NCBI GenBank assembly: GCA_965261395.1
Contig: OZ253462.1
Coordinates: forward strand, 4,992,001-5,056,000
Length of the DNA: 64,000 nucleotides
Direction: 5' to 3'
From: Candidatus Latescibacterota bacterium
GTDB lineage: Bacteria > Latescibacterota > UBA2968 > UBA8231
Shown: positions 1 to 64,000 of the stretch, in pieces
Numbering within the stretch: the stretch's first letter is position 1
How the letters are laid out: each line of letters begins with the position of its first letter
The notes under the pieces: model-generated
Told to the model about the DNA's origin: nothing
The model's input: only the letters and a program-made list of their open reading frames with translations
Database searches by the model: none
Position numbers and translations under genes: made by a program

Positions 1-342
1 AATACGGGCCGCGACGACGCCGAGGTCGTTTTGGAAGCCGGCGAGATCGACAGCAGCACGGTGGCAGTAGGTACCTTCGTCGTGGTCGTCTATGAACGGG
101 AAGAACCACCGCAGTCGCTCTCGGGGGCTTGGGCTAAGCTGGATACGACGAGAGGCTACATTAAAGCCGTGGACCGGCAGGGATTGCTCCTGTCCCTAAA
201 AGGCTGGCCGCAGAGGATCGCCTTGGATCGGATTCAAACGCTGACCCCAAAAATCAGCGAGTCGAGACACTACAAGGATTCAAGCGATACTGGACACCCT
301 TTCGGCGAGAATGAGAAAAGGGAACTACACGGATACCAGTGA
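1..342 (+). CDS. Hypothetical protein, 5'-truncated by the window edge; possibly the N-terminal half of a frameshifted gene continuing in 311..793
   Basis: Frame +1 is open from base 1 to the stop at 342; overlaps the next ORF by 32 nt. Confidence 0.45.
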   Translation, partial: NTGRDDAEVVLEAGEIDSSTVAVGTFVVVVYEREEPPQSLSGAWAKLDTTRGYIKAVDRQGLLLSLKGWPQRIALDRIQTLTPKISESRHYKDSSDTGHPFGENEKRELHGYQ

Positions 343-793
343 GCGGATTGGCCGAAAGTTGGGGTCCGGAATGCAATCGGGGCTTTTGTGTATCTTGCCA
401 AGTGCTTTGTTGTTGGGCTCTATTCTGGCTAAAAAAGCCAACTGCCCCTTAGGGGAGATATTGTGTGGACTAGAATCTTCTATTCTCGGTGGATATATAG
501 GCTACGTGGTTGGAGTACCCATCGGGGTAAGCGCATTGGATCGACACGATTATTTTCGATCGTTGGCCTTTTCGCTGAGTGGTAGCTTCTTAGGGGCTGG
601 CATAGGCTTAGTGCTGATCCAAAGATATGAATTTTTGGGTCCCTTCCTTGTTATCGCCCCGCCTGCCATGGCTACGCTCGCGTCCGAATGGTTTCGCAAT
701 CCACCGGAAGTCTCCCAAGCCCACCGATTCTCCGTCGGTCTGGTACCGAACCCCAAGGGACACCTGTCAGCCGTCGCCACGCTACGCTTCTGA
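311..793 (+). CDS. Hypothetical membrane protein (Gly-rich hydrophobic helices, C-terminus ...VATLRF)
   Basis: ORF track; several hydrophobic Gly-rich segments. Confidence 0.55.
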   Translation: MRKGNYTDTSERIGRKLGSGMQSGLLCILPSALLLGSILAKKANCPLGEILCGLESSILGGYIGYVVGVPIGVSALDRHDYFRSLAFSLSGSFLGAGIGLVLIQRYEFLGPFLVIAPPAMATLASEWFRNPPEVSQAHRFSVGLVPNPKGHLSAVATLRF

Positions 794-933
794 ACGATGC
801 GCTAAAAAATTGCCCACTCCAGTAGCGGAGCGGGTTTGTAGGTTTATCACTGGGCACATAACAGCAAACTCGACTATTTTATGCCCTCAAAATGGCCAGA
901 GGCCAATCTGCAAAACACCCGAAAGGATTTCTC

Positions 934-1950
934 ATGGATGCCAAAGCGCTCATCTGCAACGAACAGCAAAATTTCGCGCTGACTGCGGTCGTGCTGAACG
1001 ATCCCGCCCCCGACCAAGTCGCGATCCGCACCCATTTCACCGGGGTCAGTATCGGCACCGAGTTCGGACTGATCAGCGGCAAGATCAGCAAGATGAACCG
1101 CAACCCCTTTCCGTTGTGCACCGGCTATCAGGGCACGGGCACCATAGAAGCCGTCGGAGCCGACATCGACAATTTTGCGGTCGGCGACGAAGTGTACTTT
1201 CGCGGCAATGACGCGATGAGGCTGGCCGACGGGACGCAGGTCGGGTGCGTTTCCGGCGGGCATTGCAGTCGCGTCGTGACCCGGCCCAATACCACGCATG
1301 GCGTGGCCAAGATGGTGCCCGGGGCGGGAATGGATGTGGCGAGTTTGTTTGTGATGCCGGCAGTGGGGCTCTATGGCGTCGATATGGCCAATCCGCGGAT
1401 GGGAGATACGGTGGTGGTACACGGGGTGGGGATGATTGGCTTAGGAGTGGTGGCGGCTTGCGCACAGCGAGGGTGCGTGGTGGTGGCAGTGGACATTGAT
1501 GAAAAACCGCTGGTGGTCGCCAAGGCGCTGGGAGCGGATCATGCAATCAATGGCAAAAAGCAGGACGTGGCCGCTGTAGTACGGGAGATCACACCCGAAG
1601 GCGCCGATGTGGTATTCGAGTGCACCGGGCATCCGCAGTGCATTGATCCGGCGATTGCCCTCTGTCGGCGGTTTGGGTCTTTCGTCTGGCAGGGCCACTA
1701 CGGGGACGATCCGGTCGCCCTGGACTTTCCTACGCCGCATGGCAAGCGGCTACAGATGTTTTTCCCCTGCGACGACGGCTGGCAGCCCTGCCGCCGCGCT
1801 GTGATCAAGAACATGGCCATGGGAGCGCTCAAGTGGGAACACTGCATTACTCATCGGATAGGGTGCGCCGAGATGCCGGCGATGTTCGAGCGCATTAAGC
1901 GGGAGCGGGATGGGGATATCGTCGGGGTGGTCGTCGATTGGCGGGATTGA
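934..1950 (+). CDS. Medium-chain (zinc-binding type) alcohol dehydrogenase family
   Basis: GVSIGTE, GYQGTG, Rossmann GVGMIG, GADVVFECTG; AAAGGA RBS before ATG 934. Confidence 0.85.
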   Translation: MDAKALICNEQQNFALTAVVLNDPAPDQVAIRTHFTGVSIGTEFGLISGKISKMNRNPFPLCTGYQGTGTIEAVGADIDNFAVGDEVYFRGNDAMRLADGTQVGCVSGGHCSRVVTRPNTTHGVAKMVPGAGMDVASLFVMPAVGLYGVDMANPRMGDTVVVHGVGMIGLGVVAACAQRGCVVVAVDIDEKPLVVAKALGADHAINGKKQDVAAVVREITPEGADVVFECTGHPQCIDPAIALCRRFGSFVWQGHYGDDPVALDFPTPHGKRLQMFFPCDDGWQPCRRAVIKNMAMGALKWEHCITHRIGCAEMPAMFERIKRERDGDIVGVVVDWRD

Positions 1951-2103
1951 GGGGCCGCTTGTCAGCTATCTCCACGCTGCGCTTCTGAACGGTGCAGCGG
2001 TGAGACCCTATCACCAGCCAAAACGCGCCGTTTGTTCGCCATATCCCTAGCGAGTGCATATATTCGCTACTTCCGATTTTACCCCGTTTTGAGGAGCCAG
2101 ACC

Positions 2104-2901
2104 ATGCGCCAAACATCAACCCGCATCGGCCTGATCGGCTACGGCCAGATCGGCCAAGTCGTCCACCAGATGATAGAAGCTGACGCAGACAACGGCATGG
2201 AAGTCGTCTTCGTCCACGATCAAATGGCCGCGGCCGTCCAAGACCTCCCCGCCGACCTCTGTCTAGCGGATTTGGGCGACTTTGAGTCGCGGCAGCCCGA
2301 CCTCGTCGTCGAGATGGCCCACCCAGCCGTCACCCGCCAGTGGGGACAGACGATCCTCGAAAAAACCAACTACATGTTCATCTCGGTGACCGCCCTCGCC
2401 GACCCAGCCATCGAAGCCACCATTGAAGAGACGACCCGCCGCGCCGGCACCCGCGCCTTCGTCCCGCACGGAGGCGTGGTCGGCATGGACGCGCTGTTGG
2501 AAAACCGCGACGTGTGGGAGTCGGTCGATGTGGTGATGAAAAAGCCCCCGCACAACGTCGATTGCGCCGCCGCCGGCCTCGATCCCGACGACATCAAAGA
2601 AGAAACGGTCCTCTACGACGGCCCGACGCGCGGCATCTGCCCGCTCTTCCCGCGCAACGTCAACACCCACGCGGCCATCGCGTACGCCGGCATTGGCTTC
2701 GACCGCACGCACTCGCTGCTGCTGGTAAGCCCGGAGTGGAGCGAAGCCGTCGTCGAAATCCACGCCCAAGGCCCAGGCCTCGACCTCAAGGTCGCACGCA
2801 GCGAAGGCATCACCGGGGTCACCGGGGCCTCGACGCCGGTCTCCATCTACAACACCGTGCAGATGATTGGCGCGACCGGCCCGGGCATCCACATCCGATG
2901 A
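2104..2901 (+). CDS. Aspartate dehydrogenase-like (NadX/DUF108) oxidoreductase
   Basis: IGLIGYGQIG, LVVEMA, GGVVGMDAL, FPRNVNTHAA; GAGGAG RBS. Confidence 0.75.
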   Translation: MRQTSTRIGLIGYGQIGQVVHQMIEADADNGMEVVFVHDQMAAAVQDLPADLCLADLGDFESRQPDLVVEMAHPAVTRQWGQTILEKTNYMFISVTALADPAIEATIEETTRRAGTRAFVPHGGVVGMDALLENRDVWESVDVVMKKPPHNVDCAAAGLDPDDIKEETVLYDGPTRGICPLFPRNVNTHAAIAYAGIGFDRTHSLLLVSPEWSEAVVEIHAQGPGLDLKVARSEGITGVTGASTPVSIYNTVQMIGATGPGIHIR

Positions 2902-4055
2902 AGCCTTTCGCCCGTATCCCCGCGTCCATTCCACGCTCGGGCATCCGCGAGATCATGGACTTGGCCTGGGACGTCGAGAAGACGGGCGAGGTCATCCACC
3001 TCGAAGTCGGGCAACCCGATTTTGCCACGCCAGCGTCCATTGTCGAAGCCACCTGCCGCTACGCGCGCGCCGGCCACACCAAGTACGTGCCCAACCCCGG
3101 AGTCGATGCTTTGCGCGCGGCCGCGGCACGCCACTTCGAGCGCCGCACCGGCGTGCCAACCACCAGCGAAAACATCCTCGTAACCCCCGGGGCGGTCATG
3201 AGCGTGGCGACCGCTTTCCTAGCCCTGCTCGAACCGGGCGACGAGGTCCTGTTACCCGACCCAGGCTGGCCCAACTACCAAATGGCCGTCTCCATCGTCC
3301 ACGGCCAACCCGTCTTTTATAATCTGCGGGCGGAAAACCACTTTCTGCCCGACCTCGACGAGATCGACCGCCTAGTCAGCCCCCGCACCAAACTCCTGCT
3401 CCTCTGCACGCCCTCCAACCCCACCGGCCAAGTGTACGACGAGGCCCTGATGCGCCAGCTCATGGACTTGGCCCAACGCCACAACTTGTGGGTGCTGTCC
3501 GACGAGATCTACGGTCAGATCGTCTTCGACCAACCGCATCAGAGCGCGCTGCCGCACGACGCCGACGGGCGTGCCATCGTCGTCTCCGGCATGTCCAAAA
3601 GCTACGCCATGACCGGCTACCGAGTGGGCTTTACCCGCGCCAATCCCGAATACATCGAACTGGCCGCCAAGCTGCAAGAGCCTTTCGTCTCGTGCGGCAC
3701 GGGCTTTTCGCAGTTGGCTTCCGCCGACGCGCTCGACGGCCCGCAAGACGAAGTAGAAGCCATGTGCCGCGCCTATGCGCGCCGCCGCGACATCGCCCTC
3801 GATGTCCTGCACCAGTACGGCCGCTACCGCTACACCCCGGGCGGCGCGATCTACCTGATGATCGACATCTCGGCAGCCGGCATGGACTCCGGCGAATTCG
3901 CCATCCGGCTGCTCAAAGAACAGCGCGTGGCCGTGGCCCCAGGCAGCACCTTCGGCCAGATGTGCCGCGACCACGTGCGCATCTCCATCGCCGCCTCCGA
4001 AGAACACATCCACCGCGGCGTGACCACCCTTTGCGAATTCGCGCAACAGGTGTAG
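2898..4055 (+). CDS. PLP-dependent class I/II aminotransferase
   Basis: HLEVGQPDF, PSNPTG, SDEIY, SKSYAMTGYRVG; ATGA overlap with the upstream gene. Confidence 0.92.
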   Translation: MKPFARIPASIPRSGIREIMDLAWDVEKTGEVIHLEVGQPDFATPASIVEATCRYARAGHTKYVPNPGVDALRAAAARHFERRTGVPTTSENILVTPGAVMSVATAFLALLEPGDEVLLPDPGWPNYQMAVSIVHGQPVFYNLRAENHFLPDLDEIDRLVSPRTKLLLLCTPSNPTGQVYDEALMRQLMDLAQRHNLWVLSDEIYGQIVFDQPHQSALPHDADGRAIVVSGMSKSYAMTGYRVGFTRANPEYIELAAKLQEPFVSCGTGFSQLASADALDGPQDEVEAMCRAYARRRDIALDVLHQYGRYRYTPGGAIYLMIDISAAGMDSGEFAIRLLKEQRVAVAPGSTFGQMCRDHVRISIAASEEHIHRGVTTLCEFAQQV

Positions 4056-4081
4056 GGGGCGGTTTACAAACCGCCCCCTAC
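4052..4081. repeat. GTAG-type REP-like palindrome
   Basis: GTAGGGGGCGGTTT-AC-AAACCGCCCCCTAC, a perfect 14-bp inverted repeat at the gene end. Confidence 0.7.
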
Positions 4082-4109
4082 ACATTAAAAAATCAGAGGA
4101 AAATCCGTT

Positions 4110-4868
4110 TTGGACAGCGAATTGTTACAACGGGGATTCGTCCCCCAGCCGCTGACGCCCGCGCAATACAACGAGTTGGACGCCAACGGTTTCATCATTT
4201 TGGAAGAGGTCATCGCGCCCGACCGGCTGGCCGAATTGCGCCATGCTTTTGACGCGATCTTTGTCAGAGAGGGCGACCAAGCTGGCGCTGAGGTGTCCCA
4301 AGTAGAGGGCGTGCGCCGCCTCGCCGATTTGGTCAACAAGGGGACGGTCTTCGACGCCGTGTACCTACAGCCGACGCTGCTGACCGCGGTCTTCCACGTC
4401 TTGCAGCGGCCATTTAAGCTGCACTCGCTCAATGGGCACGATCCACTGCCCGGCAGCGGATTACAGGCCCTGCACGCGGATTGGGGGCAGCCCACCGTGC
4501 CCGGCGGACCGTATCACGTGGTCAACTCCATGTGGATGCTCGACGATTTTACCCAGGGCAACGGCGCGACCCGCTGCGTCCCCGGCAGCCACCGCAAACC
4601 CGGCAGGGTCACCGACTACATGGACGACCGCTTGGCCGATCACCCCGAGCAAGTGCAGCTGACGGGCCGCGCCGGCTCGGTCGCCGTGTTCAACGGCAGC
4701 CTCTGGCACAGTTCGTATCGCAACCACAGCAGTGATCCCCGCCGCACCCTACACTGCGCCTTTATCGCCCGCGAACACCCGCAACAGACCAATCAGCGCG
4801 AGTACTTGCAGCCCGCAACCGCCCAGCGACTCTCCCCGCTAGCGCGCTACATCCTCGACGTAGAATGA
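4110..4868 (+). CDS. Phytanoyl-CoA dioxygenase (PhyH) family Fe(II)/2OG oxygenase
   Basis: LHAD (HxD), NGATRCVPGSH, LWH, distal R. Confidence 0.88.
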   Translation: MDSELLQRGFVPQPLTPAQYNELDANGFIILEEVIAPDRLAELRHAFDAIFVREGDQAGAEVSQVEGVRRLADLVNKGTVFDAVYLQPTLLTAVFHVLQRPFKLHSLNGHDPLPGSGLQALHADWGQPTVPGGPYHVVNSMWMLDDFTQGNGATRCVPGSHRKPGRVTDYMDDRLADHPEQVQLTGRAGSVAVFNGSLWHSSYRNHSSDPRRTLHCAFIAREHPQQTNQREYLQPATAQRLSPLARYILDVE

Positions 4869-4876
4869 ACCTAGAG
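4727..4876 (+). repeat. 150-bp direct repeat, copy 1 (3' end of the PhyH gene)
   Basis: Matches 10340..10489 with 2 mismatches (read by eye). Confidence 0.95.
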
Positions 4877-4884
4877 GTAGCCTC

Positions 4885-6423
4885 ATGAACAGAACAACCC
4901 GTCGCAGATTCCTGCAGACCGGCGCCGCTGGCGCCGCCGCACTCGCCTTGCCCATCCGCTTCGCCCGCGCCGCCAAGAAAGGCGGTGTCATGCGCATGGG
5001 CAAGGGGCACGGCGGGACCCACGACAGCCTCAACCCGGCGACCCACGAGAACGGCTTCACTATCGCCATGACTCATGGGTACAACAACTATCTGACCGAA
5101 GTGGCTGGAGACGGCTCGCTGGTCGGCCAGCTCGCCGAGAACTGGGAAGCATCGGCGGACGCCGCGACCTGGACCTTCCAGTTGCGCAAGGGCGTTACTT
5201 ACCACAACGGCCGGGAGGTAACGGCCGAGGACGTCGTCGCGTCCATCAACCATCACCGCGGCGAGGATTCGAAGTCCGCCGCCAAGCCGATCGTCTCGCC
5301 GGTCACCGACATCAAGGCCGACGGCAAGCACACGGCGGTCTTCACCCTCAGTGCCGGAAACGCCGACTTCCCGTTCATCGTCAGCGACTACCACCTGCCG
5401 ATCATGCCGAGCGAAGGCGGCAAGGCCGACTGGCAGTCCGGCATCGGCGCCGGGGCGTACAAGATCAAGAGCTTCGAGCCGGGCGTGCGCATCGATCTGG
5501 AGAAGTACGCGGACTACTGGGACTCGGGTCGCGGGCACTTCGACGCGATCCAGATGATCACCATCACCGATCCGGCCGCCCGTACCAACGCCATCATCAC
5601 CGGCGGGGTCGACGCCATCGACCGGGCCGATCTGAAGACCGTGCACCTGCTCAAGCGCCGCAAGGGACTCACGGTGCATTCGATTGCCGGCACCCATCAC
5701 TACACCTTCCCGATGCGCACCAACGTTGCGCCGTTCAGCGACAACAACGTGCGCATGGCGCTCAAGCACGCTATCAACCGCGAGGAAATGGTGGAGAAGA
5801 TCCTGCAGGGCTTCGGCGTCGTCGGGAACGACCACCCCATCGGCCCGGGACAGCGCTTCTTCGCCAAGGACCTGGAGCAACGCACCTACGACCCCGACAA
5901 GGCAAAGTATTACCTGAAGCAGGCCGGCATGGACTCGCTCACGGTGGACTTGAGCGTCGCGGACGCGGCCTTCGCGGGCGCCGTCGACGCAGGCGCGCTG
6001 TTCGCGGAGACCGTCAAGGAGGCGGGCATCAACCTGAACCTCGTGCGCGAGCCGAACGACGGGTACTGGTCGAACGTCTGGAACAAGAAGCCGTTCTGTG
6101 CCTGCTACTGGGGCGGTCGGCCCACCGCCGACTGGATGTTCGCGACTGCCTACGAGGCCGGGGTGCCCTGGAACGACGCCGCGTGGGAACACGAGAAGTT
6201 CAACAAGATGCTCATCGAGGCCCGTGCGGAGCTCGACGAGGCCAAGCGGCGCATGATGTATGCGGAGATGCAGCAGATCGTGCGCGACGAGGGCGGCACT
6301 ATCATCCCCATGTTCGCCTCCTACGTCTTCGCCACCTCCGACAAGCTCGCCCTGCCGGAGCAGATGGCCTCGAACTGGGATCTGGACGGCGAACACTGGA
6401 TGGAACGCTGGTCGTTCGCCTGA
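4885..6423 (+). CDS. ABC transporter substrate-binding protein (peptide/nickel family 5) with Tat signal
   Basis: TRRRFLQ twin-arginine signal; LAENWE, WTFQLRKGVTYHNG, GAGAY. Confidence 0.93.
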   Translation: MNRTTRRRFLQTGAAGAAALALPIRFARAAKKGGVMRMGKGHGGTHDSLNPATHENGFTIAMTHGYNNYLTEVAGDGSLVGQLAENWEASADAATWTFQLRKGVTYHNGREVTAEDVVASINHHRGEDSKSAAKPIVSPVTDIKADGKHTAVFTLSAGNADFPFIVSDYHLPIMPSEGGKADWQSGIGAGAYKIKSFEPGVRIDLEKYADYWDSGRGHFDAIQMITITDPAARTNAIITGGVDAIDRADLKTVHLLKRRKGLTVHSIAGTHHYTFPMRTNVAPFSDNNVRMALKHAINREEMVEKILQGFGVVGNDHPIGPGQRFFAKDLEQRTYDPDKAKYYLKQAGMDSLTVDLSVADAAFAGAVDAGALFAETVKEAGINLNLVREPNDGYWSNVWNKKPFCACYWGGRPTADWMFATAYEAGVPWNDAAWEHEKFNKMLIEARAELDEAKRRMMYAEMQQIVRDEGGTIIPMFASYVFATSDKLALPEQMASNWDLDGEHWMERWSFA

Positions 6424-6617
6424 TCCGCATCCGGCCGAGGACGCACCATAGAGCAAGAAGAAGGGGCCACGTGGCTGGAAGGACTGCGACAATGGAGGTC
6501 GCGCGCACTGGGCGCTTGCGGAGCACCATGAAATAAGCGATCCACGCGAGCGCGATGACAGCCGGGGGGTTCGGGTTTCGGGTTTGCACGCCCGGCCGCC
6601 TCGGAGGAGAAGAGCAT

Positions 6618-7571
6618 ATGGGCGTTCTGTCACTGGTGGCCAAGCGGCTTGGACTTGGCTTCGTCACGCTGCTCGTGGTCTCGATCATCATCTTCGGGGC
6701 GGTCGAGCTGCTGCCGGGCGACCTCGCCCAGCAGATCCTCGGCCAATCCGCGACCCCGGAGACGGTCAAAGCGATGCGAGAGGAGCTCGGGCTGGACCGA
6801 TCGGCTCCGACGCGTTACGTCGAGTGGCTGGGCGGCGCACTCCAGGGCGACTTCGGGGTCTCTCTCGCCAACAAGCGCTCGGTGGCCGATCAGCTCATCC
6901 CGCGTTTCGCGAACACTCTCTTCCTCGCCGCGGTGGCGGCAGCGTTCTCCATACCAATCTCGATCGTGCTGGGGGTGCTGGCGGCGCTCTACCGCGGATC
7001 GGTCTTCGATCGGATTGCGAATGTGAGCACGCTGACCTCGATCTCGTCGCCGGAGTTCTTCCTCGGCTACATCCTCATCCTGTTCTTCTCCGTCCAGAAT
7101 TCGTGGCTTCCCTCGATATCGAGCGTCACCGGCGACATGGCGTTCACCGATCGGGTCTTCGTCACCCTGCTGCCCGCCATCACCCTGACCCTGGTGGTGA
7201 TCGCGCACATGATGCGCATGACCCGGGCCGCAATCATCGCCCTGCTGGCCTCGCCCTACATCGAGATGGCCCGGCTCAAGGGCGAGCCGCGCTGGAAGGT
7301 CATCGCGGTGCACGCGCTGCCGAACGCGCTGGCCCCCATCATCAACGTGGTCGCGCTGAACCTCGCCTATCTCATCACCGGCGTGGTGCTGGTCGAAATC
7401 GTCTTCGTGTACCCAGGGGTCGGCCAGTTGCTGGTCGACAGCGTCACCAAGCGGGACTTCCCGGTGGTGCAGGCATGCTGTCTGGTCTTTGCCGCGACCT
7501 ACATCCTGCTGAACCTGATCGCCGACGTGGGGGTGATTCTCTCCAACCCGCGGCTGCGGCATCCCAAGTGA
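6618..7571 (+). CDS. ABC transporter permease (DppB/OppB-like)
   Basis: LLPGD, EMARLKG (EAA-like loop), NPRLR end; GGAGGA RBS. Confidence 0.92.
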   Translation: MGVLSLVAKRLGLGFVTLLVVSIIIFGAVELLPGDLAQQILGQSATPETVKAMREELGLDRSAPTRYVEWLGGALQGDFGVSLANKRSVADQLIPRFANTLFLAAVAAAFSIPISIVLGVLAALYRGSVFDRIANVSTLTSISSPEFFLGYILILFFSVQNSWLPSISSVTGDMAFTDRVFVTLLPAITLTLVVIAHMMRMTRAAIIALLASPYIEMARLKGEPRWKVIAVHALPNALAPIINVVALNLAYLITGVVLVEIVFVYPGVGQLLVDSVTKRDFPVVQACCLVFAATYILLNLIADVGVILSNPRLRHPK

Positions 7572-7581
7572 GGGCCACGTC

Positions 7582-8643
7582 ATGAGCACTTTCGCCATCG
7601 TCTTCTTCACGCTCATGATCGCGGCCTCGTGTCTGGCCGCCTACTATCATCGGCGCGACGCCTTCATGGTGTTGTTCAGCCTCACCCTCGCATCGTTCCT
7701 GATGGGCCTGCTCGGGGGGGAGCAGTGGCTACGCGCCGTCGCGATCGGCATCGGGCTGTTCTTCGCCTCCGGGGGCCTCGCCTACAGCTTCCGCGAGTTT
7801 CTGGTGCAGACTCTCCCGCGCGATGTGGCCAAGACCATGCGCAACGCCCCGCTCACCGCATCCTTCGGTCTGTTCGTGATCCTCGTCTACGTCGTGGCGG
7901 CGGTGTTCGCCCCGGTGATCGCGCCGTACGGTGAATCGGAGGTGATCGGCAGCTCCTACGCACCCGCCGACGACATGATGCTGCTCGGCGGCGATCAGCT
8001 CGGACGCGACATGTTCAGCCGCATCATCTACGGCGCGCGGAACACGGTGGGCATTGCGCTGCTCACCACCGCCATCGCGTTCCTGGTGGGGTCGCTGACG
8101 GGCCTCATGGCGGCGACGCTCGGCGGCTGGGTCGACCAGACCTGCGGGCGCATCGGCGACACGCTGATGGCGATTCCGCAGCTCGTGTTCGCGCTGCTGC
8201 TGCTGACCATCGTCGGCACCAACGTGGTCAACCTCATCCTGGTCATCGCGCTGCTCTACTCGCCACTTGTATTCCGGCTCGCCCGGGCGGTGGCCGGCAA
8301 CATCGTTGTGATGGACTACATCGAGGCTGCGCGGCTGCGCGGCGAGAAGACCTGGTACCTGATCGTCAGCGAGATCCTGCCGAACGCGACGGCACCGCTG
8401 GTGGCGGAGTTCGGGCTGCGGTTCTGCTTCGTGTTCCTGGCCATCTCGGCGCTGTCCTTCCTCGGCCTCGGCATCCAGCCGCCGACCGCGGACTGGGGCT
8501 CCATGGTGCGTGAGAACGCGACTCTCATCTCGTTCGGCGAGGTGACCCCACTGATCCCGGCGGCGGCGATCGCGCTGCTGACGGTGTCCGTCAATCTCGT
8601 GGTGGACTGGATGCTCCACCTCTCCTCCGGTCTGAAGGAGTGA
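7582..8643 (+). CDS. ABC transporter permease (DppC/OppC-like) with extra N-terminal TM helices
   Basis: LGGDQLGRD, YIEAARLRG, LSFLGLGIQPP. Confidence 0.92.
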   Translation: MSTFAIVFFTLMIAASCLAAYYHRRDAFMVLFSLTLASFLMGLLGGEQWLRAVAIGIGLFFASGGLAYSFREFLVQTLPRDVAKTMRNAPLTASFGLFVILVYVVAAVFAPVIAPYGESEVIGSSYAPADDMMLLGGDQLGRDMFSRIIYGARNTVGIALLTTAIAFLVGSLTGLMAATLGGWVDQTCGRIGDTLMAIPQLVFALLLLTIVGTNVVNLILVIALLYSPLVFRLARAVAGNIVVMDYIEAARLRGEKTWYLIVSEILPNATAPLVAEFGLRFCFVFLAISALSFLGLGIQPPTADWGSMVRENATLISFGEVTPLIPAAAIALLTVSVNLVVDWMLHLSSGLKE

Positions 8644-8649
8644 AAGCTC

Positions 8650-10302
8650 ATGGATGAAGAGAAGAGCTTGTTGCTGAAGATCCGGGGCCTGCGGATCGAG
8701 GGCCAGGCCGACGAGAAGTGGTTCGAGATTGTGCACGGCATCGACCTCGATCTGCACCGCGGCGAGGTGATGGGCCTCATCGGGGAATCCGGCGCCGGCA
8801 AATCGACGATCGGACTCGCCGCCATGGGCTTCACCCGCGACGGCTGCCGCATCTCCGCCGGCGCCATCGAGTTCGACGGCATGGAGCTGACCTCCTCCCC
8901 CGAAGAGGACCTGCGCATGCTGCGCGGCGCGCGCATCGCCTACGTAGCGCAGTCGGCGGCCGCGTCGTTCAACCCGGCGCACAAGCTGATCGACCAGCAC
9001 ACCGCGGCGCCGGTGCAGCACAAGATCAGGACCCGGCGCGAGAGCGAAGCGGACGCGATGGATCTCTACCGGCGCCTGCGCCTGCCCAACCCCGAGGAGA
9101 TCGGCTTCCGCTACCCGCACCAAGTCTCGGGGGGACAGCTCCAGCGTGCGATGACCGCGATGGCGATGAGCTGCCGGCCCGACCTGATCATCTTCGACGA
9201 GCCGACCACCGCGCTCGACGTCACCACCCAGATCGAGGTGCTCGCCGCGATCCGCGACATCGTCGACCAGTTCAACACCGCCGCGCTCTACATCACGCAC
9301 GACCTCGCGGTCGTTGCGCAGATGGCCGACCGCATCAAGGTGCTGCTCAAGGGCGACGAGATCGAAGAGGCCGACACCCGCTCCATGCTCTCGTTGCCGA
9401 GGGAGGATTACACCAAGTCGTTGTGGGCGGTGCGCAGCTTCCAGCGCAAGCAGAAGCCGCTGGCCGCTCCAGGCGAGACGCCGGTGATCTCGGTGAGCGG
9501 CGTCAGCGCCGCCTACGGCCCCGTCAAGGTCCTCGACGACATCTCCTTCGATATCCACCGCGGCCGCACGGTCGCGGTGGTCGGCGAGTCGGGCTCGGGC
9601 AAATCGACCGCGGCGCGGTGCATCACCGGCCTGCTGCCGCCGACCAAGGGCGAGATACGGCACAACGGCCAAGCCCTGCCGCCGAGCTTCAAGCAACGTT
9701 CGAAGGACCAGCTCCGCCAAGCGCAGATGATCTATCAGATGGCCGATACCGCGCTCAACCCAAAGAAGCGCATCGGCGAGATCATCGGGCGTCCGGTGGC
9801 CTTCTACCGGGGGCTGCACGGCGCGGACCTGAAGAAGCGGGTGGACGAGCTCCTCGACCAGATCGAGCTCGAGCCGTCGCAGTACTACCACCGCGTCCCG
9901 TCCGAGCTGTCCGGGGGTCAGAAACAGCGTGTCGGGATCGCCCGGGCGCTCGCGGCCGATCCCGAGTTCATCATCTGCGACGAGGTCACGAGTGCGCTCG
10001 ACCAGCTCGTCGCCGAAGGGATTCTGAAGCTTCTCGACCGCCTCCAGGAGGATCTGAACCTCGCGTACATGTTCATCACCCACGATCTCGCGACGGTGCG
10101 CTCGATCGCCGACGAGGTGGTGGTGATGAAGGAGGGCAAGGTCGTCGAAGCGGGTCCGAAGGACGAGATGTTCCGCCCCCCGCACCACGAGTACACCGAC
10201 CTCCTGCTCTCCTCGGTGCCGGAAATGGACCCGGACTGGCTCGACGGGCTGCTCGAGCGGCGCGGCGGCGACAACACCGGCGAGGCGGCGAGGAATGTAT
10301 AG
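8650..10302 (+). CDS. ABC transporter ATP-binding protein with two fused NBDs
   Basis: Two Walker A motifs ([16 protein letters not shown]), two SGGQ signatures, DEPTT/DEVTS. Confidence 0.95.
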
Positions 10303-10339
10303 GAAAAATAAGGCACCGATAGCGGTACTATGCGGTCCG

Positions 10340-10489
10340 CAGCAGCGATCCCCGCCGCACCCTACACTGCGCCTTTATCGCCCGCGAACACCCGCAACAG
10401 ACCAACCAGCGCGAGTACTTGCAGCCCGCAACCGCCCAGCGACTCTCCCCGCTAGCGCGCTACATCCTCGACGTAGAATGAACCTAGAG
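10340..10489 (+). repeat. 150-bp direct repeat, copy 2 (orphan PhyH 3' end overlapping the manC stop)
   Basis: Near-identical to 4727..4876. Confidence 0.95.
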
Positions 10490-11563
10490 ATATTTCTCGC
10501 ACCCCTGCTTTTCTTTTAGCAGGTCCACCGCGTCTTTCACCTGCTGAGCCGCCCCCTTCCCACACACCAATAGCGCGTCTTCAGTATCCACCACCACCAA
10601 GTCCTCCACCCCCAGTAGCAGCACGATCTTGTCGGCCTGCCCGTACACCGTCGAACGGGCCGCGTCCAACGCCACCACCTCGCCTGCCAGCAAATTGCCC
10701 GCTGCATCCGTCGGTAATACGTCTGTCAGCGCCGCCCAAGAGCCGATGTCTCCCCAGTCGATATCCGCCTCTAGCGTGGCCACCTTGGAGGCGCGCTCGA
10801 CCAAGGCGTGGTCGATGGAAATCGGCTTGAGTTTTGGATACTCGTGGGCGATGACCGCTTCCTCTTCCGGCGTGCCAACGGCTGCTTGGATGCGCTGCAA
10901 TCCGGCGTGCATTTCCGGCTCAAAGCGGGCGAAAAGCTCCAGCACGGTCGCCGCCTTCCAGACAAACATGTTGCTGTTCCACAAATAATGGCCGCTGGCC
11001 GCGTACTCAGCAGCCTGTTGTGCGGCGGGCTTCTCCGTGAACTCGGAGACTGCGTACACCGGTGTCCCGTGCACCTGTGCCAACATGGGGCCACGGCGGA
11101 TGTAGCCATAACCGGTCTCAGCGCGCGTCGGCTTGACCCCGAGCGTGAACAAGTAGTCGGGCCGGTCGGTTAGGGCTTGGTTGGCGACCTGCAACAAGCG
11201 GCAGAACTCCTCGGGCCGGCCTATGTAGTGATCCGATCCCAAGCTGGCGACCGTGCAGCCCGGATGGCGGGCCTCTAACAGCGCGCATTCCAAGCCGATG
11301 GCCGGCCCGGTATTGCGCAGCGCCGGCTCGACGATGAGCTGCTCGGGCGGTAGCGCCGGTATCTGCTCGCTCACCAGCGACCGCAACGGGCCTCCGGTCG
11401 ATACGTACACATCGGCCGGCGCGGCAATCGCGCCGATGCGGGCGACTGCGTCTTGCAGCATGGTCTGCTCGCCGGCCATGCAGTGGAACTGCTTGGGCTT
11501 GCGCACGCGGCTATAGGGCCACAGCCGCGTGCCGACCCCTCCGGCGCGAATGACGAATTTCAT
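10484..11563 (-). CDS. manC: Mannose-1-phosphate guanylyltransferase
   Basis: AGGVGTRLWPYSR...PKQF, EPALRNT, ETGYGYI, FTEKP, WGDIGSW. Confidence 0.88.
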   Translation of the reverse strand: MKFVIRAGGVGTRLWPYSRVRKPKQFHCMAGEQTMLQDAVARIGAIAAPADVYVSTGGPLRSLVSEQIPALPPEQLIVEPALRNTGPAIGLECALLEARHPGCTVASLGSDHYIGRPEEFCRLLQVANQALTDRPDYLFTLGVKPTRAETGYGYIRRGPMLAQVHGTPVYAVSEFTEKPAAQQAAEYAASGHYLWNSNMFVWKAATVLELFARFEPEMHAGLQRIQAAVGTPEEEAVIAHEYPKLKPISIDHALVERASKVATLEADIDWGDIGSWAALTDVLPTDAAGNLLAGEVVALDAARSTVYGQADKIVLLLGVEDLVVVDTEDALLVCGKGAAQQVKDAVDLLKEKQGCEKYL

Positions 11564-11639
11564 GGGTTGACACTCCCTTATAGGTAAATTCAGCGCCGGG
11601 CAATATAACCAATCGCTCGGCCCCGAGCAGGGTGCGCTA

Positions 11640-11667
11640 TTGACAGCTTAACCTGATGCTGTACTAT
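11640..11667 (+). promoter_or_regulatory. Sigma70-like promoter for the ispH operon
   Basis: TTGACA-N16-TACTAT about 36 nt upstream of the ATG. Confidence 0.45.
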
Positions 11668-11703
11668 GTACTTTTAGTATAGAAATTCCACGAGGAGCCT
11701 CGC

Positions 11704-12960
11704 ATGGCGTATCCGCAATTTGACCGGGTCCCCAATCACTACGCCGGTCCCATTATCCAGCGCGTCAAGGATTACCGCCTGAAAAATGGCAAGCGTTCGC
11801 TGTGCCCGACGCTCCTAGAAATCGGTCAGCTACAGGTCTTAATCCCCCGGCACTTTGGCTTTTGCTTCGGGGTCGAGCGGGCCATTCACATGGCCTTTTC
11901 AGCCCTAAAGGAAAACCCGGATCGCAACACGTACCTCGTCAGCGAGATCATCCACAACCCCTTGGTCAACAACGACCTCAGAAAGCAAGGCGTCCGCTTC
12001 ATCTACGACCCCGAGGGAGATCGCCAAGTCTCTGAGGAGGAGCTAAGCAGCGACGACATTGCGCTCATTCCGGCCTTTGGCACCACCATGCAGAACGAGG
12101 AATCGCTCCGCCAAAGCGGCATCGACATTGAATCCGAGGAATACCGGGAAAACTACGATACCACCTGCCCCTTTGTGTCCAAGGTGTGGAAGCGCGGCGA
12201 GGAGCTAGGCCGCCAAGGCTATACCATCATCATCCACGGCAAGTACAACCACGCCGAGACTCAAGCCACTCATTCCCACACTGAAGAACACACCAAAACC
12301 CTAGTGGTGTTCGACGCCGCCGAAGCCGAGAAAGTAGCCGCGTACATCACAGGCGCGATGCCACTCGCCGACTTCGAGCGCGCCTTTGCCGGCAAAAGCT
12401 CAGAGGGTTTCGACCCACAAAAGGACCTAGAGCGGGTGGCCGTGGTCAACCAGACGACCATGCTCGCCGAGGAAACGCAGGAAGTGGCCGCCATTTTGCG
12501 CCGCGCCATGCGCCAGCGCTATGGCGCGGAAAACCTCGACTACCACTGCGCTGACACCAACGACACTCTGTGCTACGCCACCCACCAAAACCAGAACGCC
12601 ACGCGCACGCTGCTAAGCTCTGGTGCGGATTTGGCTTTAGTCGTTGGCGGCTACAATAGCTCGAACACCTCGCATTTAGTCGAACTGTGCCTCCAATCCA
12701 TGCCGAGCTTCCTCATCGCCAACAGCGACGAGATCCTATCGGACCAGCGCATCCGCCATTTCGACGTCCACGCTAAAAAAACAACCGAGAGCGAAGGCTG
12801 GCTGCCGCGCCCCCTGCCTGTGCGGCTGATCATTACCTCGGGCGCGTCCTGCCCGGATGTCCTCATGAACCAAGTGTTGGAAAAGGTCGCTGGCCTGTAC
12901 GGGTACGGCGCACAAGAAATCGACGGTGCCCCTTTGCAGCTCTTTGAGGAAAGCCTGTGA
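11704..12960 (+). CDS. ispH: 4-hydroxy-3-methylbut-2-enyl diphosphate reductase
   Basis: GFCFGVERA, EIIHN, DTTCPFV, NQTT, TLCYAT, GGYNSSNT, TSGASCP. Confidence 0.95.
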   Translation: MAYPQFDRVPNHYAGPIIQRVKDYRLKNGKRSLCPTLLEIGQLQVLIPRHFGFCFGVERAIHMAFSALKENPDRNTYLVSEIIHNPLVNNDLRKQGVRFIYDPEGDRQVSEEELSSDDIALIPAFGTTMQNEESLRQSGIDIESEEYRENYDTTCPFVSKVWKRGEELGRQGYTIIIHGKYNHAETQATHSHTEEHTKTLVVFDAAEAEKVAAYITGAMPLADFERAFAGKSSEGFDPQKDLERVAVVNQTTMLAEETQEVAAILRRAMRQRYGAENLDYHCADTNDTLCYATHQNQNATRTLLSSGADLALVVGGYNSSNTSHLVELCLQSMPSFLIANSDEILSDQRIRHFDVHAKKTTESEGWLPRPLPVRLIITSGASCPDVLMNQVLEKVAGLYGYGAQEIDGAPLQLFEESL

Positions 12961-13259
12961 TACTCGGCCTCGTCAAAGGGCACGTGATCTCCAGCGCCAA
13001 GGTAGAGGCACTCTCGGGCGAAAAACTCTTGATCGTCGAGATCCTCGCCGCCACGCCCGAGGGCTTGCAGCACACCCAGAAACACCTCGTCTGCATCGAC
13101 GCCGTGCAAGCGGGTGAGGGCGAACTCGTCGTCGTCGTCCAGGGCAGCTCAGCGCGGCAGGCACCGGGCATGGATCAGATACCCGTAGATGCGTTGATCG
13201 TTGGCATCGTGGATTCGCTACAGGCGTTTGGACGCGCCCTAGAAAAGCAAGTCGCATGA
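12957..13259 (+). CDS. eutN: BMC vertex protein (BMC-P, EutN/CcmL family) 1
   Basis: LGLVKGHVISSAK, DAVQAGEGELV, QGSSAR, PVDALIVGIVD. Confidence 0.9.
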   Translation: MILGLVKGHVISSAKVEALSGEKLLIVEILAATPEGLQHTQKHLVCIDAVQAGEGELVVVVQGSSARQAPGMDQIPVDALIVGIVDSLQAFGRALEKQVA

Positions 13260-13516
13260 GAGTCTGCCGCGTCATTGGCCACGTAGTCGCCAGCAGCAAA
13301 CATCCCTTGCTCGTCGGCCAGAAGATCATGGTGGTGCGCCCCGAAGGCGAGGAGGGCAGCGCTTTGCAAGTGGCGGTGGATGGGGTCCAAGCGGGGATCG
13401 GCAGCAAAGTACTGGTCGTGCAATCAGGGGCCGCCGGGGCCGAGGTGACCGGAGCCGAGCGGCCGCCGTGCAGGAGCGTGATCGTGGGAATTATCGACGA
13501 AGGGACCGCCGCGTGA
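13256..13516 (+). CDS. eutN: BMC vertex protein (BMC-P, EutN/CcmL family) 2
   Basis: RVIGHVVASSKHP, VAVDGVQAGIG, IVGIID. Confidence 0.88.
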   Translation: MRVCRVIGHVVASSKHPLLVGQKIMVVRPEGEEGSALQVAVDGVQAGIGSKVLVVQSGAAGAEVTGAERPPCRSVIVGIIDEGTAA

Positions 13517-13776
13517 AGCTAGCCAAGGTGGTGGGCACCGTAGTGCTCTCGCAGTGCATTGAACCATTTCGCGGCCAGATATTGCACTTGACCCAAGACA
13601 TCGACGAGCGCCTAGAGCCTGTGGGCGAGGCCGAGGTCTGCGCGACTTGGGCGGCCCTGCGCGAGGGCGACGCGGTGATCGTCGAAGTCGCGCGCGAAGC
13701 CTGCAATGCCTTCGCCCCTCCACTGCCTGTGGACGCGGCCATCGTCGGCAAGGTGGACGAGATACACCTCGGCTAA
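13513..13776 (+). CDS. eutN: BMC vertex protein (BMC-P, EutN/CcmL family) 3
   Basis: GTG start MKLAKVVGTVV, REACNAF, PVDAAIVGKVD. Confidence 0.88.
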   Translation: MKLAKVVGTVVLSQCIEPFRGQILHLTQDIDERLEPVGEAEVCATWAALREGDAVIVEVAREACNAFAPPLPVDAAIVGKVDEIHLG

Positions 13777-14069
13777 GCAGCACAGCGCTCGGCTCGAGCA
13801 CCGCGCACCCTTTCCAGCTCTAGCATCCAAGCATCTTCGTACTGACGCAGCACCCGATACCAAGCGCTCAGATCCGCTTCGCCGCGCAGGAGCTGACGGG
13901 CGGTTTGATCGACGACTTTCTCGGCCCGCTGAACCTGGGGACGGGTGGCCGAGCCGCGCATGGGAATGGGGCCGAAAGCGCTCCGCACCCGATTGATAAC
14001 CGCGCTGAGTTCGCCGCCCAGGCGGGATACAGATGGGAACGTGGGGGAGGATACGCGTTGCCTGTGCAT
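13773..14069 (-). CDS. Hypothetical protein (98 aa, helical)
   Basis: AGGAGG RBS; own promoter upstream. Confidence 0.65.
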   Translation of the reverse strand: MHRQRVSSPTFPSVSRLGGELSAVINRVRSAFGPIPMRGSATRPQVQRAEKVVDQTARQLLRGEADLSAWYRVLRQYEDAWMLELERVRGARAERCAA

Positions 14070-14133
14070 TGGAACCTCCTAAGGGAGTACTGGCGCTCGG
14101 GGATGCGCCAGAGAGGACGTGGGGAATCATTTT

Positions 14134-14186
14134 ACTGCACTTGTGTTCAGTAATTAAAATATACTGAACACAAGTGCAGTTGTCAA
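14134..14186 (-). promoter_or_regulatory. Sigma70-like promoter overlapped by a perfect 19-bp inverted repeat (candidate operator)
   Basis: Minus strand TTGACA-N17-TATATT (14186..14158); ACTGCACTTGTGTTCAGTA-N9-TACTGAACACAAGTGCAGT at 14134..14180. Confidence 0.7.
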
Positions 14187-14221
14187 GCAAATTAACCCCT
14201 TGCAGCGCGTTTTTTTCGCCC

Positions 14222-14590
14222 TCAAATCCTCCATCTCCGCAGGCTAAACTCACCGTTGGCCAGCCACCTCCAGCCCACGTAGAGCATCGCCAGCATCAAA
14301 GCAACTTTCAGCAGCAAAAGCGCAGCCCCAAAGACGCCGGCCACCAAGCTCCACGCGGCCCAAAATGCCAGCCAGACTCCAGCGAGTAGGGCCAAGGCTC
14401 CGACGACCCGGCCCAAGATGCTCTCGCCGCGCAGCCAGCGCAGACCTATGTAGAGCGCCCCGGCAGCCAAGAGGCCGACCGCAACTGCGCCGAGCAAACC
14501 AAAGAGGCTGCCGAACACGGGCCAGATCAGCTTGACCCCCCAAGCAACGCCCCCGATTAGCAATATCACACCTAGTATTCTGGCCAACAT
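14222..14590 (-). CDS. Small integral membrane protein (about 4 TM)
   Basis: Almost wholly hydrophobic; AGGAGG RBS. Confidence 0.75.
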   Translation of the reverse strand: MLARILGVILLIGGVAWGVKLIWPVFGSLFGLLGAVAVGLLAAGALYIGLRWLRGESILGRVVGALALLAGVWLAFWAAWSLVAGVFGAALLLLKVALMLAMLYVGWRWLANGEFSLRRWRI

Positions 14591-14623
14591 GACTGGCCTC
14601 CTTTACGATGCTTTTGGTCTCGC

Positions 14624-15313
14624 CTAAAGGCGAGGTGAAGCCGCTTTCAGCGCGGCCATTTCCTCTGCGACTTTGCGGTCGCGCTCGGCTCGGCGCTCGG
14701 CAGCTAATTCGCGCAACACTTCGGCCTCAGCAACTGCCTGATCCACCTGTTCCTCAAAGCGCGTCAGTTCGTGCTCGCTTTGCTGCACTCGCTGCGCGAT
14801 CGCGGTAAAGCGGAGTGCGGGCGCGTCTTCGCCGAATGCTACACCGCGCTCGCGCTCGGCGCAACAGCGGGCGATCAGCTTGCCCCGCCGCGCGCGGATA
14901 TCGCGCAGCTTTTGGCGCAGGATCTCGACCTGCTCCTCTAACTGGACCACGGTATCGCAACTCTCTGCGAGGGCCGGTTCCAGCCGCACGTGCGCCTGGT
15001 CCAGCTCCGTCTTCTGTATCAAGGCAAGCCGCGCGCCCTCGTCGTTTCCGGCCTCCACCGCGGCTGTGGCCTTCGCTTGCCACATCTGCATCTGCTCGGC
15101 GTTGCGCTGGAAGTCGCGCTCCACGCGCCGCTTGGTGGCCCGCGCCTTGACCAGCGCGGCTACGGCTTGGTCAACGGCGCGCGCTACGTCGCGGACGATC
15201 TGATCCACCATCTTGGCTGGATCCTCAATCCGGTCCAGCGCCTCATTGAGGTTCGCCTTCCAGATGGCGGCGATCCGCTCTATTGCTCCCATTATATGGC
15301 TCCTATTGTTCAC
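14624..15313 (-). CDS. pspA: PspA/IM30 family protein
   Basis: ANLNEALDRIEDPAKMVDQ, coiled coil, A..AG.DE.AR.AL pattern. Confidence 0.85.
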   Translation of the reverse strand: MNNRSHIMGAIERIAAIWKANLNEALDRIEDPAKMVDQIVRDVARAVDQAVAALVKARATKRRVERDFQRNAEQMQMWQAKATAAVEAGNDEGARLALIQKTELDQAHVRLEPALAESCDTVVQLEEQVEILRQKLRDIRARRGKLIARCCAERERGVAFGEDAPALRFTAIAQRVQQSEHELTRFEEQVDQAVAEAEVLRELAAERRAERDRKVAEEMAALKAASPRL

Positions 15314-15315
15314 GC

Positions 15316-15525
15316 CTAAAGGCGCGGTGAAGCGGGGTTAGTGCTTTGGGCCACCCGACAGCGCTGCCGCTGCCGCCGCGCAAAAGGCGATTCAATGTCG
15401 TATTTGCGGCAGAGCCGGCTAAAGCTGCGTATCGTGATCCCCAGCGCCCGACTGGCGTCCTGATTGCATTTGTACATCCGCGCCACGCGCTCGATCTGCT
15501 CCCTGCTAAGTCCTTTGTTCACCAA
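15316..15525 (-). CDS. Small Fis-like helix-turn-helix protein
   Basis: NQDASRALGITIRSFSRLCRKYDI; GGAGG RBS before TTG. Confidence 0.7.
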   Translation of the reverse strand: MVNKGLSREQIERVARMYKCNQDASRALGITIRSFSRLCRKYDIESPFARRQRQRCRVAQSTNPASPRL

Positions 15526-15959
15526 GGTAGCCTCCTTGTTGGGGTAGGGGATTCACCCCGTTTATTAGCAAAGGGCGTACCGCCGTTTTGCGAGACTCAT
15601 AACTCATTTGTAAACAATCGGATAGAATTTCAAGAGGAGCGTGGCACTACCCGTGTTTATGGCAGCATTCGCCACTTTTGGCGAGAGCCGCCAGCCGCAT
15701 GTATGCATGCACATCGCGGCGCGCGTTGACGGGCTACAAGTGTATGTTCATATTGTCTTCCATTTGTTTTATATATGAAACAAATGTTTTATAATACGGT
15801 CATAAATTAGGATCAAAAGGCTTACCGAGGAAAAACCGCTTGAATCGATAGCTCAACTTGTCCATTTTGTCTTATATTCAATATTTAATATTTATAAAAC
15901 CATGCTGCCGCGTACCCAGTTAGGGTATCTTTCAATCACTCAGTGATGGAGAAACTCAG

Positions 15960-16949
15960 TTGAATCCGCACAAGAGAGAAGTCATTGCGAGCATGGAGGA
16001 TTTCGTCAGGGACCAACTCCCGTTGCTCAAGTCCGTAGAAGACAGTTGGCAGCCCGACGATTTTCTTCCCAATATGGGCACGGAAAACTGGGAAGACTCC
16101 ATCCGCGAATTCCGCACCCGCGCCCAAGCGCTTCCCGACGATGTCCTCGTCGTCCTCGTCGGCGACATGATCACCGAGGAAGCCCTGCCCACCTATCAGA
16201 CCTTGCTCAACAGCTTTGAAGGCGTGTCGGACACCACCGGCACGGATCCTAGCCCGTGGGCCCAATGGTCGCGCGGTTGGACGGCCGAGGAAAATCGCCA
16301 CGGCGACCTGCTCAACAAATACCTCTTCCTCACGGGCCGCGTCGATATGCGCGCCATCGAGACGACGATCCAATACCTGCTGCGCACTGGCTTCAACCCG
16401 CAGGCCGCCCAAGATCCCTACAAGGGCTTCGTCTATACGTCTTTCCAAGAGCGAGCGACCCGCATTTCCCACAGCAACGTGGCCCGCTTGGCGCAAAGGG
16501 CCGGCGATTCGCACCTCAAGACCATCTGCGGCGTCGTGGCCGGCGACGAAGCCCGCCACGAAAGAGCGTACACGAACTTTATCAAGAAAATTTTCGAGCT
16601 GGACCCAAGCGGGGCAATATTGGCCTTCCGCGACCTAATGAAACGCCAAGTCGTCATGCCCGCTCACCTGATGACCGACGGGCAGGACCCCAACCTCTTT
16701 GAACACTTCTCGATCGTGGCTCAGCGGCTCGGGGTGTACACGGCCAAGCACTACGCCGAAATTACCGAGCACCTAGTCCGCCAGTGGGAGTTGGACTCGC
16801 TCTGCGGCCTCACCGGCGAAGCGGCCGCGGCCCAAGACTATTTGTGCAAGCTCGGGCCGCGCTACGCCAGGCTAGCTGAGCGCAACGAGCGACGGCAGAA
16901 TCACACCTCGCCGCTGCGGTTTAGCTGGATCCACAACCGCAGCGTCTAA
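15960..16949 (+). CDS. Acyl-ACP desaturase (soluble di-iron type)
   Basis: SWQPDDFLP, GDMITEEALPTY, WTAEENRHG, YTSFQERAT, DEARHE. Confidence 0.93.
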   Translation: MNPHKREVIASMEDFVRDQLPLLKSVEDSWQPDDFLPNMGTENWEDSIREFRTRAQALPDDVLVVLVGDMITEEALPTYQTLLNSFEGVSDTTGTDPSPWAQWSRGWTAEENRHGDLLNKYLFLTGRVDMRAIETTIQYLLRTGFNPQAAQDPYKGFVYTSFQERATRISHSNVARLAQRAGDSHLKTICGVVAGDEARHERAYTNFIKKIFELDPSGAILAFRDLMKRQVVMPAHLMTDGQDPNLFEHFSIVAQRLGVYTAKHYAEITEHLVRQWELDSLCGLTGEAAAAQDYLCKLGPRYARLAERNERRQNHTSPLRFSWIHNRSV

Positions 16950-16966
16950 CCGGGGCCGCAGTCAGC

Positions 16967-17809
16967 ATGCGTCCACGGCCTTCCGATCCCTTTTTCGCAC
17001 TCGTTCAAAAGGCGCGCGACCCCTCCGGCGAGATTGACCTCGCCCGCGGGGCCTTGCTCATCGCCCTACAAGCGTATCCCAACCTCGACCTCGAGCACTA
17101 CCTGCGGCAACTCGACGCGCTGAGCGAGGGCTTTCGCGCCCGCTATGCCACGACCGATTCCCTGCCAGCCTCGCTGGCCAATCTGAGTCAATACGTGTTC
17201 GGCGACCTCGGCTTCCGCGGCAACCGCGCTCACTACGACGACCCCCGCAACAGCTATCTCAACGAGGTTCTCGACCGCCGCCTCGGCATTCCCATCACCC
17301 TAGCGGTCGTCTATCTAGAGCTAGGGAAGCGGCTGTCCTTTCCCCTCGCAGGGGTCAATTTTCCGCAGCACTTCCTCGTGCGCAGCACCCAAGGCGACGA
17401 ACCGCTCTTCGTCGATCCCTTTGCCGGCGGCGCTTTTGTCGCTAGCCAGTCCCTGGGCGAGCGGCTGCCGGTCATCGAGGGACGCCGGCTAGAATTGGCC
17501 GCCGAGTTCATCGAGCCAGCCTCGTCGCTGCACATCTTAGCGCGCATGCTCCGCAACCTCAAACGCCTCCACTTCCAAGCCCGTGAGTTTGCCACGGCCA
17601 TCCGCTGGGCCGAGAAAATCGCGTACCTACAGCCAGCCGAGGCCGAAAACTACCGCGACCTCGGCTTCCTCTACCACCACACCCGCGATCATCTCAAGGC
17701 CATCGAGGCTTTTAGCGAGTATCTCCGCTGGGCCGGCGACGCCCCGGACACCTCCACCATCGAGCACAACATCCGCGTTCTTGCCAATCGCCTGATCTCG
17801 CTCAACTGA
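16967..17809 (+). CDS. SirB1/transglutaminase-like protein with C-terminal TPR
   Basis: YDDPRNSYLNEVLDRRLGIPITL, GVNFPQHF, RMLRNLK. Confidence 0.85.
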   Translation: MRPRPSDPFFALVQKARDPSGEIDLARGALLIALQAYPNLDLEHYLRQLDALSEGFRARYATTDSLPASLANLSQYVFGDLGFRGNRAHYDDPRNSYLNEVLDRRLGIPITLAVVYLELGKRLSFPLAGVNFPQHFLVRSTQGDEPLFVDPFAGGAFVASQSLGERLPVIEGRRLELAAEFIEPASSLHILARMLRNLKRLHFQAREFATAIRWAEKIAYLQPAEAENYRDLGFLYHHTRDHLKAIEAFSEYLRWAGDAPDTSTIEHNIRVLANRLISLN

Positions 17810-17810
17810 T

Positions 17811-19334
17811 TCAGTCCGCTTCGCGCTCTGCTGGGCTGACGTCTTCCTTGGCCGTCAACCAGCGCATGACCTCTCCCAACCGCGGCGGCTTGCCCGTCAT
17901 CAAGATGCCGATGCGGAAGACCTTGCCCGCTCCATGCACCGCAAAGTAGATAGACAAGAGCAGCAGCACTGTGGTAGCCAAATACTCCCACAGGGGCGGT
18001 GAGCCAGCGGCCCGGTTCATCATGACAAAAGGGGTAAAGAGCGGTATGTAGGACATAACCCGCGCCAAGGTGCCGTTGGGGTCTTGGGTGATGGGTACCA
18101 TCATAAGCAACGGCACGATCAGCGGGAGCAGGAGCGGCAACATCAGGCTCTGCGCGTCTTTTAAGCTATTGCACAGCGAGCCAGCCCCCACCAACAAGCA
18201 GGCGTACAACAGGAAGCCAGCCAAGAAGTAAAAGACAAAGGACCACAAGTAAAGTGGAGTGCTGGCAATGCCGACGATGGAGGCCGCATCGTCCCCCAAC
18301 GCGGCCGGCGCGACCACCACCCCCACCACCACGCACACGACCCACGTAAAGACCAAGGTCAGTCCAACCGCGGCCGTGCCAGCGATCTTGCCAGCCATCA
18401 GTTCAAAGGGTGAGAGCGCGGACAGCAGCACTTCGATCAGGCGCGACGACTTCTCCTCCACGGTATTGGTCATCAGCGTCTGCGCGTTGATAAATATCGC
18501 CATCCACAATAGGTACACGAACGGTATGACGGCCCACTGCTGGACCTTGTCGCCGGTGGAAACCTCGGCTTCTCCGCCGCGCTTATCGACCTTGCGCTCC
18601 GCGAAATGCACTGGGGTCTGCAACCAGTGGCTCGTTTCCGCGTCGAGGCCCGCCTGCGCAATGCGCCGCGCCCGCACCACTTGGAACACCCGGTCTGCAA
18701 ACCAATGGCGCAAGTCCCGATCGGTCAGATTCAAAGAGATGTATTTGCACCCCTCGTCGTTGGCGACTGGATCTGGGGCGATGACGAAATAGGCAAAGAG
18801 CGCGCCGTCGTTTACCATGCGATTGAGCGCGGTTGGTGCATCGTCGCCGCTGGGTAAATCCACCCGGACGTAGCGGCTGCGCGAGAGTTCCAAGTCGAGG
18901 GCCTCCAACTCCTCGGCCGACACCTGCTGCCACCACTCGACAAGGCCGGCCGCACTCTCACCTTTGCCCGCAGCGAGGTCCTGTACCAGCCCCGGCCGCT
19001 CCCCTTCCGCCAAGCTCACATAGCCCTTCGCGGCTGCCCTGACCGCGGCCGGCAAGCGCTCCCAAGCCGAACCGCCGTCGCGATAACGCGCCGCCGCGTC
19101 CCGCAGCACTATGCCCAGATCCTCGGCCAAAATGCCCTTTTCCACCTCCTGTAGCACAAAACCCGAATGGTCGATCACAGCATAGGTGCGTGCCTGTTTG
19201 GTTCCGATCAATAGAATGGGCACCACAACGCTCAAGGCGAGGATGAGCGGGAAGGCCAAGACGCCGATCCAAAACCCCTTGGTGCGGACGTTCTCCATGT
19301 ATTCGCGCCGAGCAACCAAAGCAATTTTACGCAT
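17811..19334 (-). CDS. ABC-2 type permease (NatB/YhaP-like)
   Basis: VARREY, EEKSSRLIEVLLS, GKIAG, multiple TM helices. Confidence 0.88.
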   Translation of the reverse strand: MRKIALVARREYMENVRTKGFWIGVLAFPLILALSVVVPILLIGTKQARTYAVIDHSGFVLQEVEKGILAEDLGIVLRDAAARYRDGGSAWERLPAAVRAAAKGYVSLAEGERPGLVQDLAAGKGESAAGLVEWWQQVSAEELEALDLELSRSRYVRVDLPSGDDAPTALNRMVNDGALFAYFVIAPDPVANDEGCKYISLNLTDRDLRHWFADRVFQVVRARRIAQAGLDAETSHWLQTPVHFAERKVDKRGGEAEVSTGDKVQQWAVIPFVYLLWMAIFINAQTLMTNTVEEKSSRLIEVLLSALSPFELMAGKIAGTAAVGLTLVFTWVVCVVVGVVVAPAALGDDAASIVGIASTPLYLWSFVFYFLAGFLLYACLLVGAGSLCNSLKDAQSLMLPLLLPLIVPLLMMVPITQDPNGTLARVMSYIPLFTPFVMMNRAAGSPPLWEYLATTVLLLLSIYFAVHGAGKVFRIGILMTGKPPRLGEVMRWLTAKEDVSPAEREAD

Positions 19335-20238
19335 CGTCGGCCTCCCCTATAGAGCGGATGAAAATCTCGTGCAACGAGGCCGTGCGCAGAGCGAAGCCCC
19401 GGATATGCACCTTGTGGACGAGCGCGGCCAACACCGCTTGCGAGTCCGCGTCCTCAGCCAGAAAAAGCTCGGCCCGCTTGCCCGAGTCGTTGACCCGGAT
19501 AACGCCCGGCAGATCGCGTAGCAGACGCCCGTCGCCATCGTAGTCGAGCACCGCAGCGTGCCCTCCGCTGGCGAGCACTTGGCCCAACGGGCCATCGACG
19601 ACCTTCTGCCCCTTGTTGATCAGTGCGACAAAATCGCATAGCTGCTCGGCCTGCTCCATGAGGTGGGTCGAGAAGACCACCGTCTTGCCATCGCGGCGCA
19701 TCTGCAAAATGGCATCTCGCATCAGATCGCGATTGACCGGGTCCAGCCCGGAAAAAGGCTCGTCGAGAATGACCAACTCGGGCTCGTGGATCAGCGCCGA
19801 GAGCAATTGCACCTTTTGCTCCATGCCCTTGGAAAGCACCTCGCAGCGCCGATCCTGATAGTCACCAAGGCCATAGCGCTGCAACAACTCGGCGGCCCGC
19901 TGCTGCGCCACGTCGGCCGCAACCCCCTTGAGCCGCGCGAAATAGGTCATCTGCTCGGCGACCTTCATCTTCTTGTACAGGCCCTTTTCCTCGGGCAGAT
20001 AGCCAAGCTGGTCTTTGACCGCGAGGGCCTGTTGCCCATCCAGCAGGCCGATGCGCCCGGAGTCGGCGAAGAAGATGCTCATAATCATGCGGATCAGGGT
20101 CGTCTTACCCGCGCCGTTGGGCCCCAACATCCCATAGATACATCCGGCGGGTACGCGCAGCGACACCCCGCGCACGGCCTCGACCGCGCCGAAACGCTTC
20201 CACACGTCTTCGAGCTGCACTGCCGTTGAAAAAGCCAT
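19327..20238 (-). CDS. ABC transporter ATP-binding protein (NatA/YhaQ-like)
   Basis: GPNGAGKTT, LSKG, LDEPFSGLD; likely start MAFSTAVQL. Confidence 0.9.
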   Translation of the reverse strand: MAFSTAVQLEDVWKRFGAVEAVRGVSLRVPAGCIYGMLGPNGAGKTTLIRMIMSIFFADSGRIGLLDGQQALAVKDQLGYLPEEKGLYKKMKVAEQMTYFARLKGVAADVAQQRAAELLQRYGLGDYQDRRCEVLSKGMEQKVQLLSALIHEPELVILDEPFSGLDPVNRDLMRDAILQMRRDGKTVVFSTHLMEQAEQLCDFVALINKGQKVVDGPLGQVLASGGHAAVLDYDGDGRLLRDLPGVIRVNDSGKRAELFLAEDADSQAVLAALVHKVHIRGFALRTASLHEIFIRSIGEADDA

Positions 20239-20362
20239 GCCTGCTGCACTCCTCTCAATGGGTTCGGGTTGGCAAGAAAAACCTATATGTATTGTTTTAC
20301 CATGCAAAACCTAACCCTTTTTTCCTCAACCGCATCTCAGCATTTGATATAGGAGATTCCTC

Positions 20363-21451
20363 ATGCCCAAGCTCTTTGGTCGCAACTTCACCCGCCGCCA
20401 ACTGCTCAACCGCGTCGGCGACATCAGCCAACTCATGTACGCCCGCCGCGCCGAGCGCCGCGAAGGCTTCGAGCGCGGTGCCGACCTCATCGACGTGTTC
20501 AACGCTTCGGGCTTGGGGTTTTCCGTCTTGCCCGGTCGCGCCCTCGACATTGCCTCGGCCCACTACAAGGGCCAGTCGCTGTGTTTCCGCTCTGGCCCCG
20601 GAGACGTCGGGCCGGCCTTCTACGAGCCAGAGGGCTTCAAATGGGGGCGCGGCTGGTTCGGCGGGCTAGTAACCTCTTGCGGCCTCGACTTTGTCGGCCA
20701 CCCAGAAGTTGATCCCGAAGAAGAAAACGCCGAAATGCCCCTGCACGGCCGCCTCTCGTACATACCGGCCAAAAACGTCGGCATTGAGGCGGGCTGGGAG
20801 GGCGCGGATTACGTCGTGCGCATCCGCGGCCAAATGCGCCAAGCCGAGGTCTTTGCCGAAAACCTAGAGCTGTCGCGCGAGATTTCGACCGTGCTCGGCG
20901 AGCGCAGCATCCACATCCGCGACCGCATCGAAAACCTCGCGGCCGACCGCTCGCCGCTCATGTTCGTCTATCACTGCAACCCCGGCTTCCCCCTCCTCGA
21001 CGAAGGAACTCGCCTCGTCCTCCACAGCCGCCAGAGCACTGAGTGGACCGCGGACCAGCCCGTCAGCCCCGAGGACTACACCGTGGCCAAAGGGCCGCAA
21101 CCGCGTGCCCACGACGATGTGTACGTGCATCGGCCCCGCACCGACCGCCAAGGGCGCGTTCACATCGGCCTGCTCAACGAAAAGCTCGGCTTGGGATTGT
21201 ATTGGCAGTTCAAGCACAGCGAGATTCCCATCGTCAACCACTGGCAGCACTTCCACAAGGGCACCTACGTCACCGGCATTGAGCCGGGCAACTGCTCAGT
21301 GCTCGGCCGCGCTTGGAACCGCAAGCACGGCACCTTGCAGTACATCGAACCGGGCGAGGTGCGCGAATTCAACATGGAAATCGGCGTGTTAGACGGGGCG
21401 GATGAGATGCGCGACTTTGAGCGGAAGGTCAAGCGGGGATTGGCGAAGTAA
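20363..21451 (+). CDS. Aldose 1-epimerase-like (DUF4432) protein
   Basis: GRALDI, TSCG, LHGR, YHCNPG, GIEPGN. Confidence 0.82.
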   Translation: MPKLFGRNFTRRQLLNRVGDISQLMYARRAERREGFERGADLIDVFNASGLGFSVLPGRALDIASAHYKGQSLCFRSGPGDVGPAFYEPEGFKWGRGWFGGLVTSCGLDFVGHPEVDPEEENAEMPLHGRLSYIPAKNVGIEAGWEGADYVVRIRGQMRQAEVFAENLELSREISTVLGERSIHIRDRIENLAADRSPLMFVYHCNPGFPLLDEGTRLVLHSRQSTEWTADQPVSPEDYTVAKGPQPRAHDDVYVHRPRTDRQGRVHIGLLNEKLGLGLYWQFKHSEIPIVNHWQHFHKGTYVTGIEPGNCSVLGRAWNRKHGTLQYIEPGEVREFNMEIGVLDGADEMRDFERKVKRGLAK

Positions 21452-21525
21452 GGCGGTGCTGAAACGTTAGCGGGACGAAAAATGTATCAAGCCCTGCCAT
21501 CCCCTTCAAATGGCGAAAATAGATC

Positions 21526-21963
21526 ATGGACAAAAACCAATGGCTGGATCCACAACCCTGGGAGCGAGACGTTGATGCACCCTGTCTGTCCTTGGGCGCA
21601 GCCGGTCAATTTGACGACACCCACCTTTTTGCTCCCTGTGTCGCTTTGGAAAACGAGCGCTATTACATGTGGTACGGCAGCTATAGCAGCTATCCGCCCG
21701 AGGTCATGCAAACCTCCATCGGATTTGCCGTCAGCGAAGACGGCCTCAACTGGACTAAAAGCCCTCACAATCCGATCTTCGGCCCCGACCCTTCGCGGCC
21801 ATGGGAATCGCACTTTACCACTAGCCATTCGCTCTTGCGCCTGGCCGACGGCTCCCTGCGCCTGTGGTACGCTTCGCGCACCAAACCACCTTTCGTACAC
21901 AAGTATTACGCCATCGGCACCGCGCGATGGCCCGCTTATATGGACGGACGAAAAAATAGATAA
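21526..21963 (+). pseudogene. Truncated five-bladed beta-propeller glycoside hydrolase-like fragment
   Basis: YYMWYG, IGFAVSEDGLNWTK, NPIFGP, LRLWY; only about 145 aa. Confidence 0.55.
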
Positions 21964-21964
21964 C

Positions 21965-22795
21965 ATGGCCATGAGTCGCTTTGTTCTTCTCATCGCTTTT
22001 GTTGCGTGTGCCAATCGCGCGAACACCACGCAGGGCAATGCGGCCGACTGTACCACCGAGGGAATCGCCGCCTTGGCCGCCCGTGAAGCATCAAGCGCCT
22101 ATCAAAATCTCAAGGAAGCCGGAGTCGTTGCCGATACCCTTGCTGATTCCATTGCTGTGGCCGTCGTCGACTCGGTCGCCTATGCTGCCTATGACTCGCT
22201 CTTTGCCTCTTTGCGCACCATCTTCGGCCCCAAGGCGGCGGCGGCTTTCGATCAATATATGGATGCCAAACAGGCTTTCTACGAAGTAGGCACTCCCATT
22301 GACGAAACCGCGTTGAGCGGCGCTTTTGAAGTCGGTAAATACCTTTTTAACGCGGCCGGCGTTATGCACCGTCTAACCGCATCGGAAATAGCCATCTGGG
22401 GAAACGAGTATTACCCAGCTTGGGATCGATTTAACGCGGCGGGGAAAGAAATAACCAAGCAAGCCGCCGCTGCCGCGCATAAGGCTAACTGCGCTTTCTA
22501 CAACGACGCCATTTTGTCTTTGGATGCACCAGACGCTTCCGTTGGATACCGGGCCGCTATCTTGGCCTTCTCTGGTGCGTATCTCGAAATATGTACCCCA
22601 ATGCCGTCCTCGCAATTTTTCGGCTTCGCGTACGGGCTAGCTGGCCGCTTAGATCAGGCGGCTCGCTACAATGTGTTTCGGACCGCATTGAATACAAGCT
22701 ACTACACGAGCAGTCTTTATTCGGGCTTGGAGGCAGTCTCAGAAACAGCCGAACAGGCTGCCCTGATTGCCCTGACCTTGGATTGTAGTCAATAA
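21965..22795 (+). CDS. Hypothetical exported/lipoprotein-like Ala-rich helical protein
   Basis: MAMSRFVLLIAFVAC signal-like N-terminus; the upstream part of the long ORF overlaps the GH fragment. Confidence 0.55.
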   Translation: MAMSRFVLLIAFVACANRANTTQGNAADCTTEGIAALAAREASSAYQNLKEAGVVADTLADSIAVAVVDSVAYAAYDSLFASLRTIFGPKAAAAFDQYMDAKQAFYEVGTPIDETALSGAFEVGKYLFNAAGVMHRLTASEIAIWGNEYYPAWDRFNAAGKEITKQAAAAAHKANCAFYNDAILSLDAPDASVGYRAAILAFSGAYLEICTPMPSSQFFGFAYGLAGRLDQAARYNVFRTALNTSYYTSSLYSGLEAVSETAEQAALIALTLDCSQ

Positions 22796-22981
22796 GACGG
22801 CAGTGGCCCTGTTCGCCTGTGGTTCCTGCCTCGCTGGCGTCTGGCTCCTCGTCGATGAGTTCGCCGGGACGGTGGGCAACTGCCTGCCGGTGTATTAATT
22901 TCTGTTCTGCTGATTCGCGAGAGGGCGACATCAGAAAAAGTCTATTTGATGGGAACGTAGAGAAGAGAGGGGAATAGACCG

Positions 22982-23398
22982 ATGATTGATTATGGGAATT
23001 TTAGCAAGGCTCTGAAGAATCTTGAGTTGCAGTATGACAACTACAAAAACCTGGACGATGAATTGCCGGAACTTATGAAAGAGGCTGTGTCCGAGTCGGT
23101 GATTCAGCGATTTGAAATTTGCTACGATACGATGTGGAAGATACTAAAGCGTCATCTGCAAGAAGTATTAGGCCTTGCTGAAGTTCCCAACAGTCCTAGA
23201 CCGATCTTACGTCTGGCCGATTCTAACAACCTACTTTCGTCTTCCTTCTCCCAATGGGACCAATACATACAAGCTCGTATTGATACCACTCACGACTACA
23301 GTGGGGAGAAAGCAAAGAAGGCTCTTGGAATTGTGGGTAATTTTATTGACGACGCCATTGATCTTTACCAGACCTTGACGGAGGAGACTTGGGAATGA
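22982..23398 (+). CDS. HEPN-family protein (HI0074-like nucleotidyltransferase substrate-binding)
   Basis: VIQRFEICYDTMWK, RIDTTH (Rx4H). Confidence 0.88.
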   Translation: MIDYGNFSKALKNLELQYDNYKNLDDELPELMKEAVSESVIQRFEICYDTMWKILKRHLQEVLGLAEVPNSPRPILRLADSNNLLSSSFSQWDQYIQARIDTTHDYSGEKAKKALGIVGNFIDDAIDLYQTLTEETWE

Positions 23399-23709
23399 CC
23401 GACGCCATCGACATCAGCGTTGGCGATCACAAGTTGGTTCTCGGCCTGCTGAAACAGCATCTGCCCAATGTCGCCGTGTGGGCTTATGGTTCCCGGGTCA
23501 AGTGGACTGCACGCCCGCAGTCTGACTTGGATTTGGTTGCTTTTGTTTCGTGTGAACAGAAAGCGGCCGTTTTCAATCTAAGGGAAGCCTTGGAAGAGAG
23601 CAGTCTGCCATTTCCGGTGGACCTGTTTATCTGGGATGAGTTGCCGGAGTCGTTTCAGAAGCGGATTGAAGCCGAACATGTGGTGTTGGTGGAGAAGGAA
23701 GATCGGTAG
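23389..23709 (+). CDS. Minimal nucleotidyltransferase (MNT)
   Basis: YGSRVKWTARPQSDLDL (GS..DxD), LPFPVDL. Confidence 0.9.
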   Translation: MGMTDAIDISVGDHKLVLGLLKQHLPNVAVWAYGSRVKWTARPQSDLDLVAFVSCEQKAAVFNLREALEESSLPFPVDLFIWDELPESFQKRIEAEHVVLVEKEDR

Positions 23710-23721
23710 TGGGCTACTATG

Positions 23722-23763
23722 AAAATAAAACCCCCGTACCAAGTACGCTGGCACGGGGTTTTT
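23722..23763 (-). terminator. Rho-independent terminator (possibly bidirectional)
   Basis: Minus-strand stem CCCCGTGCCA/TGGTACGGGG followed by TTTTATTTT; T-run on the plus strand too. Confidence 0.7.
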
Positions 23764-23778
23764 CGGTTCTCTCAGATT

Positions 23779-23838
23779 TCAAACTATCCCTCGACCGAAT
23801 AGCGACAGCAGCTTGAACAGCATCAGCATCAGCATCAT
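23779..23838 (-). CDS. Candidate 19-aa hydrophobic peptide MMLMLMLFKLLSLFGRGIV
   Basis: AAGGA RBS just upstream; terminator just downstream. Confidence 0.35.
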   Translation of the reverse strand: MMLMLMLFKLLSLFGRGIV

Positions 23839-23922
23839 TGGGTTCCTTCCCTTACTACTGACATATTGCTGACACGACTTTTTCGCCGCTATAGCGTGGT
23901 TGTCATAACTCCTTGTTTTTAT

Positions 23923-23998
<76 letters not shown>

Positions 23999-24031
23999 TC
24001 TCCCTCAAATTATACGCCATCGGATTATCCT

Positions 24032-25783
24032 TTACAAATGCTGAGCCATCCGGCGCGCCAAGTCCCCGCGCGTTATGGGGTCGCGGCCCGCGAGGTCCGG
24101 CGATAGTCCTGCGGCCCGCAGGCGCTCGGCGGGCGCGCTAGCCAAAGCATCTGGATCAAAACGCAAATGATCGGCACAGCCCGGCCATATTCCCTCCACG
24201 GCCAGCATCTGCACGGCCGCAAAGGCCGGGTGCCCCAGCGGCACGTCCTCGTACCAATACAGCGGCACGCCGGCCGCCAACAAGGTCTGCTGGTACTGGC
24301 GGAGCAGAACCGCGCTGCTACACACGCTCGATGGGGTCCGTTGCTGGCCCAAGCAAAAAGCAGCCAAGGCACCAGCGGCCTCGCCGATATTCCACTCTAC
24401 GGGATGCAGCCGGTAGCAGCCATTGGTAATGTGCGTGGTGCCGATGTTCTTGCAGGCCGCTAGCAAGTTGTCCAAGTGCCGCGACACGAGCGCGCCTAAC
24501 GGGATCTGGAAGGGCTTGGTCGGCGCGATATACACTATGTCGGTGGCTTGGCCGTGGATGTCGATGGCGTACCAGCCCACGCCGACGCTGTCGCTAAAAG
24601 GAGCAGCGCGCGCATTGGGCTGGTGCGGGGCAGCTACCTCTTGCTCGACAATGGTCTTGCGCGCTTCGATGCGTCGGGACTCGCGGATGTAGGGGTGCTG
24701 GGAGAAGCCGTCGGCAGTCCCCATGATGTCGGGGCGCAGCCGCAACTCGGGATAACCGCGACCGCCGCCGTCGCGCGGCACCTCAGTTTGTAGCCAGTAC
24801 AACAATCCCAAACTCAGTTCCTTGGCCGCCGCTAGCTGCTGCGCTCGCTCGGCGGGCGGCACGTCGATAAGGGTGCCGCCGGCGTAGTCGTTACCCGGCC
24901 AGTTGATCAACGCCACGTCCCTAGGCACTTGCCCCTCGGCAAATTGATCGGCACACAACAGGCGGCGGTAGGCCCAAAAGGAGCCGGGCAAGTCGCCAGC
25001 GGTCTCAAAGAACCGGTACGTGCGCAGACCGCGGGCGTACTGCAAGGTCAAGGTGTAGGGCTGCTGGTCGCGGTGGCGCTCGTAGTTGGGCGGGCGGGGA
25101 ATGGTGTGATCTTGACCAAGGCAGAAATCGACCGCAAACGGGCAGGTAAAAGACTGAGTCAAATGCGGGGCGGGGCCTTCAGCGCGGGCGTGCGGCTCGC
25201 CGGTCTGGTCGCAGCTTTCAGCACCGGAGACATAGGGGACCGGCAGCAGGGGCAGCAGGTCGCCCAGCTCGGTGGCGTCGAGCACATACGCGGGGGCAAA
25301 GCGCAAGATGTGCGTGCCGCCGTCTTGGACGACATCTACGGTGCGGATGGACTGGCCTTGGACTTGGACGGCAGACGCGCGGGCGTGGTAGAACAGCATC
25401 AGGCGACCGGTTTCAACCTGGGGTACAACTAAGGACAGCAGGGCCGTTAGGCCGGCTCGCGGCTCAAAGCACAGGGCAGAGACCCATCCGGCCCCGGGGT
25501 TGAAGTGCGGGTCGTCTGGGTTTTTCAGTTTGTATTTGCGGCGATAGTACGCGCGGATGCCAGCGCGGAATTCGCCGTACAGAGCCGTGCCGCCAAAGTG
25601 CTCTATGTGCGGATGCTCGTCTAAGGCGGCGACACCCTGGCTGGTGGCTTGGCCGCCGAGCCACGGGTTTTCTTCGGTCAGGCAGACTCGATAGCCCAAG
25701 CGGGCGGCGCGCACGGCCGCGGCCACGCCGCCCAAGCCGCCGCCTAGGACCAAGATGTCGCATTCAATCGTGCGGGTTTCCAT
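24032..25783 (-). CDS. FAD-dependent oxidoreductase
   Basis: LGGGLGG, WLGGQATSQG, DATELGD, PYIRESRR, CYRLHPVEWNIGEAAG. Confidence 0.88.
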   Translation of the reverse strand: METRTIECDILVLGGGLGGVAAAVRAARLGYRVCLTEENPWLGGQATSQGVAALDEHPHIEHFGGTALYGEFRAGIRAYYRRKYKLKNPDDPHFNPGAGWVSALCFEPRAGLTALLSLVVPQVETGRLMLFYHARASAVQVQGQSIRTVDVVQDGGTHILRFAPAYVLDATELGDLLPLLPVPYVSGAESCDQTGEPHARAEGPAPHLTQSFTCPFAVDFCLGQDHTIPRPPNYERHRDQQPYTLTLQYARGLRTYRFFETAGDLPGSFWAYRRLLCADQFAEGQVPRDVALINWPGNDYAGGTLIDVPPAERAQQLAAAKELSLGLLYWLQTEVPRDGGGRGYPELRLRPDIMGTADGFSQHPYIRESRRIEARKTIVEQEVAAPHQPNARAAPFSDSVGVGWYAIDIHGQATDIVYIAPTKPFQIPLGALVSRHLDNLLAACKNIGTTHITNGCYRLHPVEWNIGEAAGALAAFCLGQQRTPSSVCSSAVLLRQYQQTLLAAGVPLYWYEDVPLGHPAFAAVQMLAVEGIWPGCADHLRFDPDALASAPAERLRAAGLSPDLAGRDPITRGDLARRMAQHL

Positions 25784-25792
25784 GTCACGTGA

Positions 25793-25820
25793 GTAGGGGC
25801 GACCGGCCGGTTGCCCCTAC
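25793..25820. repeat. GTAG-type REP-like palindrome
   Basis: GTAGGGGCGACCGGCCGGTTGCCCCTAC; 1 mismatch to 36523..36550. Confidence 0.8.
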
Positions 25821-26650
25821 GATATCCACACGCTACCCAACGCGGCGGCCGTAGCCGCCACGGCTTCTTCCCGCTCCATGGCGCGCAGCCGCTGGCTGAA
25901 CGGCTCGACCATGACCGGCCCGTCGTAGCCAATGTGCTGCAAGGCGCTGAGGAATGCCGCGATGTCGATTACGCCAGTCGTCCCGGGCAAGTCGCGCACA
26001 TTGTCGAGCTGGTCGTCAATTTCTACGCCAGCCGGTGCGTCGTTGACGTGTACATCCACCACTTGCTGGGGGCGCAAGCGGCGCAGATCCGCAGCGGTTT
26101 CGTGGGCGGTGTACCAATGCCAGCTATCGAGTAGAAAGCCCGCGTTCTCGCCTACGGCTTGGCACAGTTCCGCCATTTGCTCCATCGTGTGGACAAACTC
26201 GTACTGCTTGCTCGACCACAGCGTTTTCGGCGCGACGTATTCCAAGCCCAACCGCACGCCTTCGTCGGCGAGTACCGCGGCGGCCGGCCGCAACCGCTCG
26301 ACGTGAAAGGCGAAGTTCTCTTGGTAGGTCAACTCGTCCGAGGTCGGCATAATCCAAGTCGCCGTCCGCCGCACCCCCAACGCCGCCGCCACCTTGGCCA
26401 ACGCCGGCAACTGCGCCAAGCTCGCTTGGTATGCGGCCTCCTCCCCGCGAAAATCAACGGGAAATCCCCACGCCGACAGGCGCACGCCCTTGCGCTCGGC
26501 CAATGCGAGGGCCTCTTCCGCGCCCATGGCCGCGACTTCGCCAATGCTAAAGTGATACCCGGCAAACCCGTGCCGCGCGGCCAAATCAAGTCCATCTGCG
26601 AGGTTTTCTACGCTTGCGCCGATAGCCCCCGGTGATAGCGAGCGGAACAT
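25817..26650 (-). CDS. Sugar phosphate isomerase/epimerase (TIM barrel)
   Basis: LGLEY, LDSWH, VHVND, GYDGPVMVE; AAGGAG RBS before MFRSL. Confidence 0.85.
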   Translation of the reverse strand: MFRSLSPGAIGASVENLADGLDLAARHGFAGYHFSIGEVAAMGAEEALALAERKGVRLSAWGFPVDFRGEEAAYQASLAQLPALAKVAAALGVRRTATWIMPTSDELTYQENFAFHVERLRPAAAVLADEGVRLGLEYVAPKTLWSSKQYEFVHTMEQMAELCQAVGENAGFLLDSWHWYTAHETAADLRRLRPQQVVDVHVNDAPAGVEIDDQLDNVRDLPGTTGVIDIAAFLSALQHIGYDGPVMVEPFSQRLRAMEREEAVAATAAALGSVWIS

Positions 26651-26718
26651 AGCTTCTCCTTTTTGATTGATTGTTGGCGAGCCTAAGCGATGGTGTTGGC
26701 CGCTTAAAGCATCTCCGA

Positions 26719-28749
26719 TCATTTCGATGATTCTCTCAAGCTCTTCAATGATTCTCTCAAGCGCGTATAGTAGTCGAATAGCTCCCCGATACTTTCAGAA
26801 TGATTCATGTCCTTCGGAGTATTGCCATCTTTGTCTCTGGCGTTCATATCTGCTTCCGCATAGAGCAACACATCCACCATTTTAGGATGAGTGCGCCGCA
26901 CCGCATGGTGCAGCGGCGTCCAATCATCCTTGTCTGTGACGTTGACCTCTACTCCCGGTGCCTCGAGCAACAGACCCGCCACCGCAGAATGACCTTGCCA
27001 CGCGGCAAGGTGTAGCGGCGTCCGACCATCCTTGTCTGTGACGTTGACATACGCTTTCTCAGCGAGCAACACCTTCGCCGTCTCCACTGCATTTATCGCC
27101 GCGGCATAGTGCAGCGGCATCCAACCATCATCTTTGTCTGTGGCGTTGACCTCTACTCCCGGTGCCTCGAGCAACAGACCTGCCACCGCAGAATGACCTT
27201 GCCGCGCGGCATGGTGCAGCGGCGTCCGACCATCCTTGTCTGTGGCGTCGACCTCTACTCCCGGTGCCTCGAGCAACAGACCTGCCACCGCAGAATGACC
27301 TTGCCGCGCGGCATGGTGCAGCGGCGTCCGACCATCCTCGTCTGTGGCGTTGACATACGCTTTCCGAGCAAGAAACTCCTTCGCCATCTCCACCGCATTT
27401 ACCTCCGCTGCAAAGTGCAGTACCGTCCAACCAGACATCCAACCACCTTCGACTTTGGCGTGGATGTCCGCTCCCTTATTTAGCAAGTCTTTAGTTAGCC
27501 TAGGCAGGTTCAGTCTCACCGCAATATGCAGGTCTGGCTCACCCTCGTGCCCTTTATCCGGCTTTGGTCCGCGCCTTTCCCCCGTCTCTACGTAAAATCT
27601 GTCCAACTCCGCTTTCAACTCCGCTTCCTCCGCTTCTTCTCGACTCCTGTCCAACTCCGCTTTCTCCTGCCGCTTCTCCCACTCCTTTCGATAATTATCT
27701 ATATATTTATCGACTTCGACTAGGAGGAGAACTTGTAGGAGAACTTGTAGGAGAAAAGCAACTATTGAGGCTCTGGAAAACCACTTGAATCGGGGCTTAC
27801 GTGAAATTGGTCCCTGCTTAGTTGGAGGCACCTCATCGGCTGGCGGTTCCGGCTGCTGCATCATTTCCTTCCACTGCTCCACAGTCTGCGGACGCTTACG
27901 CGGATCTATCTCCAACGCCTTGTCAATCGCCTCACAAAACTCTGTTCTCTCTCCATCTACATTATAACACGGAGAGAACGTGTCATGATCCCCTTCCCTA
28001 TCATCCCCCTTTGGGGGGGGCATACTTGTCAACGCCTCATAGCACACCGCACCCAACGCATAAATATCCGTCCAAGGCCCTTGTTTCCTCCCCCGCCCAT
28101 ATTGCTCTGGCGGCGAATAGTGATCCGTCACCATCACCTTTTGATTCGGCCCCATCGGATGCGCTGCACCAAAGTCCAGCAACACCGGCGAAACTGACGA
28201 ATCAGACTTGCGCAAGATAATATTGCTCGGCTTGATATCCCGATGCAAAAAGTTCTTTTGATGTACCGCTTCTAAGGCATCCAGCAACGGAAATAGAATA
28301 TCTTTAAGTTCGTCTTCTCGCGGCGTTCCCCCCTTTTCCCTCAGATACTCCGACAAGTCTTGCCCTTCCACTAACTCCATTACGATGTAGGCTGTTTTAT
28401 ACGCCTCAAAGATGTCATAGAAGGGGACGATGTTAGGATGCTTAAACTTATTCAAAATTATAGCTTCATCGCGGAAGCTCTTCAAGCCTTCATCAAAATC
28501 ACCCTTTTTCTCTGGCACGGCCACGACGTCTGTCCCTTCACGACGGATAGCACACTCCTTGGGTAGATACTCCTTGATCGCCACGATTTTTTCCGGTTTA
28601 TGGTCATCTTTATAGGATCCCTTATAGATAATGCTAAACCCACCTCTTTTGAGTTCCTGGTTGAACGTAAGTCTCTTTTGGCCCGCCCCAATGTTCGTCA
28701 AAGGAGGCAACGCCAAGTGATGCAGTTCCCCATTCATACGTTTGTCCAT
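26719..28749 (-). CDS. Hanks-type Ser/Thr kinase - TM - ankyrin-repeat protein
   Basis: VAIKEY, HRDIKPSN, DFG, DIYALG; one TM helix; about 7-8 GxTPLHxA repeats. Confidence 0.92.
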   Translation of the reverse strand: MDKRMNGELHHLALPPLTNIGAGQKRLTFNQELKRGGFSIIYKGSYKDDHKPEKIVAIKEYLPKECAIRREGTDVVAVPEKKGDFDEGLKSFRDEAIILNKFKHPNIVPFYDIFEAYKTAYIVMELVEGQDLSEYLREKGGTPREDELKDILFPLLDALEAVHQKNFLHRDIKPSNIILRKSDSSVSPVLLDFGAAHPMGPNQKVMVTDHYSPPEQYGRGRKQGPWTDIYALGAVCYEALTSMPPPKGDDREGDHDTFSPCYNVDGERTEFCEAIDKALEIDPRKRPQTVEQWKEMMQQPEPPADEVPPTKQGPISRKPRFKWFSRASIVAFLLQVLLQVLLLVEVDKYIDNYRKEWEKRQEKAELDRSREEAEEAELKAELDRFYVETGERRGPKPDKGHEGEPDLHIAVRLNLPRLTKDLLNKGADIHAKVEGGWMSGWTVLHFAAEVNAVEMAKEFLARKAYVNATDEDGRTPLHHAARQGHSAVAGLLLEAPGVEVDATDKDGRTPLHHAARQGHSAVAGLLLEAPGVEVNATDKDDGWMPLHYAAAINAVETAKVLLAEKAYVNVTDKDGRTPLHLAAWQGHSAVAGLLLEAPGVEVNVTDKDDWTPLHHAVRRTHPKMVDVLLYAEADMNARDKDGNTPKDMNHSESIGELFDYYTRLRESLKSLRESSK
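26932..27339 (-). repeat. Three near-identical 102-bp ankyrin-coding units (26932-27033, 27136-27237, 27238-27339)
   Basis: Direct DNA repeats visible. Confidence 0.9.
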
Positions 28750-28989
28750 TCTTTCTTTTTTTACAGCCGTTCAATTCGGTTTCTCTACCCCCGCACGAGT
28801 GTTGTCCCCTGTCTTCCTCTCCTGATTCGGCGTCGGATGCCATTGGCACTTGAACATCAGAGCCTTTAGTGGGTTCAACATCCGTTGCCGTTGGCGTCTC
28901 AACCGCCGCATCTTCACCCCACCCAAGCCAACAAACTATCCCTAATAACACGACAAGGCATAGCAATATCCCCCGTCCGTCCCAGCGTT

Positions 28990-30516
28990 TTAATTGCGGC
29001 TTCCCCGAGCAGCTTCCCCCTCGTCCATAGCGACAAGTTCGAGTGTGGTCGTCTGATAATGACCGAGTAAAATCACGTCTGTCGGGCTTATAAATTCCTG
29101 TCGGATGGGTCTCTTCTCACTATTCCGCACAACATAACTACCATTTTTGCTGGAACAATCGGTGAGATAGTACGAGCCGCTTGGCGTCATAATCAGTTCG
29201 GCGTGGAGACGAGAGATCGAACGATCATTAATCTGAATGTCTACGCTCGGGCCATACCCGATTCGGTACACGGAAAAATTCGCTTGGCCTATAGCATCAA
29301 CCCGGCTTGGTTCGGACGCGGACGCCACGAATACCAAATTGCCCAGCGCAACTTTGGCACCATAGGCCAACCGCGTCGGCTTAAAGGGCTTCTTCAGACG
29401 CTTCCCGTTGAGAAACGTCCCATTGAGGGAGTTCAAATCTTCAACGTAAAACTTATCGCCCTTGGCGACAATTCGCAGATGCCGTCGGGATACCGTTTCA
29501 TCCGCGACGATTTCATCCACCAAATTGTGATGCCGACCCAGGGAAAGCCCCAAGCGTTGAGCGGCAAATCGGGCGAACGGCAACTCAATGCGGACATGGT
29601 TGCCGCGACCGTCAGAACCGTCCAGCACGAGGCCATATTCCGGTGCTTTTGCAACAGGCCTTATCCCTATGCGCCGACTCACCTGCTGGACGAACTGGAG
29701 CGGCTTCTCTAAGCCAACTACAACTACCAAAGCGACCAATACCACACCACCCAACAATAGCAGCCAGACGAGAGCCGCTCCCCAATTGCCGCCCTCTGAC
29801 TGAAAATCAATGTCATGGTCGTCCAACAGGTTTACCAATTCCCCTATATGAGAAGACAGGTATATGCCCACTGCTTTGGGCACCCGCTTCTTCTTGCCGG
29901 CTGGAGTGGTAATGTAGACGAGAGACGCCTGCGTATTGACGCCGATTACCCGGCCATAATCATCTAGTAAGGGGCCACCGCTGTTACCCGGATTGACCGC
30001 CGCATCGTGCTGAATAATCGTAAATTTTTTCGTGTACCCCCGTTCGTTCCACGAGCCATTATAAATTTCCCCAACGACGCCCTTATGCACGCTCGGATCG
30101 CGAGCCGGTCTGTTGCGGTCAGCCTCACTTGGATAGCCTATGGACCATACCTCTTGGCCTATTATGGGGAGTGCGAGCGAAAGCGTAATCGGCGGTAGGG
30201 TTATATCTGGACTATAGGCAATTGCGAGGTCCAGTTCGCGGGATATGGCAACTACTTCCACATCGTATCGCTTGCTAGAGTTTGCTGGGATGGCTTTGAT
30301 CGAATTGGCGTCGGCTATGACGTGGTAATTGGTCGCAATATAGCCTTGGTCGTTGATGGCGAATCCAGTACCAGCACGGGACTTTTGGCTGGTCTGGGTT
30401 ACGATGCGTACCACGCTCTTCTTAAGCGCGGTAAAGTCTGGCTGGGCAACGGCGCGGCACGGCAGCAGGAGAGCAAAAAGAAAAAAGACGAGACACCTGC
30501 GTCTGAAACTGTGCAA
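28990..30516 (-). CDS. Trypsin-like serine protease - TM - FHA - FHA protein
   Basis: Signal peptide, TNYHV, DLA, GNSGGP; GR..VSRRH..DLNSLNGT; second FHA ISRLHA..SKNGS. Confidence 0.88.
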   Translation of the reverse strand: MHSFRRRCLVFFLFALLLPCRAVAQPDFTALKKSVVRIVTQTSQKSRAGTGFAINDQGYIATNYHVIADANSIKAIPANSSKRYDVEVVAISRELDLAIAYSPDITLPPITLSLALPIIGQEVWSIGYPSEADRNRPARDPSVHKGVVGEIYNGSWNERGYTKKFTIIQHDAAVNPGNSGGPLLDDYGRVIGVNTQASLVYITTPAGKKKRVPKAVGIYLSSHIGELVNLLDDHDIDFQSEGGNWGAALVWLLLLGGVVLVALVVVVGLEKPLQFVQQVSRRIGIRPVAKAPEYGLVLDGSDGRGNHVRIELPFARFAAQRLGLSLGRHHNLVDEIVADETVSRRHLRIVAKGDKFYVEDLNSLNGTFLNGKRLKKPFKPTRLAYGAKVALGNLVFVASASEPSRVDAIGQANFSVYRIGYGPSVDIQINDRSISRLHAELIMTPSGSYYLTDCSSKNGSYVVRNSEKRPIRQEFISPTDVILLGHYQTTTLELVAMDEGEAARGSRN

Positions 30517-30519
30517 TGT

Positions 30520-30659
30520 TCACTCCTGAATTAAACTTACGGTAAAAACGACTGACCCAATCTCAAGCCGATCATTGTTTTGCAACAGCCCTGCTCACGG
30601 GGGTTGAGCAAGCGGCCATTCACCTTTGCACCATTCAGGGCATTCAAATCCTCTGCGTA
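30520..30659 (-). pseudogene. Frameshifted C-terminal FHA-domain remnant
   Basis: YAEDLNALNGAKVNGRLLNPREQ, then in another frame LLQNNDRLEIGSVVFTVSLIQE*. Confidence 0.6.
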
Positions 30660-30687
30660 GCCTGTGTGTTGCCCCTAACACTCATCC

Positions 30688-31485
30688 CTAATCTGAGTCC
30701 CCATCAGCTTGTGGCGCATACAGCAACACGGTCACATTGTCCTGATAGGGATGTCCAGCCGCTTCCACGGCTTGGATAAGGGCTTTGACGCTATCTTCCA
30801 ATGGCGCGTCCTGCTTTTCCTGCAAGATACGTGCGATCTTTGGCTTGTCTAAGGTCAGCAAACCATCGCTCGCCAATACCACTAGGTCGCCTTTTTCCAC
30901 CGCTACCGGCTGCCCCGACTCGTTGATCATCTCTATGCGGTCGCCCATGACCGCCGAGTTGAGCATATTCCGCCTTGGATCCTGCTCGGCCTCTTCCGCA
31001 GTCATGCGCCCCTCCGCCACGAGCTCGTCCAACTCCGACGCCATAGAATGATCGGCATTCAACCGCTTCAATTGCCCCTCATGGAACAACCACAACGGCG
31101 AATCGCCCACGCTAATCCAGTTCAGCCCTTCACTCGAAACAACAGCCGCGACCAAGGTCGAACCCATGCTAGCGAGTGCGGGGTTTTTAGCCACTTCCGC
31201 GGCAATAGCTGCGTTGGCCTTGCGGAGGCAGTGGTGGAGCCGATCGACGATAGAGCCAGAAGCCCGCGGATACTCCTTATATTCCTTGACAAAGGTCTTG
31301 CACAAAAGATCACTAGCCTCCGCACCGCCCACGTGGCCACCCATGCCATCGGCGACCAACAACAGGGCATGTTCTCCGTCGTCTAGGCCGAGATCGCGCT
31401 CATCCTTCGGGTAGTAGTTATCCTCTTGACGCTTCCGTTGGCCGAGAAGTTGATCTTTGGCAAAGCGCCCATCTAATACGTTCAT
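30688..31485 (-). CDS. PP2C/PPM-family Ser/Thr phosphatase
   Basis: RKRQED, VADGMGGHVGG, MGSTL, VGDS, ASDGL, QDNVT. Confidence 0.92.
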   Translation of the reverse strand: MNVLDGRFAKDQLLGQRKRQEDNYYPKDERDLGLDDGEHALLLVADGMGGHVGGAEASDLLCKTFVKEYKEYPRASGSIVDRLHHCLRKANAAIAAEVAKNPALASMGSTLVAAVVSSEGLNWISVGDSPLWLFHEGQLKRLNADHSMASELDELVAEGRMTAEEAEQDPRRNMLNSAVMGDRIEMINESGQPVAVEKGDLVVLASDGLLTLDKPKIARILQEKQDAPLEDSVKALIQAVEAAGHPYQDNVTVLLYAPQADGDSD

Positions 31486-31498
31486 TCTCCGCCCCACG

Positions 31499-32461
31499 TC
31501 ACACCGCCACATTATTCCGCGGCCGCCCCTCCAAAAACGCAATCACATTATCCACCGCGCCCTCGTTCAGCAAATCCACCCCCTCGGGCGTCTGATCCGC
31601 TGCATGAGGCGTCAGCGCCACCTGATCGCAATCGAGGATGGGATCGTCGCTTGGCAGTGGCTCCTGTGAAAACACGTCCAGTCCGGCCCCGCCCAAATGC
31701 CCGGACAACAGGGCATCGCGCAAGGCGTTGATGTCCAGCACATCGCCGCGCGCGCCGTTCAACACCAACGCCCCCTCCTTCATCAGGCCAAACTCACGCG
31801 CCCCGAGCAAATGCCGAGTATCCTCGGTCAACTGCACGTGCAGGCTGACCACATCCGCCGCCTGCAACAGCTCGTCGAGTTCGACGAAGCGCACCCCGTA
31901 TTCGGCTGCGCGCTGCGGTGACGGATTGAAGGTCCACGCGATGACCTCCATGCCAATGGCCCGCCCCAACCGCGCCATCTCCGCGCCAATCGGCCCCGTG
32001 CCCACCACGCCTAACACCTTGCCTTGCAGCATGGTGTTCATCTTGCGCGTCCAGCGGCCAGCCTTCAGCTCGGCAGTCTGGAAATAGGCGCGCTTGGACA
32101 GGGCGAACATCAGCCCGAACATGTGCTCGGCCACCACGGGCGCGGTGCGGCCGGGCTGGTTCGACACCACGATCCCGCACTCCTTGGCAATCGCCAAGTC
32201 GATCATGTCCGTGCCGATGGAACAGGTGGCAATCATCTTAAGCGCGGGCAAGCGGCGCATTTCCTCGCGCCAAGTGACGACCCCGCGCGTGTTGATAATG
32301 ATTTGTGCACCCTCGGCCCGCGCGATTTTCTCGTCCGCACTTTGCGGCGTATCATCGAAGAGGGTGATATCCCCGTAGGGAGCGAGCCGCTGCAAATGCG
32401 GCGAACCAGCGATCTGAGTTGGATTGTCGCCGGGCACTACGATCTGTACGCGTTCTGGCAT
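31499..32461 (-). CDS. D-2-hydroxyacid dehydrogenase family
   Basis: GTGPIG, LNGARG, LDVFSQEP, TPH. Confidence 0.9.
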   Translation of the reverse strand: MPERVQIVVPGDNPTQIAGSPHLQRLAPYGDITLFDDTPQSADEKIARAEGAQIIINTRGVVTWREEMRRLPALKMIATCSIGTDMIDLAIAKECGIVVSNQPGRTAPVVAEHMFGLMFALSKRAYFQTAELKAGRWTRKMNTMLQGKVLGVVGTGPIGAEMARLGRAIGMEVIAWTFNPSPQRAAEYGVRFVELDELLQAADVVSLHVQLTEDTRHLLGAREFGLMKEGALVLNGARGDVLDINALRDALLSGHLGGAGLDVFSQEPLPSDDPILDCDQVALTPHAADQTPEGVDLLNEGAVDNVIAFLEGRPRNNVAV

Positions 32462-32541
32462 GGCATATCCTCTCTGGGAAGTGTATATTTTGGCTCGCTA
32501 TAAACCCCAAAAACGCGCCCAACGTCAAGCGGAGTCGTCCC

Positions 32542-33564
32542 ATGCCCCGAGCGCTCATCGCCCCGGCCGCCGAGCAAGTGGCCTTTCAGGAATACGCATC
32601 TCCACCGCTGGCAGAAGGCCAAGTCCGCGTCAAAAGCCTGTACGCAGCCGCCAAGCACGGCACCGAAATGTCGCAGTTTAAGGGGTACGCCGGCCCGCGC
32701 GGCCGCTACGACTCCGAGCGGCGCATCTTCGACTATCAGGGTGAGGGCGTCCAATACCCCGTGCCGCTGGGCAACATGGGCGTCGGTGAAGTCGTCGAGC
32801 TAGGTCCGAGCGTCACGCAGCTCAAAGAAGGCGACCGCGTCTTTGCCTACGGGCCATTCCGCGAGGAACACGTCTGGCCCGAAACCGCGCGCCGCTTGCC
32901 CGCAGACGTACCTTGGCAAGCCGCCGTCTGCCTCGACCCAGCGGATTTTGCCCTCGGCGCAGTGCGCGACGGACACATCCGCATCGGCGACGCCGTAGCC
33001 GTCTCGGGCCTCGGAGCCATCGGCCTAATCGCCATACAATTCTGCCGCTTGGCCGGTGCCCATCCCATCATCGCCCTCGATCCGCTGGCCAACCGGCGCG
33101 AAGTGGCCCGCGCCTGCGGAGCCGATCTCGTCCTCGACCCCACCCAATGCGATGCCGGCGTGGAGATCAAGAAGGCCACCGCCAACCGTGGCGCGGACGT
33201 GATCATTGATTATAGCGGGCATCCCGCGGCCATGCAGCAAGCCCTGCGCGGGGTCGCCTACCGGGGCACGATCGTGGCCGGCGCGTATCCCGCGGCGTGG
33301 ACGACGGGCCTGGACTTGGGTGCCGAAGCCCATATGAACCGGCCGCACATCGTGTTTTCGCGTGCCAATAGCGAGCCAAACCCCGACCACCCCAATTGGG
33401 ACAACGCCCGCATCTACGATGTCTGCTGGCGCATGCTCGCTGCCGGCCAAGTCGATTGCCTGCCCATCGTGCAACCCATCGTATCCTTTGACGACCTGCT
33501 CGACGCGTACCCCCAGATCGCCACCCAACCCGAAACAAACATCAAGCTCGGCGTCCAGTTTTAA
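32542..33564 (+). CDS. Zinc-binding-type dehydrogenase (YcjQ-like)
   Basis: KHGTE, LGNMGVG, GLGAIG, GADVIID. Confidence 0.85.
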   Translation: MPRALIAPAAEQVAFQEYASPPLAEGQVRVKSLYAAAKHGTEMSQFKGYAGPRGRYDSERRIFDYQGEGVQYPVPLGNMGVGEVVELGPSVTQLKEGDRVFAYGPFREEHVWPETARRLPADVPWQAAVCLDPADFALGAVRDGHIRIGDAVAVSGLGAIGLIAIQFCRLAGAHPIIALDPLANRREVARACGADLVLDPTQCDAGVEIKKATANRGADVIIDYSGHPAAMQQALRGVAYRGTIVAGAYPAAWTTGLDLGAEAHMNRPHIVFSRANSEPNPDHPNWDNARIYDVCWRMLAAGQVDCLPIVQPIVSFDDLLDAYPQIATQPETNIKLGVQF

Positions 33565-33591
33565 CGCTGGACCGCCAGAAGAAAGGACGCC

Positions 33592-34395
33592 ATGAAAATT
33601 GCCTTACAGGAAGGTCTGCTGCCCGGAGAAAGCCTCGCGGAAAAGCTCGACTTCGCCGAATCGCTCGCCATCGAAGGGCTAGAGGTCAGCGGCGGCTCGC
33701 GCCTGTACGACCACGTCGAAAAATACGAACAGGCCCTCGCTGGCCGCTCCATCAAGATCGCTTCCATCTGCGGCCAAGAGACCTTTGACTGGCTCGACCC
33801 AGACCCGCGCAAGCGAGCCAACAGCCTCGCCGAGACCCGCCGCCAGCTAGCAGCCTGCGGGCACTTCCAAGCCGCCGGCCAGATCGTCCCCCCCATCTTT
33901 GGGCCGCCGCGCATCCCCGACCTTTCGCCGCTCCGAGACGCCATTTCCCTAGAGAAGGCCCTGCTCGTCGAACTGGTTAAAGACCTCGCCGCTTGGGCGG
34001 CTAGCAAGGGCACCCTGCTCCTTTTGGAACCCCTCAACCGCTACGAGCAACACCTCTTGCGCCGCCAAGCCGACGGCGTCGAAATCATCGAACGCGCCGG
34101 CAGCCCCCAAGGCGTGGCCCTGCTCAGCGACTTCTTCCACATGCACATCGAAGAGACCGACACCCCCGCCGCCTTCCGCCAAGCGGGCCGCCACGTCGCC
34201 CACGTCCACATGGCAGACAACACGCGCATGCAGCCGGGCACCGGCGACATTGATTGGCGTGCTGGCTTACAGGCCCTCAAGGACATCGGCTTTAGCGGGT
34301 ATCTGGCCTACGAGTGCGGCATCGCAGGCGAGCGCCAGGAAGCACTCAAAAAGTCGGTACAATTCGTGCGCGAAACCATCGCCCAACTCGACTAA
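33592..34395 (+). CDS. Sugar phosphate isomerase/epimerase (YcjR-like)
   Basis: LEPLNRYE, DFFHMHIEE, HMADN, PGTG. Confidence 0.88.
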   Translation: MKIALQEGLLPGESLAEKLDFAESLAIEGLEVSGGSRLYDHVEKYEQALAGRSIKIASICGQETFDWLDPDPRKRANSLAETRRQLAACGHFQAAGQIVPPIFGPPRIPDLSPLRDAISLEKALLVELVKDLAAWAASKGTLLLLEPLNRYEQHLLRRQADGVEIIERAGSPQGVALLSDFFHMHIEETDTPAAFRQAGRHVAHVHMADNTRMQPGTGDIDWRAGLQALKDIGFSGYLAYECGIAGERQEALKKSVQFVRETIAQLD

Positions 34396-34396
34396 C

Positions 34397-36487
34397 ATGA
34401 GCGAAATTGCCCCACTACCCGAGTACGAGCGTCCCGAGCTCTACATCAACCGCGAACTCTCGTGGCTGGACTTCAACGCCCGCGTGCTCGAAGAGGCCCA
34501 AGACGAGCGCAATCCCCTGCTAGAGCGCGTCAAGTTCATGGCCATAGTCGCCAGCAATCTCGACGAGTTCTATGAAATTCGGGTAGCCGGCTTGCTGCAA
34601 TTGCACGAGTCGGAAGCCAATCCCAAGCGCCCCGACGGCCTGACCCCGGCCGAACAACTCGAGCGCATCGCCCAACAAGCCCACGAGCAGGTCTCCGAAC
34701 AGTATCGCTGCTGGAACGAGGACCTCATCCCGGCCCTAGCCACCGAGGGCATCCACCTGTGGGAAGCGCGCCGACTCAAAGACGAGCACCTCGACTTCGT
34801 GCGTCAGTACTGGGAGGAAGAGCTCGAACCGATCCTCACGCCCATTGTCGTCGATCCAGCCCATCCCTTCCCCCACGTGCTCAACAAGGCCCTCTGTATC
34901 GGTGCCTTGCTCGAAGAACAGGGGCAGACGATGATGGGTGTGGCGACTGTGCCGCGAGTACTGCCGCGCATCTTGCGCCTGCCCGACCAAGGCGACGGCC
35001 TCCATTTTGTGACCTTGGCCGGGATCATGGACTTGCAAGTCAACGAGCTATTTTTCGGCTACGAAGTCCTCGGCTCGGCCCCGTTCCGCATCACCCGCAA
35101 CAGCGAGCTGTACGTCAACGAAGAAGACGCCGACAATTTGCTGGAAGAAATCGAGGAGCAGGTCACCAAGCAGCGCCAAGCCGACGCCGTGCGGCTAGAA
35201 ATCGCTCCGGGCGCGCCCGACCCGCTAGTATCGCTTTTGCAACAGCAGTTCGACCTCGACGACAGCCTAGTCTTTCGGGTCAATGGGCCGGTCAACCTCC
35301 ATCGGGTTATGACCCTTTATGGCCTAGTCTCGCGCCCCGCACTCAAGGACACCCCTTTCACACCTGTCGAGCGCGATTTCCCCCAAGACCCCGACGCCTT
35401 CTTCGACTCCATCCGCGCCGGCGATATTCTCCTGCACCACCCCTACGAGTCGTTTTCTACGGTGATCGACTTCATCCGCATGGCGGCTATCGATCCCAAA
35501 GTGCTGGCTATTAAACAAACTATCTACCGCACGGGCGACGATTCAGAGGTCGGGCAGGCGCTCATCGACGCGGCCGAGCGCGGCAAGGAAGTGACCGTGC
35601 TCGTCGAGCTGAAGGCCCGCGGCGACGAAGCGGCCAACATCGAGTGGGCCAAGCGCCTCGAAGACAGCGGCATCCACGTGATCTATGGCATCATGGGCCT
35701 GAAGACCCATTGCAAGCTCTCGATGCTGGTGCGCCGCGATCAAGATCGCCTGCGCCGCTACGCCCACTTGGGCACCGGCAATTACAATCACACCACCGCG
35801 CGGCTCTATACGGATCTGGGGCTGATTACCGCGGAGCCAACGATCACCGCGGAGGTGGCCGAGGTCTTCAACATGCTCACCGCTCACAGCCGCATCCGTC
35901 AATTCGAAAAACTGCTAGTCGCCCCCTCCGGGCTGATGCAGGGCATGCTCGACCGCATCGAGCGCGAAAGCGAACACGCCCGCGCCGGCCGGCCGGCCGC
36001 CATTATCGCCAAGATGAACGGCCTCATGGATCCGGCCATCATCAAGGCCCTGTACGAAGCCTCGCAGGCCGGCGTTGAGATCAATCTGATCGTGCGCGGT
36101 ATCTGCTGCTTGCGCGCCGGTCTCGACCGCATCAGTGAGAACATCCGCGTGTACAGCATCATTGGCCGCTTCTTAGAGCACAGCCGGGTCTTTTACTTTG
36201 CCAACGGCGGCGACGAGGAAGTCTGGCTCGGCAGCGCGGACTGGATGAATCGCAACTTGCGCGGCCGGGTCGAAGTAGTCTTCCCCATCTTGGACCAAGG
36301 CCTAAAGCGGCGCATCTATCGCGAGTTGCTCGCGCTCGCGCTCACCGACCGCGCTAAGTCTCGGCAGATGCACCCAGACGGCACGTACGTCCGCCGCCAA
36401 CCCGAGTGCGGCACCCCGGGTCACAGCATGCAAGAGCTGCTCATGCGCACGGCCCTCGGTGAGGACATCGATGTCCTAGAGAGTTAG
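34397..36487 (+). CDS. ppk1: Polyphosphate kinase 1
   Basis: INRELSWLDFNARV, HPFP, LHHPYESF, KTHCK, GTGNYN, GRFLEHSR, SADWM. Confidence 0.96.
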   Translation: MSEIAPLPEYERPELYINRELSWLDFNARVLEEAQDERNPLLERVKFMAIVASNLDEFYEIRVAGLLQLHESEANPKRPDGLTPAEQLERIAQQAHEQVSEQYRCWNEDLIPALATEGIHLWEARRLKDEHLDFVRQYWEEELEPILTPIVVDPAHPFPHVLNKALCIGALLEEQGQTMMGVATVPRVLPRILRLPDQGDGLHFVTLAGIMDLQVNELFFGYEVLGSAPFRITRNSELYVNEEDADNLLEEIEEQVTKQRQADAVRLEIAPGAPDPLVSLLQQQFDLDDSLVFRVNGPVNLHRVMTLYGLVSRPALKDTPFTPVERDFPQDPDAFFDSIRAGDILLHHPYESFSTVIDFIRMAAIDPKVLAIKQTIYRTGDDSEVGQALIDAAERGKEVTVLVELKARGDEAANIEWAKRLEDSGIHVIYGIMGLKTHCKLSMLVRRDQDRLRRYAHLGTGNYNHTTARLYTDLGLITAEPTITAEVAEVFNMLTAHSRIRQFEKLLVAPSGLMQGMLDRIERESEHARAGRPAAIIAKMNGLMDPAIIKALYEASQAGVEINLIVRGICCLRAGLDRISENIRVYSIIGRFLEHSRVFYFANGGDEEVWLGSADWMNRNLRGRVEVVFPILDQGLKRRIYRELLALALTDRAKSRQMHPDGTYVRRQPECGTPGHSMQELLMRTALGEDIDVLES

Positions 36488-36522
36488 AGGCAAGGAACCC
36501 GATGCACGATCATTGCGTTAAG

Positions 36523-36550
36523 GTAGGGGCGACCGGCCGGTCGCCCCTAC
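36523..36550. repeat. GTAG-type REP-like perfect palindrome
   Basis: GTAGGGGCGACCGGCCGGTCGCCCCTAC. Confidence 0.8.
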
Positions 36551-36576
36551 CTAGAGAATTAAAAGAAAGAGACTCG

Positions 36577-38073
36577 ATGCACGACCTGCTCGCAGAAATA
36601 AATTCGCCAATCCTAGACGACATCCACCGCATCGGCATCGTTTTGGCCGCTGGCCACGGCAAGCGCATCCGCTCGGAGACCTCCAAGATGCTGCACGAAA
36701 TTTGGGGCCAGCCAACGGCCGTGCGCGTGGCCCGCGCCGTGCAAGAGGGCCTCGACAGCCCCAATCAGGTCATCATCGTGGGCATCAAGGGCGCGGACGT
36801 CGCCCGCGCAGCCGGCCCCCAACCGGGGCGTCTTTTCGCGTATCAAGCAAACCCGGTCCTCGGCCGACCGGCCGGAACCGGCGACGCCGTGCGCGTCGGC
36901 CTCCAAGCTTTCCCCGCTACGGCGACCGACCGCGACGTGTACATCTTTTTAGGGGATATGGGCTTGTTGACCGGGCAGGTCGTCGCCCACTTCCGCGCCA
37001 GCTTTGACAACGCCGACTGCGACATGATGGTGCTCACCGGCCTGTACAGCGGCCCAGCCGAGACCAATTCCTACGGTCGCATCGTGCGCGTGCCAGCCAC
37101 CGACTCCTCGGGGCAGCCAGCGGGCGCAGACCGCGACAAGGTTATTGAGATCAGGGAGCACAAGGACATCCTCAGCCTCGATGCAGCAACGCCCTACGAG
37201 GCCACTTACAACGGCCGCACCTATACCTTCACGCGCCAAGAGCTGTTGGAAACGCGCGAGATCAACACCGGCGTCTTCGCCTTCAGAGAAAGCGCGCTGC
37301 GGACGTACATCCAACACCTCGACACCGACAATGCCCAAGGCGAGCTGCTGTTGACCGACTTGGTGCAAATCTTCAATCAGCACCAGCTCGTGGTGCGAGC
37401 GGCCACGGCCGACAGCGAAGAGGAACTCCTCGCCTTCAACGTCAAAAGCGTCTGGCATCAGATGCAGACCATAGCCCGCCGCTGGGCCTATGAAAAGCTC
37501 AAGGACACCATCACCATCGCCGACGAGGAGGACTTCTTCATCGCCGACGAGGTCATCGAGCAGATCCTCAACATGGACGCGGAGCGCGGCCCCTTGGACA
37601 TCGTCATCGGCAAGGGCACCTATATCGGTCCCGAGGTCCAACTCAACCGCCGAGTCGCCATCGGCGACCGCAGCCATTTGAGCGGCCACGTGGTGCTAGG
37701 CGAGGGGGTACAAATCGGCGTCGGCGTCGAGCTGAGTACCTACCCAGGGCAAACCCTCTTCTTGGACGACGAGGTCGAAGTGCTCAGCCGCAATATCATC
37801 AAGGGGAACCTGCGGATTGGCGCGCACAGCCGCATCGAATCTGGCGTGCTGATGACCGGCAGCGACGAACACCCCATGCGCGTGGGCGAGCGCGTAACCA
37901 TCAAGGGCACCAGCTACCTCTACGGCTGCCAAATCGACGACGACCTGCTGATCGAGCACTCCGTCATCAAGTGCAAGCGTGTCGAACAGGCGCGCCGCCG
38001 CGACGGCACCATCCAGCCCATCCGCTATGTCCTGCCTCAGCCCGAGGGCCTCGACTCCATCGCCGATCTATGA
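36577..38073 (+). CDS. GlmU-like nucleotidyltransferase with left-handed beta-helix C-terminus
   Basis: LAAGHGKR, GTGDAV, YGRIVR, EINTG, NAQGELLLTD, hexapeptide repeats. Confidence 0.75.
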   Translation: MHDLLAEINSPILDDIHRIGIVLAAGHGKRIRSETSKMLHEIWGQPTAVRVARAVQEGLDSPNQVIIVGIKGADVARAAGPQPGRLFAYQANPVLGRPAGTGDAVRVGLQAFPATATDRDVYIFLGDMGLLTGQVVAHFRASFDNADCDMMVLTGLYSGPAETNSYGRIVRVPATDSSGQPAGADRDKVIEIREHKDILSLDAATPYEATYNGRTYTFTRQELLETREINTGVFAFRESALRTYIQHLDTDNAQGELLLTDLVQIFNQHQLVVRAATADSEEELLAFNVKSVWHQMQTIARRWAYEKLKDTITIADEEDFFIADEVIEQILNMDAERGPLDIVIGKGTYIGPEVQLNRRVAIGDRSHLSGHVVLGEGVQIGVGVELSTYPGQTLFLDDEVEVLSRNIIKGNLRIGAHSRIESGVLMTGSDEHPMRVGERVTIKGTSYLYGCQIDDDLLIEHSVIKCKRVEQARRRDGTIQPIRYVLPQPEGLDSIADL

Positions 38074-38988
38074 GCGCTCGGCTCCCATAGCCCCCAGCAG
38101 CGACTTGGCGACCTTGCAGACCATCGTATAGGCCGGGTCGTACACGTTCCCCATATCGTATTCCACGCACTGCCCCAAGAGCGCGTGGGCGCTCAACGCG
38201 GTCATCCCGTAGTCTTCGATAAGCCAGTTGACCAACTCGCTGGTAGCGTGCTGTACGCATTGGTCCAAGGGACGCGCATTGCCGGCCGCGAGAATGTGCG
38301 TGGCGTTTTCAGCGCGGGGCCAGCCGATCTGCTTGCCTTTGATCACATCTACCCTAAACGTCGCGTCAAAGGAAATTTCTACACCCGTGCCGACAATTTC
38401 GCCGTCGCCCTGGATGGCGTGTCCGTCGCCTAGGTGGAAGAGTGCTCCCGGGGCCGCGACCGGCAGATAGACAGTCACGCCCGCGACAAAGCCTCGGTAG
38501 TCCATGTTGCCGCCGTGGGTCGAAGAGGTCGCTGTGGAAATGGCCTGACCGCGCGGCGGGGCCACTCCGAAACAGCCCAGCATTGGGTTGAGGGGCAGCA
38601 CCAAGCCCGGCAGGACATCCGGCTGCGTTGCCGTGCCCGCCGCTAGGTCAATCGGCCACCGGAGCGGTTGGTCGTCGCGCTCAATGCCGGTTGTAAAACC
38701 CGGGTCCAGCACGTTGGGCGCGATTTCCTTGGCCGTCCAGCCCCAGTCGCGGTTGGGGTAGAGCTTGTCGAAGTGGACGACCAAGGTATCGCCCGGCTCG
38801 GCTCCCTCTATGTAGAAAGGACCCGTCATCGGGTTGCCGCGCTCCGTGACCCGCTCGCCGTGCTGGTCTTGGCCGCGGGCGTCAACTGTGGTGGTAGAAA
38901 CCGTATCGCCGGGGGCGATGGCCAACACGGGCTCGTGCCAGCCGATGGTAGTGTGGTAGTGGGTGGGGGTGAATTCGTGATGAGCCAT
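38068..38988 (-). CDS. Acetamidase/formamidase family protein
   Basis: TGPFYIEGAEPGD, GGNMD, GDGHAIQGDGE. Confidence 0.9.
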   Translation of the reverse strand: MAHHEFTPTHYHTTIGWHEPVLAIAPGDTVSTTTVDARGQDQHGERVTERGNPMTGPFYIEGAEPGDTLVVHFDKLYPNRDWGWTAKEIAPNVLDPGFTTGIERDDQPLRWPIDLAAGTATQPDVLPGLVLPLNPMLGCFGVAPPRGQAISTATSSTHGGNMDYRGFVAGVTVYLPVAAPGALFHLGDGHAIQGDGEIVGTGVEISFDATFRVDVIKGKQIGWPRAENATHILAAGNARPLDQCVQHATSELVNWLIEDYGMTALSAHALLGQCVEYDMGNVYDPAYTMVCKVAKSLLGAMGAERS

Positions 38989-39030
38989 AAGACCTCGCAG
39001 AAGGTGTGGAGTGCATGGGAATTTGCAAAG

Positions 39031-39942
39031 CTACTCAAATTCCTCAGGCGAAAAAAGCGACACTGGATGCGCTAGAAAGAACGCAGCTAGGTCGCCACGG
39101 GCCACGGCCTGTTCCAGCACCGCGATTTCCGCGCCCAACTCGTCGGCAATCCGCGCCCGGACTTCCGCATCCGCCACGGCGTCGTCCAAGTGCCCGACGA
39201 GCTGGTCCAACACCTGCCGACGCACGTTAGGACGCAGCCCACCCTCGGCAAAGCACTCGGCGCAAAAGCGCGACACCTGCGCCTCGTTGACCTCTAGCTC
39301 GGCGCGCCCCAAAGCCAACGCCAAAATGACGCGGTGCAGCACGCCGGCGAAATCCACCTCGACCTGTTCAAGCAAAGCGGCCACCGATGGCTTGGGCAAC
39401 GAGCGCACAAAGGCCACCTTGCCGGTTAGCTCTTGCAGCATCTGGCTGTCGGCGCGCAGGTCGATGGCACTCGGACCGGTCCACGTCTCGGGCACGAGCT
39501 TCGTTAGGGCTGCGACTTTGGGACGCAGATCGGGCCAAAAGCCCAACTCGGGACAGCCGACCAAGGTGCGGGCCTGCTGACGCATCTCTTTCAAGCGCTG
39601 GAAAGCGCGCTCCCAGCCCTGCTTGTAGAGCGCGTCAAACGGGTCGCTGGCCAGCTTGGCGACGGCTGCGTTGAGGTCGCCGCCGCTTTCCTCCTCCAGC
39701 GCCAAGTCCATGCACGCCAAGCTTCGCTCCATGCCTTGGCGCAACTGGTCGCGGCCGAGGGCGATGCCGGTGCGCTGGCGCTGGGCAAAGGCCAGCCCGC
39801 GAACCCGGAGATAGGCCCGCAGCGAATCCATAAAGTGCGGCGGCAGCTGCTCGTATTCGAGGCCCGCGGCGACCACTTGGCCGATGAAACTGCTGCGGTC
39901 GAGTGGAACTTGGTTGAGATCAACGCGCGCTAGCCGATTCAC
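39031..39942 (-). CDS. Hypothetical helical protein
   Basis: GTG start overlapping the upstream stop (GTGA); host-like codon use. Confidence 0.6.
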   Translation of the reverse strand: MNRLARVDLNQVPLDRSSFIGQVVAAGLEYEQLPPHFMDSLRAYLRVRGLAFAQRQRTGIALGRDQLRQGMERSLACMDLALEEESGGDLNAAVAKLASDPFDALYKQGWERAFQRLKEMRQQARTLVGCPELGFWPDLRPKVAALTKLVPETWTGPSAIDLRADSQMLQELTGKVAFVRSLPKPSVAALLEQVEVDFAGVLHRVILALALGRAELEVNEAQVSRFCAECFAEGGLRPNVRRQVLDQLVGHLDDAVADAEVRARIADELGAEIAVLEQAVARGDLAAFFLAHPVSLFSPEEFE

Positions 39943-40706
39943 GAGGCTTCTCCGCCGGCCCGTTCCCAAGCGGCGCGCAGCACCTTTGCCAGCAGCTCGG
40001 GTGCGGCTTGGTGCAAGGCGTGTATGACCTCGGCTACCTCCGGGTCGTTGATCGGCGGCAGCATCACGGCTTGGCCCGATTCCGACAGCAGGCTGAAGGC
40101 CGAAACAGTGCCCCAATCCGGCAGCCCTCCGACTTGGGCGTGCATGTCGATGCTATCGACCTTGTCGAGGAAGGCATCCTCTAGCAGGCTCTGATCCACC
40201 TTGTACAAGAGCGCGGCGCGCTTGTTGGGATCGTCTAGCGCTGCGACCGCTTCGAGCCATTCCCACGACACCTTGGTGCGGTTGCCGTGGTAGTAAATCG
40301 GATCGAGCGTGTCTTCTACGGCGCGCGCAAACGACTCCGCCGACATGGCTTGCAAAAGCGCGGTGTTGAACCTCGCCAGTTTGTACCCGCTGGGGGCGAC
40401 CAACTCGGCGATGATCTCCGACGGCAGCTTATCGACGACAGCGGGCAAGTACCCCGGGCGGCCTTGGTCGTCCATGCCAGTCAGCGAGAGCACCTCCTCG
40501 GGGTTTGCGTCTATGGCCACCAGCGCGGCTTGTTCCTCAACGGCCTGCGCCCTAAGCAGCGCGTGGGCCTCGTCGGCGCGCCCTTCGCGCAGCATCTGGC
40601 GCAAAGAGACATTCTTGGCGATCAATTCTTCCAGATCGCCCGACCACTCCCCTAGCACCACCCGGCCACCCTGCATTTGCAGAGCATCGCTTTCGTGCTG
40701 GGACAT
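39939..40706 (-). CDS. Hypothetical protein
   Basis: AGGAGG RBS; 255-aa ORF. Confidence 0.7.
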   Translation of the reverse strand: MSQHESDALQMQGGRVVLGEWSGDLEELIAKNVSLRQMLREGRADEAHALLRAQAVEEQAALVAIDANPEEVLSLTGMDDQGRPGYLPAVVDKLPSEIIAELVAPSGYKLARFNTALLQAMSAESFARAVEDTLDPIYYHGNRTKVSWEWLEAVAALDDPNKRAALLYKVDQSLLEDAFLDKVDSIDMHAQVGGLPDWGTVSAFSLLSESGQAVMLPPINDPEVAEVIHALHQAAPELLAKVLRAAWERAGGEAS

Positions 40707-40828
40707 CGGTCCTCCTGTATGGAATGATTTGGGAATTGAGGGCGGTCTTAAGGTAGATTAAGCGGTGGGTTGTGTCAATATAAAATTTTATATAACATGT
40801 TATTTATATTATACTTAAAACAATTTTC

Positions 40829-41010
40829 TGGACATTCTCTTTCTTTTTTCGTATATTATATAGCACGATGAGCGCGGGGCTTGTAGCCCGGCGCTTCTTT
40901 TGTATGGGCAAGCGACTTGACGAGAACCGCGCCGATTAGTAGCGCAGTACTAGGTTCTACCCTATATTGTCCCTTGTGCTCCCTCAGCCCCCTTGGGGCC
41001 GGGGTTTTTC
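40829..41010 (+). ncRNA. Candidate structured RNA/leader with promoter (TGGACA-N17-TATATT) and terminator-like hairpin
   Basis: Several nested stems read by eye; GC hairpin followed by TTTTT at about 40981-41009. Confidence 0.3.
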
Positions 41011-41038
41011 ATTCTATTTTCTGTCAGAGAGCGCGCCC

Positions 41039-41806
41039 ATGAATTACGATATCGGCGACTTGCTCAACGGTTGGGAATTCAAGCCCGACGAATTCCTCGC
41101 TCGGCGCATTCGCACCAGTAAGGGCGAGGAAAAACTTCAGATCCGCATCGACATGGGGGTTCTTCAGCTCGAATTGGACGGCCGTCCCGACGGCCAACAA
41201 CCGCACGGCTGCCCCTCACTGCTCGACTACTATCAAGACCTCATCGAATCGCGCGACACCCCGGAAGGCTTCGTCCTAGATGAAGAAGAGTGCGAAGAAC
41301 TTTTCCAAGAGGCCTGGCAGTATTACCACCGCTATTTAAGCCTGTTCAATCTAGAGGACTACGAAGGGGTCGTCGCCGATACCGAGCACACCCTACAGAT
41401 TTTTGAATTGGTCGATCAGTGCGCGCCCAACGACGAGATCCGCTGGTACTTTGAACAGTACTATCCACACGCGATTATGATGCAGACCCGGGCACACGCC
41501 ATGGTAGCCCTGCAAAGCGACGACTATCCAGCGGCCATGCGTGCCGTGGAAGATGGCATTGCCCACATCGAGAGCTTTGTCGAAGAATGGGAATCCGAGC
41601 TAGAAGAGGATTTGCCCGAGATTTCCTTTTTGCGCGAATGGTACGAGGAACTAGAGCAGGAGCGCCCGCTGTCCCAGCGCGAACAATTAGAGCGCGACCT
41701 AGAGGTAGCCGTAGAGGCGGAAAACTTTGAGGAAGCCGCGCGGCTGCGCGACAAGATCCAGACCCTGTGGCCGGGGCCGCAGCACCTCCTCCGCCCCAAG
41801 CGCTGA
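41039..41806 (+). CDS. UvrB/UvrC-motif-containing protein
   Basis: LQIRIDMGVLQLELDGRPDG; C-terminal LEVAVEAENFEEAARLRDKI. Confidence 0.85.
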   Translation: MNYDIGDLLNGWEFKPDEFLARRIRTSKGEEKLQIRIDMGVLQLELDGRPDGQQPHGCPSLLDYYQDLIESRDTPEGFVLDEEECEELFQEAWQYYHRYLSLFNLEDYEGVVADTEHTLQIFELVDQCAPNDEIRWYFEQYYPHAIMMQTRAHAMVALQSDDYPAAMRAVEDGIAHIESFVEEWESELEEDLPEISFLREWYEELEQERPLSQREQLERDLEVAVEAENFEEAARLRDKIQTLWPGPQHLLRPKR

Positions 41807-41819
41807 GCTACACCCCAGC

Positions 41820-42623
41820 TTAACCCAGCCCCAACACGTCTCCCATCGAGTACATCCCCGGCGCGGCCTGCGCTGCAAAACGAGCGGCGCGCAACGCGCC
41901 CAAGGCAAAGGAATCGCGGCTCGTGGCGCGATGCTGCAGTTCGAGGCACTCGCCTGGGGCCGCGAAGAGCACCGAGTGCTCGCCCGCCAAGTCGCCGGCG
42001 CGGATCGCGTGCATGCCAATCTCCTGGCGAGAGCGCTCGCCGACGACGCCCGACCGCCCGTGTACAGCCACCTCGCGCAAGTTGCGGCCCAATCCGGCCG
42101 CGGCCCGCTCGGCCAGCGTCAGCGCCGAGCCGGAGGGCGCATCAACCTTGTGCCGGTGATGCGCCTCAATGATTTCCACATCGTAGTCGTCGCCCAGGAT
42201 CCGGGCCGCCTCTTCGACCAGCTTGAAGAGCACGTTCATGGCCGTGCTAAAATTCGACGCAAACACGCAGGTAATGTCCGCTACCGTCCGCTTGAATTCC
42301 GCTAGCTGATCCGGGTTAAAACCCGTGGTCCCCACCACCATGGGCACCCCGCGCACCGCGCAAAGGGCCGCGTCTTCGAGAGTCGCCTCCGGGGTCGTGA
42401 AATTAATGACGACTTGGTCTGGCTCGACGATGCCCGCCAGCGTGTCGCTGACCGTTAAGTCGAGGCGCCGGGTGCCGACGACTTCGCCGATGTCGCGCCC
42501 CACAGCCTCGTGATCCGGGCGCTCCTTGCCGCCGCATAGCTCCAAATCAGCAGCCGTCAAAACCAAGTGGGCCAGCCGCTGGCCCATGCGCCCGGCTATC
42601 CCGCAAATTACGATTTTGGTCAT
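41820..42623 (-). CDS. dapB: 4-hydroxy-tetrahydrodipicolinate reductase
   Basis: GIAGRMG, GTTG, EAHHRHKVDAPSGSA. Confidence 0.96.
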   Translation of the reverse strand: MTKIVICGIAGRMGQRLAHLVLTAADLELCGGKERPDHEAVGRDIGEVVGTRRLDLTVSDTLAGIVEPDQVVINFTTPEATLEDAALCAVRGVPMVVGTTGFNPDQLAEFKRTVADITCVFASNFSTAMNVLFKLVEEAARILGDDYDVEIIEAHHRHKVDAPSGSALTLAERAAAGLGRNLREVAVHGRSGVVGERSRQEIGMHAIRAGDLAGEHSVLFAAPGECLELQHRATSRDSFALGALRAARFAAQAAPGMYSMGDVLGLG

Positions 42624-42637
42624 CGCTCTAGCCTCGC

Positions 42638-43675
42638 TTAATACGATGGATACACCACGTGCTCGACCAGCGAGTCGTCGTGCAGACGCGCTTCCACATC
42701 CACCCCGAAAAACTCGGCGATCGGCGCCAAGGCCGTTGGGTCGTTGGCGTGTACTCGGCGCGCGGCGGTCAGCACCTTTTGCACGCTCGCGTGCGTCATC
42801 TTGCCCAGCGGCTGCCGCACCGGCCCGGCCGGCATGCCGAGGATATTCATCAGCGTCTTAACCGGCACGGGGTTGCGCGCCTTACACTCGACCGGGCCAT
42901 AAGCACTCTGCTCGGTGGTCGCGACGCCGACGATGCCAAAAAGCGGTGCCAGCTTCTCAGCCAAACTATCAGCCTCGTCCTCTTGGCCCGCGTTGAGCAA
43001 TTCGGTGAGCCGCTGGATGGGCCCCGGAATGACGTTGGACATCACCGAGATGACGCCAGCAGCCCGGATATCCTCGCTCTTCATCATCGCCACGGTCTTG
43101 TCGTCATCCCCCGAGAGGATGGTAAAATCGTCGCCGCAGAGCCGGCGGGTCTTGGCCATGTTGTCCAAGTCGCCGGTCGCCTCTTTGACTTGGGCCACGT
43201 TGGGGTACTGGTGGGCGAGGATGGCCAAATCCTCCACCTGCATCATGCAGCCGGTGCGGCCGGGGATGATGTAGGGGATGACCTGCACCTCGGGAAAAGC
43301 CCGCGCCACCGGCTCGACGTATTCGCGGCGGATCTCCAAGGAGCTGGGCCCATTGTAGTAGGGATCAACCAGCAGCACGGCGTCCGCGCCGATGTGGGCG
43401 GCGTGCTCGCTGCCCGCCAAGGTCTCCTTAGTAGAGTTGCTGCCCGTGCCGGCAATTGATAGGGTGCGGCCTTTGGCCAGCGCGACCGTGCGCTCGATAA
43501 CTTCGTTGTGCTCCTCCCACAGCATAGTCGGGCTTTCGCCGGTCGTGCCGACCGCGAGTACGGCTTGGATATTGTTGGCAATTTGGAATTCCACGAGCTG
43601 CTCCAAGCCGCCGTAGTCAATGCTGCCGTCTGCGTTCATGGGCGTTACTAGGGCCGTACTACAACCTTTGAACAT
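42638..43675 (-). CDS. dapA: 4-hydroxy-tetrahydrodipicolinate synthase
   Basis: TALVTP, GTTGES, PYYN, PGRTG, KEATG; adjacent to dapB. Confidence 0.93.
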   Translation of the reverse strand: MFKGCSTALVTPMNADGSIDYGGLEQLVEFQIANNIQAVLAVGTTGESPTMLWEEHNEVIERTVALAKGRTLSIAGTGSNSTKETLAGSEHAAHIGADAVLLVDPYYNGPSSLEIRREYVEPVARAFPEVQVIPYIIPGRTGCMMQVEDLAILAHQYPNVAQVKEATGDLDNMAKTRRLCGDDFTILSGDDDKTVAMMKSEDIRAAGVISVMSNVIPGPIQRLTELLNAGQEDEADSLAEKLAPLFGIVGVATTEQSAYGPVECKARNPVPVKTLMNILGMPAGPVRQPLGKMTHASVQKVLTAARRVHANDPTALAPIAEFFGVDVEARLHDDSLVEHVVYPSY

Positions 43676-43797
43676 GGTCGCTTTACCTCGCCTTGGCTTG
43701 TCAAAATGGGGTTGATTGGCGATTGTCTTTTTGCCGCGATTGCCGAACATAATACGCCGCCCCAACTTTTGTCAAATGGCTTCATCGAGGAGGAACT

Positions 43798-44973
43798 ATG
43801 CCCGCGACAATCGACATGCGCTATGGATGCAACCCCCACCAAGCAGCGGCCCGCTGCTTTATGGCCGATGGCCGCGCCTTGCCCATCGAGCCGCTCAACG
43901 ACGCCCCTAGCTACATCAACCTCATGGATGCGCTCAACGCTTGGCAGCTCGTCCGCGATCTCAAACATGCTCTCGGCCTACCGGCTGCCGCTTCGTTCAA
44001 ACACGTCTCCCCAGCAGGTGCTGCCGTCGCCGCACCGCTCGACGAGACCCTGAGCGCGTCCTACTTCGTCGCCGACCGCGACCTCAGCCCGCTGGCCACG
44101 GCGTACGCCCGCGCGCGTGGTGCCGACCGCCTCGCTTCCTTTGGCGACTGGATCGCCCTCAGCGACGTGGTCGATTTCTCCACAGCCGATCTCATCCGCG
44201 TCGAGGTCTCCGACGGGATCATCGCCCCCGGCTACGAGCCAGAGGCTCTGGAGATTTTAAAAAAGAAAAAGGGCGGCCAGTATCGCATCCTGCAAATCGA
44301 CCCTGATTACTCGCCCGCCGCGACCGAACAACGCCAGATATTCGGTGTCGGACTCGCACAGCAACGCAACGATTTTATCCCCGACGACGCCTTTTTCCAC
44401 AACATCGTCACGGCCCGGAAGGACTTGTCGGCTAGTGCCCGCCGCGACCTAACGGTGGCAACCATCGCCCTCAAGTACACCCAATCCAACTCGGTGTGCC
44501 TAGCCCGCGACGGCCAAGTCATCGGCACCGGTGCTGGCCAGCAGTCGCGCGTCCACTGCGTGCGCTTGGCCTGCGCCAAGGCCGACAACTGGTATCTGCG
44601 CCTGCACCCCAAAGTCTTAGGCATGAAATTCGCCAAGGGCCTCAAGCGCCCGGAAAAAATCAACGCCATCGACATCTATCTGCAAGACGACGTCACCCCG
44701 GCCGAACTCCGAGCTTGGGAAGCCAACTTCCGCGAGGTACCAGAACGGCTCAGCGCGGAAGAGAAGCGGGAATGGCTGGACCATCTCAAGGGCGTGGCGC
44801 TGAGTTCAGACGCCTTTTTCCCCTTCCGCGACAACATCGACCGGGCACAGCGTTCAGGCGTGGAGTACTTAGTCCAAGCTGGCGGGTCAACGCGGGATGA
44901 TCTGGTAATCGAGGCGGCAGACGAATACGGAATGTTGATGATTAATTCGGGGGTGAGACTTTTTCACCATTGA
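43798..44973 (+). CDS. purH: AICAR formyltransferase (PurH C-terminal domain only)
   Basis: [44 protein letters not shown]; no MGS/IMP-cyclohydrolase N-terminus. Confidence 0.85.
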
Positions 44974-44979
44974 GGGAAT

Positions 44980-45081
44980 ATGTCTATCTTTGCAAAGGAG
45001 AGCACCAAGAGAAATGCTATGACGCGAACAACCTATGAATTACCGATCCTCTGTACATCCGAAGAACTGCTTGGAGATTGA
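44980..45081 (+). pseudogene. C-terminal remnant of a PIN-domain toxin-like gene
   Basis: Ends YELPILCTSEELLGD*, resembling the P.I.TPEEL tail of PIN proteins. Confidence 0.35.
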
Positions 45082-45083
45082 TT

Positions 45084-45266
45084 ATGATGAAACCAATGAA
45101 CGAAAAAGAAACCACGGATGAAATTATCCAAGAGACAAGAAGGATCAAAGAAGCCTTGGCAAAGGCTATGGATTTCGACCTTGATCGCATTCTAGAAGAT
45201 GCAAGGCAGAGGCAAGAAAAAAGCGGCAGGATTGTTCTCTCTCCTCCAATTCGATCATCTATTTGA
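45084..45266 (+). CDS. Small antitoxin-like hypothetical protein
   Basis: DEIIQETRRIKEALAK pattern. Confidence 0.5.
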   Translation: MMKPMNEKETTDEIIQETRRIKEALAKAMDFDLDRILEDARQRQEKSGRIVLSPPIRSSI

Positions 45267-45286
45267 GACTTCTCTAGGGGATTACC

Positions 45287-46381
45287 ATGCTAAAGCGAAT
45301 TCACATTGACAACTACAAGTGCCTCACCAACTTCGATCTGCGTTTCGGAGAACTGACGCTGCTGCTCGGAGCAAATGGATGCGGTAAGTCAGCCGTATTT
45401 GAGGTTGTGGGGAAACTGCGCGACTTCGTTCGCGGCGATGCACGGGTCGATGAATTGTTTCCCGCTGCTGACATCACGCACTGGAGTACAAAGCTTGAGC
45501 AACACTTTGAATTGGAAGTCGCCATACCCGGTGAAGTATGTCTTTACCGGCTTGTAATTGAACACAACTTGGAAAGACGATCCGCACGAGTAATACGCGA
45601 AGAACTCCTGTCCGATGACAAGCCGCTCTTTACTTTTGTAAACGGCGACGTACAGCTTTACCGCGATGATCACAGCGAGGGGCCAAAATACTCTTTCGAT
45701 TGGACGCAATCGGGTCTTGCACCAGTGGCCGAACGGCACGACAATACCCGGTTGTGTGCATTCCGAGATCAAGTCCGCCGTTTTGTGATACTTTTTTTAG
45801 AGACGAGACGCATGAGGAGCGGTTCGGATTCCGATACCGATAGGCTCAGCGACAGCGGTGAAAATTTTGCTTCGTGGTATCAGGGACGCTTACAAGAGAA
45901 TCCGAGCCGGATCTTTGAGGCGATGGATCACCTGCGCGATGTCCTGCCCGGTTTCGTGGAATTGAGACTCGTACAAAAAGGCACTGATTATAGGGAACTG
46001 CAAGCCGAGTTCTTCCCGAAGGATGGAAAAGCAGGTAGTATCTATCGGTTTGACCAACTCTCAGATGGTCAGCGTGCGTTAATAGTGATTCATTTGCTGC
46101 TCTTTGCCGATGACGCTGAGCGCACTTTGTTTTTGGATGAACCAGATAACTATATAACCCTCCCGGAATTGCAACCTTGGCTCGCCGAGTTGGAGGATGG
46201 CTGTGGCGACACTCTGCCGCAGACTATATTGATTTCGCATCACCCAGAAGCGATTGATTTTCTCAGCGACAAGGCGGTCTGGTTGGGGCGTGAACCGGAG
46301 AGTCATACACGCATCTTGGATGTCAAAAATGACACGATGTTAAAAACATCCGAACTCTACGCCCAGGAGCTCGCACCATGA
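45287..46381 (+). CDS. ABC-type AAA ATPase (AAA_15/AAA_21, defence-associated)
   Basis: GANGCGKS, LSDGQR, LDEPDN, ISHHP. Confidence 0.85.
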   Translation: MLKRIHIDNYKCLTNFDLRFGELTLLLGANGCGKSAVFEVVGKLRDFVRGDARVDELFPAADITHWSTKLEQHFELEVAIPGEVCLYRLVIEHNLERRSARVIREELLSDDKPLFTFVNGDVQLYRDDHSEGPKYSFDWTQSGLAPVAERHDNTRLCAFRDQVRRFVILFLETRRMRSGSDSDTDRLSDSGENFASWYQGRLQENPSRIFEAMDHLRDVLPGFVELRLVQKGTDYRELQAEFFPKDGKAGSIYRFDQLSDGQRALIVIHLLLFADDAERTLFLDEPDNYITLPELQPWLAELEDGCGDTLPQTILISHHPEAIDFLSDKAVWLGREPESHTRILDVKNDTMLKTSELYAQELAP

Positions 46382-46638
46382 CGCAAACAAGCGAAAGCCT
46401 GTCTATCACCTTCAAGGACAGCGTTATTCACAGCCGCAAGGACACTATGAGCGGTATGCCTGTTTTCAAAGGAACCCGCGTAGTTGTAAAGAACCTCTTT
46501 GATTATCTAGCATCTGGGTACAGCCTAGACGTTTTCCTAGATGACTTTCCGTCTGTAAGCCGCGAGCAAGCGGTAAGGGCACTTGAAATGGCAAAAGAAG
46601 CTCTGGAGAGTTACGCTTATGAGAGTGCTTCTCGATGA
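46378..46638 (+). CDS. DUF433 antitoxin-like protein
   Basis: GMPVFKGTRV, LDDFPSVSREQ. Confidence 0.88.
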   Translation: MTQTSESLSITFKDSVIHSRKDTMSGMPVFKGTRVVVKNLFDYLASGYSLDVFLDDFPSVSREQAVRALEMAKEALESYAYESASR

Positions 46639-46942
46639 GTCGGTTCCATGGGCATTGAGACACTATTTGCCCGGACGTGAAGTGCGGACAGTCAAATATA
46701 TGGGATGGGACGGCAAGAGTAACGGTGAACTCTTAGATGTGGCGAGGAATGAGTTCGATGTTCTCATTACCGTTGACCAGAGCATCCAATACCAACAGAA
46801 TATCAGCGAAAAGGATGTTGCGGTCATAGTTCTCGCCGCAAAAACAAACGGCATCGATGATTTGAGAGGGCTGGTTCCTGAACTGCTAAACCACTTGGAC
46901 TTCCCGAAACGCGGGCAAGTCATCCGCATCGAAGCACCGTAA
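46619..46942 (+). CDS. DUF5615 PIN-like toxin
   Basis: MRVLLDESVP, GWDGKSNGELL, LITVDQ, YQQN. Confidence 0.85.
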   Translation: MRVLLDESVPWALRHYLPGREVRTVKYMGWDGKSNGELLDVARNEFDVLITVDQSIQYQQNISEKDVAVIVLAAKTNGIDDLRGLVPELLNHLDFPKRGQVIRIEAP

Positions 46943-46963
46943 CATGGCTCCCCGCTTATTGAT

Positions 46964-49465
46964 ATGGCTGAAAATTTAATCCTTCCACTTGAGGCTTTTG
47001 TTCGTTCAGTTGGCGTGAATCGAGCTACTCAGCATGCATTCTTCCTTGGTGCAGGCGCATCTGTTAGTTCTGGTGTCCCCTCTACCGAAGAATGTATATG
47101 GGAGTGGAAAAGAAGCATTTTCGCAACCAATAACCCAGGCCTCGAAGAGCAATTCTCTGAACTGTCCCTTTCCAACGTCCAGAGCCGCATTCAGAAATGG
47201 CTGGATCGAAAAGGCATATACCCAGAGGCTGGTAGCGCCGAAGAGTATGGGTTTTACATCGAACAATGCTACCCGATCGAGGAGGATTGCCGAGCGTATT
47301 TTCGAGACGGGATACGCTTCGCTAAGCCGCATGTGGGCTATCGTTTACTGGCACGTTTGGCTCAAGGCGACTTAGTACGGTACGTCTGGACAACAAATTT
47401 CGACGGATTGACTGCGCGAGCTTCTGCTGGTTTCAGCCTTATACCAATCGAAATTGGCATTGATTGCCAATATCGTTTGAAGCGGGTTCCATCCAAGGGG
47501 GAACTATTTTGCATTTCTCTACACGGAGATTACCGCTATGACTCCCTGAAGAACACACCAGAGGAGCTACAAACGCAAGAAATAGAACTCCGAGGGGCTC
47601 TTATTGAAAAACTCCGCAATACTCCACTGATAGTGACTGGCTATAGCGGGCGCGACCAATCAGTCATGGAAGCACTTAAAGACGCCTACACCGAACAGGG
47701 AACAGGAACTCTTTACTGGTGCGGGTATGGCGATGATGAGATGCCGGAACACATCGCCGATTTGATTAGACATGCAAGGACAAATGGACGACAAGCTTTT
47801 TATGTTCATTCACAAGGCTTCGACGATTTGATGGAACGCCTTGCCTTGCATTGTCTTGACGGCGAGGCACTCCAAGCGGCGAAAAACGATCTCTCCCGAA
47901 TAGAGACACAGCAAATCACAAGCAATGCATCTGAGATTGAGTTCCCCAAGCAGTGGCTAACGCGAGATGCCGACGTCCACGCCTCCCTCGTCCCCTATCG
48001 CCTGCTGGAAGAAACTCCTGACCTTTCCACCGGCGACCCCAATGCCGGCAACATGCTCATCCAAGGCGACAATCTGGAAGCACTGAAGGCACTGCTGCCA
48101 TTCTACGCCGGCCAAGTGAAGTGCATCTACATCGACCCACCGTATAACACGCGCTCGGCCTTTAAGCACTACGACGACAATCTCGAACACAGCAAGTGGC
48201 TGGCGATGATGTGGCCGCGCCTTGAACTTTTGCGTGAGATGTTGGCCGAGGATGGCTCTCTTTGGGTGTCCATTGACGATAACGAGGCGCACTACCTCAA
48301 GGTCATAATGGACGAAGTGTTCGAGCAGAAAAACTTCATAACCAATGTGGTTTGGCGAAAGAATTACGCGCCAAAGCCAAGCGCAAGGCATTTCTCCGAA
48401 GACCACGACCATATTTTGGTTTACGCTCGTAATGAGGATACCTGGATTCCCAACCCCATGCCGCCCACCGATAAACAAAACAGAGCGTATAGAAATCAGG
48501 ACAACGACCCGCGAGGGCCTTGGCGGCCCAATAATCTTACTGCTCGCAACTACTATAGCAGAGGGACTTATAGTATTCGCTGCCCAGGCGGACGTTTAAT
48601 TGAGGGACCACCTGCTGGTTCATATTGGCGAATTTCGGAAGAAAAATTTTGGGAGATGGATCGCGATGGGCGTATATGGTGGGGTAAGGACGGCAATAAC
48701 GTCCCTGCACCCAAGATTTATCTGAACGAGGTCAAGCAGGGCATTGTTCCGCAGACATTGTGGAATTACGAAGATGTTGGTCACACGCAGGACGCAAAAA
48801 AGGAAACTGTGAAGCTATTTGGTAGTGAAGTTTTCGGAACACCAAAACCCGAACGTCTTATCCAACGCATCCTCCACATCGCCACCAACACCGGCGACCT
48901 CGTCCTCGACTCCTTCCTCGGCTCCGGCACCACCGCCGCCGTAGCGCACAAGATGGGCCGCCGCTACATCGGCATTGAAATGGGAGAGCACGCCGTTAGC
49001 CATTGCGTCCCGCGCCTGAACAAAGTGATTGACGGCGAACAAGGCGGCATCTCCAAAAGTGTCGGCTGGCAGGGCGGCGGCGGGTTTCGCTTCTATCGCC
49101 TCGGCCCACCCATGTTCGATGAGGAAGGGCATATTCGCTCCGACATTCGCTTTTCCGTGCTCGCCGCTCACGTCTATTTCAGCGAAACCGGGCGTCCGTG
49201 GCGCGGTAACAGCGTTTCCCCCTTCCTTGGCCTGTACGATGGCCGCGCTTATGCACTGCTGTACAACGGCATCCTCGAAGACAAAGGCAACGTCTTAACC
49301 CGTGAGACCCTCGCTGTGATTCGAGAGGAGATTACGCGCAAAGATGCTGATTTCGCCGGGCCGCTCACAGTCTACGGCGAGCAGTCGCGCTTGACGCTAG
49401 CGACGCTCGACCGGGAGCGCATCGTCTTCAAACAGACGCCCTATGACGTGAAAGTAAGGACTTGA
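46964..49465 (+). CDS. mod: SIR2-domain / Type III R-M methyltransferase (Mod) fusion
   Basis: aa 1-~300: FLGAGASVSSG, TTNFD, LHGDYRY, GYSGRD, GFD; from aa 331: WLTRD, IQGDNL, IDPPY, TPKPE, DSFLGSGTT. Confidence 0.9.
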   Translation: MAENLILPLEAFVRSVGVNRATQHAFFLGAGASVSSGVPSTEECIWEWKRSIFATNNPGLEEQFSELSLSNVQSRIQKWLDRKGIYPEAGSAEEYGFYIEQCYPIEEDCRAYFRDGIRFAKPHVGYRLLARLAQGDLVRYVWTTNFDGLTARASAGFSLIPIEIGIDCQYRLKRVPSKGELFCISLHGDYRYDSLKNTPEELQTQEIELRGALIEKLRNTPLIVTGYSGRDQSVMEALKDAYTEQGTGTLYWCGYGDDEMPEHIADLIRHARTNGRQAFYVHSQGFDDLMERLALHCLDGEALQAAKNDLSRIETQQITSNASEIEFPKQWLTRDADVHASLVPYRLLEETPDLSTGDPNAGNMLIQGDNLEALKALLPFYAGQVKCIYIDPPYNTRSAFKHYDDNLEHSKWLAMMWPRLELLREMLAEDGSLWVSIDDNEAHYLKVIMDEVFEQKNFITNVVWRKNYAPKPSARHFSEDHDHILVYARNEDTWIPNPMPPTDKQNRAYRNQDNDPRGPWRPNNLTARNYYSRGTYSIRCPGGRLIEGPPAGSYWRISEEKFWEMDRDGRIWWGKDGNNVPAPKIYLNEVKQGIVPQTLWNYEDVGHTQDAKKETVKLFGSEVFGTPKPERLIQRILHIATNTGDLVLDSFLGSGTTAAVAHKMGRRYIGIEMGEHAVSHCVPRLNKVIDGEQGGISKSVGWQGGGGFRFYRLGPPMFDEEGHIRSDIRFSVLAAHVYFSETGRPWRGNSVSPFLGLYDGRAYALLYNGILEDKGNVLTRETLAVIREEITRKDADFAGPLTVYGEQSRLTLATLDRERIVFKQTPYDVKVRT
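49420..49465 (+). repeat. mod 3'-end repeat, copy 1
   Basis: CATCGTCTTCAAACAGACGCCCTA (24 bp) identical to 51268..51291. Confidence 0.9.
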
Positions 49466-49496
49466 GACGCGAATCTGACCAGAAAGGAGATTCAAT

Positions 49497-51248
49497 ATGT
49501 ACCAAACCGGTGACACTATCCGAAAAATTCTTTATGAAATCGAGCGCCATGATATTGTGTTGCCCGCCATCCAACGCGAGTTCGTATGGAAGCCGGAACA
49601 AATCTGCCAGCTATTTGACAGCATCATGCAGGGATACCCCTTTGGTACCTTTCTCTACTGGAAGGTCCAGCCGGAAAACAGTACTAAATTCCAATTCTAC
49701 GATTTCGTTCTCAATTATCATGAGCGGGACGACCCCCATTGCCCGCAACTGTCCCCGATGCCGAATCGGCAGTTGACGGCAGTACTCGATGGACAGCAGC
49801 GCCTGACCGCACTGAATATCGGCCTGCGTGGGACCATGGCTTGGAAGTTGCCGTACAAGTTTCGGACTAATCCCGATGCCTTCCCTGAGCGTCGTCTTTA
49901 CCTAGACCTCCTTTGGAACCCTGACGAAGAGGACGAAACGGGGAGACAGTACCACTTCGATTTTCTGACAGAAAAAGAAAGTCAAGAGAGCGATGAGAGA
50001 GAGGGGGAATGCTATTTTCCTGTTGCGGATATACTGCCGATGGCCGGGGGGCTTCCTATGGTAGAGTGGCTAAACCAGCGGCTGCCGCAGGAACAAGTGA
50101 ACCAAGCTTTCAGCACGCTCGATAAACTTCACCGGGTTGTACATGCTGAAAAGATAGTGGCCTTTTACGAAGAACGCAGCCAAGAGCTCGAGAAAGTCCT
50201 CCAGATCTTCATTCGTACGAACAGCGGTGGGACCATTCTCTCGTATTCGGACTTGCTGCTTTCGGTCGCGGTCGCGCTATGGAGAAAGCGTGACGCCCGA
50301 GAAGAGATTCATGCGCTGGTGGATGAGCTTAACAGAATTGGCAGCGGCTTCTTTTTCTCCCAAGACTTGGTTCTCAAGGCTGGGCTGATGCTGAGCGACA
50401 TCGGCAGCGTTGGCTTTAAGGTGGATAACTTCAACCGAGAGAATATGGCCAAGTTAGAAGAGAAGTGGAACGATATAAAACAAGCCCTGATCTTGACAGT
50501 CCAGCTAGTTTCCCGTTTCGGCTTCAATGGACAGACCTTGAGTGCAGACAGTTCCATTCTGCCGATTGCGTACTATCTCTACATGCGAGACCCAGGAGAA
50601 TCCTATCTAACGAACAGTAGGTTCAAACAGGATCGGCAGGAGATCCGTAAATGGCTAATTCGGAGCCTCCTGAAGGCTGGCATCTGGGGTAGCGGCTTGG
50701 ATACACTGCTGACTGCGCTCAGGCAGATCATTAAAGAGAATAGCAGCAATGATTTTCCTGTCACCCGGATTCGTGAAGAAATGACACGCCGGGGCAAATC
50801 GCTTGTCTTTGAGAAGGAAGAACTGGAGGAGTTGGCTGATATGCAGTACGGTAACAAGCTCACATTCGCTCTGCTGTCACAAATATTCCCCTTCATTGAT
50901 CTGAGCAACCATTTCCACATAGACCATATCTTTCCCCAATCTCGATTTACCGATCGGCGACTTAGAGATGCAGGTGTCCCGGATGACAAGGTAGAAGATT
51001 TCAAACAGCTCAAAAATGGACTTGCCAATCTTCAACTGCTTCAAGGTCCAGAGAACAACGAAAAACGCGCCAAGATGCCGGCTGATTGGCTATCCCAAAT
51101 GTACCGTGATGATCCCAAGGGCAAGCAGGCAGACAAAGACCGGCACTTGCTAGGAGAGGTTCCGGAGGAAATAACAGAGTTCGATGTTTTCTACGCTGCT
51201 AGGAGAGCACGTTTGAAGTCGAAAATCGACCAGTTGCTGGGGAGTTGA
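49497..51248 (+). CDS. GmrSD-like DUF262 + DUF1524 (HNH) Type IV nuclease
   Basis: PAIQREFVW, DGQQRLT, FIRTNS, HIDHIFP...NLQLL...N. Confidence 0.88.
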   Translation: MYQTGDTIRKILYEIERHDIVLPAIQREFVWKPEQICQLFDSIMQGYPFGTFLYWKVQPENSTKFQFYDFVLNYHERDDPHCPQLSPMPNRQLTAVLDGQQRLTALNIGLRGTMAWKLPYKFRTNPDAFPERRLYLDLLWNPDEEDETGRQYHFDFLTEKESQESDEREGECYFPVADILPMAGGLPMVEWLNQRLPQEQVNQAFSTLDKLHRVVHAEKIVAFYEERSQELEKVLQIFIRTNSGGTILSYSDLLLSVAVALWRKRDAREEIHALVDELNRIGSGFFFSQDLVLKAGLMLSDIGSVGFKVDNFNRENMAKLEEKWNDIKQALILTVQLVSRFGFNGQTLSADSSILPIAYYLYMRDPGESYLTNSRFKQDRQEIRKWLIRSLLKAGIWGSGLDTLLTALRQIIKENSSNDFPVTRIREEMTRRGKSLVFEKEELEELADMQYGNKLTFALLSQIFPFIDLSNHFHIDHIFPQSRFTDRRLRDAGVPDDKVEDFKQLKNGLANLQLLQGPENNEKRAKMPADWLSQMYRDDPKGKQADKDRHLLGEVPEEITEFDVFYAARRARLKSKIDQLLGS

Positions 51249-51267
51249 TTCCCCACTGGCGGGAGGA

Positions 51268-51313
51268 CATCGTCTTCAAACAGACGCCCTACGATATCAA
51301 AGCGCGCACCTGA
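51268..51313 (+). repeat. mod 3'-end repeat, copy 2 (orphan IVFKQTPYDIKART*)
   Basis: Ends 3 nt before the res ATG. Confidence 0.88.
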
Positions 51314-51316
51314 TCC

Positions 51317-54001
51317 ATGCAGCTAAAACAATATCAAGCCGACACCCTCTCCGTCCTGCGCCGCTTCTTCGAGGAAGCGCGTATCGCCGGCCCCAAAAAC
51401 GCCTACGAAGCCATAACCCAAGAGCCAGAGCAGGCTGCGCGGCTTAGAGGCTATGCCGAATCTTACGCACCGCTAAAAGAATTGCCAGACGTTCCCTACG
51501 TCTGCCTGCGCCTACCCACCGGCGGCGGCAAAACAATCCTCGCCGCCCACGCCGTCTCCATCGCCCGCAATGCTTGGATCGAAAAGGACTATCCATTAGT
51601 GCTGTGGCTGGTGCCGACCAAAACCATCCGTCGACAGACAGTCGAGGCGCTGAAAAACACCCGCCACGCTTATCGGCAAGTGCTGGACGACGCTTTCGAC
51701 GGCCGGGTGCGCGTATTCGACATCGCCGACTTCACCCATATCCGGCCGCACGACTTGCGCGACCACTGCTGCATTGTGGTCGGCACCATTCAAACGCTGC
51801 GGGTGTCGAACACCGAAGGGCGCAAAGTGTACGCCCACAACGAGGAGATGGAACCGCACTTCTCCGGCGTCCGGGATACTGCGCCTGGCTTGGAAAAGCT
51901 GGACAATGGCACCGTCAAATTCTCCTTCGCCAACCTGCTGCATCGCCATCAGCCCCTGATGATAGTCGATGAGGCACACAACGCCGTCACCGGCCTGACG
52001 CGGGAAATGCAGGCGCGAGTCAACCCCTGCGCCATCGTCGAATTCACGGCAACCCCGCAGCGCAAGTCGAACATCCTACACAGCGTCACCGCCCAAGAAC
52101 TCAAGCGAGAAGAAATGATCAAACTGCCCATCATGCTCGCCGAGCACGACACTTGGCAAAACGCGGTGAACGGGGCCATTGCCGCCTGTGCTTCACTAGC
52201 AGAGACTGCGAAGGACGATGCCGACTACATCCGTCCCATCATCTTGTTCCAAGCGCAGCCGAAAAACCAAGAGGTAACAGTCGCGGCTCTGAAAAATCAC
52301 CTGATGGACATTGAGCAAATCCCGGAAAGCAAAATCGCCATTGCCACCGGCGACCAACGCGAACTCGACGGCATCGACTTGTTCGACCGCACCTGTCCCA
52401 TCGAATACGTCATTACGATCGAGGCGCTCAAAGAAGGCTGGGACTGCTCCTTCGCCTACATTTTCTGCTCCGTATCGCGCATCCAAAGTGCAACAGACGT
52501 GGAGCAACTGCTCGGCCGCGTACTGCGGATGCCCTATGCCACGCGCCGCCAAGCACCCGGCCTCAACAAAGCCTACGCCTTCCTATCCGAGCCATCTTTT
52601 GGCGAAGCCGCGCGCGCCTTGGCCGACAAATTGGTGGACATGGGCTTTGAGGAAGACGAAGCCCTCGACCACATCGAGCCGGTGCAGCGCACGCTCGACT
52701 TCCAGAGAGACTTGTTCAGTCCGCAGGAAAAGCCGGAGCCGATATTCAGCTATACGACCCCGGCAACCCCAGAAATCCTGTCCGAACTCAGAGAGGCAGT
52801 GCACGACGGGCTGCTAGTACGCGAAACCGCTGAAGGGCAGGTCGAGATCGCGCTTACTGGCTGGATCAATCAGGACCGCAAGCAGGTGATTTTGGAGGCA
52901 TTGCCCGAGCAAGAGCGAAAAGGTTTTGCCACTGCCGTTACCCAATACCGCGCCGCAGTCAAGGAGCAAATATCCCCTGCCGAACAGGGGCAGCCATTCA
53001 AAGTCCCACGCCTGATGTCGGAAATCCAGGGCACGCTGGAATTCGCCGATACGGACGTGTTCATGGAATACCACGACTGGTCGCTACTCGATTATTCGCC
53101 AAAAATGGACGAACAGGAGTTCACTATCCACGAGACAGCGCGCAGTTTTGCAATAGACATTGACGGCAATCGCATCACCTACCAGTTCGCCAGCGAAGAG
53201 GAGCAATTGGCGCTGGACATTGCCGTCGAAGGCTGGACCGCTGAAGCGCTCGTCCTGTGGCTCGATCGGCAGGTACGCCAGATGGACATTCACCAGAGTG
53301 AATTACTCAAATGGCTGCGCCAACTGGTCAATCACCTGCTCAACACACGCGGCATGACCATCTCCGCGCTAATGCGTTGCAAATTCCTGCTCGCCAAGAA
53401 AACCGAGTACAAGATCGCGGCCATTCGCCAAAAGCAACGAAGCAGCGTCTATCAGCAGTACCTCTTGGTGCCCAAGGCCAACACAACGGTCTCGTTCGAT
53501 ACGGCCTTCACATTTGTGGACAACATGTATTGGGATCAACGGCGCTATCGCGGGCGCTGGAAACCAAGCAAGCACTTTTTAGGCCCAGATCGCGTTCCCG
53601 CCTTTGACGGTGCGGACGACGGCGAGGAAATGCGATGCGCTCAGGTCATCGACAGTCTAGCGGCAGTGAAGTACTGGATTCGCAATGTAGCGCGCCATCC
53701 CAACTCGTTTTGGCTGCCCACCGCAACAGACAAATTCTACCCGGACTTTGTCGCTTTGCTAAACGATGATCATCTCCTCGTCGTCGAATACAAGGGAGCG
53801 CATATCGCCGAAGGATCGGATACCAACGAGAAGCGGACCATTGGTGCTCTTTGGGAGAAGTCGAGCGACGGCAAGGGCCTGTTCATCATCGCGGAGCAAA
53901 TGGTCGATGGGAAGGACGTGCGGCAGCAGTTGCAAGAAAAAACCTGTGGCCACCCCATCGCGTCTCTTCCACCCAAACGCATCCCCAAGGAACCGTCTTA
54001 G
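51317..54001 (+). CDS. res: Type III restriction endonuclease Res subunit
   Basis: LKQYQ, PTGGGKT, DEAH, TATP, LKEGWD, QLLGRVLR; C-terminal FYPDF...VEYKG nuclease motif. Confidence 0.92.
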   Translation: MQLKQYQADTLSVLRRFFEEARIAGPKNAYEAITQEPEQAARLRGYAESYAPLKELPDVPYVCLRLPTGGGKTILAAHAVSIARNAWIEKDYPLVLWLVPTKTIRRQTVEALKNTRHAYRQVLDDAFDGRVRVFDIADFTHIRPHDLRDHCCIVVGTIQTLRVSNTEGRKVYAHNEEMEPHFSGVRDTAPGLEKLDNGTVKFSFANLLHRHQPLMIVDEAHNAVTGLTREMQARVNPCAIVEFTATPQRKSNILHSVTAQELKREEMIKLPIMLAEHDTWQNAVNGAIAACASLAETAKDDADYIRPIILFQAQPKNQEVTVAALKNHLMDIEQIPESKIAIATGDQRELDGIDLFDRTCPIEYVITIEALKEGWDCSFAYIFCSVSRIQSATDVEQLLGRVLRMPYATRRQAPGLNKAYAFLSEPSFGEAARALADKLVDMGFEEDEALDHIEPVQRTLDFQRDLFSPQEKPEPIFSYTTPATPEILSELREAVHDGLLVRETAEGQVEIALTGWINQDRKQVILEALPEQERKGFATAVTQYRAAVKEQISPAEQGQPFKVPRLMSEIQGTLEFADTDVFMEYHDWSLLDYSPKMDEQEFTIHETARSFAIDIDGNRITYQFASEEEQLALDIAVEGWTAEALVLWLDRQVRQMDIHQSELLKWLRQLVNHLLNTRGMTISALMRCKFLLAKKTEYKIAAIRQKQRSSVYQQYLLVPKANTTVSFDTAFTFVDNMYWDQRRYRGRWKPSKHFLGPDRVPAFDGADDGEEMRCAQVIDSLAAVKYWIRNVARHPNSFWLPTATDKFYPDFVALLNDDHLLVVEYKGAHIAEGSDTNEKRTIGALWEKSSDGKGLFIIAEQMVDGKDVRQQLQEKTCGHPIASLPPKRIPKEPS

Positions 54002-54158
54002 AGCGACTTCTGCGCCTCCGGTTGTGGCGCGCAGCGCGTCGCTTGTGCGTACGGTCGCCCTGCCACTTCCGCCAACAATTCCTCGCAATGCACATACAGA
54101 CCCAACTGCCGTCGCGTGGCTTCCATCGGCCCGACGATCCCAAGGCGCACCGCAGCGC

Positions 54159-54311
54159 TCATCTGGTCTCTGAGCACTTGAAACATGTAAAGCTGTAATC
54201 GGCCTCGACCTTGGGGCTAAGAATCTTCAACGGTGCGACGGCCAAGCAAGATGTCAACCGCGACCTTCCCCCGACGCGGCTCACTTCGACGATGGACCAA
54301 GCCTCGTCCAT
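54159..54311 (-). pseudogene. Possible N-terminal remnant of a UreD-like gene
   Basis: MDEAWSIVEVSRVGGRSRL...PLKILSP, then loss of similarity and early stop. Confidence 0.35.
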
Positions 54312-54316
54312 GCCGA

Positions 54317-55090
54317 TCAGATCGGCGCTAACCAACCCCCATCGACCGGCAACGCCGTCCCCGTAATCCACTCCGCGTCATCCGAGGCAAAAAACGCCAC
54401 CGCCCGCCCAATGTCCCTCGGCAAGCCCAAGCGCGGCAAGGGCGTATCCCGCCGACATTGCTCGATGATCTCCGGGGTTAAATAGTCTTGGATCGGCGTC
54501 TCGATATAGCCCGGGCATACCGCGTTGACCGTGACGTTGTCCCCAGCCAGTTCCAACGCCGAATCCCGCGTCAGATTCACCACCCCGGCCTTAGTCGGCG
54601 CATAGGCCGGACCGCCACCGCCGCCGAAGGCGTGGACCGAGGCAATGTTGACGATGCGCCCAGCCGCGGATTTTCGCAGATAGGGCGCGGCAAATTTGGT
54701 CGAGAGGAAGATCGAGCGCAGATTGACCCCCACGACCCGGTCCCACGCCTCGACGGATAGTTCTTGGCTGTCTCCCAGTATGATGATCCCGGCGTTGTTG
54801 ACCAAAATATCCACCCCGCCAAAGCGCTCGACACTGCGGGCGATTAGCTTTTCCACTGCCTTTTCGTCGGCCACATCAGTCTCGACGAAGAGCGCCTCGC
54901 CGCCCTCCTCGGCAATAATCTCGGCCGTGGGTGGCTGCGGCGCGGTCTCGTGAAACCTGCCGATCTTGGGCGCTTCCTGTATATCGGCCACTGCAACCTT
55001 GGCCCCTTCGCGGGCCAGTTCGAGACAAATACCCCGCCCAATCCCCGAACTCCCTCCGGTAACAACGGCGATGCGATCCTGCAAACGCAT
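54317..55090 (-). CDS. SDR family oxidoreductase
   Basis: TGGSSGIG, NNAG, YAPTK, VNAVCPG, VDGG. Confidence 0.93.
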   Translation of the reverse strand: MRLQDRIAVVTGGSSGIGRGICLELAREGAKVAVADIQEAPKIGRFHETAPQPPTAEIIAEEGGEALFVETDVADEKAVEKLIARSVERFGGVDILVNNAGIIILGDSQELSVEAWDRVVGVNLRSIFLSTKFAAPYLRKSAAGRIVNIASVHAFGGGGGPAYAPTKAGVVNLTRDSALELAGDNVTVNAVCPGYIETPIQDYLTPEIIEQCRRDTPLPRLGLPRDIGRAVAFFASDDAEWITGTALPVDGGWLAPI

Positions 55091-55220
55091 GGATTTTCCT
55101 CCTGTTTGTCGCAGAATCTATGGCGGCTGGACAAGGGAGACAAGGCGGATCGGCCTGTCGATCCGGCCATTTGATGTGGCAGCAAATTGACTCTAAAATA
55201 GACCAAGAGGAGAATTTATC

Positions 55221-55841
55221 ATGCCTGTGAGACTATTCATTGTGGGATGCAAAAACCCGCTCTACGCCATCGCCTGCTGTCTATGCCTGTCCTTTGGGGC
55301 CGCCGCAGCCGACGACTCCATCCGCGCCCAGATCGAAGTCCTCCGCGCCGCCAAAGATAGCTTGCTCAAAAGTGAGGATTCGCCGCTGCTGCCAGCGCAA
55401 CGCGCCCGCTTTGAACAGCTTGCGTACTATCCCATCGACTTCCGCTATCGTCTGCGGGGCGAGCTGCATATCTACGGTCGCCAGCGCATCGTCGAAATTC
55501 CCAATACCGACGACACCACCACCGAACTCGAGCGATTGGGGCGCTTTGTTTCGGCCTTTGGCGAAAAAGTCTTTTGGCTGGAGGTGTACCGCAGTCCGCA
55601 AACCGGCGAAACAGAAGTCTTCTTCAAGGATCCGACCAACGGCCATACCACGTATGGGGGCGGGCGCTACGCGCGCCTGATTCGAGAGGACGATGGTATG
55701 TATGTCATCGATTTCAATAACGCTTATAATCCATACTGTGCGTACAATCCCGCCTATATTTGCCCGCTGCCTCCGCGACAAAACTACCTCGATTTCGCCG
55801 TGGAGGCTGGTGAGCTAATGAGCGCTGCCGACTCACGCTGA
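55221..55841 (+). CDS. DUF1684 domain protein
   Basis: FKDPTNG..TYGGGRY, DFNNAYNPYCAYN, CPLPP, VEAGE. Confidence 0.9.
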   Translation: MPVRLFIVGCKNPLYAIACCLCLSFGAAAADDSIRAQIEVLRAAKDSLLKSEDSPLLPAQRARFEQLAYYPIDFRYRLRGELHIYGRQRIVEIPNTDDTTTELERLGRFVSAFGEKVFWLEVYRSPQTGETEVFFKDPTNGHTTYGGGRYARLIREDDGMYVIDFNNAYNPYCAYNPAYICPLPPRQNYLDFAVEAGELMSAADSR

Positions 55842-55898
55842 TGCGCGGTGCGCGTTTTTTGCGTATAATTTTCAGCGCACCCTCTCCCCCTGAACAGC

Positions 55899-57743
55899 AT
55901 GAAAGCATTCCTCGAACGCCTCGAACAAGCCGCTGATTTGCGCGAAGTCCAATCGCTCGTCGATCACATCCTCGACGCGGCGCGGGCCGGCGGCAAGCCA
56001 GAGGACAAGCGCCGCTTCCTCCGCGATCTACTCTTCAATCGGGCGCTTTTGTCCCGCCTAGAGACCCCCGTGGCCATCGACGCACTCCTCGCGGCAACCA
56101 CGCCTCGCGAGTGGAATGAGCTCTTCGGCGATGCGGTCGTCCAAGAGCTGCCGCAACTAACCGTCGATCTGGTCGATGGCTTGGTCGATCTCGACCACCG
56201 CCAATTGCTGCGGCTTTTGCCTCCCGAATCCCCCAAGGCGCTCTTGCAGGTGCTCAGACGCCTCAATGCCTATCTAGAAGAATGCGATGTCTCGGTCCGC
56301 TGTCTGCGCGGCATGCGCGCCGCTCGCATCATGGCCGACATCTACCCAACGCTCGCCGCCGAGCCGCGGGCCTGGCGGCGAGCGCTGCCGCCCTGCTGCA
56401 TCGACGGTCAAGACATCGTCCAACTCAAAGAAGCCAAGCACATCGACAAGCTAGCCGCAGCCTACGAGGCGCGAATCAACCAACTACAGAGCATCGACTT
56501 GCAGCGCAGCTTGGCCGCCCTCGACAAGAGCCACGCCGCCGCGCCACGGATGATCGAATCGGCCTACGAGCAAACCTTTTGCATCCAATCGCCCCTGCGC
56601 TTGGGCATCTCCAGCGCCAATGCCTCAGACAATCACCTGCGCAGCAAGGAACAGGGTGGCAAGACGCTCAACATCGCCGTCAATCTGCAACCGGGCCAGC
56701 AAGAGCGTGCCCAACCGCCGCTGGAAGTCACCGCACGGAGGCTGGCCGAATCCCAGCTCATCCTCCGCTCCCGCTCTATGGGCTTCAAGGCCGACTTTGA
56801 GGCCAGCAAACACAGCTCGGCCGCGACCGTCAGCGAGCTGTTCTTTGCCTACCGCCGCAGCGGCGACGAAGCCCTGCGGTTGGTCAAGCAAGGGCTGGTC
56901 CACGCGGGCATCGTCCGGCCGGACTCCACAGATGTCATCGAAGACATCGCCGCCTTTACCAACGGCGGTGGTTTGGAACTCACCACCAGTAGTAAGGTGC
57001 TACAAGGGTCCGGCCTAGGCACCAGCGGCATATTGTCCGCCGCCATTCTCAAAATGCTCTACCACCTCTCCGGTCACCCCCACGCCGCGCCCGCGTGCGA
57101 GTACCCCAGCCTCTACGATCACAGCCTCATGCTCGAACAAAGCCTCGGCCTCAACAGCGGTTGGCAGGATGCGCGCGGTGCCAGCGGCGGCCCCTCGGCC
57201 ATCAAGAACTTCTACGCGCCACCGACCGACGGCCTGCCCGCGCCCGAACGCACGTTCCTCACCGAGGTGGACGAGAGCCTGTTCACCGAGCGGGTCGTGC
57301 TCTTCGACACGGGGATATCGCGCTCGGCTACCCGCGGCCTCAACGTCGTTCTCGACGCCTATTTGTCGCGGAATCGCCAGCGCTATAGAGCCATTCGCGA
57401 GTCGCTGGCCATTCACGACGAAATGGTGGCCGCGCTGCGCGCGGGCGCCTACGCCGATCTCGGACGGCTGGCCGACCGCTATTGGCAGTTGCGCTGCATC
57501 CTCGATCCCCAGGCCACCAACGACGCCCTGCAACACCTTTTCGAGAATCCGCAGATCACCGACCTGACCGAGGGCGGGCTTCTCACCGGGGCTGGCGGCG
57601 GCGGCTTCGCCCTCCTCATCGCCGCAGAGGGGCAAGCGGCCGCGTTGCGCGCAAGGCTCGACAAGCTGCGCCAACACGCGGCCTTTACCAAAAGCAGCGT
57701 GGTCTCCTATCAGCTCAACACCCAAGGCATCCAACTCGTGTGA
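55899..57743 (+). CDS. GHMP-family sugar kinase-like protein with unexplained N-terminal domain
   Basis: PLRL..SD, GSGLGTSG, GWQD, GAGGGGF. Confidence 0.75.
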   Translation: MKAFLERLEQAADLREVQSLVDHILDAARAGGKPEDKRRFLRDLLFNRALLSRLETPVAIDALLAATTPREWNELFGDAVVQELPQLTVDLVDGLVDLDHRQLLRLLPPESPKALLQVLRRLNAYLEECDVSVRCLRGMRAARIMADIYPTLAAEPRAWRRALPPCCIDGQDIVQLKEAKHIDKLAAAYEARINQLQSIDLQRSLAALDKSHAAAPRMIESAYEQTFCIQSPLRLGISSANASDNHLRSKEQGGKTLNIAVNLQPGQQERAQPPLEVTARRLAESQLILRSRSMGFKADFEASKHSSAATVSELFFAYRRSGDEALRLVKQGLVHAGIVRPDSTDVIEDIAAFTNGGGLELTTSSKVLQGSGLGTSGILSAAILKMLYHLSGHPHAAPACEYPSLYDHSLMLEQSLGLNSGWQDARGASGGPSAIKNFYAPPTDGLPAPERTFLTEVDESLFTERVVLFDTGISRSATRGLNVVLDAYLSRNRQRYRAIRESLAIHDEMVAALRAGAYADLGRLADRYWQLRCILDPQATNDALQHLFENPQITDLTEGGLLTGAGGGGFALLIAAEGQAAALRARLDKLRQHAAFTKSSVVSYQLNTQGIQLV

Positions 57744-57753
57744 GGACGGCAGG

Positions 57754-58275
57754 GTGGATACCAAGAAAGAGCACCTGCTCATAGATGGGTACAATCTCAT
57801 CAAATCGAGCCAGCTTTTCCAAGGCCGAGGCGACACCCTGGAACGAGCACGCCACCGCTTGCAGCAAGAACTCGCCGCCTACGGCCGCCGCGCCGACAAG
57901 CATATCACCCTGTACTACGACGGCACTGGCGCATCGCCGAGCGCGACAAACGCAAGCAGCCCATACGTCACCATAGAATTCTCGCGCTACCCTCAGCAGG
58001 CCGACGACCTAATCGCGCAGGCGGTCGAAAAAAAACACGGTGCCAAGTGGCTGCGGGTCATCAGCTCCGACCGCGCAGTCCAGCGCTGCGCCGCGCGCCA
58101 CAAAATCCGCTCGACCTGTTCTGAGGATTTTCTCGACGAACTCACAGGACCCGTCCAGGCATCGAACGCTTCCGAGCCTGCCCCCACCCACGACGGCACC
58201 GAATCTCACCCGCCCCTCGACCCAGACGACCTAGATCACTGGGAAGCCTTGTTCCGCAAGAAAGCCAACCGCTAG
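57754..58275 (+). CDS. NYN-domain (YacP/Rae1-like) ribonuclease
   Basis: LIDGYNL, YDG, ADD, SSD. Confidence 0.85.
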   Translation: MDTKKEHLLIDGYNLIKSSQLFQGRGDTLERARHRLQQELAAYGRRADKHITLYYDGTGASPSATNASSPYVTIEFSRYPQQADDLIAQAVEKKHGAKWLRVISSDRAVQRCAARHKIRSTCSEDFLDELTGPVQASNASEPAPTHDGTESHPPLDPDDLDHWEALFRKKANR

Positions 58276-58952
58276 GGCAGCGGCAGCACGAGGTCGCGCA
58301 GCACCGCCAAGCTGTGCTGCCCTTGGGTACTGCCCGCTCGCGCCAAGGCTTCGAGATGCACCTTTAGGAACCCCGCCTCAGCCGGCGTATCCACATCGTA
58401 CCAAGGCGGCAGCAGGCCGAGCGTCTGCGTTCCCAAGCGCGCTAGGGTTTGCTCGAATACCATCCCGGTGCTCCAAGCCACGTCTTGGAATATCCGGCTT
58501 TCCCCTTTTCGCCTGCCTACCAAGTAGTAGCCGCCGTCCGTGCTCGGGCCTAAGACCACCTCCTTCTCGCGCAACAGCGCCAGCCCCTCGTCGATGTAGC
58601 GGGCTGGCAGAGAAGGGCTATCCGAGCCGATGATGACCACCCGCTCGGCCCCCCGCGCAAAGGCCCACTGCATCAGGCCCTCCATGCGCTGCCCTAGATT
58701 GCCTTCGGGCTGGGGTGCGTACTCGAAGGTGCCAATCGGGGCCAGCAGGGTGCGCAAAGCGTCTTCGGCATGGGCCGGAGTAAAGGCCACGACCTTGGCA
58801 GCGGCCTGTGTCTCGTGCAGTGCAGTGGCGCAATCCAGCAACATGGCCTCGTACAGGCGTGCGGCCTCAGAGGTACTCAAATGGCTCTGGAGCCGGGTTT
58901 TGACCGCTCCGGGGACTGGTTTCTTGGCAAAAAGCACGGCGCAGGTGGACAT
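58272..58952 (-). CDS. DUF2064/TIGR04282-type glycosyltransferase-fold protein
   Basis: FAKKPVPGAVKTRL, LGQRM, IGSDSP, GPSTDGGYYL, DVDT. Confidence 0.88.
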   Translation of the reverse strand: MSTCAVLFAKKPVPGAVKTRLQSHLSTSEAARLYEAMLLDCATALHETQAAAKVVAFTPAHAEDALRTLLAPIGTFEYAPQPEGNLGQRMEGLMQWAFARGAERVVIIGSDSPSLPARYIDEGLALLREKEVVLGPSTDGGYYLVGRRKGESRIFQDVAWSTGMVFEQTLARLGTQTLGLLPPWYDVDTPAEAGFLKVHLEALARAGSTQGQHSLAVLRDLVLPLP

Positions 58953-59042
58953 CTTCCCCTCCCTATTGTCTATCGTCGGCAGAGCGCGTACTTTTTGCAA
59001 TATAATTCGCGGCAACCCTTCACAAAATCAACCGAGGAGCTC

Positions 59043-60239
59043 ATGGCCCAAGTCAATATCGTCCGCCACAACTCGATCGCCATTTTTTCCAACCCCACCG
59101 AAGTGATCATTACCGACGACAATGGCCACGTCGTGCGCCTAGTCGAGCCTTCGGGTAATGTCGGCACTCAATACGCCAACGACGTTGGCTCGGAGTGGTT
59201 CGGCACCATCGAAAACCTCAACAAGGGCCTCGAAATTTGCGGCGTCCATTGGTCTGACGTGTACAAGACCGACGTCCTGTGGACCACCCCTTCTGCTGAC
59301 CGCGACGAGTGCGACCAGCGCAAAAACGACTTCAACGCCTGCTACGGGGCCATGATCGCCGCCGTCACCAGCGGCCCCTTGCGCTCCAACCGCATGGCCC
59401 GCTTCACCCACCCAGAGGGCTTCCCAGACCCAGCGGCCCTCTTCGAGGTCCAAATCAAAGCCTGTGCCGGCGAGACCGTCTCCATCAGCAGCGGCAAAAT
59501 CGACTACGGCACTTGGGTGGATCACCAGCCCTCGGGTGCCTCGGTCATGCACCAGCGAGACGGCGAAATGATCACCACCCTCGGCGACGACCTAACCGAA
59601 GAAATGCGCTTCATCCTCGACGAGCAATATGCCAAGCCCTTTGCCGAGCAAGGCGTTGACTTCAAAAAGCAGACCGTATTCATGGAGATCCTCGTGGCCG
59701 TGGACGACGATCCCGCCAAGACCTGGGAGCGCATCGAAACCACCCGCCAAGTCTTTGCGGATTACTACGGCGACGACCGGCCCTCCGGCCTGATTTACCC
59801 GGTGTCGCGGATCCCCAATCTCGACAGCATCATCGAGCCGCAGCCGCGCGTGGTCTCCGGTGAAGTCGAAATCGTGCGCTCGGGACAGATCGAGGACGGC
59901 TTCTCGACTTGGGCGAGCTTGCGCCACCACGGCGTGCGCGAAGTTCACGTCTCAGCCGTCGGCGGCAGCGACGCTGGCCAACAACTCGACACGCTCGACG
60001 CCCGGATCAAGGAAGCTGGAGGCGCGGGTCTCAAAGAGGACGGCGTCTTCAATAACGCCTACATCGTCGCCGGTGCCGACTCCGCGCAAAATCGCGCTGG
60101 ATTGGTCGCCTTCAACGAGTCCTTTAGCGCGTACTACGCCGGCACTGCCCCGGCTGGCCGCACCGCCCAGTTTATCGGCGGCATCCAGCAGCAAGGTCAT
60201 CAGAGCGGCATCTCCACCCGTGCAATCTTCGCCGAGTAA
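59043..60239 (+). CDS. Hypothetical protein, probably three tandem RidA/YjgF-like domains
   Basis: GAGGAG RBS; repeated pattern (NL..L...G..W.DV.K / FN..Y / P.R / L.E). Confidence 0.5.
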   Translation: MAQVNIVRHNSIAIFSNPTEVIITDDNGHVVRLVEPSGNVGTQYANDVGSEWFGTIENLNKGLEICGVHWSDVYKTDVLWTTPSADRDECDQRKNDFNACYGAMIAAVTSGPLRSNRMARFTHPEGFPDPAALFEVQIKACAGETVSISSGKIDYGTWVDHQPSGASVMHQRDGEMITTLGDDLTEEMRFILDEQYAKPFAEQGVDFKKQTVFMEILVAVDDDPAKTWERIETTRQVFADYYGDDRPSGLIYPVSRIPNLDSIIEPQPRVVSGEVEIVRSGQIEDGFSTWASLRHHGVREVHVSAVGGSDAGQQLDTLDARIKEAGGAGLKEDGVFNNAYIVAGADSAQNRAGLVAFNESFSAYYAGTAPAGRTAQFIGGIQQQGHQSGISTRAIFAE

Positions 60240-60243
60240 GCCC

Positions 60244-60738
60244 GTGATCAGCGCCGCCAAGATCATCGCCGCCCTCGAACGGCACGGCATTACGCACGTA
60301 TTAGGGGTCCCAGACAACGGCTCGTGCGTCCTGTACGAGCGCCTGTGGGACCACCACACCATCGAAGTGATCCTCACCAGTCGCGAGGGCGAGGCGTATG
60401 GCTTGGCCTCCGGCCTGTATTTGGGCGGTGCCCATCCGCTGGTGCTGATCCAGAATACGGGCTTTTTGGAGGCCGGCGACGCCTTGCGCGGCACGGCCTA
60501 CAACATGGGCATTCCCCTCGTCATGCTCGTCGGCTACCGAGGCTACGCGACCATGGCCCCAGGTGCCCCCCGAGTCGATACGGCCGCCACCTTCTTCGAG
60601 CCGACTCTCAAGGCTTGGAACATCCCCTACACCGCCATGCACACAGACGACGATAGCGGCCAGATTGACGCTGCGTTCGCCAAGGCCCAAGAGACCTCGC
60701 TGCCAACCGCTGTGTTGCTGGTCGCGGAGACTGTATAA
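60244..60738 (+). CDS. TPP-dependent decarboxylase alpha subunit (ComD/phosphonopyruvate decarboxylase-like)
   Basis: GVPD, REGEA.GLASG, IQNTG, GYRG. Confidence 0.8.
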   Translation: MISAAKIIAALERHGITHVLGVPDNGSCVLYERLWDHHTIEVILTSREGEAYGLASGLYLGGAHPLVLIQNTGFLEAGDALRGTAYNMGIPLVMLVGYRGYATMAPGAPRVDTAATFFEPTLKAWNIPYTAMHTDDDSGQIDAAFAKAQETSLPTAVLLVAETV

Positions 60739-60739
60739 G

Positions 60740-61309
60740 ATGCTCGACAAATACACCTGCCTCGAAAAACTGGCCGCCAGACGCACGGACCAAGTCGTGG
60801 TCACCACCATGAGCGTGGCCATGCCTTGGGCCGCGCACTCCGACGGCCCGTTAGACTTTGCCCACGTCGAAAGCGCCATGGGCCACGCCGCCGACTTTGC
60901 GCTGGGCTTGGCCATCGCCCGGCCCGAGCGCCGGGTCTTGTGCATCAACGGCGACGGCAGCACCCTCATGTCGTTGGGCGTGCTCGTCACCTTGGCTCAG
61001 CGTCCGGCTGCGAACCTAACCCTCGTCATCACTGAAAACGGCACCTATGAAGTAACCGGCAGCCAGCCCGTGCCCGGTGCAGATTTTATCGACTACGAGC
61101 AAATCTGCCGTGGGGCCGGCCTCCAGCGCGTCTATACCATCGACACCGACGACGACTTCGACGCCAAGCTCGACCAGCACTTTGCGGAGGAAGGCCCGGT
61201 CGTCTTTATCTGGAAAATCGCCCCGGCCACCGAGCCGGTGCCCAAACCGGCCCGACCGATCCGCGAGCGCGCCCAGCGCCTGCGCGCCGCCTTGGTCGGC
61301 GAGGGATAG
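60740..61309 (+). CDS. TPP-dependent decarboxylase beta subunit (ComE-like)
   Basis: AMG, GDGSTLM, NGTYEVTGSQ. Confidence 0.82.
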   Translation: MLDKYTCLEKLAARRTDQVVVTTMSVAMPWAAHSDGPLDFAHVESAMGHAADFALGLAIARPERRVLCINGDGSTLMSLGVLVTLAQRPAANLTLVITENGTYEVTGSQPVPGADFIDYEQICRGAGLQRVYTIDTDDDFDAKLDQHFAEEGPVVFIWKIAPATEPVPKPARPIRERAQRLRAALVGEG

Positions 61310-61320
61310 AGGTACCCACC

Positions 61321-62565
61321 GTGCAATTACCGCAAATGGCCCCCGTTAAGCAGCACTTTGCCAACGACTCGCTAGCCGATGTGGCCGGCGAGGTCCGTCG
61401 CCAGCTAGCGCGCGCCGATCTAGCCGACGTCATTGCCCCCGGTGCGCGAATCGCCGTTACGGGCGGCAGCCGCGGTATCGCCAATATCCCACTCATCACC
61501 CGCACCGTCATCGACTGCGTCAAAGAGGCTGGCGGCAGGCCCTTCCTGCTGCCGGCTATGGGCAGCCACGGCGGCGCTACGGCTGAAGGCCAAAAGCAGG
61601 TGCTGGCCAGTTACGGTCTCGACGCTGAGAGTATGGGCTGCCCGGTCGAGGCGACCATGGATGTCGTCGAGGTCGGCCAACTCGACGACGGCACCCCAGT
61701 GCTGCTCAACCGACTCGCCACCGAAGCCGATGGCGTGGTGCTCATCAACCGCGTCAAGCCGCACACCTCCTTTCGCGGCGTGTTTGAAAGCGGCCTGATG
61801 AAGATGATGACCATCGGCTTAGGCAGCCACAAAGGCGCGACCATCGCCCACGCCGGGGGCGCCGAGAGCCTCGCCCGCCTGATCCCGGCTTGGGGCCGCT
61901 GTATCCTCGACCAAGCGCCGATCCTCATGGGGTTGGCCATCGTCGAAAACGCCTACGAAGAGACCCTCCGCGTCGAGGCCCTGCAACCCGGGCAGTTCCC
62001 AAGCCGCGAGCCGCAGCTTTTGGAGGAAGCGCGGCGCACCATGCCCCGCATCTTAGTCCAAGGCATCGACCTGCTGATCATCGAACAAATCGGCAAGAAT
62101 ATCTCGGGTACGGGCATGGACACCAACGTCGTCGGCCGCATGCTCCTGCCCGGCGTCAAAGAACCGGAGTCCCCGGGCGTGGCTCGCATCGTGGTGCTCG
62201 ACCTGACCGACGAAACCCACGGCAATGCCAACGGCGTCGGGCTCGCCGACATCATCACCCGCCGCCTGCACGAGCGCATCGACTTCAAAGCCACGTACGC
62301 CAACGTCTTCACCACCACCTTCCTCAATCGCGCGTACATACCCGTCGTCATGGCAACCGACCGCGAGGCCATTGAGGCCGCGCTTGCGGTGCAAAACCTC
62401 GCCAACCCCGAACAGGCGCGCGTCGTCCGCATCAAAAACACCCTCGACATCGGCCATATCCAACTCTCCGCGAGCCTGCTGCGGGAGTTCGGCGACCATC
62501 CCGACCTAGAGCAAACCGGTGCCCTAGCCGCGATGGCGTTTGACGAGCACGGCCGCCTCGGTTAG
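61321..62565 (+). CDS. LarA-like (DUF2088/DUF362) protein
   Basis: GSRGIAN, PAMGSHGG, NRVKPHT, GKNISGTGMD, HGNANGVG, IKNT. Confidence 0.8.
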   Translation: MQLPQMAPVKQHFANDSLADVAGEVRRQLARADLADVIAPGARIAVTGGSRGIANIPLITRTVIDCVKEAGGRPFLLPAMGSHGGATAEGQKQVLASYGLDAESMGCPVEATMDVVEVGQLDDGTPVLLNRLATEADGVVLINRVKPHTSFRGVFESGLMKMMTIGLGSHKGATIAHAGGAESLARLIPAWGRCILDQAPILMGLAIVENAYEETLRVEALQPGQFPSREPQLLEEARRTMPRILVQGIDLLIIEQIGKNISGTGMDTNVVGRMLLPGVKEPESPGVARIVVLDLTDETHGNANGVGLADIITRRLHERIDFKATYANVFTTTFLNRAYIPVVMATDREAIEAALAVQNLANPEQARVVRIKNTLDIGHIQLSASLLREFGDHPDLEQTGALAAMAFDEHGRLG

Positions 62566-62586
62566 TAGACGGTAAAATCCCACACT

Positions 62587-62613
62587 GTAGGGACACCCCT
62601 CGTGGGCGCCTTC
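62587..62613. repeat. Degenerate GTAG-type REP-like element
   Basis: GTAGGGACACCCCTCGTGGGCGCCTTC, imperfect stem. Confidence 0.4.
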
Positions 62614-62658
62614 TATCCATCCAACACAATCGGATCTCTACGCAGTGGGTAGGTACTT

Positions 62659-62727
62659 ATGAAAGAGGACCCGATCACCGATCCGCACCAAGCGAATCGG
62701 ACCTTTTGGGACGCTTCCACCGAGTGG
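62659..62727 (+). pseudogene. N-terminus of a gene interrupted by the IS (resembles class I SAM-methyltransferase starts)
   Basis: MKEDPITDPHQANRTFWDASTEW, then an abrupt switch to AT-rich sequence. Confidence 0.35.
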
Positions 62728-64000
62728 GGCACCTTAGCCGATTGTTATGGCACGATTTCGGTACGTATGTGTATATTTTACAGTAACTTGTTCTATTCTT
62801 TTGCCGCCTCCCCCGCGGCACGCTCCCCTCGATTGAGAAAGAAGGGGAGCAATGCCTGCGATTCTCTCTCTGGCGCCCTTTCAGCAGCGGCAGCAGTGGG
62901 CGCGCTTTCGAAGTAGAGCGCATGAAGCCCTGGACGAGTTGCTGGATCGGGTGGAGACGCAAATGAGCGAGCACGGATCTACTCCGCCGACGTTGATGGA
63001 GATTACCGAGGCGGTGTCGCAAGAGCGCTCCGGGCTTACCGCGGCGGTGGTGGAAGCCTTCATCGAACGCCGCCACGGCCAGTTCCTGGCGCAAGAAGAG
63101 GCGGCCTGCCCGAAGTGTGAGCGCGTCCTGCGTGCGCGACCGTCGCGCTCGCGCACGGTGGAGACGCTGCTCGGGCCGGTGCCCTTGGAGCGGCCCTATT
63201 TCTACTGCGTTTCCTGTGAGCACGGCTTTTATCCTTTGGACGAGGCCCTGGGCCTGTCGGGGCACCGCAAGCAGTGGGACGTTCAAAACGCCGGGGTCAA
63301 GCTGGCGCTGGAGATGCCCCACCAGCGCGCCGCGAAGCTGCTGGACGAGCTGACCGACGCGTCGATGAGCGACTGTGTGATTCACGAGGTGCTGCAACAG
63401 ACCGGGTCGTTGGACGTGCTGCAGGTGTGTCCGGACGCGGCCGACATCCAGGATCGCATTGCTCAAGCCGCCGCCGCTCGCAAGTGGCGGCCCATCGTGG
63501 TGTTGGCCATCGACGCGGCCGACGTGCCCAGTCGTCCCGAGACCGCCAAAGGGACTCGTCCGGGGCGCAAGAAGAGCCGGGCTCGGCGAAGGCGTTGGCA
63601 GGGTGAATACCACGAAGCCAAGGGCTTTCGCTTCTACCTGGTAGACGATGAGCGCATCGAGCAGCTGATCTCCTGGCACCAGATGGGCGACGAACAGGCC
63701 TTCGGCTCGGCCTTGCGCCAGGTCAAGGAGGCGGGGCTGATCCCGGAGGAGCAGGTGCGCTTGTGTGCCATCGGGGACGGAGCCCCGTGGATCTGGAAAT
63801 GGGTGGAGGAACTGTTCCCGAGCGCCCGTCAGATCCTCGACTACTACCATTGTAGCCGCTACCTGCACGCGGTGGCCGAGGCTCAATACGGCACCGATGC
63901 GGCGCGCGCCAGCCATTGGCTGGAAGCGACTCTGGCGCGCCTGTTCTGCGGTGAGGGCACCGGCGTGGTTTGGGGTCTGCAGCGCATGCAGGCGGTCTCG
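62728..64000 (+). mobile_element. ISKra4-family-like insertion sequence (right end outside the window; left end approximate)
   Basis: Transposase ORF from 62852. Confidence 0.75.
62852..64000 (+). CDS. ISKra4/UPF0236-like DDE transposase (3'-truncated by the window)
   Basis: CPKC, RPYFYCVSC, PLDEALG, IDAA, GDGAPWIW, LDYYH; missing from the ORF track because it has no stop in the window. Confidence 0.85.
   Translation, partial: MPAILSLAPFQQRQQWARFRSRAHEALDELLDRVETQMSEHGSTPPTLMEITEAVSQERSGLTAAVVEAFIERRHGQFLAQEEAACPKCERVLRARPSRSRTVETLLGPVPLERPYFYCVSCEHGFYPLDEALGLSGHRKQWDVQNAGVKLALEMPHQRAAKLLDELTDASMSDCVIHEVLQQTGSLDVLQVCPDAADIQDRIAQAAAARKWRPIVVLAIDAADVPSRPETAKGTRPGRKKSRARRRRWQGEYHEAKGFRFYLVDDERIEQLISWHQMGDEQAFGSALRQVKEAGLIPEEQVRLCAIGDGAPWIWKWVEELFPSARQILDYYHCSRYLHAVAEAQYGTDAARASHWLEATLARLFCGEGTGVVWGLQRMQAVS

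Follow-up and report, generated by a model that had tools for sequence, protein, structure and literature searches.

A SIR2-Type III methyltransferase fusion in a Candidatus Latescibacterota defence island, most likely a product of deletion

Organization of the locus

Examination of a 64-kb stretch of Candidatus Latescibacterota DNA (the window) identified a single gene, P0001, in which a SIR2 domain is joined to a Type III modification methyltransferase (Mod), and which is followed on the same strand by a GmrSD-type restriction gene and by the gene for a Type III restriction subunit (Res) (Table 1).

Table 1. Positions in the window of the fusion gene, its parts and the neighbouring genes
Feature	Position	Strand	Description and basis
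ABC/AAA_21-type ATPase, HEC-01A-like	45287..46381	+	Left edge of low-GC island; Pfam, PADLOC
DUF433 (46378-46638) and DUF5615 (46583-46942) gene pair	46378..46942	+	Directly upstream of fusion; Pfam
Fusion ORF P0001	46964..49465	+	833 aa; SIR2 domain joined through a PPR-type linker to Type III Mod
SIR2 NADase-type domain (SPARSA clade), residues 1-310	46964..47893	+	PADLOC, PDB, alignment of relatives
Linker, residues 311-331, ending in junction Trp codon (47954-47956)	47894..47956	+	Comparison with P0121/P0122/P0124
Type III Mod from its own residue 7, including stop codon	47957..49465	+	PADLOC, Pfam, PDB
GmrSD/BrxU-like Type IV restriction gene (HEC-05), between mod and res	49497..51248	+	583 aa
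Type III Res subunit, intact	51317..54001	+	894 aa; PADLOC REase_III PDLC03650, 600 bits; Pfam ResIII

The cluster is part of a low-GC defence island (GC 0.49-0.58 vs 0.60-0.65 in the flanks), in which different species carry different genes upstream of mod. Orthologues of the ATPase at its left edge, with 80-96% identity, lie within the same island in G001, G022 and G030, and the DUF433-DUF5615 pair, or DUF433 alone, is found just upstream of pentapeptide-repeat (PPR) genes at other loci (L004, L006/L024, L007, L010/L021 and L011). Our analysis confirmed the res gene reported downstream of mod in the preliminary description, on the same strand and sharing 86-96% identity with intact Res proteins at 10 loci of the genus; it is, in addition, separated from mod by the 1.75-kb GmrSD gene, giving a mod-res spacing of 1.85 kb here vs 6-180 nt in relatives. 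The intervening gene, which the preliminary description did not mention, contains Pfam GmrSD_N and GmrSD_C and is recognized by PADLOC as HEC-05 with 743 bits. A tblastn search (E <= 1e-8) detected it at none of the 13 other mod-res loci of the genus, and among the 14 genus loci examined GmrSD nesting between mod and res is specific to the present genome.

No APAZ or pAgo was found in the window, in agreement with the earlier reading, and the same holds genome-wide: a six-frame search of the whole 6.55-Mb genome with the 1055-aa SIR2-APAZ-pAgo protein P0124 matched residues 4-321 of this query alone, i.e., its SIR2 part, with no APAZ or pAgo. A split SIR2-Ago remnant downstream of res was considered and rejected, the ORFs after position 54001 being SDR, DUF1684, GHMP-kinase-like and NYN-domain genes with no PADLOC match. 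A promoter and terminator scan of positions 44900-54400 gave no enrichment over shuffles, Rfam identified one tRNA and nothing else in the window, and two RNA runs contained 4-5% of the sampled words.

The fusion gene and its junction

Translation of P0001 gave zero internal stops, as expected from the uninterrupted reading frame of the preliminary description, and every motif named there was located. The SIR2 side contains GAGAS (residues 29-33), IWEWK (45-49), EEYGFY (93-98), TTNFD (143-147), LHGD (186-189), HGDYRY (187-192) and GYSGRD (226-231), and the Mod side contains W331, DPPY (391-394) and FLGSG (651-655). Downstream of the join, M364 is the earliest in-frame ATG, GTG or TTG, and the full-length product would be ~94 kDa. 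Pfam places SIR2_2 at residues 141-263 (E 9e-11) and N6_N4_Mtase at residues 385-679 (E 5e-51). An AF2 model from a balanced 13-row alignment was poor (mean pLDDT 57.8, pTM 0.40); within this low-confidence model the SIR2 core is fairly confident, and residues 314-346 have a pLDDT below 50.

The join at nt 47954 is spanned by contigs with 0 differences in 4 of 4 sequencing runs, each from a different study (X1 and X5 at 46800-48073, X6 at 47104-48073, X8 at 47091-48073), and the identical fused allele is thus present in four studies. Depth is even over the join, being 40.5 before and 38.3 after it in X1, and no loose ends are listed there in the contigs of the four runs. An assembly artefact joining two separate genes, for which the sole support is the uniqueness of the SIR2-Mod architecture described below, is hardly credible in the face of these findings, and microhomology at the join is at most ~7 nt, too short for k=31 graph collapse. 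Because contigs of four runs from four studies bridge it with 0 differences, the junction is not a misassembly, and these contigs, which address the check across it proposed earlier, establish it as real DNA.

The SIR2 half belongs to the SPARSA clade

The SIR2 half had been described as resembling the effector of SPARSA systems, and our searches bear this out. The PADLOC pAgo model PDLC02384 matches P0001 residues 4-320 with 448 bits, at model positions 2-316 of 1030 alone, and a PDB search matches residues 22-310 to the Sir2 subunit of the SIR2-APAZ/Ago complexes 8jkz and 8in8 (E 1e-33). Residues N142, H186 and D230 of GsSir2 (bioRxiv 10.1101/2021.12.14.472599) have their counterparts kept as N145, H187 and D231 in P0001, and these are invariant columns in an alignment of 25 relatives. 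Identity of the SIR2 half to the SIR2-APAZ-pAgo proteins of related genomes is 79-81%, and to its closest relatives, proteins in which the SIR2 domain precedes a PPR module (SIR2-PPR), it is 72-86%. The SIR2 phylogeny called for in the preliminary description places P0001 as sister to the SIR2-PPR proteins P0121, P0122 and P0123.

Tajima relative-rate tests of the P0001 SIR2 domain against P0121, P0122 and P0123, with five outgroups, gave p values of 0.09-0.72, and these tests show no sign of decay. The domain also contains six substitutions at sites identical in 24 of 24 relatives (D10E, A41T, R109C, H131R, S140Y and E216K), a class of change seen 0-1 times in P0121, P0122 and P0124 and six times in one distant relative; the six in P0001 could reflect relaxation or adaptation.

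The Mod half

PADLOC recognizes a Type III methyltransferase (PDLC03644, 629 bits) at P0001 residues 331-831, and the PDB search matches the Mod half to the Type III Mod 6k0w (E 2e-46) and to that of EcoP15I, 4zcf (E 4e-33). The Mod half is 72-84% identical to stand-alone Mods of 509-530 aa, and the identity profile along Mod shows the target-recognition region to be mosaic. The preliminary description had a full Mod beginning at W331; the in-frame start, the Type III motifs and the Mod-wide similarity all stand, with the correction that the first five residues of Mod are missing. In the 33 family Mods compared, M1 and P2 never vary and L4 hardly does; all three are missing from the fusion, whereas W6 and every later residue are kept. 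The genome encodes no Mod of this family besides P0001. Mods of Type III systems function as dimers, EcoP15I (PDB 4zcf) being an example.

The architecture is unique among the proteins searched

The SIR2-Mod fusion is a singleton so far. Three word-indexed searches of 5.8 billion clusters identified no second protein with this join among the matches listed, and an exhaustive search over 1.84 billion representatives likewise had none matching both halves among its best 150, the six longest Mods checked from it containing N6_N4_Mtase alone. With the full-length query, both Pfam domains are present in 1 of 120 matches listed, which is the query itself, the others being Mods of 485-551 aa covering 55-61% of the query. 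With residues 1-325, PF01555 is carried by the query alone among 120 matches listed, and with the junction (residues 235-440) the score falls from 472 bits for the query itself to 228 bits, at 53-54% coverage, for the next match listed. P0001 is thus the only protein combining PF13289 and PF01555 among the listed matches of these full-length, N-terminal and junction searches, and no recurrent association of SIR2 with an R-M enzyme in one protein was found among them. This is the outcome of the architecture search suggested in the preliminary description, and its remark that it knew of no described SIR2-Mod system holds, with none in the protein searches and no paper found in the literature covered.

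Origin of the fusion

Comparison of the linker with those of relatives demonstrated that its end, ...SEIEFPKQW, is shared with the SIR2-PPR proteins P0121 and P0122 and is unlike the APAZ-type linker of P0124. Past the junction Trp, P0001 continues as Mod residue 7 onward (LTRDAD...), and in the DNA alignment similarity to stand-alone mod genes begins at TGGCTAACGCGAGA; the junction Trp codon is common to both sides and corresponds to codon 6 of stand-alone Mods. A PPR gene encoding two TM helices lies directly upstream of mod in 6 of the 13 other same-genus mod loci, with its stop overlapping the mod ATG in five and abutting it in one, and the C-terminus ...SEVPEDDS is common to the SIR2-PPR protein P0121 and the same-genus PPR genes upstream of mod. 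The linker match, the shared Trp codon and the PPR gene ending on the mod start therefore point to an in-frame deletion of ~1 kb, and on these alignments the origin of the fusion by deletion appears largely shown. The ancestral order would have been DUF433-DUF5615, SIR2-PPR, mod and res, with ~1 kb lost in frame, from the Trp codon that closes the SIR2 linker to Trp6 of mod. With it would have gone the PPR module, the overlapping stop and start codons and codons 1-5 of mod.

The ancestral adjacency of SIR2-PPR and mod is something that we infer. In its favour, the SIR2-PPR protein P0121 comes from one contig and the Mod P0009 likewise, and the length is exactly 10,600 bp in both cases, although such an equality may be due to chance. 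A wider SIR2-Mod linkage, considered from the six contig sizes common to the SIR2 and Mod match lists (10600, 6295, 4536, 33287, 6283 and 4625445), was rejected, since a rough chance expectation among the listed proteins is 1-3 and six is too near to it. A search of 168 genomes of the phylum gave no SIR2-PPR gene; a scan of genome contigs for a SIR2-PPR locus identified PPR-module or distant SIR2-pAgo loci with no SIR2-PPR, and a scan of metagenome contigs identified one distant SIR2-pAgo locus with no SIR2-PPR. A SIR2 gene at a contig end in G049 was rejected as a SIR2-PPR candidate, being APAZ-type, and G049 is without a Mod of the family.

SIR2-APAZ-pAgo genes lie directly upstream of mod in G001 (106 nt) and G127 (69 nt), a placement that would favour a direct deletion between such a gene and mod. 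We consider this very improbable, as the fusion diverges from the APAZ-type sequences P0124, G001 and G049 right after ...AAKND, residues 312-331 follow the SIR2-PPR linker, and the tree groups P0001 with the SIR2-PPR proteins. Judged from linker and tree, the immediate parent of the SIR2 half is a SIR2-PPR gene and not a SIR2-APAZ-pAgo gene. The earlier proposal that Mod replaced Argonaute as the sensor is not upheld, given a linker of the P0121/P0122 type (residues 311-331) in a singleton made by deletion. That proposal had also named, as an outcome that would speak against it, a one-off deletion with no NADase activity or phenotype, and the first half of this, a deletion and a single case, is what we observe.

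What the fusion may do

We consider the fusion most likely to be the product of the ~1-kb deletion and not an evolved new defence design. The reading that we favour as probable is of a real, lineage-specific chimera, born by deletion, in which Mod works with Res and SIR2 is a latent passenger. The Mod half would most likely still methylate DNA and act as the recognition subunit for the intact Res. The SIR2 half keeps all NAD-binding and catalytic residues, the presumed trigger-sensing module is gone, and the tethered domain would most probably be a latent passenger tolerated by the cell, not an evolved guard. Published work reports that the SIR2 domain by itself shows activity only once lid residues 83-94 have been replaced (PMC10474274) and that the NADase is switched on by way of tetramerisation (PMC11452484); activation of this SIR2 type reportedly requires release from the sensor part or tetramerisation that the sensor drives. 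A latent SIR2 is favoured because the presumed sensor module is gone, the isolated domain is inactive in that work and activation is sensor-driven. Against a mere passenger, the SIR2 domain shows no sign of decay, the ORFs are intact and the same allele occurs in four studies, observations that fit maintenance by selection too.

A self-guarded R-M system, as first proposed for this gene, is possible as conjecture, and we regard a working covalent guard, in which the condition of the Type III enzyme would govern the SIR2 NADase, as unlikely. Four SIR2 domains might be united as two (SIR2-Mod)2Res complexes meet on unmethylated DNA; alternatively, SIR2 might be freed by an anti-restriction protein that distorts Mod. 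By either route, failed or ongoing restriction would lead to NAD+ depletion and abortive infection. Such a guard would be consistent with the intact catalytic and NAD-binding residues, the lack of rate acceleration in the Tajima tests, the identical fused allele in four studies, and the activation of SPARSA-type SIR2 by tetramerisation together with the dimeric state of Type III Mods. Since the genome has no second Mod of this family, Type III activity of any kind has to rely on the fusion. SPARSA-type SIR2 also adjoins this mod family elsewhere, in G001 and G127. The upstream gene, however, varies among 13 sister loci, and in sister species the slot also contains CBASS, a TIR-like effector, PDC-M71 or TM-PPR genes; this variety makes the adjacency look like defence-island packing, and SIR2-pAgo is found without a nearby Mod in G113, L018 and L033. 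The fusion is, moreover, a singleton among billions of proteins (matches listed), and was made by deleting a presumed sensor module and not by gaining one. A co-fold of the G009 Mod with the soluble portion of its PPR partner (residues 93-457) scored 0.00 in two runs whose controls were not folded, and weighs neither for nor against binding.

A broader, 'Rosetta stone' version, in which SPARSA-type SIR2 effectors of the island are wired to the Type III enzyme, here covalently, and deplete NAD+ on a trigger, seems to us doubtful. The trigger might be oligomerisation of (SIR2-Mod)2Res on unmodified DNA or attack by anti-restriction proteins, and the unfused forms would be SIR2-PPR or SIR2-APAZ-pAgo genes directly upstream of mod.

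The locus could, conversely, be decaying, with the fusion an early pseudogene stage that has no stops yet; the N-terminal Mod residues are deleted and the GmrSD insertion would uncouple mod from res, and the Type III system would therefore be crippled. The missing M1, P2 and L4, the widened mod-res gap, the six unusual SIR2 substitutions and, in this island of the relatives G027 and G028, disrupted mod and/or res genes are in line with this. We nevertheless judge it improbable: no stop interrupts the three large ORFs (833, 583 and 894 aa), Mod retains its catalytic motifs, W6 and all that follows are kept, Res remains close to its intact relatives, and conservation of the Mod N-terminus may reflect the overlapping end of the upstream gene or start signals.

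The latent chimera that we favour is a natural test of whether a SPARSA-type SIR2, deprived of its sensor, remains inactive. If no more than an accident, it still indicates that a SPARSA-type SIR2 has moved among three partners (APAZ-pAgo, pentapeptide repeats and Mod) in one defence island, and the analysis exposed, as by-products, an undescribed SIR2-pentapeptide-repeat family and a recurrent gene for a pentapeptide-repeat protein, with its stop codon overlapping a Type III mod start. Should triggering of the SIR2 half be possible, the fusion would represent the first restriction enzyme with a NAD-depleting suicide module of its own and a compact model for the rewiring of immune sensors and effectors; the 'Rosetta stone' version, if true, would amount to a restriction enzyme with a built-in abortive-infection arm.

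Comparison with known systems

The fusion resembles SPARSA (GsSir2/Ago, and the fused SIR2-APAZ-pAgo proteins of PDLC02384) in its SIR2 clade and in the retained Asn, His and Asp. Unlike SPARSA, it contains no APAZ, MID or PIWI, Mod following residue 331 instead, and none was found elsewhere in the window or the genome; the guide-RNA/target-DNA trigger of SPARSA therefore cannot operate in it. SIR2-PPR proteins (P0121, P0122, P0123, P0125 and P0133; 655-686 aa) are its closest SIR2 relatives, and the linker of P0121-P0123 up to the junction Trp (...PKQW) is common to the fusion. The C-terminal helical region and the PPR module of these proteins (~324 residues for the module) are missing from the fusion, which contains Mod instead: P0001 has no Pentapeptide Pfam match, and a search of the genome with P0121 matched residues 1-332 of that protein alone, at the fusion locus. 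No paper on the SIR2-PPR family was found, and the supplements of SPARSA/pAgo papers might include SIR2-PPR or other SIR2 fusions.

The N6_N4 methylase motifs, the similarity over the length of Mod and the downstream Res are those of Type III R-M systems (EcoP15I-like Mod2Res), from which the locus differs by the 331-residue N-terminal SIR2 extension, the loss of the first five residues of Mod and the GmrSD gene between mod and res. PrrC with EcoprrI, RloC and PARIS are toxic effectors genetically tied to R-M systems; they are proteins distinct from the R-M enzyme, combine ABC-ATPase sensors with tRNA-directed nucleases, and recur across genomes. The fusion shares with them the logic of the guard hypothesis, an effector tied to an R-M system, and is unlike them in being a covalent singleton without a sensor module. 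BrxU/HEC-05 GmrSD genes are described as nested in Hma, BREX, DISARM and R-M loci (bioRxiv 10.1101/2024.01.29.577857). The GmrSD gene at the present locus likewise lies inside another defence system, here between the mod and res genes of a Type III system.

Fusion gene and its junction

By translation we located every SIR2 and Mod motif named in the preliminary description within one uninterrupted frame, encoding an 833-aa fusion protein (P0001) in which Pfam recognizes SIR2_2 (E 9e-11) and N6_N4_Mtase (E 5e-51) domains. PADLOC assigns residues 331-831 to a Type III methyltransferase (629 bits) and matches residues 4-320 to positions 2-316 of its 1030-position fused SIR2-APAZ-pAgo model (448 bits). 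Residues 22-310 resemble the Sir2 subunit of the solved SIR2-APAZ/Ago complexes 8jkz and 8in8 (E 1e-33), and the C-terminal half resembles solved Type III Mods, EcoP15I Mod among them; the likeness of this SIR2 subtype to the SPARSA effector is thus borne out by model and structures alike. In the alignment to solved structures, N145, H187 and D231 of P0001 lie opposite N142, H186 and D230 of GsSir2, in which D230A abolished both NAD+ binding and defence, according to passages of bioRxiv 10.1101/2021.12.14.472599.

Contigs of four sequencing runs (X1, X5, X6 and X8), each from a different study, were compared over 46800-49600. Nt 47954 is bridged by a zero-difference contig in 4/4 runs, confirming the fusion DNA across the junction; in X1 the depth goes from 40.5 to 38.3 across the join, where the read-contig comparison lists no loose ends. 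The assembly may derive from one of these runs, and the others are independent of it. The join is real DNA, and an assembly artefact, even taken together with other origins of the gene, is very improbable. Since the sequences from the four studies are identical, they represent one lineage in several samples and not conservation across diverged lineages.

Features of the window, bridging contigs and loci used for comparison
Feature	Position	Strand	Source or remark
tRNA gene	23926-23998	-	sole Rfam match in window
ABC/AAA_21 ATPase, HEC-01A-like	45287-46381		followed by DUF433
Fusion ORF P0001, 833 codons, single open frame	46964-49465	+	translation
SIR2 motifs	residues GAGAS 29-33, IWEWK 45-49, EEYGFY 93-98, TTNFD 143-147, LHGD/HGDYRY 186-192, GYSGRD 226-231		P0001
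Junction W331	47954-47956		P0001
Mod motifs	residues DPPY 391-394, FLGSG 651-655		P0001
GmrSD gene, 583 aa, BrxU-like	49497-51248		PADLOC, HEC-05, 743 bits; between mod and res
Res	51317-54001		PADLOC, REase_III, 600 bits
Bridging contigs X1 and X5	46800-48073
Bridging contig X6	47104-48073
Bridging contig X8	47091-48073
Same-genus PPR-mod loci	L020:6611-8011, L021, L023:6830-8092, L024, L028:4331-5605, L029

Distribution of the SIR2-Mod architecture

A full-length search of 5.8 billion clusters gave 7998 matches, and among the 120 listed only the query carries both domains, the remaining 119 being Mods of 485-551 aa with 72-84% identity over 55-61% of the query. With residues 1-325 (2542 matches), a methylase domain is again found only in the query among 120 listed, and when residues 235-440, which span the join, served as query, the self-match reached 472 bits against 228 bits for the runner-up, which covers 53-54% of them. 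HMMER, run exhaustively over 1.84 billion representatives, yielded no protein matching both halves among its best 150; in six unusually long Mods from this set, Pfam detects the methylase domain alone. These searches show top matches only, so that very distant fusions could escape them; any P0001-like fusion would rank first. The proposed architecture search finds no counterpart in other genomes among the listed matches. A literature search, with paper supplements outside its scope, found no description of SIR2-Mod or SIR2-pentapeptide proteins, in agreement with the preliminary description, which knew of no SIR2-Mod system. The SIR2-Mod protein combines known modules in a variant that we encountered once.

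Origin of the fusion

Closest to the SIR2 half are 655-686-aa proteins in which SIR2 is followed by pentapeptide repeats (SIR2-PPR proteins P0121, with 86% identity, P0122, P0123, P0125 and P0133); next come SIR2-APAZ-pAgo proteins of 1046-1101 aa, with identity up to 79%. In the SIR2-domain tree, P0001 is sister to P0121, P0122 and P0123, which leaves it in the SPARSA clade, as had been suggested, but with SIR2-PPR rather than SIR2-APAZ-pAgo proteins as closest kin. The fusion linker (...ETQQITSNASEIEFPKQW) tracks P0121 and P0122 as far as the Trp, and the APAZ-type proteins part from it directly after ...AAKND. Past the Trp, P0001 reads LTRDAD..., i.e., residue 7 onward of stand-alone Mods (MPTLHW/LTRDAD...), while DNA similarity to stand-alone mod genes starts at TGGCTAACGCGAGA, with microhomology of at most about 7 nt at the break.

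A Mod of this family occurs in 14/31 genus genomes, and the 13 other same-genus mod loci made up our synteny set. They share a frame of purH-like gene, ABC-type ATPase, DUF433/DUF5615, mod and res, with a variable gene directly upstream of mod. In 6 of the 13 (G009, G020, G012, G018, G005 and G022) this is a PPR gene whose product, 410-501 aa long, begins with two TM helices and also has a conserved helical region and pentapeptide repeats; the stop codon of the gene overlaps the ATG of mod (as TAATG or TGATG) in five loci and abuts it in one. Other occupants are a 1101-aa SIR2-APAZ-pAgo gene 106 nt upstream of mod (G001; 1384 bits to PDLC02384), the E2 gene from a CBASS system that also comprises patatin and cyclase genes (G006, G007), a TIR-like effector (G030, G028) and a PDC-M71 kinase with TPR pair (G026). 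Two genomes from another family of the class have the orders PPR, mod (G046, locus L009) and PPR, SIR2-APAZ-pAgo, mod, res (G127). The repeat module of P0121 is 50-61% identical to the PPR genes upstream of mod in relatives and has the same C-terminus, ...SEVPEDDS; P0121 and the stand-alone Mod P0009 are each encoded on a single contig, its length in both cases exactly 10,600 bp. No further copy of the PPR module matching P0121 was found in the genome. The simplest history would be that an ancestral SIR2-PPR gene, whose adjacency to mod through TAATG we infer, underwent an in-frame deletion of about 1 kb, with a Trp codon at either end.

Defence systems of different kinds occupy the slot upstream of mod, depending on the species, making it a hot spot (L022, L025, L026, L027, L031, L032, L038). 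PPR paralogues also occur without a Mod in L004, L005, L007 and L011, in all but L005 just downstream of DUF433 or DUF433/DUF5615. The two-TM PPR gene has no PADLOC match and could represent a new accessory gene, serving either R-M systems or the DUF433/DUF5615 pair; a membrane-anchored pentapeptide-repeat gene repeatedly coupled translationally to Type III mod is the second of two by-products of this analysis, which may together matter as much as the fusion. The first is the SIR2-PPR family, not previously described: metagenome proteins in which a pentapeptide-repeat module replaces APAZ-pAgo behind a SPARSA-clade SIR2. These proteins split over two separate clades of the SIR2-domain tree, which suggests repeated swapping of the module or sensor.

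The restriction-modification locus

The cognate res is indeed present downstream, but it is not adjacent to mod, a GmrSD gene missed in the preliminary description intervening. Such a gene lies between mod and res in 0/13 sister loci, where the spacing is 6-180 nt; the HEC-05 representative chosen in bioRxiv 10.1101/2024.01.29.577857 has, by a passage of that source, 99.2% identity to BrxU. Within the Mod (47957-49462), the central region (Mod residues 482-581) is 82-94% identical to the stand-alone Mod P0003 but only 56-60% to P0009, and the C-terminal part is nearer P0009; this mosaic fits target-recognition-domain shuffling. GC is 0.49-0.58 in the island at 45000-54000 versus 0.60-0.65 in its flanks, consistent with horizontal acquisition of a defence cluster. 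Degraded copies of the same R-M system are seen in G027 (L030), with a truncated Mod whose match begins at residue 98 and Res in three pieces, and in G028 (L032), with a frameshifted Mod and fragmented Res. The ATPase orthologue in G001 and G022 is followed by a 170-aa ORF absent from the window.

Functional state of the fusion

Several observations point to retained function: P0001 preserves every invariant SIR2 column, all ORFs are open, and Tajima relative-rate tests with three SIR2-PPR sisters and five outgroups detect no acceleration (p 0.09-0.72). P0001 is also the only Mod of its family in the genome, and any Type III activity in the organism must use it. A functional guard would accommodate these observations. 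Type III Mods dimerize, and their complexes collide on two-site DNA (EcoP15I); under a guard, the alternative to a silent SIR2, Mod dimers and colliding complexes would supply the oligomerization that switches SIR2 on. The comparative evidence lends no support to an evolved self-guarded system, the fusion being a singleton that probably derives by deletion from a SIR2-PPR parent, and we regard a guard as rather unlikely.

Other changes suggest relaxation or damage. P0001 has six substitutions (D10E, A41T, R109C, H131R, S140Y and E216K) at positions where all 24 relatives in the comparison agree; closest relatives have 0-1 at such sites and one distant relative has 6. Mod residues M1, P2 and L4, which vary little or not at all among 33 Mods of the family, were lost in the fusion, which likewise suggests relaxation or damage. 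A decaying locus would account for both, and we hold it to be improbable.

AF2 pLDDT is below 50 for residues 314-346, from which, in a weak model, the SIR2-to-Mod linker is predicted to be flexible. In passages of the respective sources, a SIR2 domain-only protein was inactive until a flexible linker replaced lid residues 83-94 (PMC10474274), and SIR2 activation is tied to target-induced tetramerization, which aligns H186 (PMC11452484). By analogy, a SIR2 half without a sensor, flexibly linked to Mod, is most probably inactive, and this would account for the cell having tolerated the deletion. The best explanation that we can offer, and a reasonably probable one, is a chimera formed by deletion, in which Mod still works and SIR2 is latent.

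Comparison with known systems

No APAZ or pAgo was found across the whole genome, extending what had been noted for the window, and because both were looked for and are absent, the locus is not SPARSA, although its SIR2 domain is of the SPARSA clade. It belongs with Type III R-M systems, but with a Mod that carries this SPARSA-clade SIR2 domain, and its likeness to PrrC- and PARIS-style back-ups is one of logic only.
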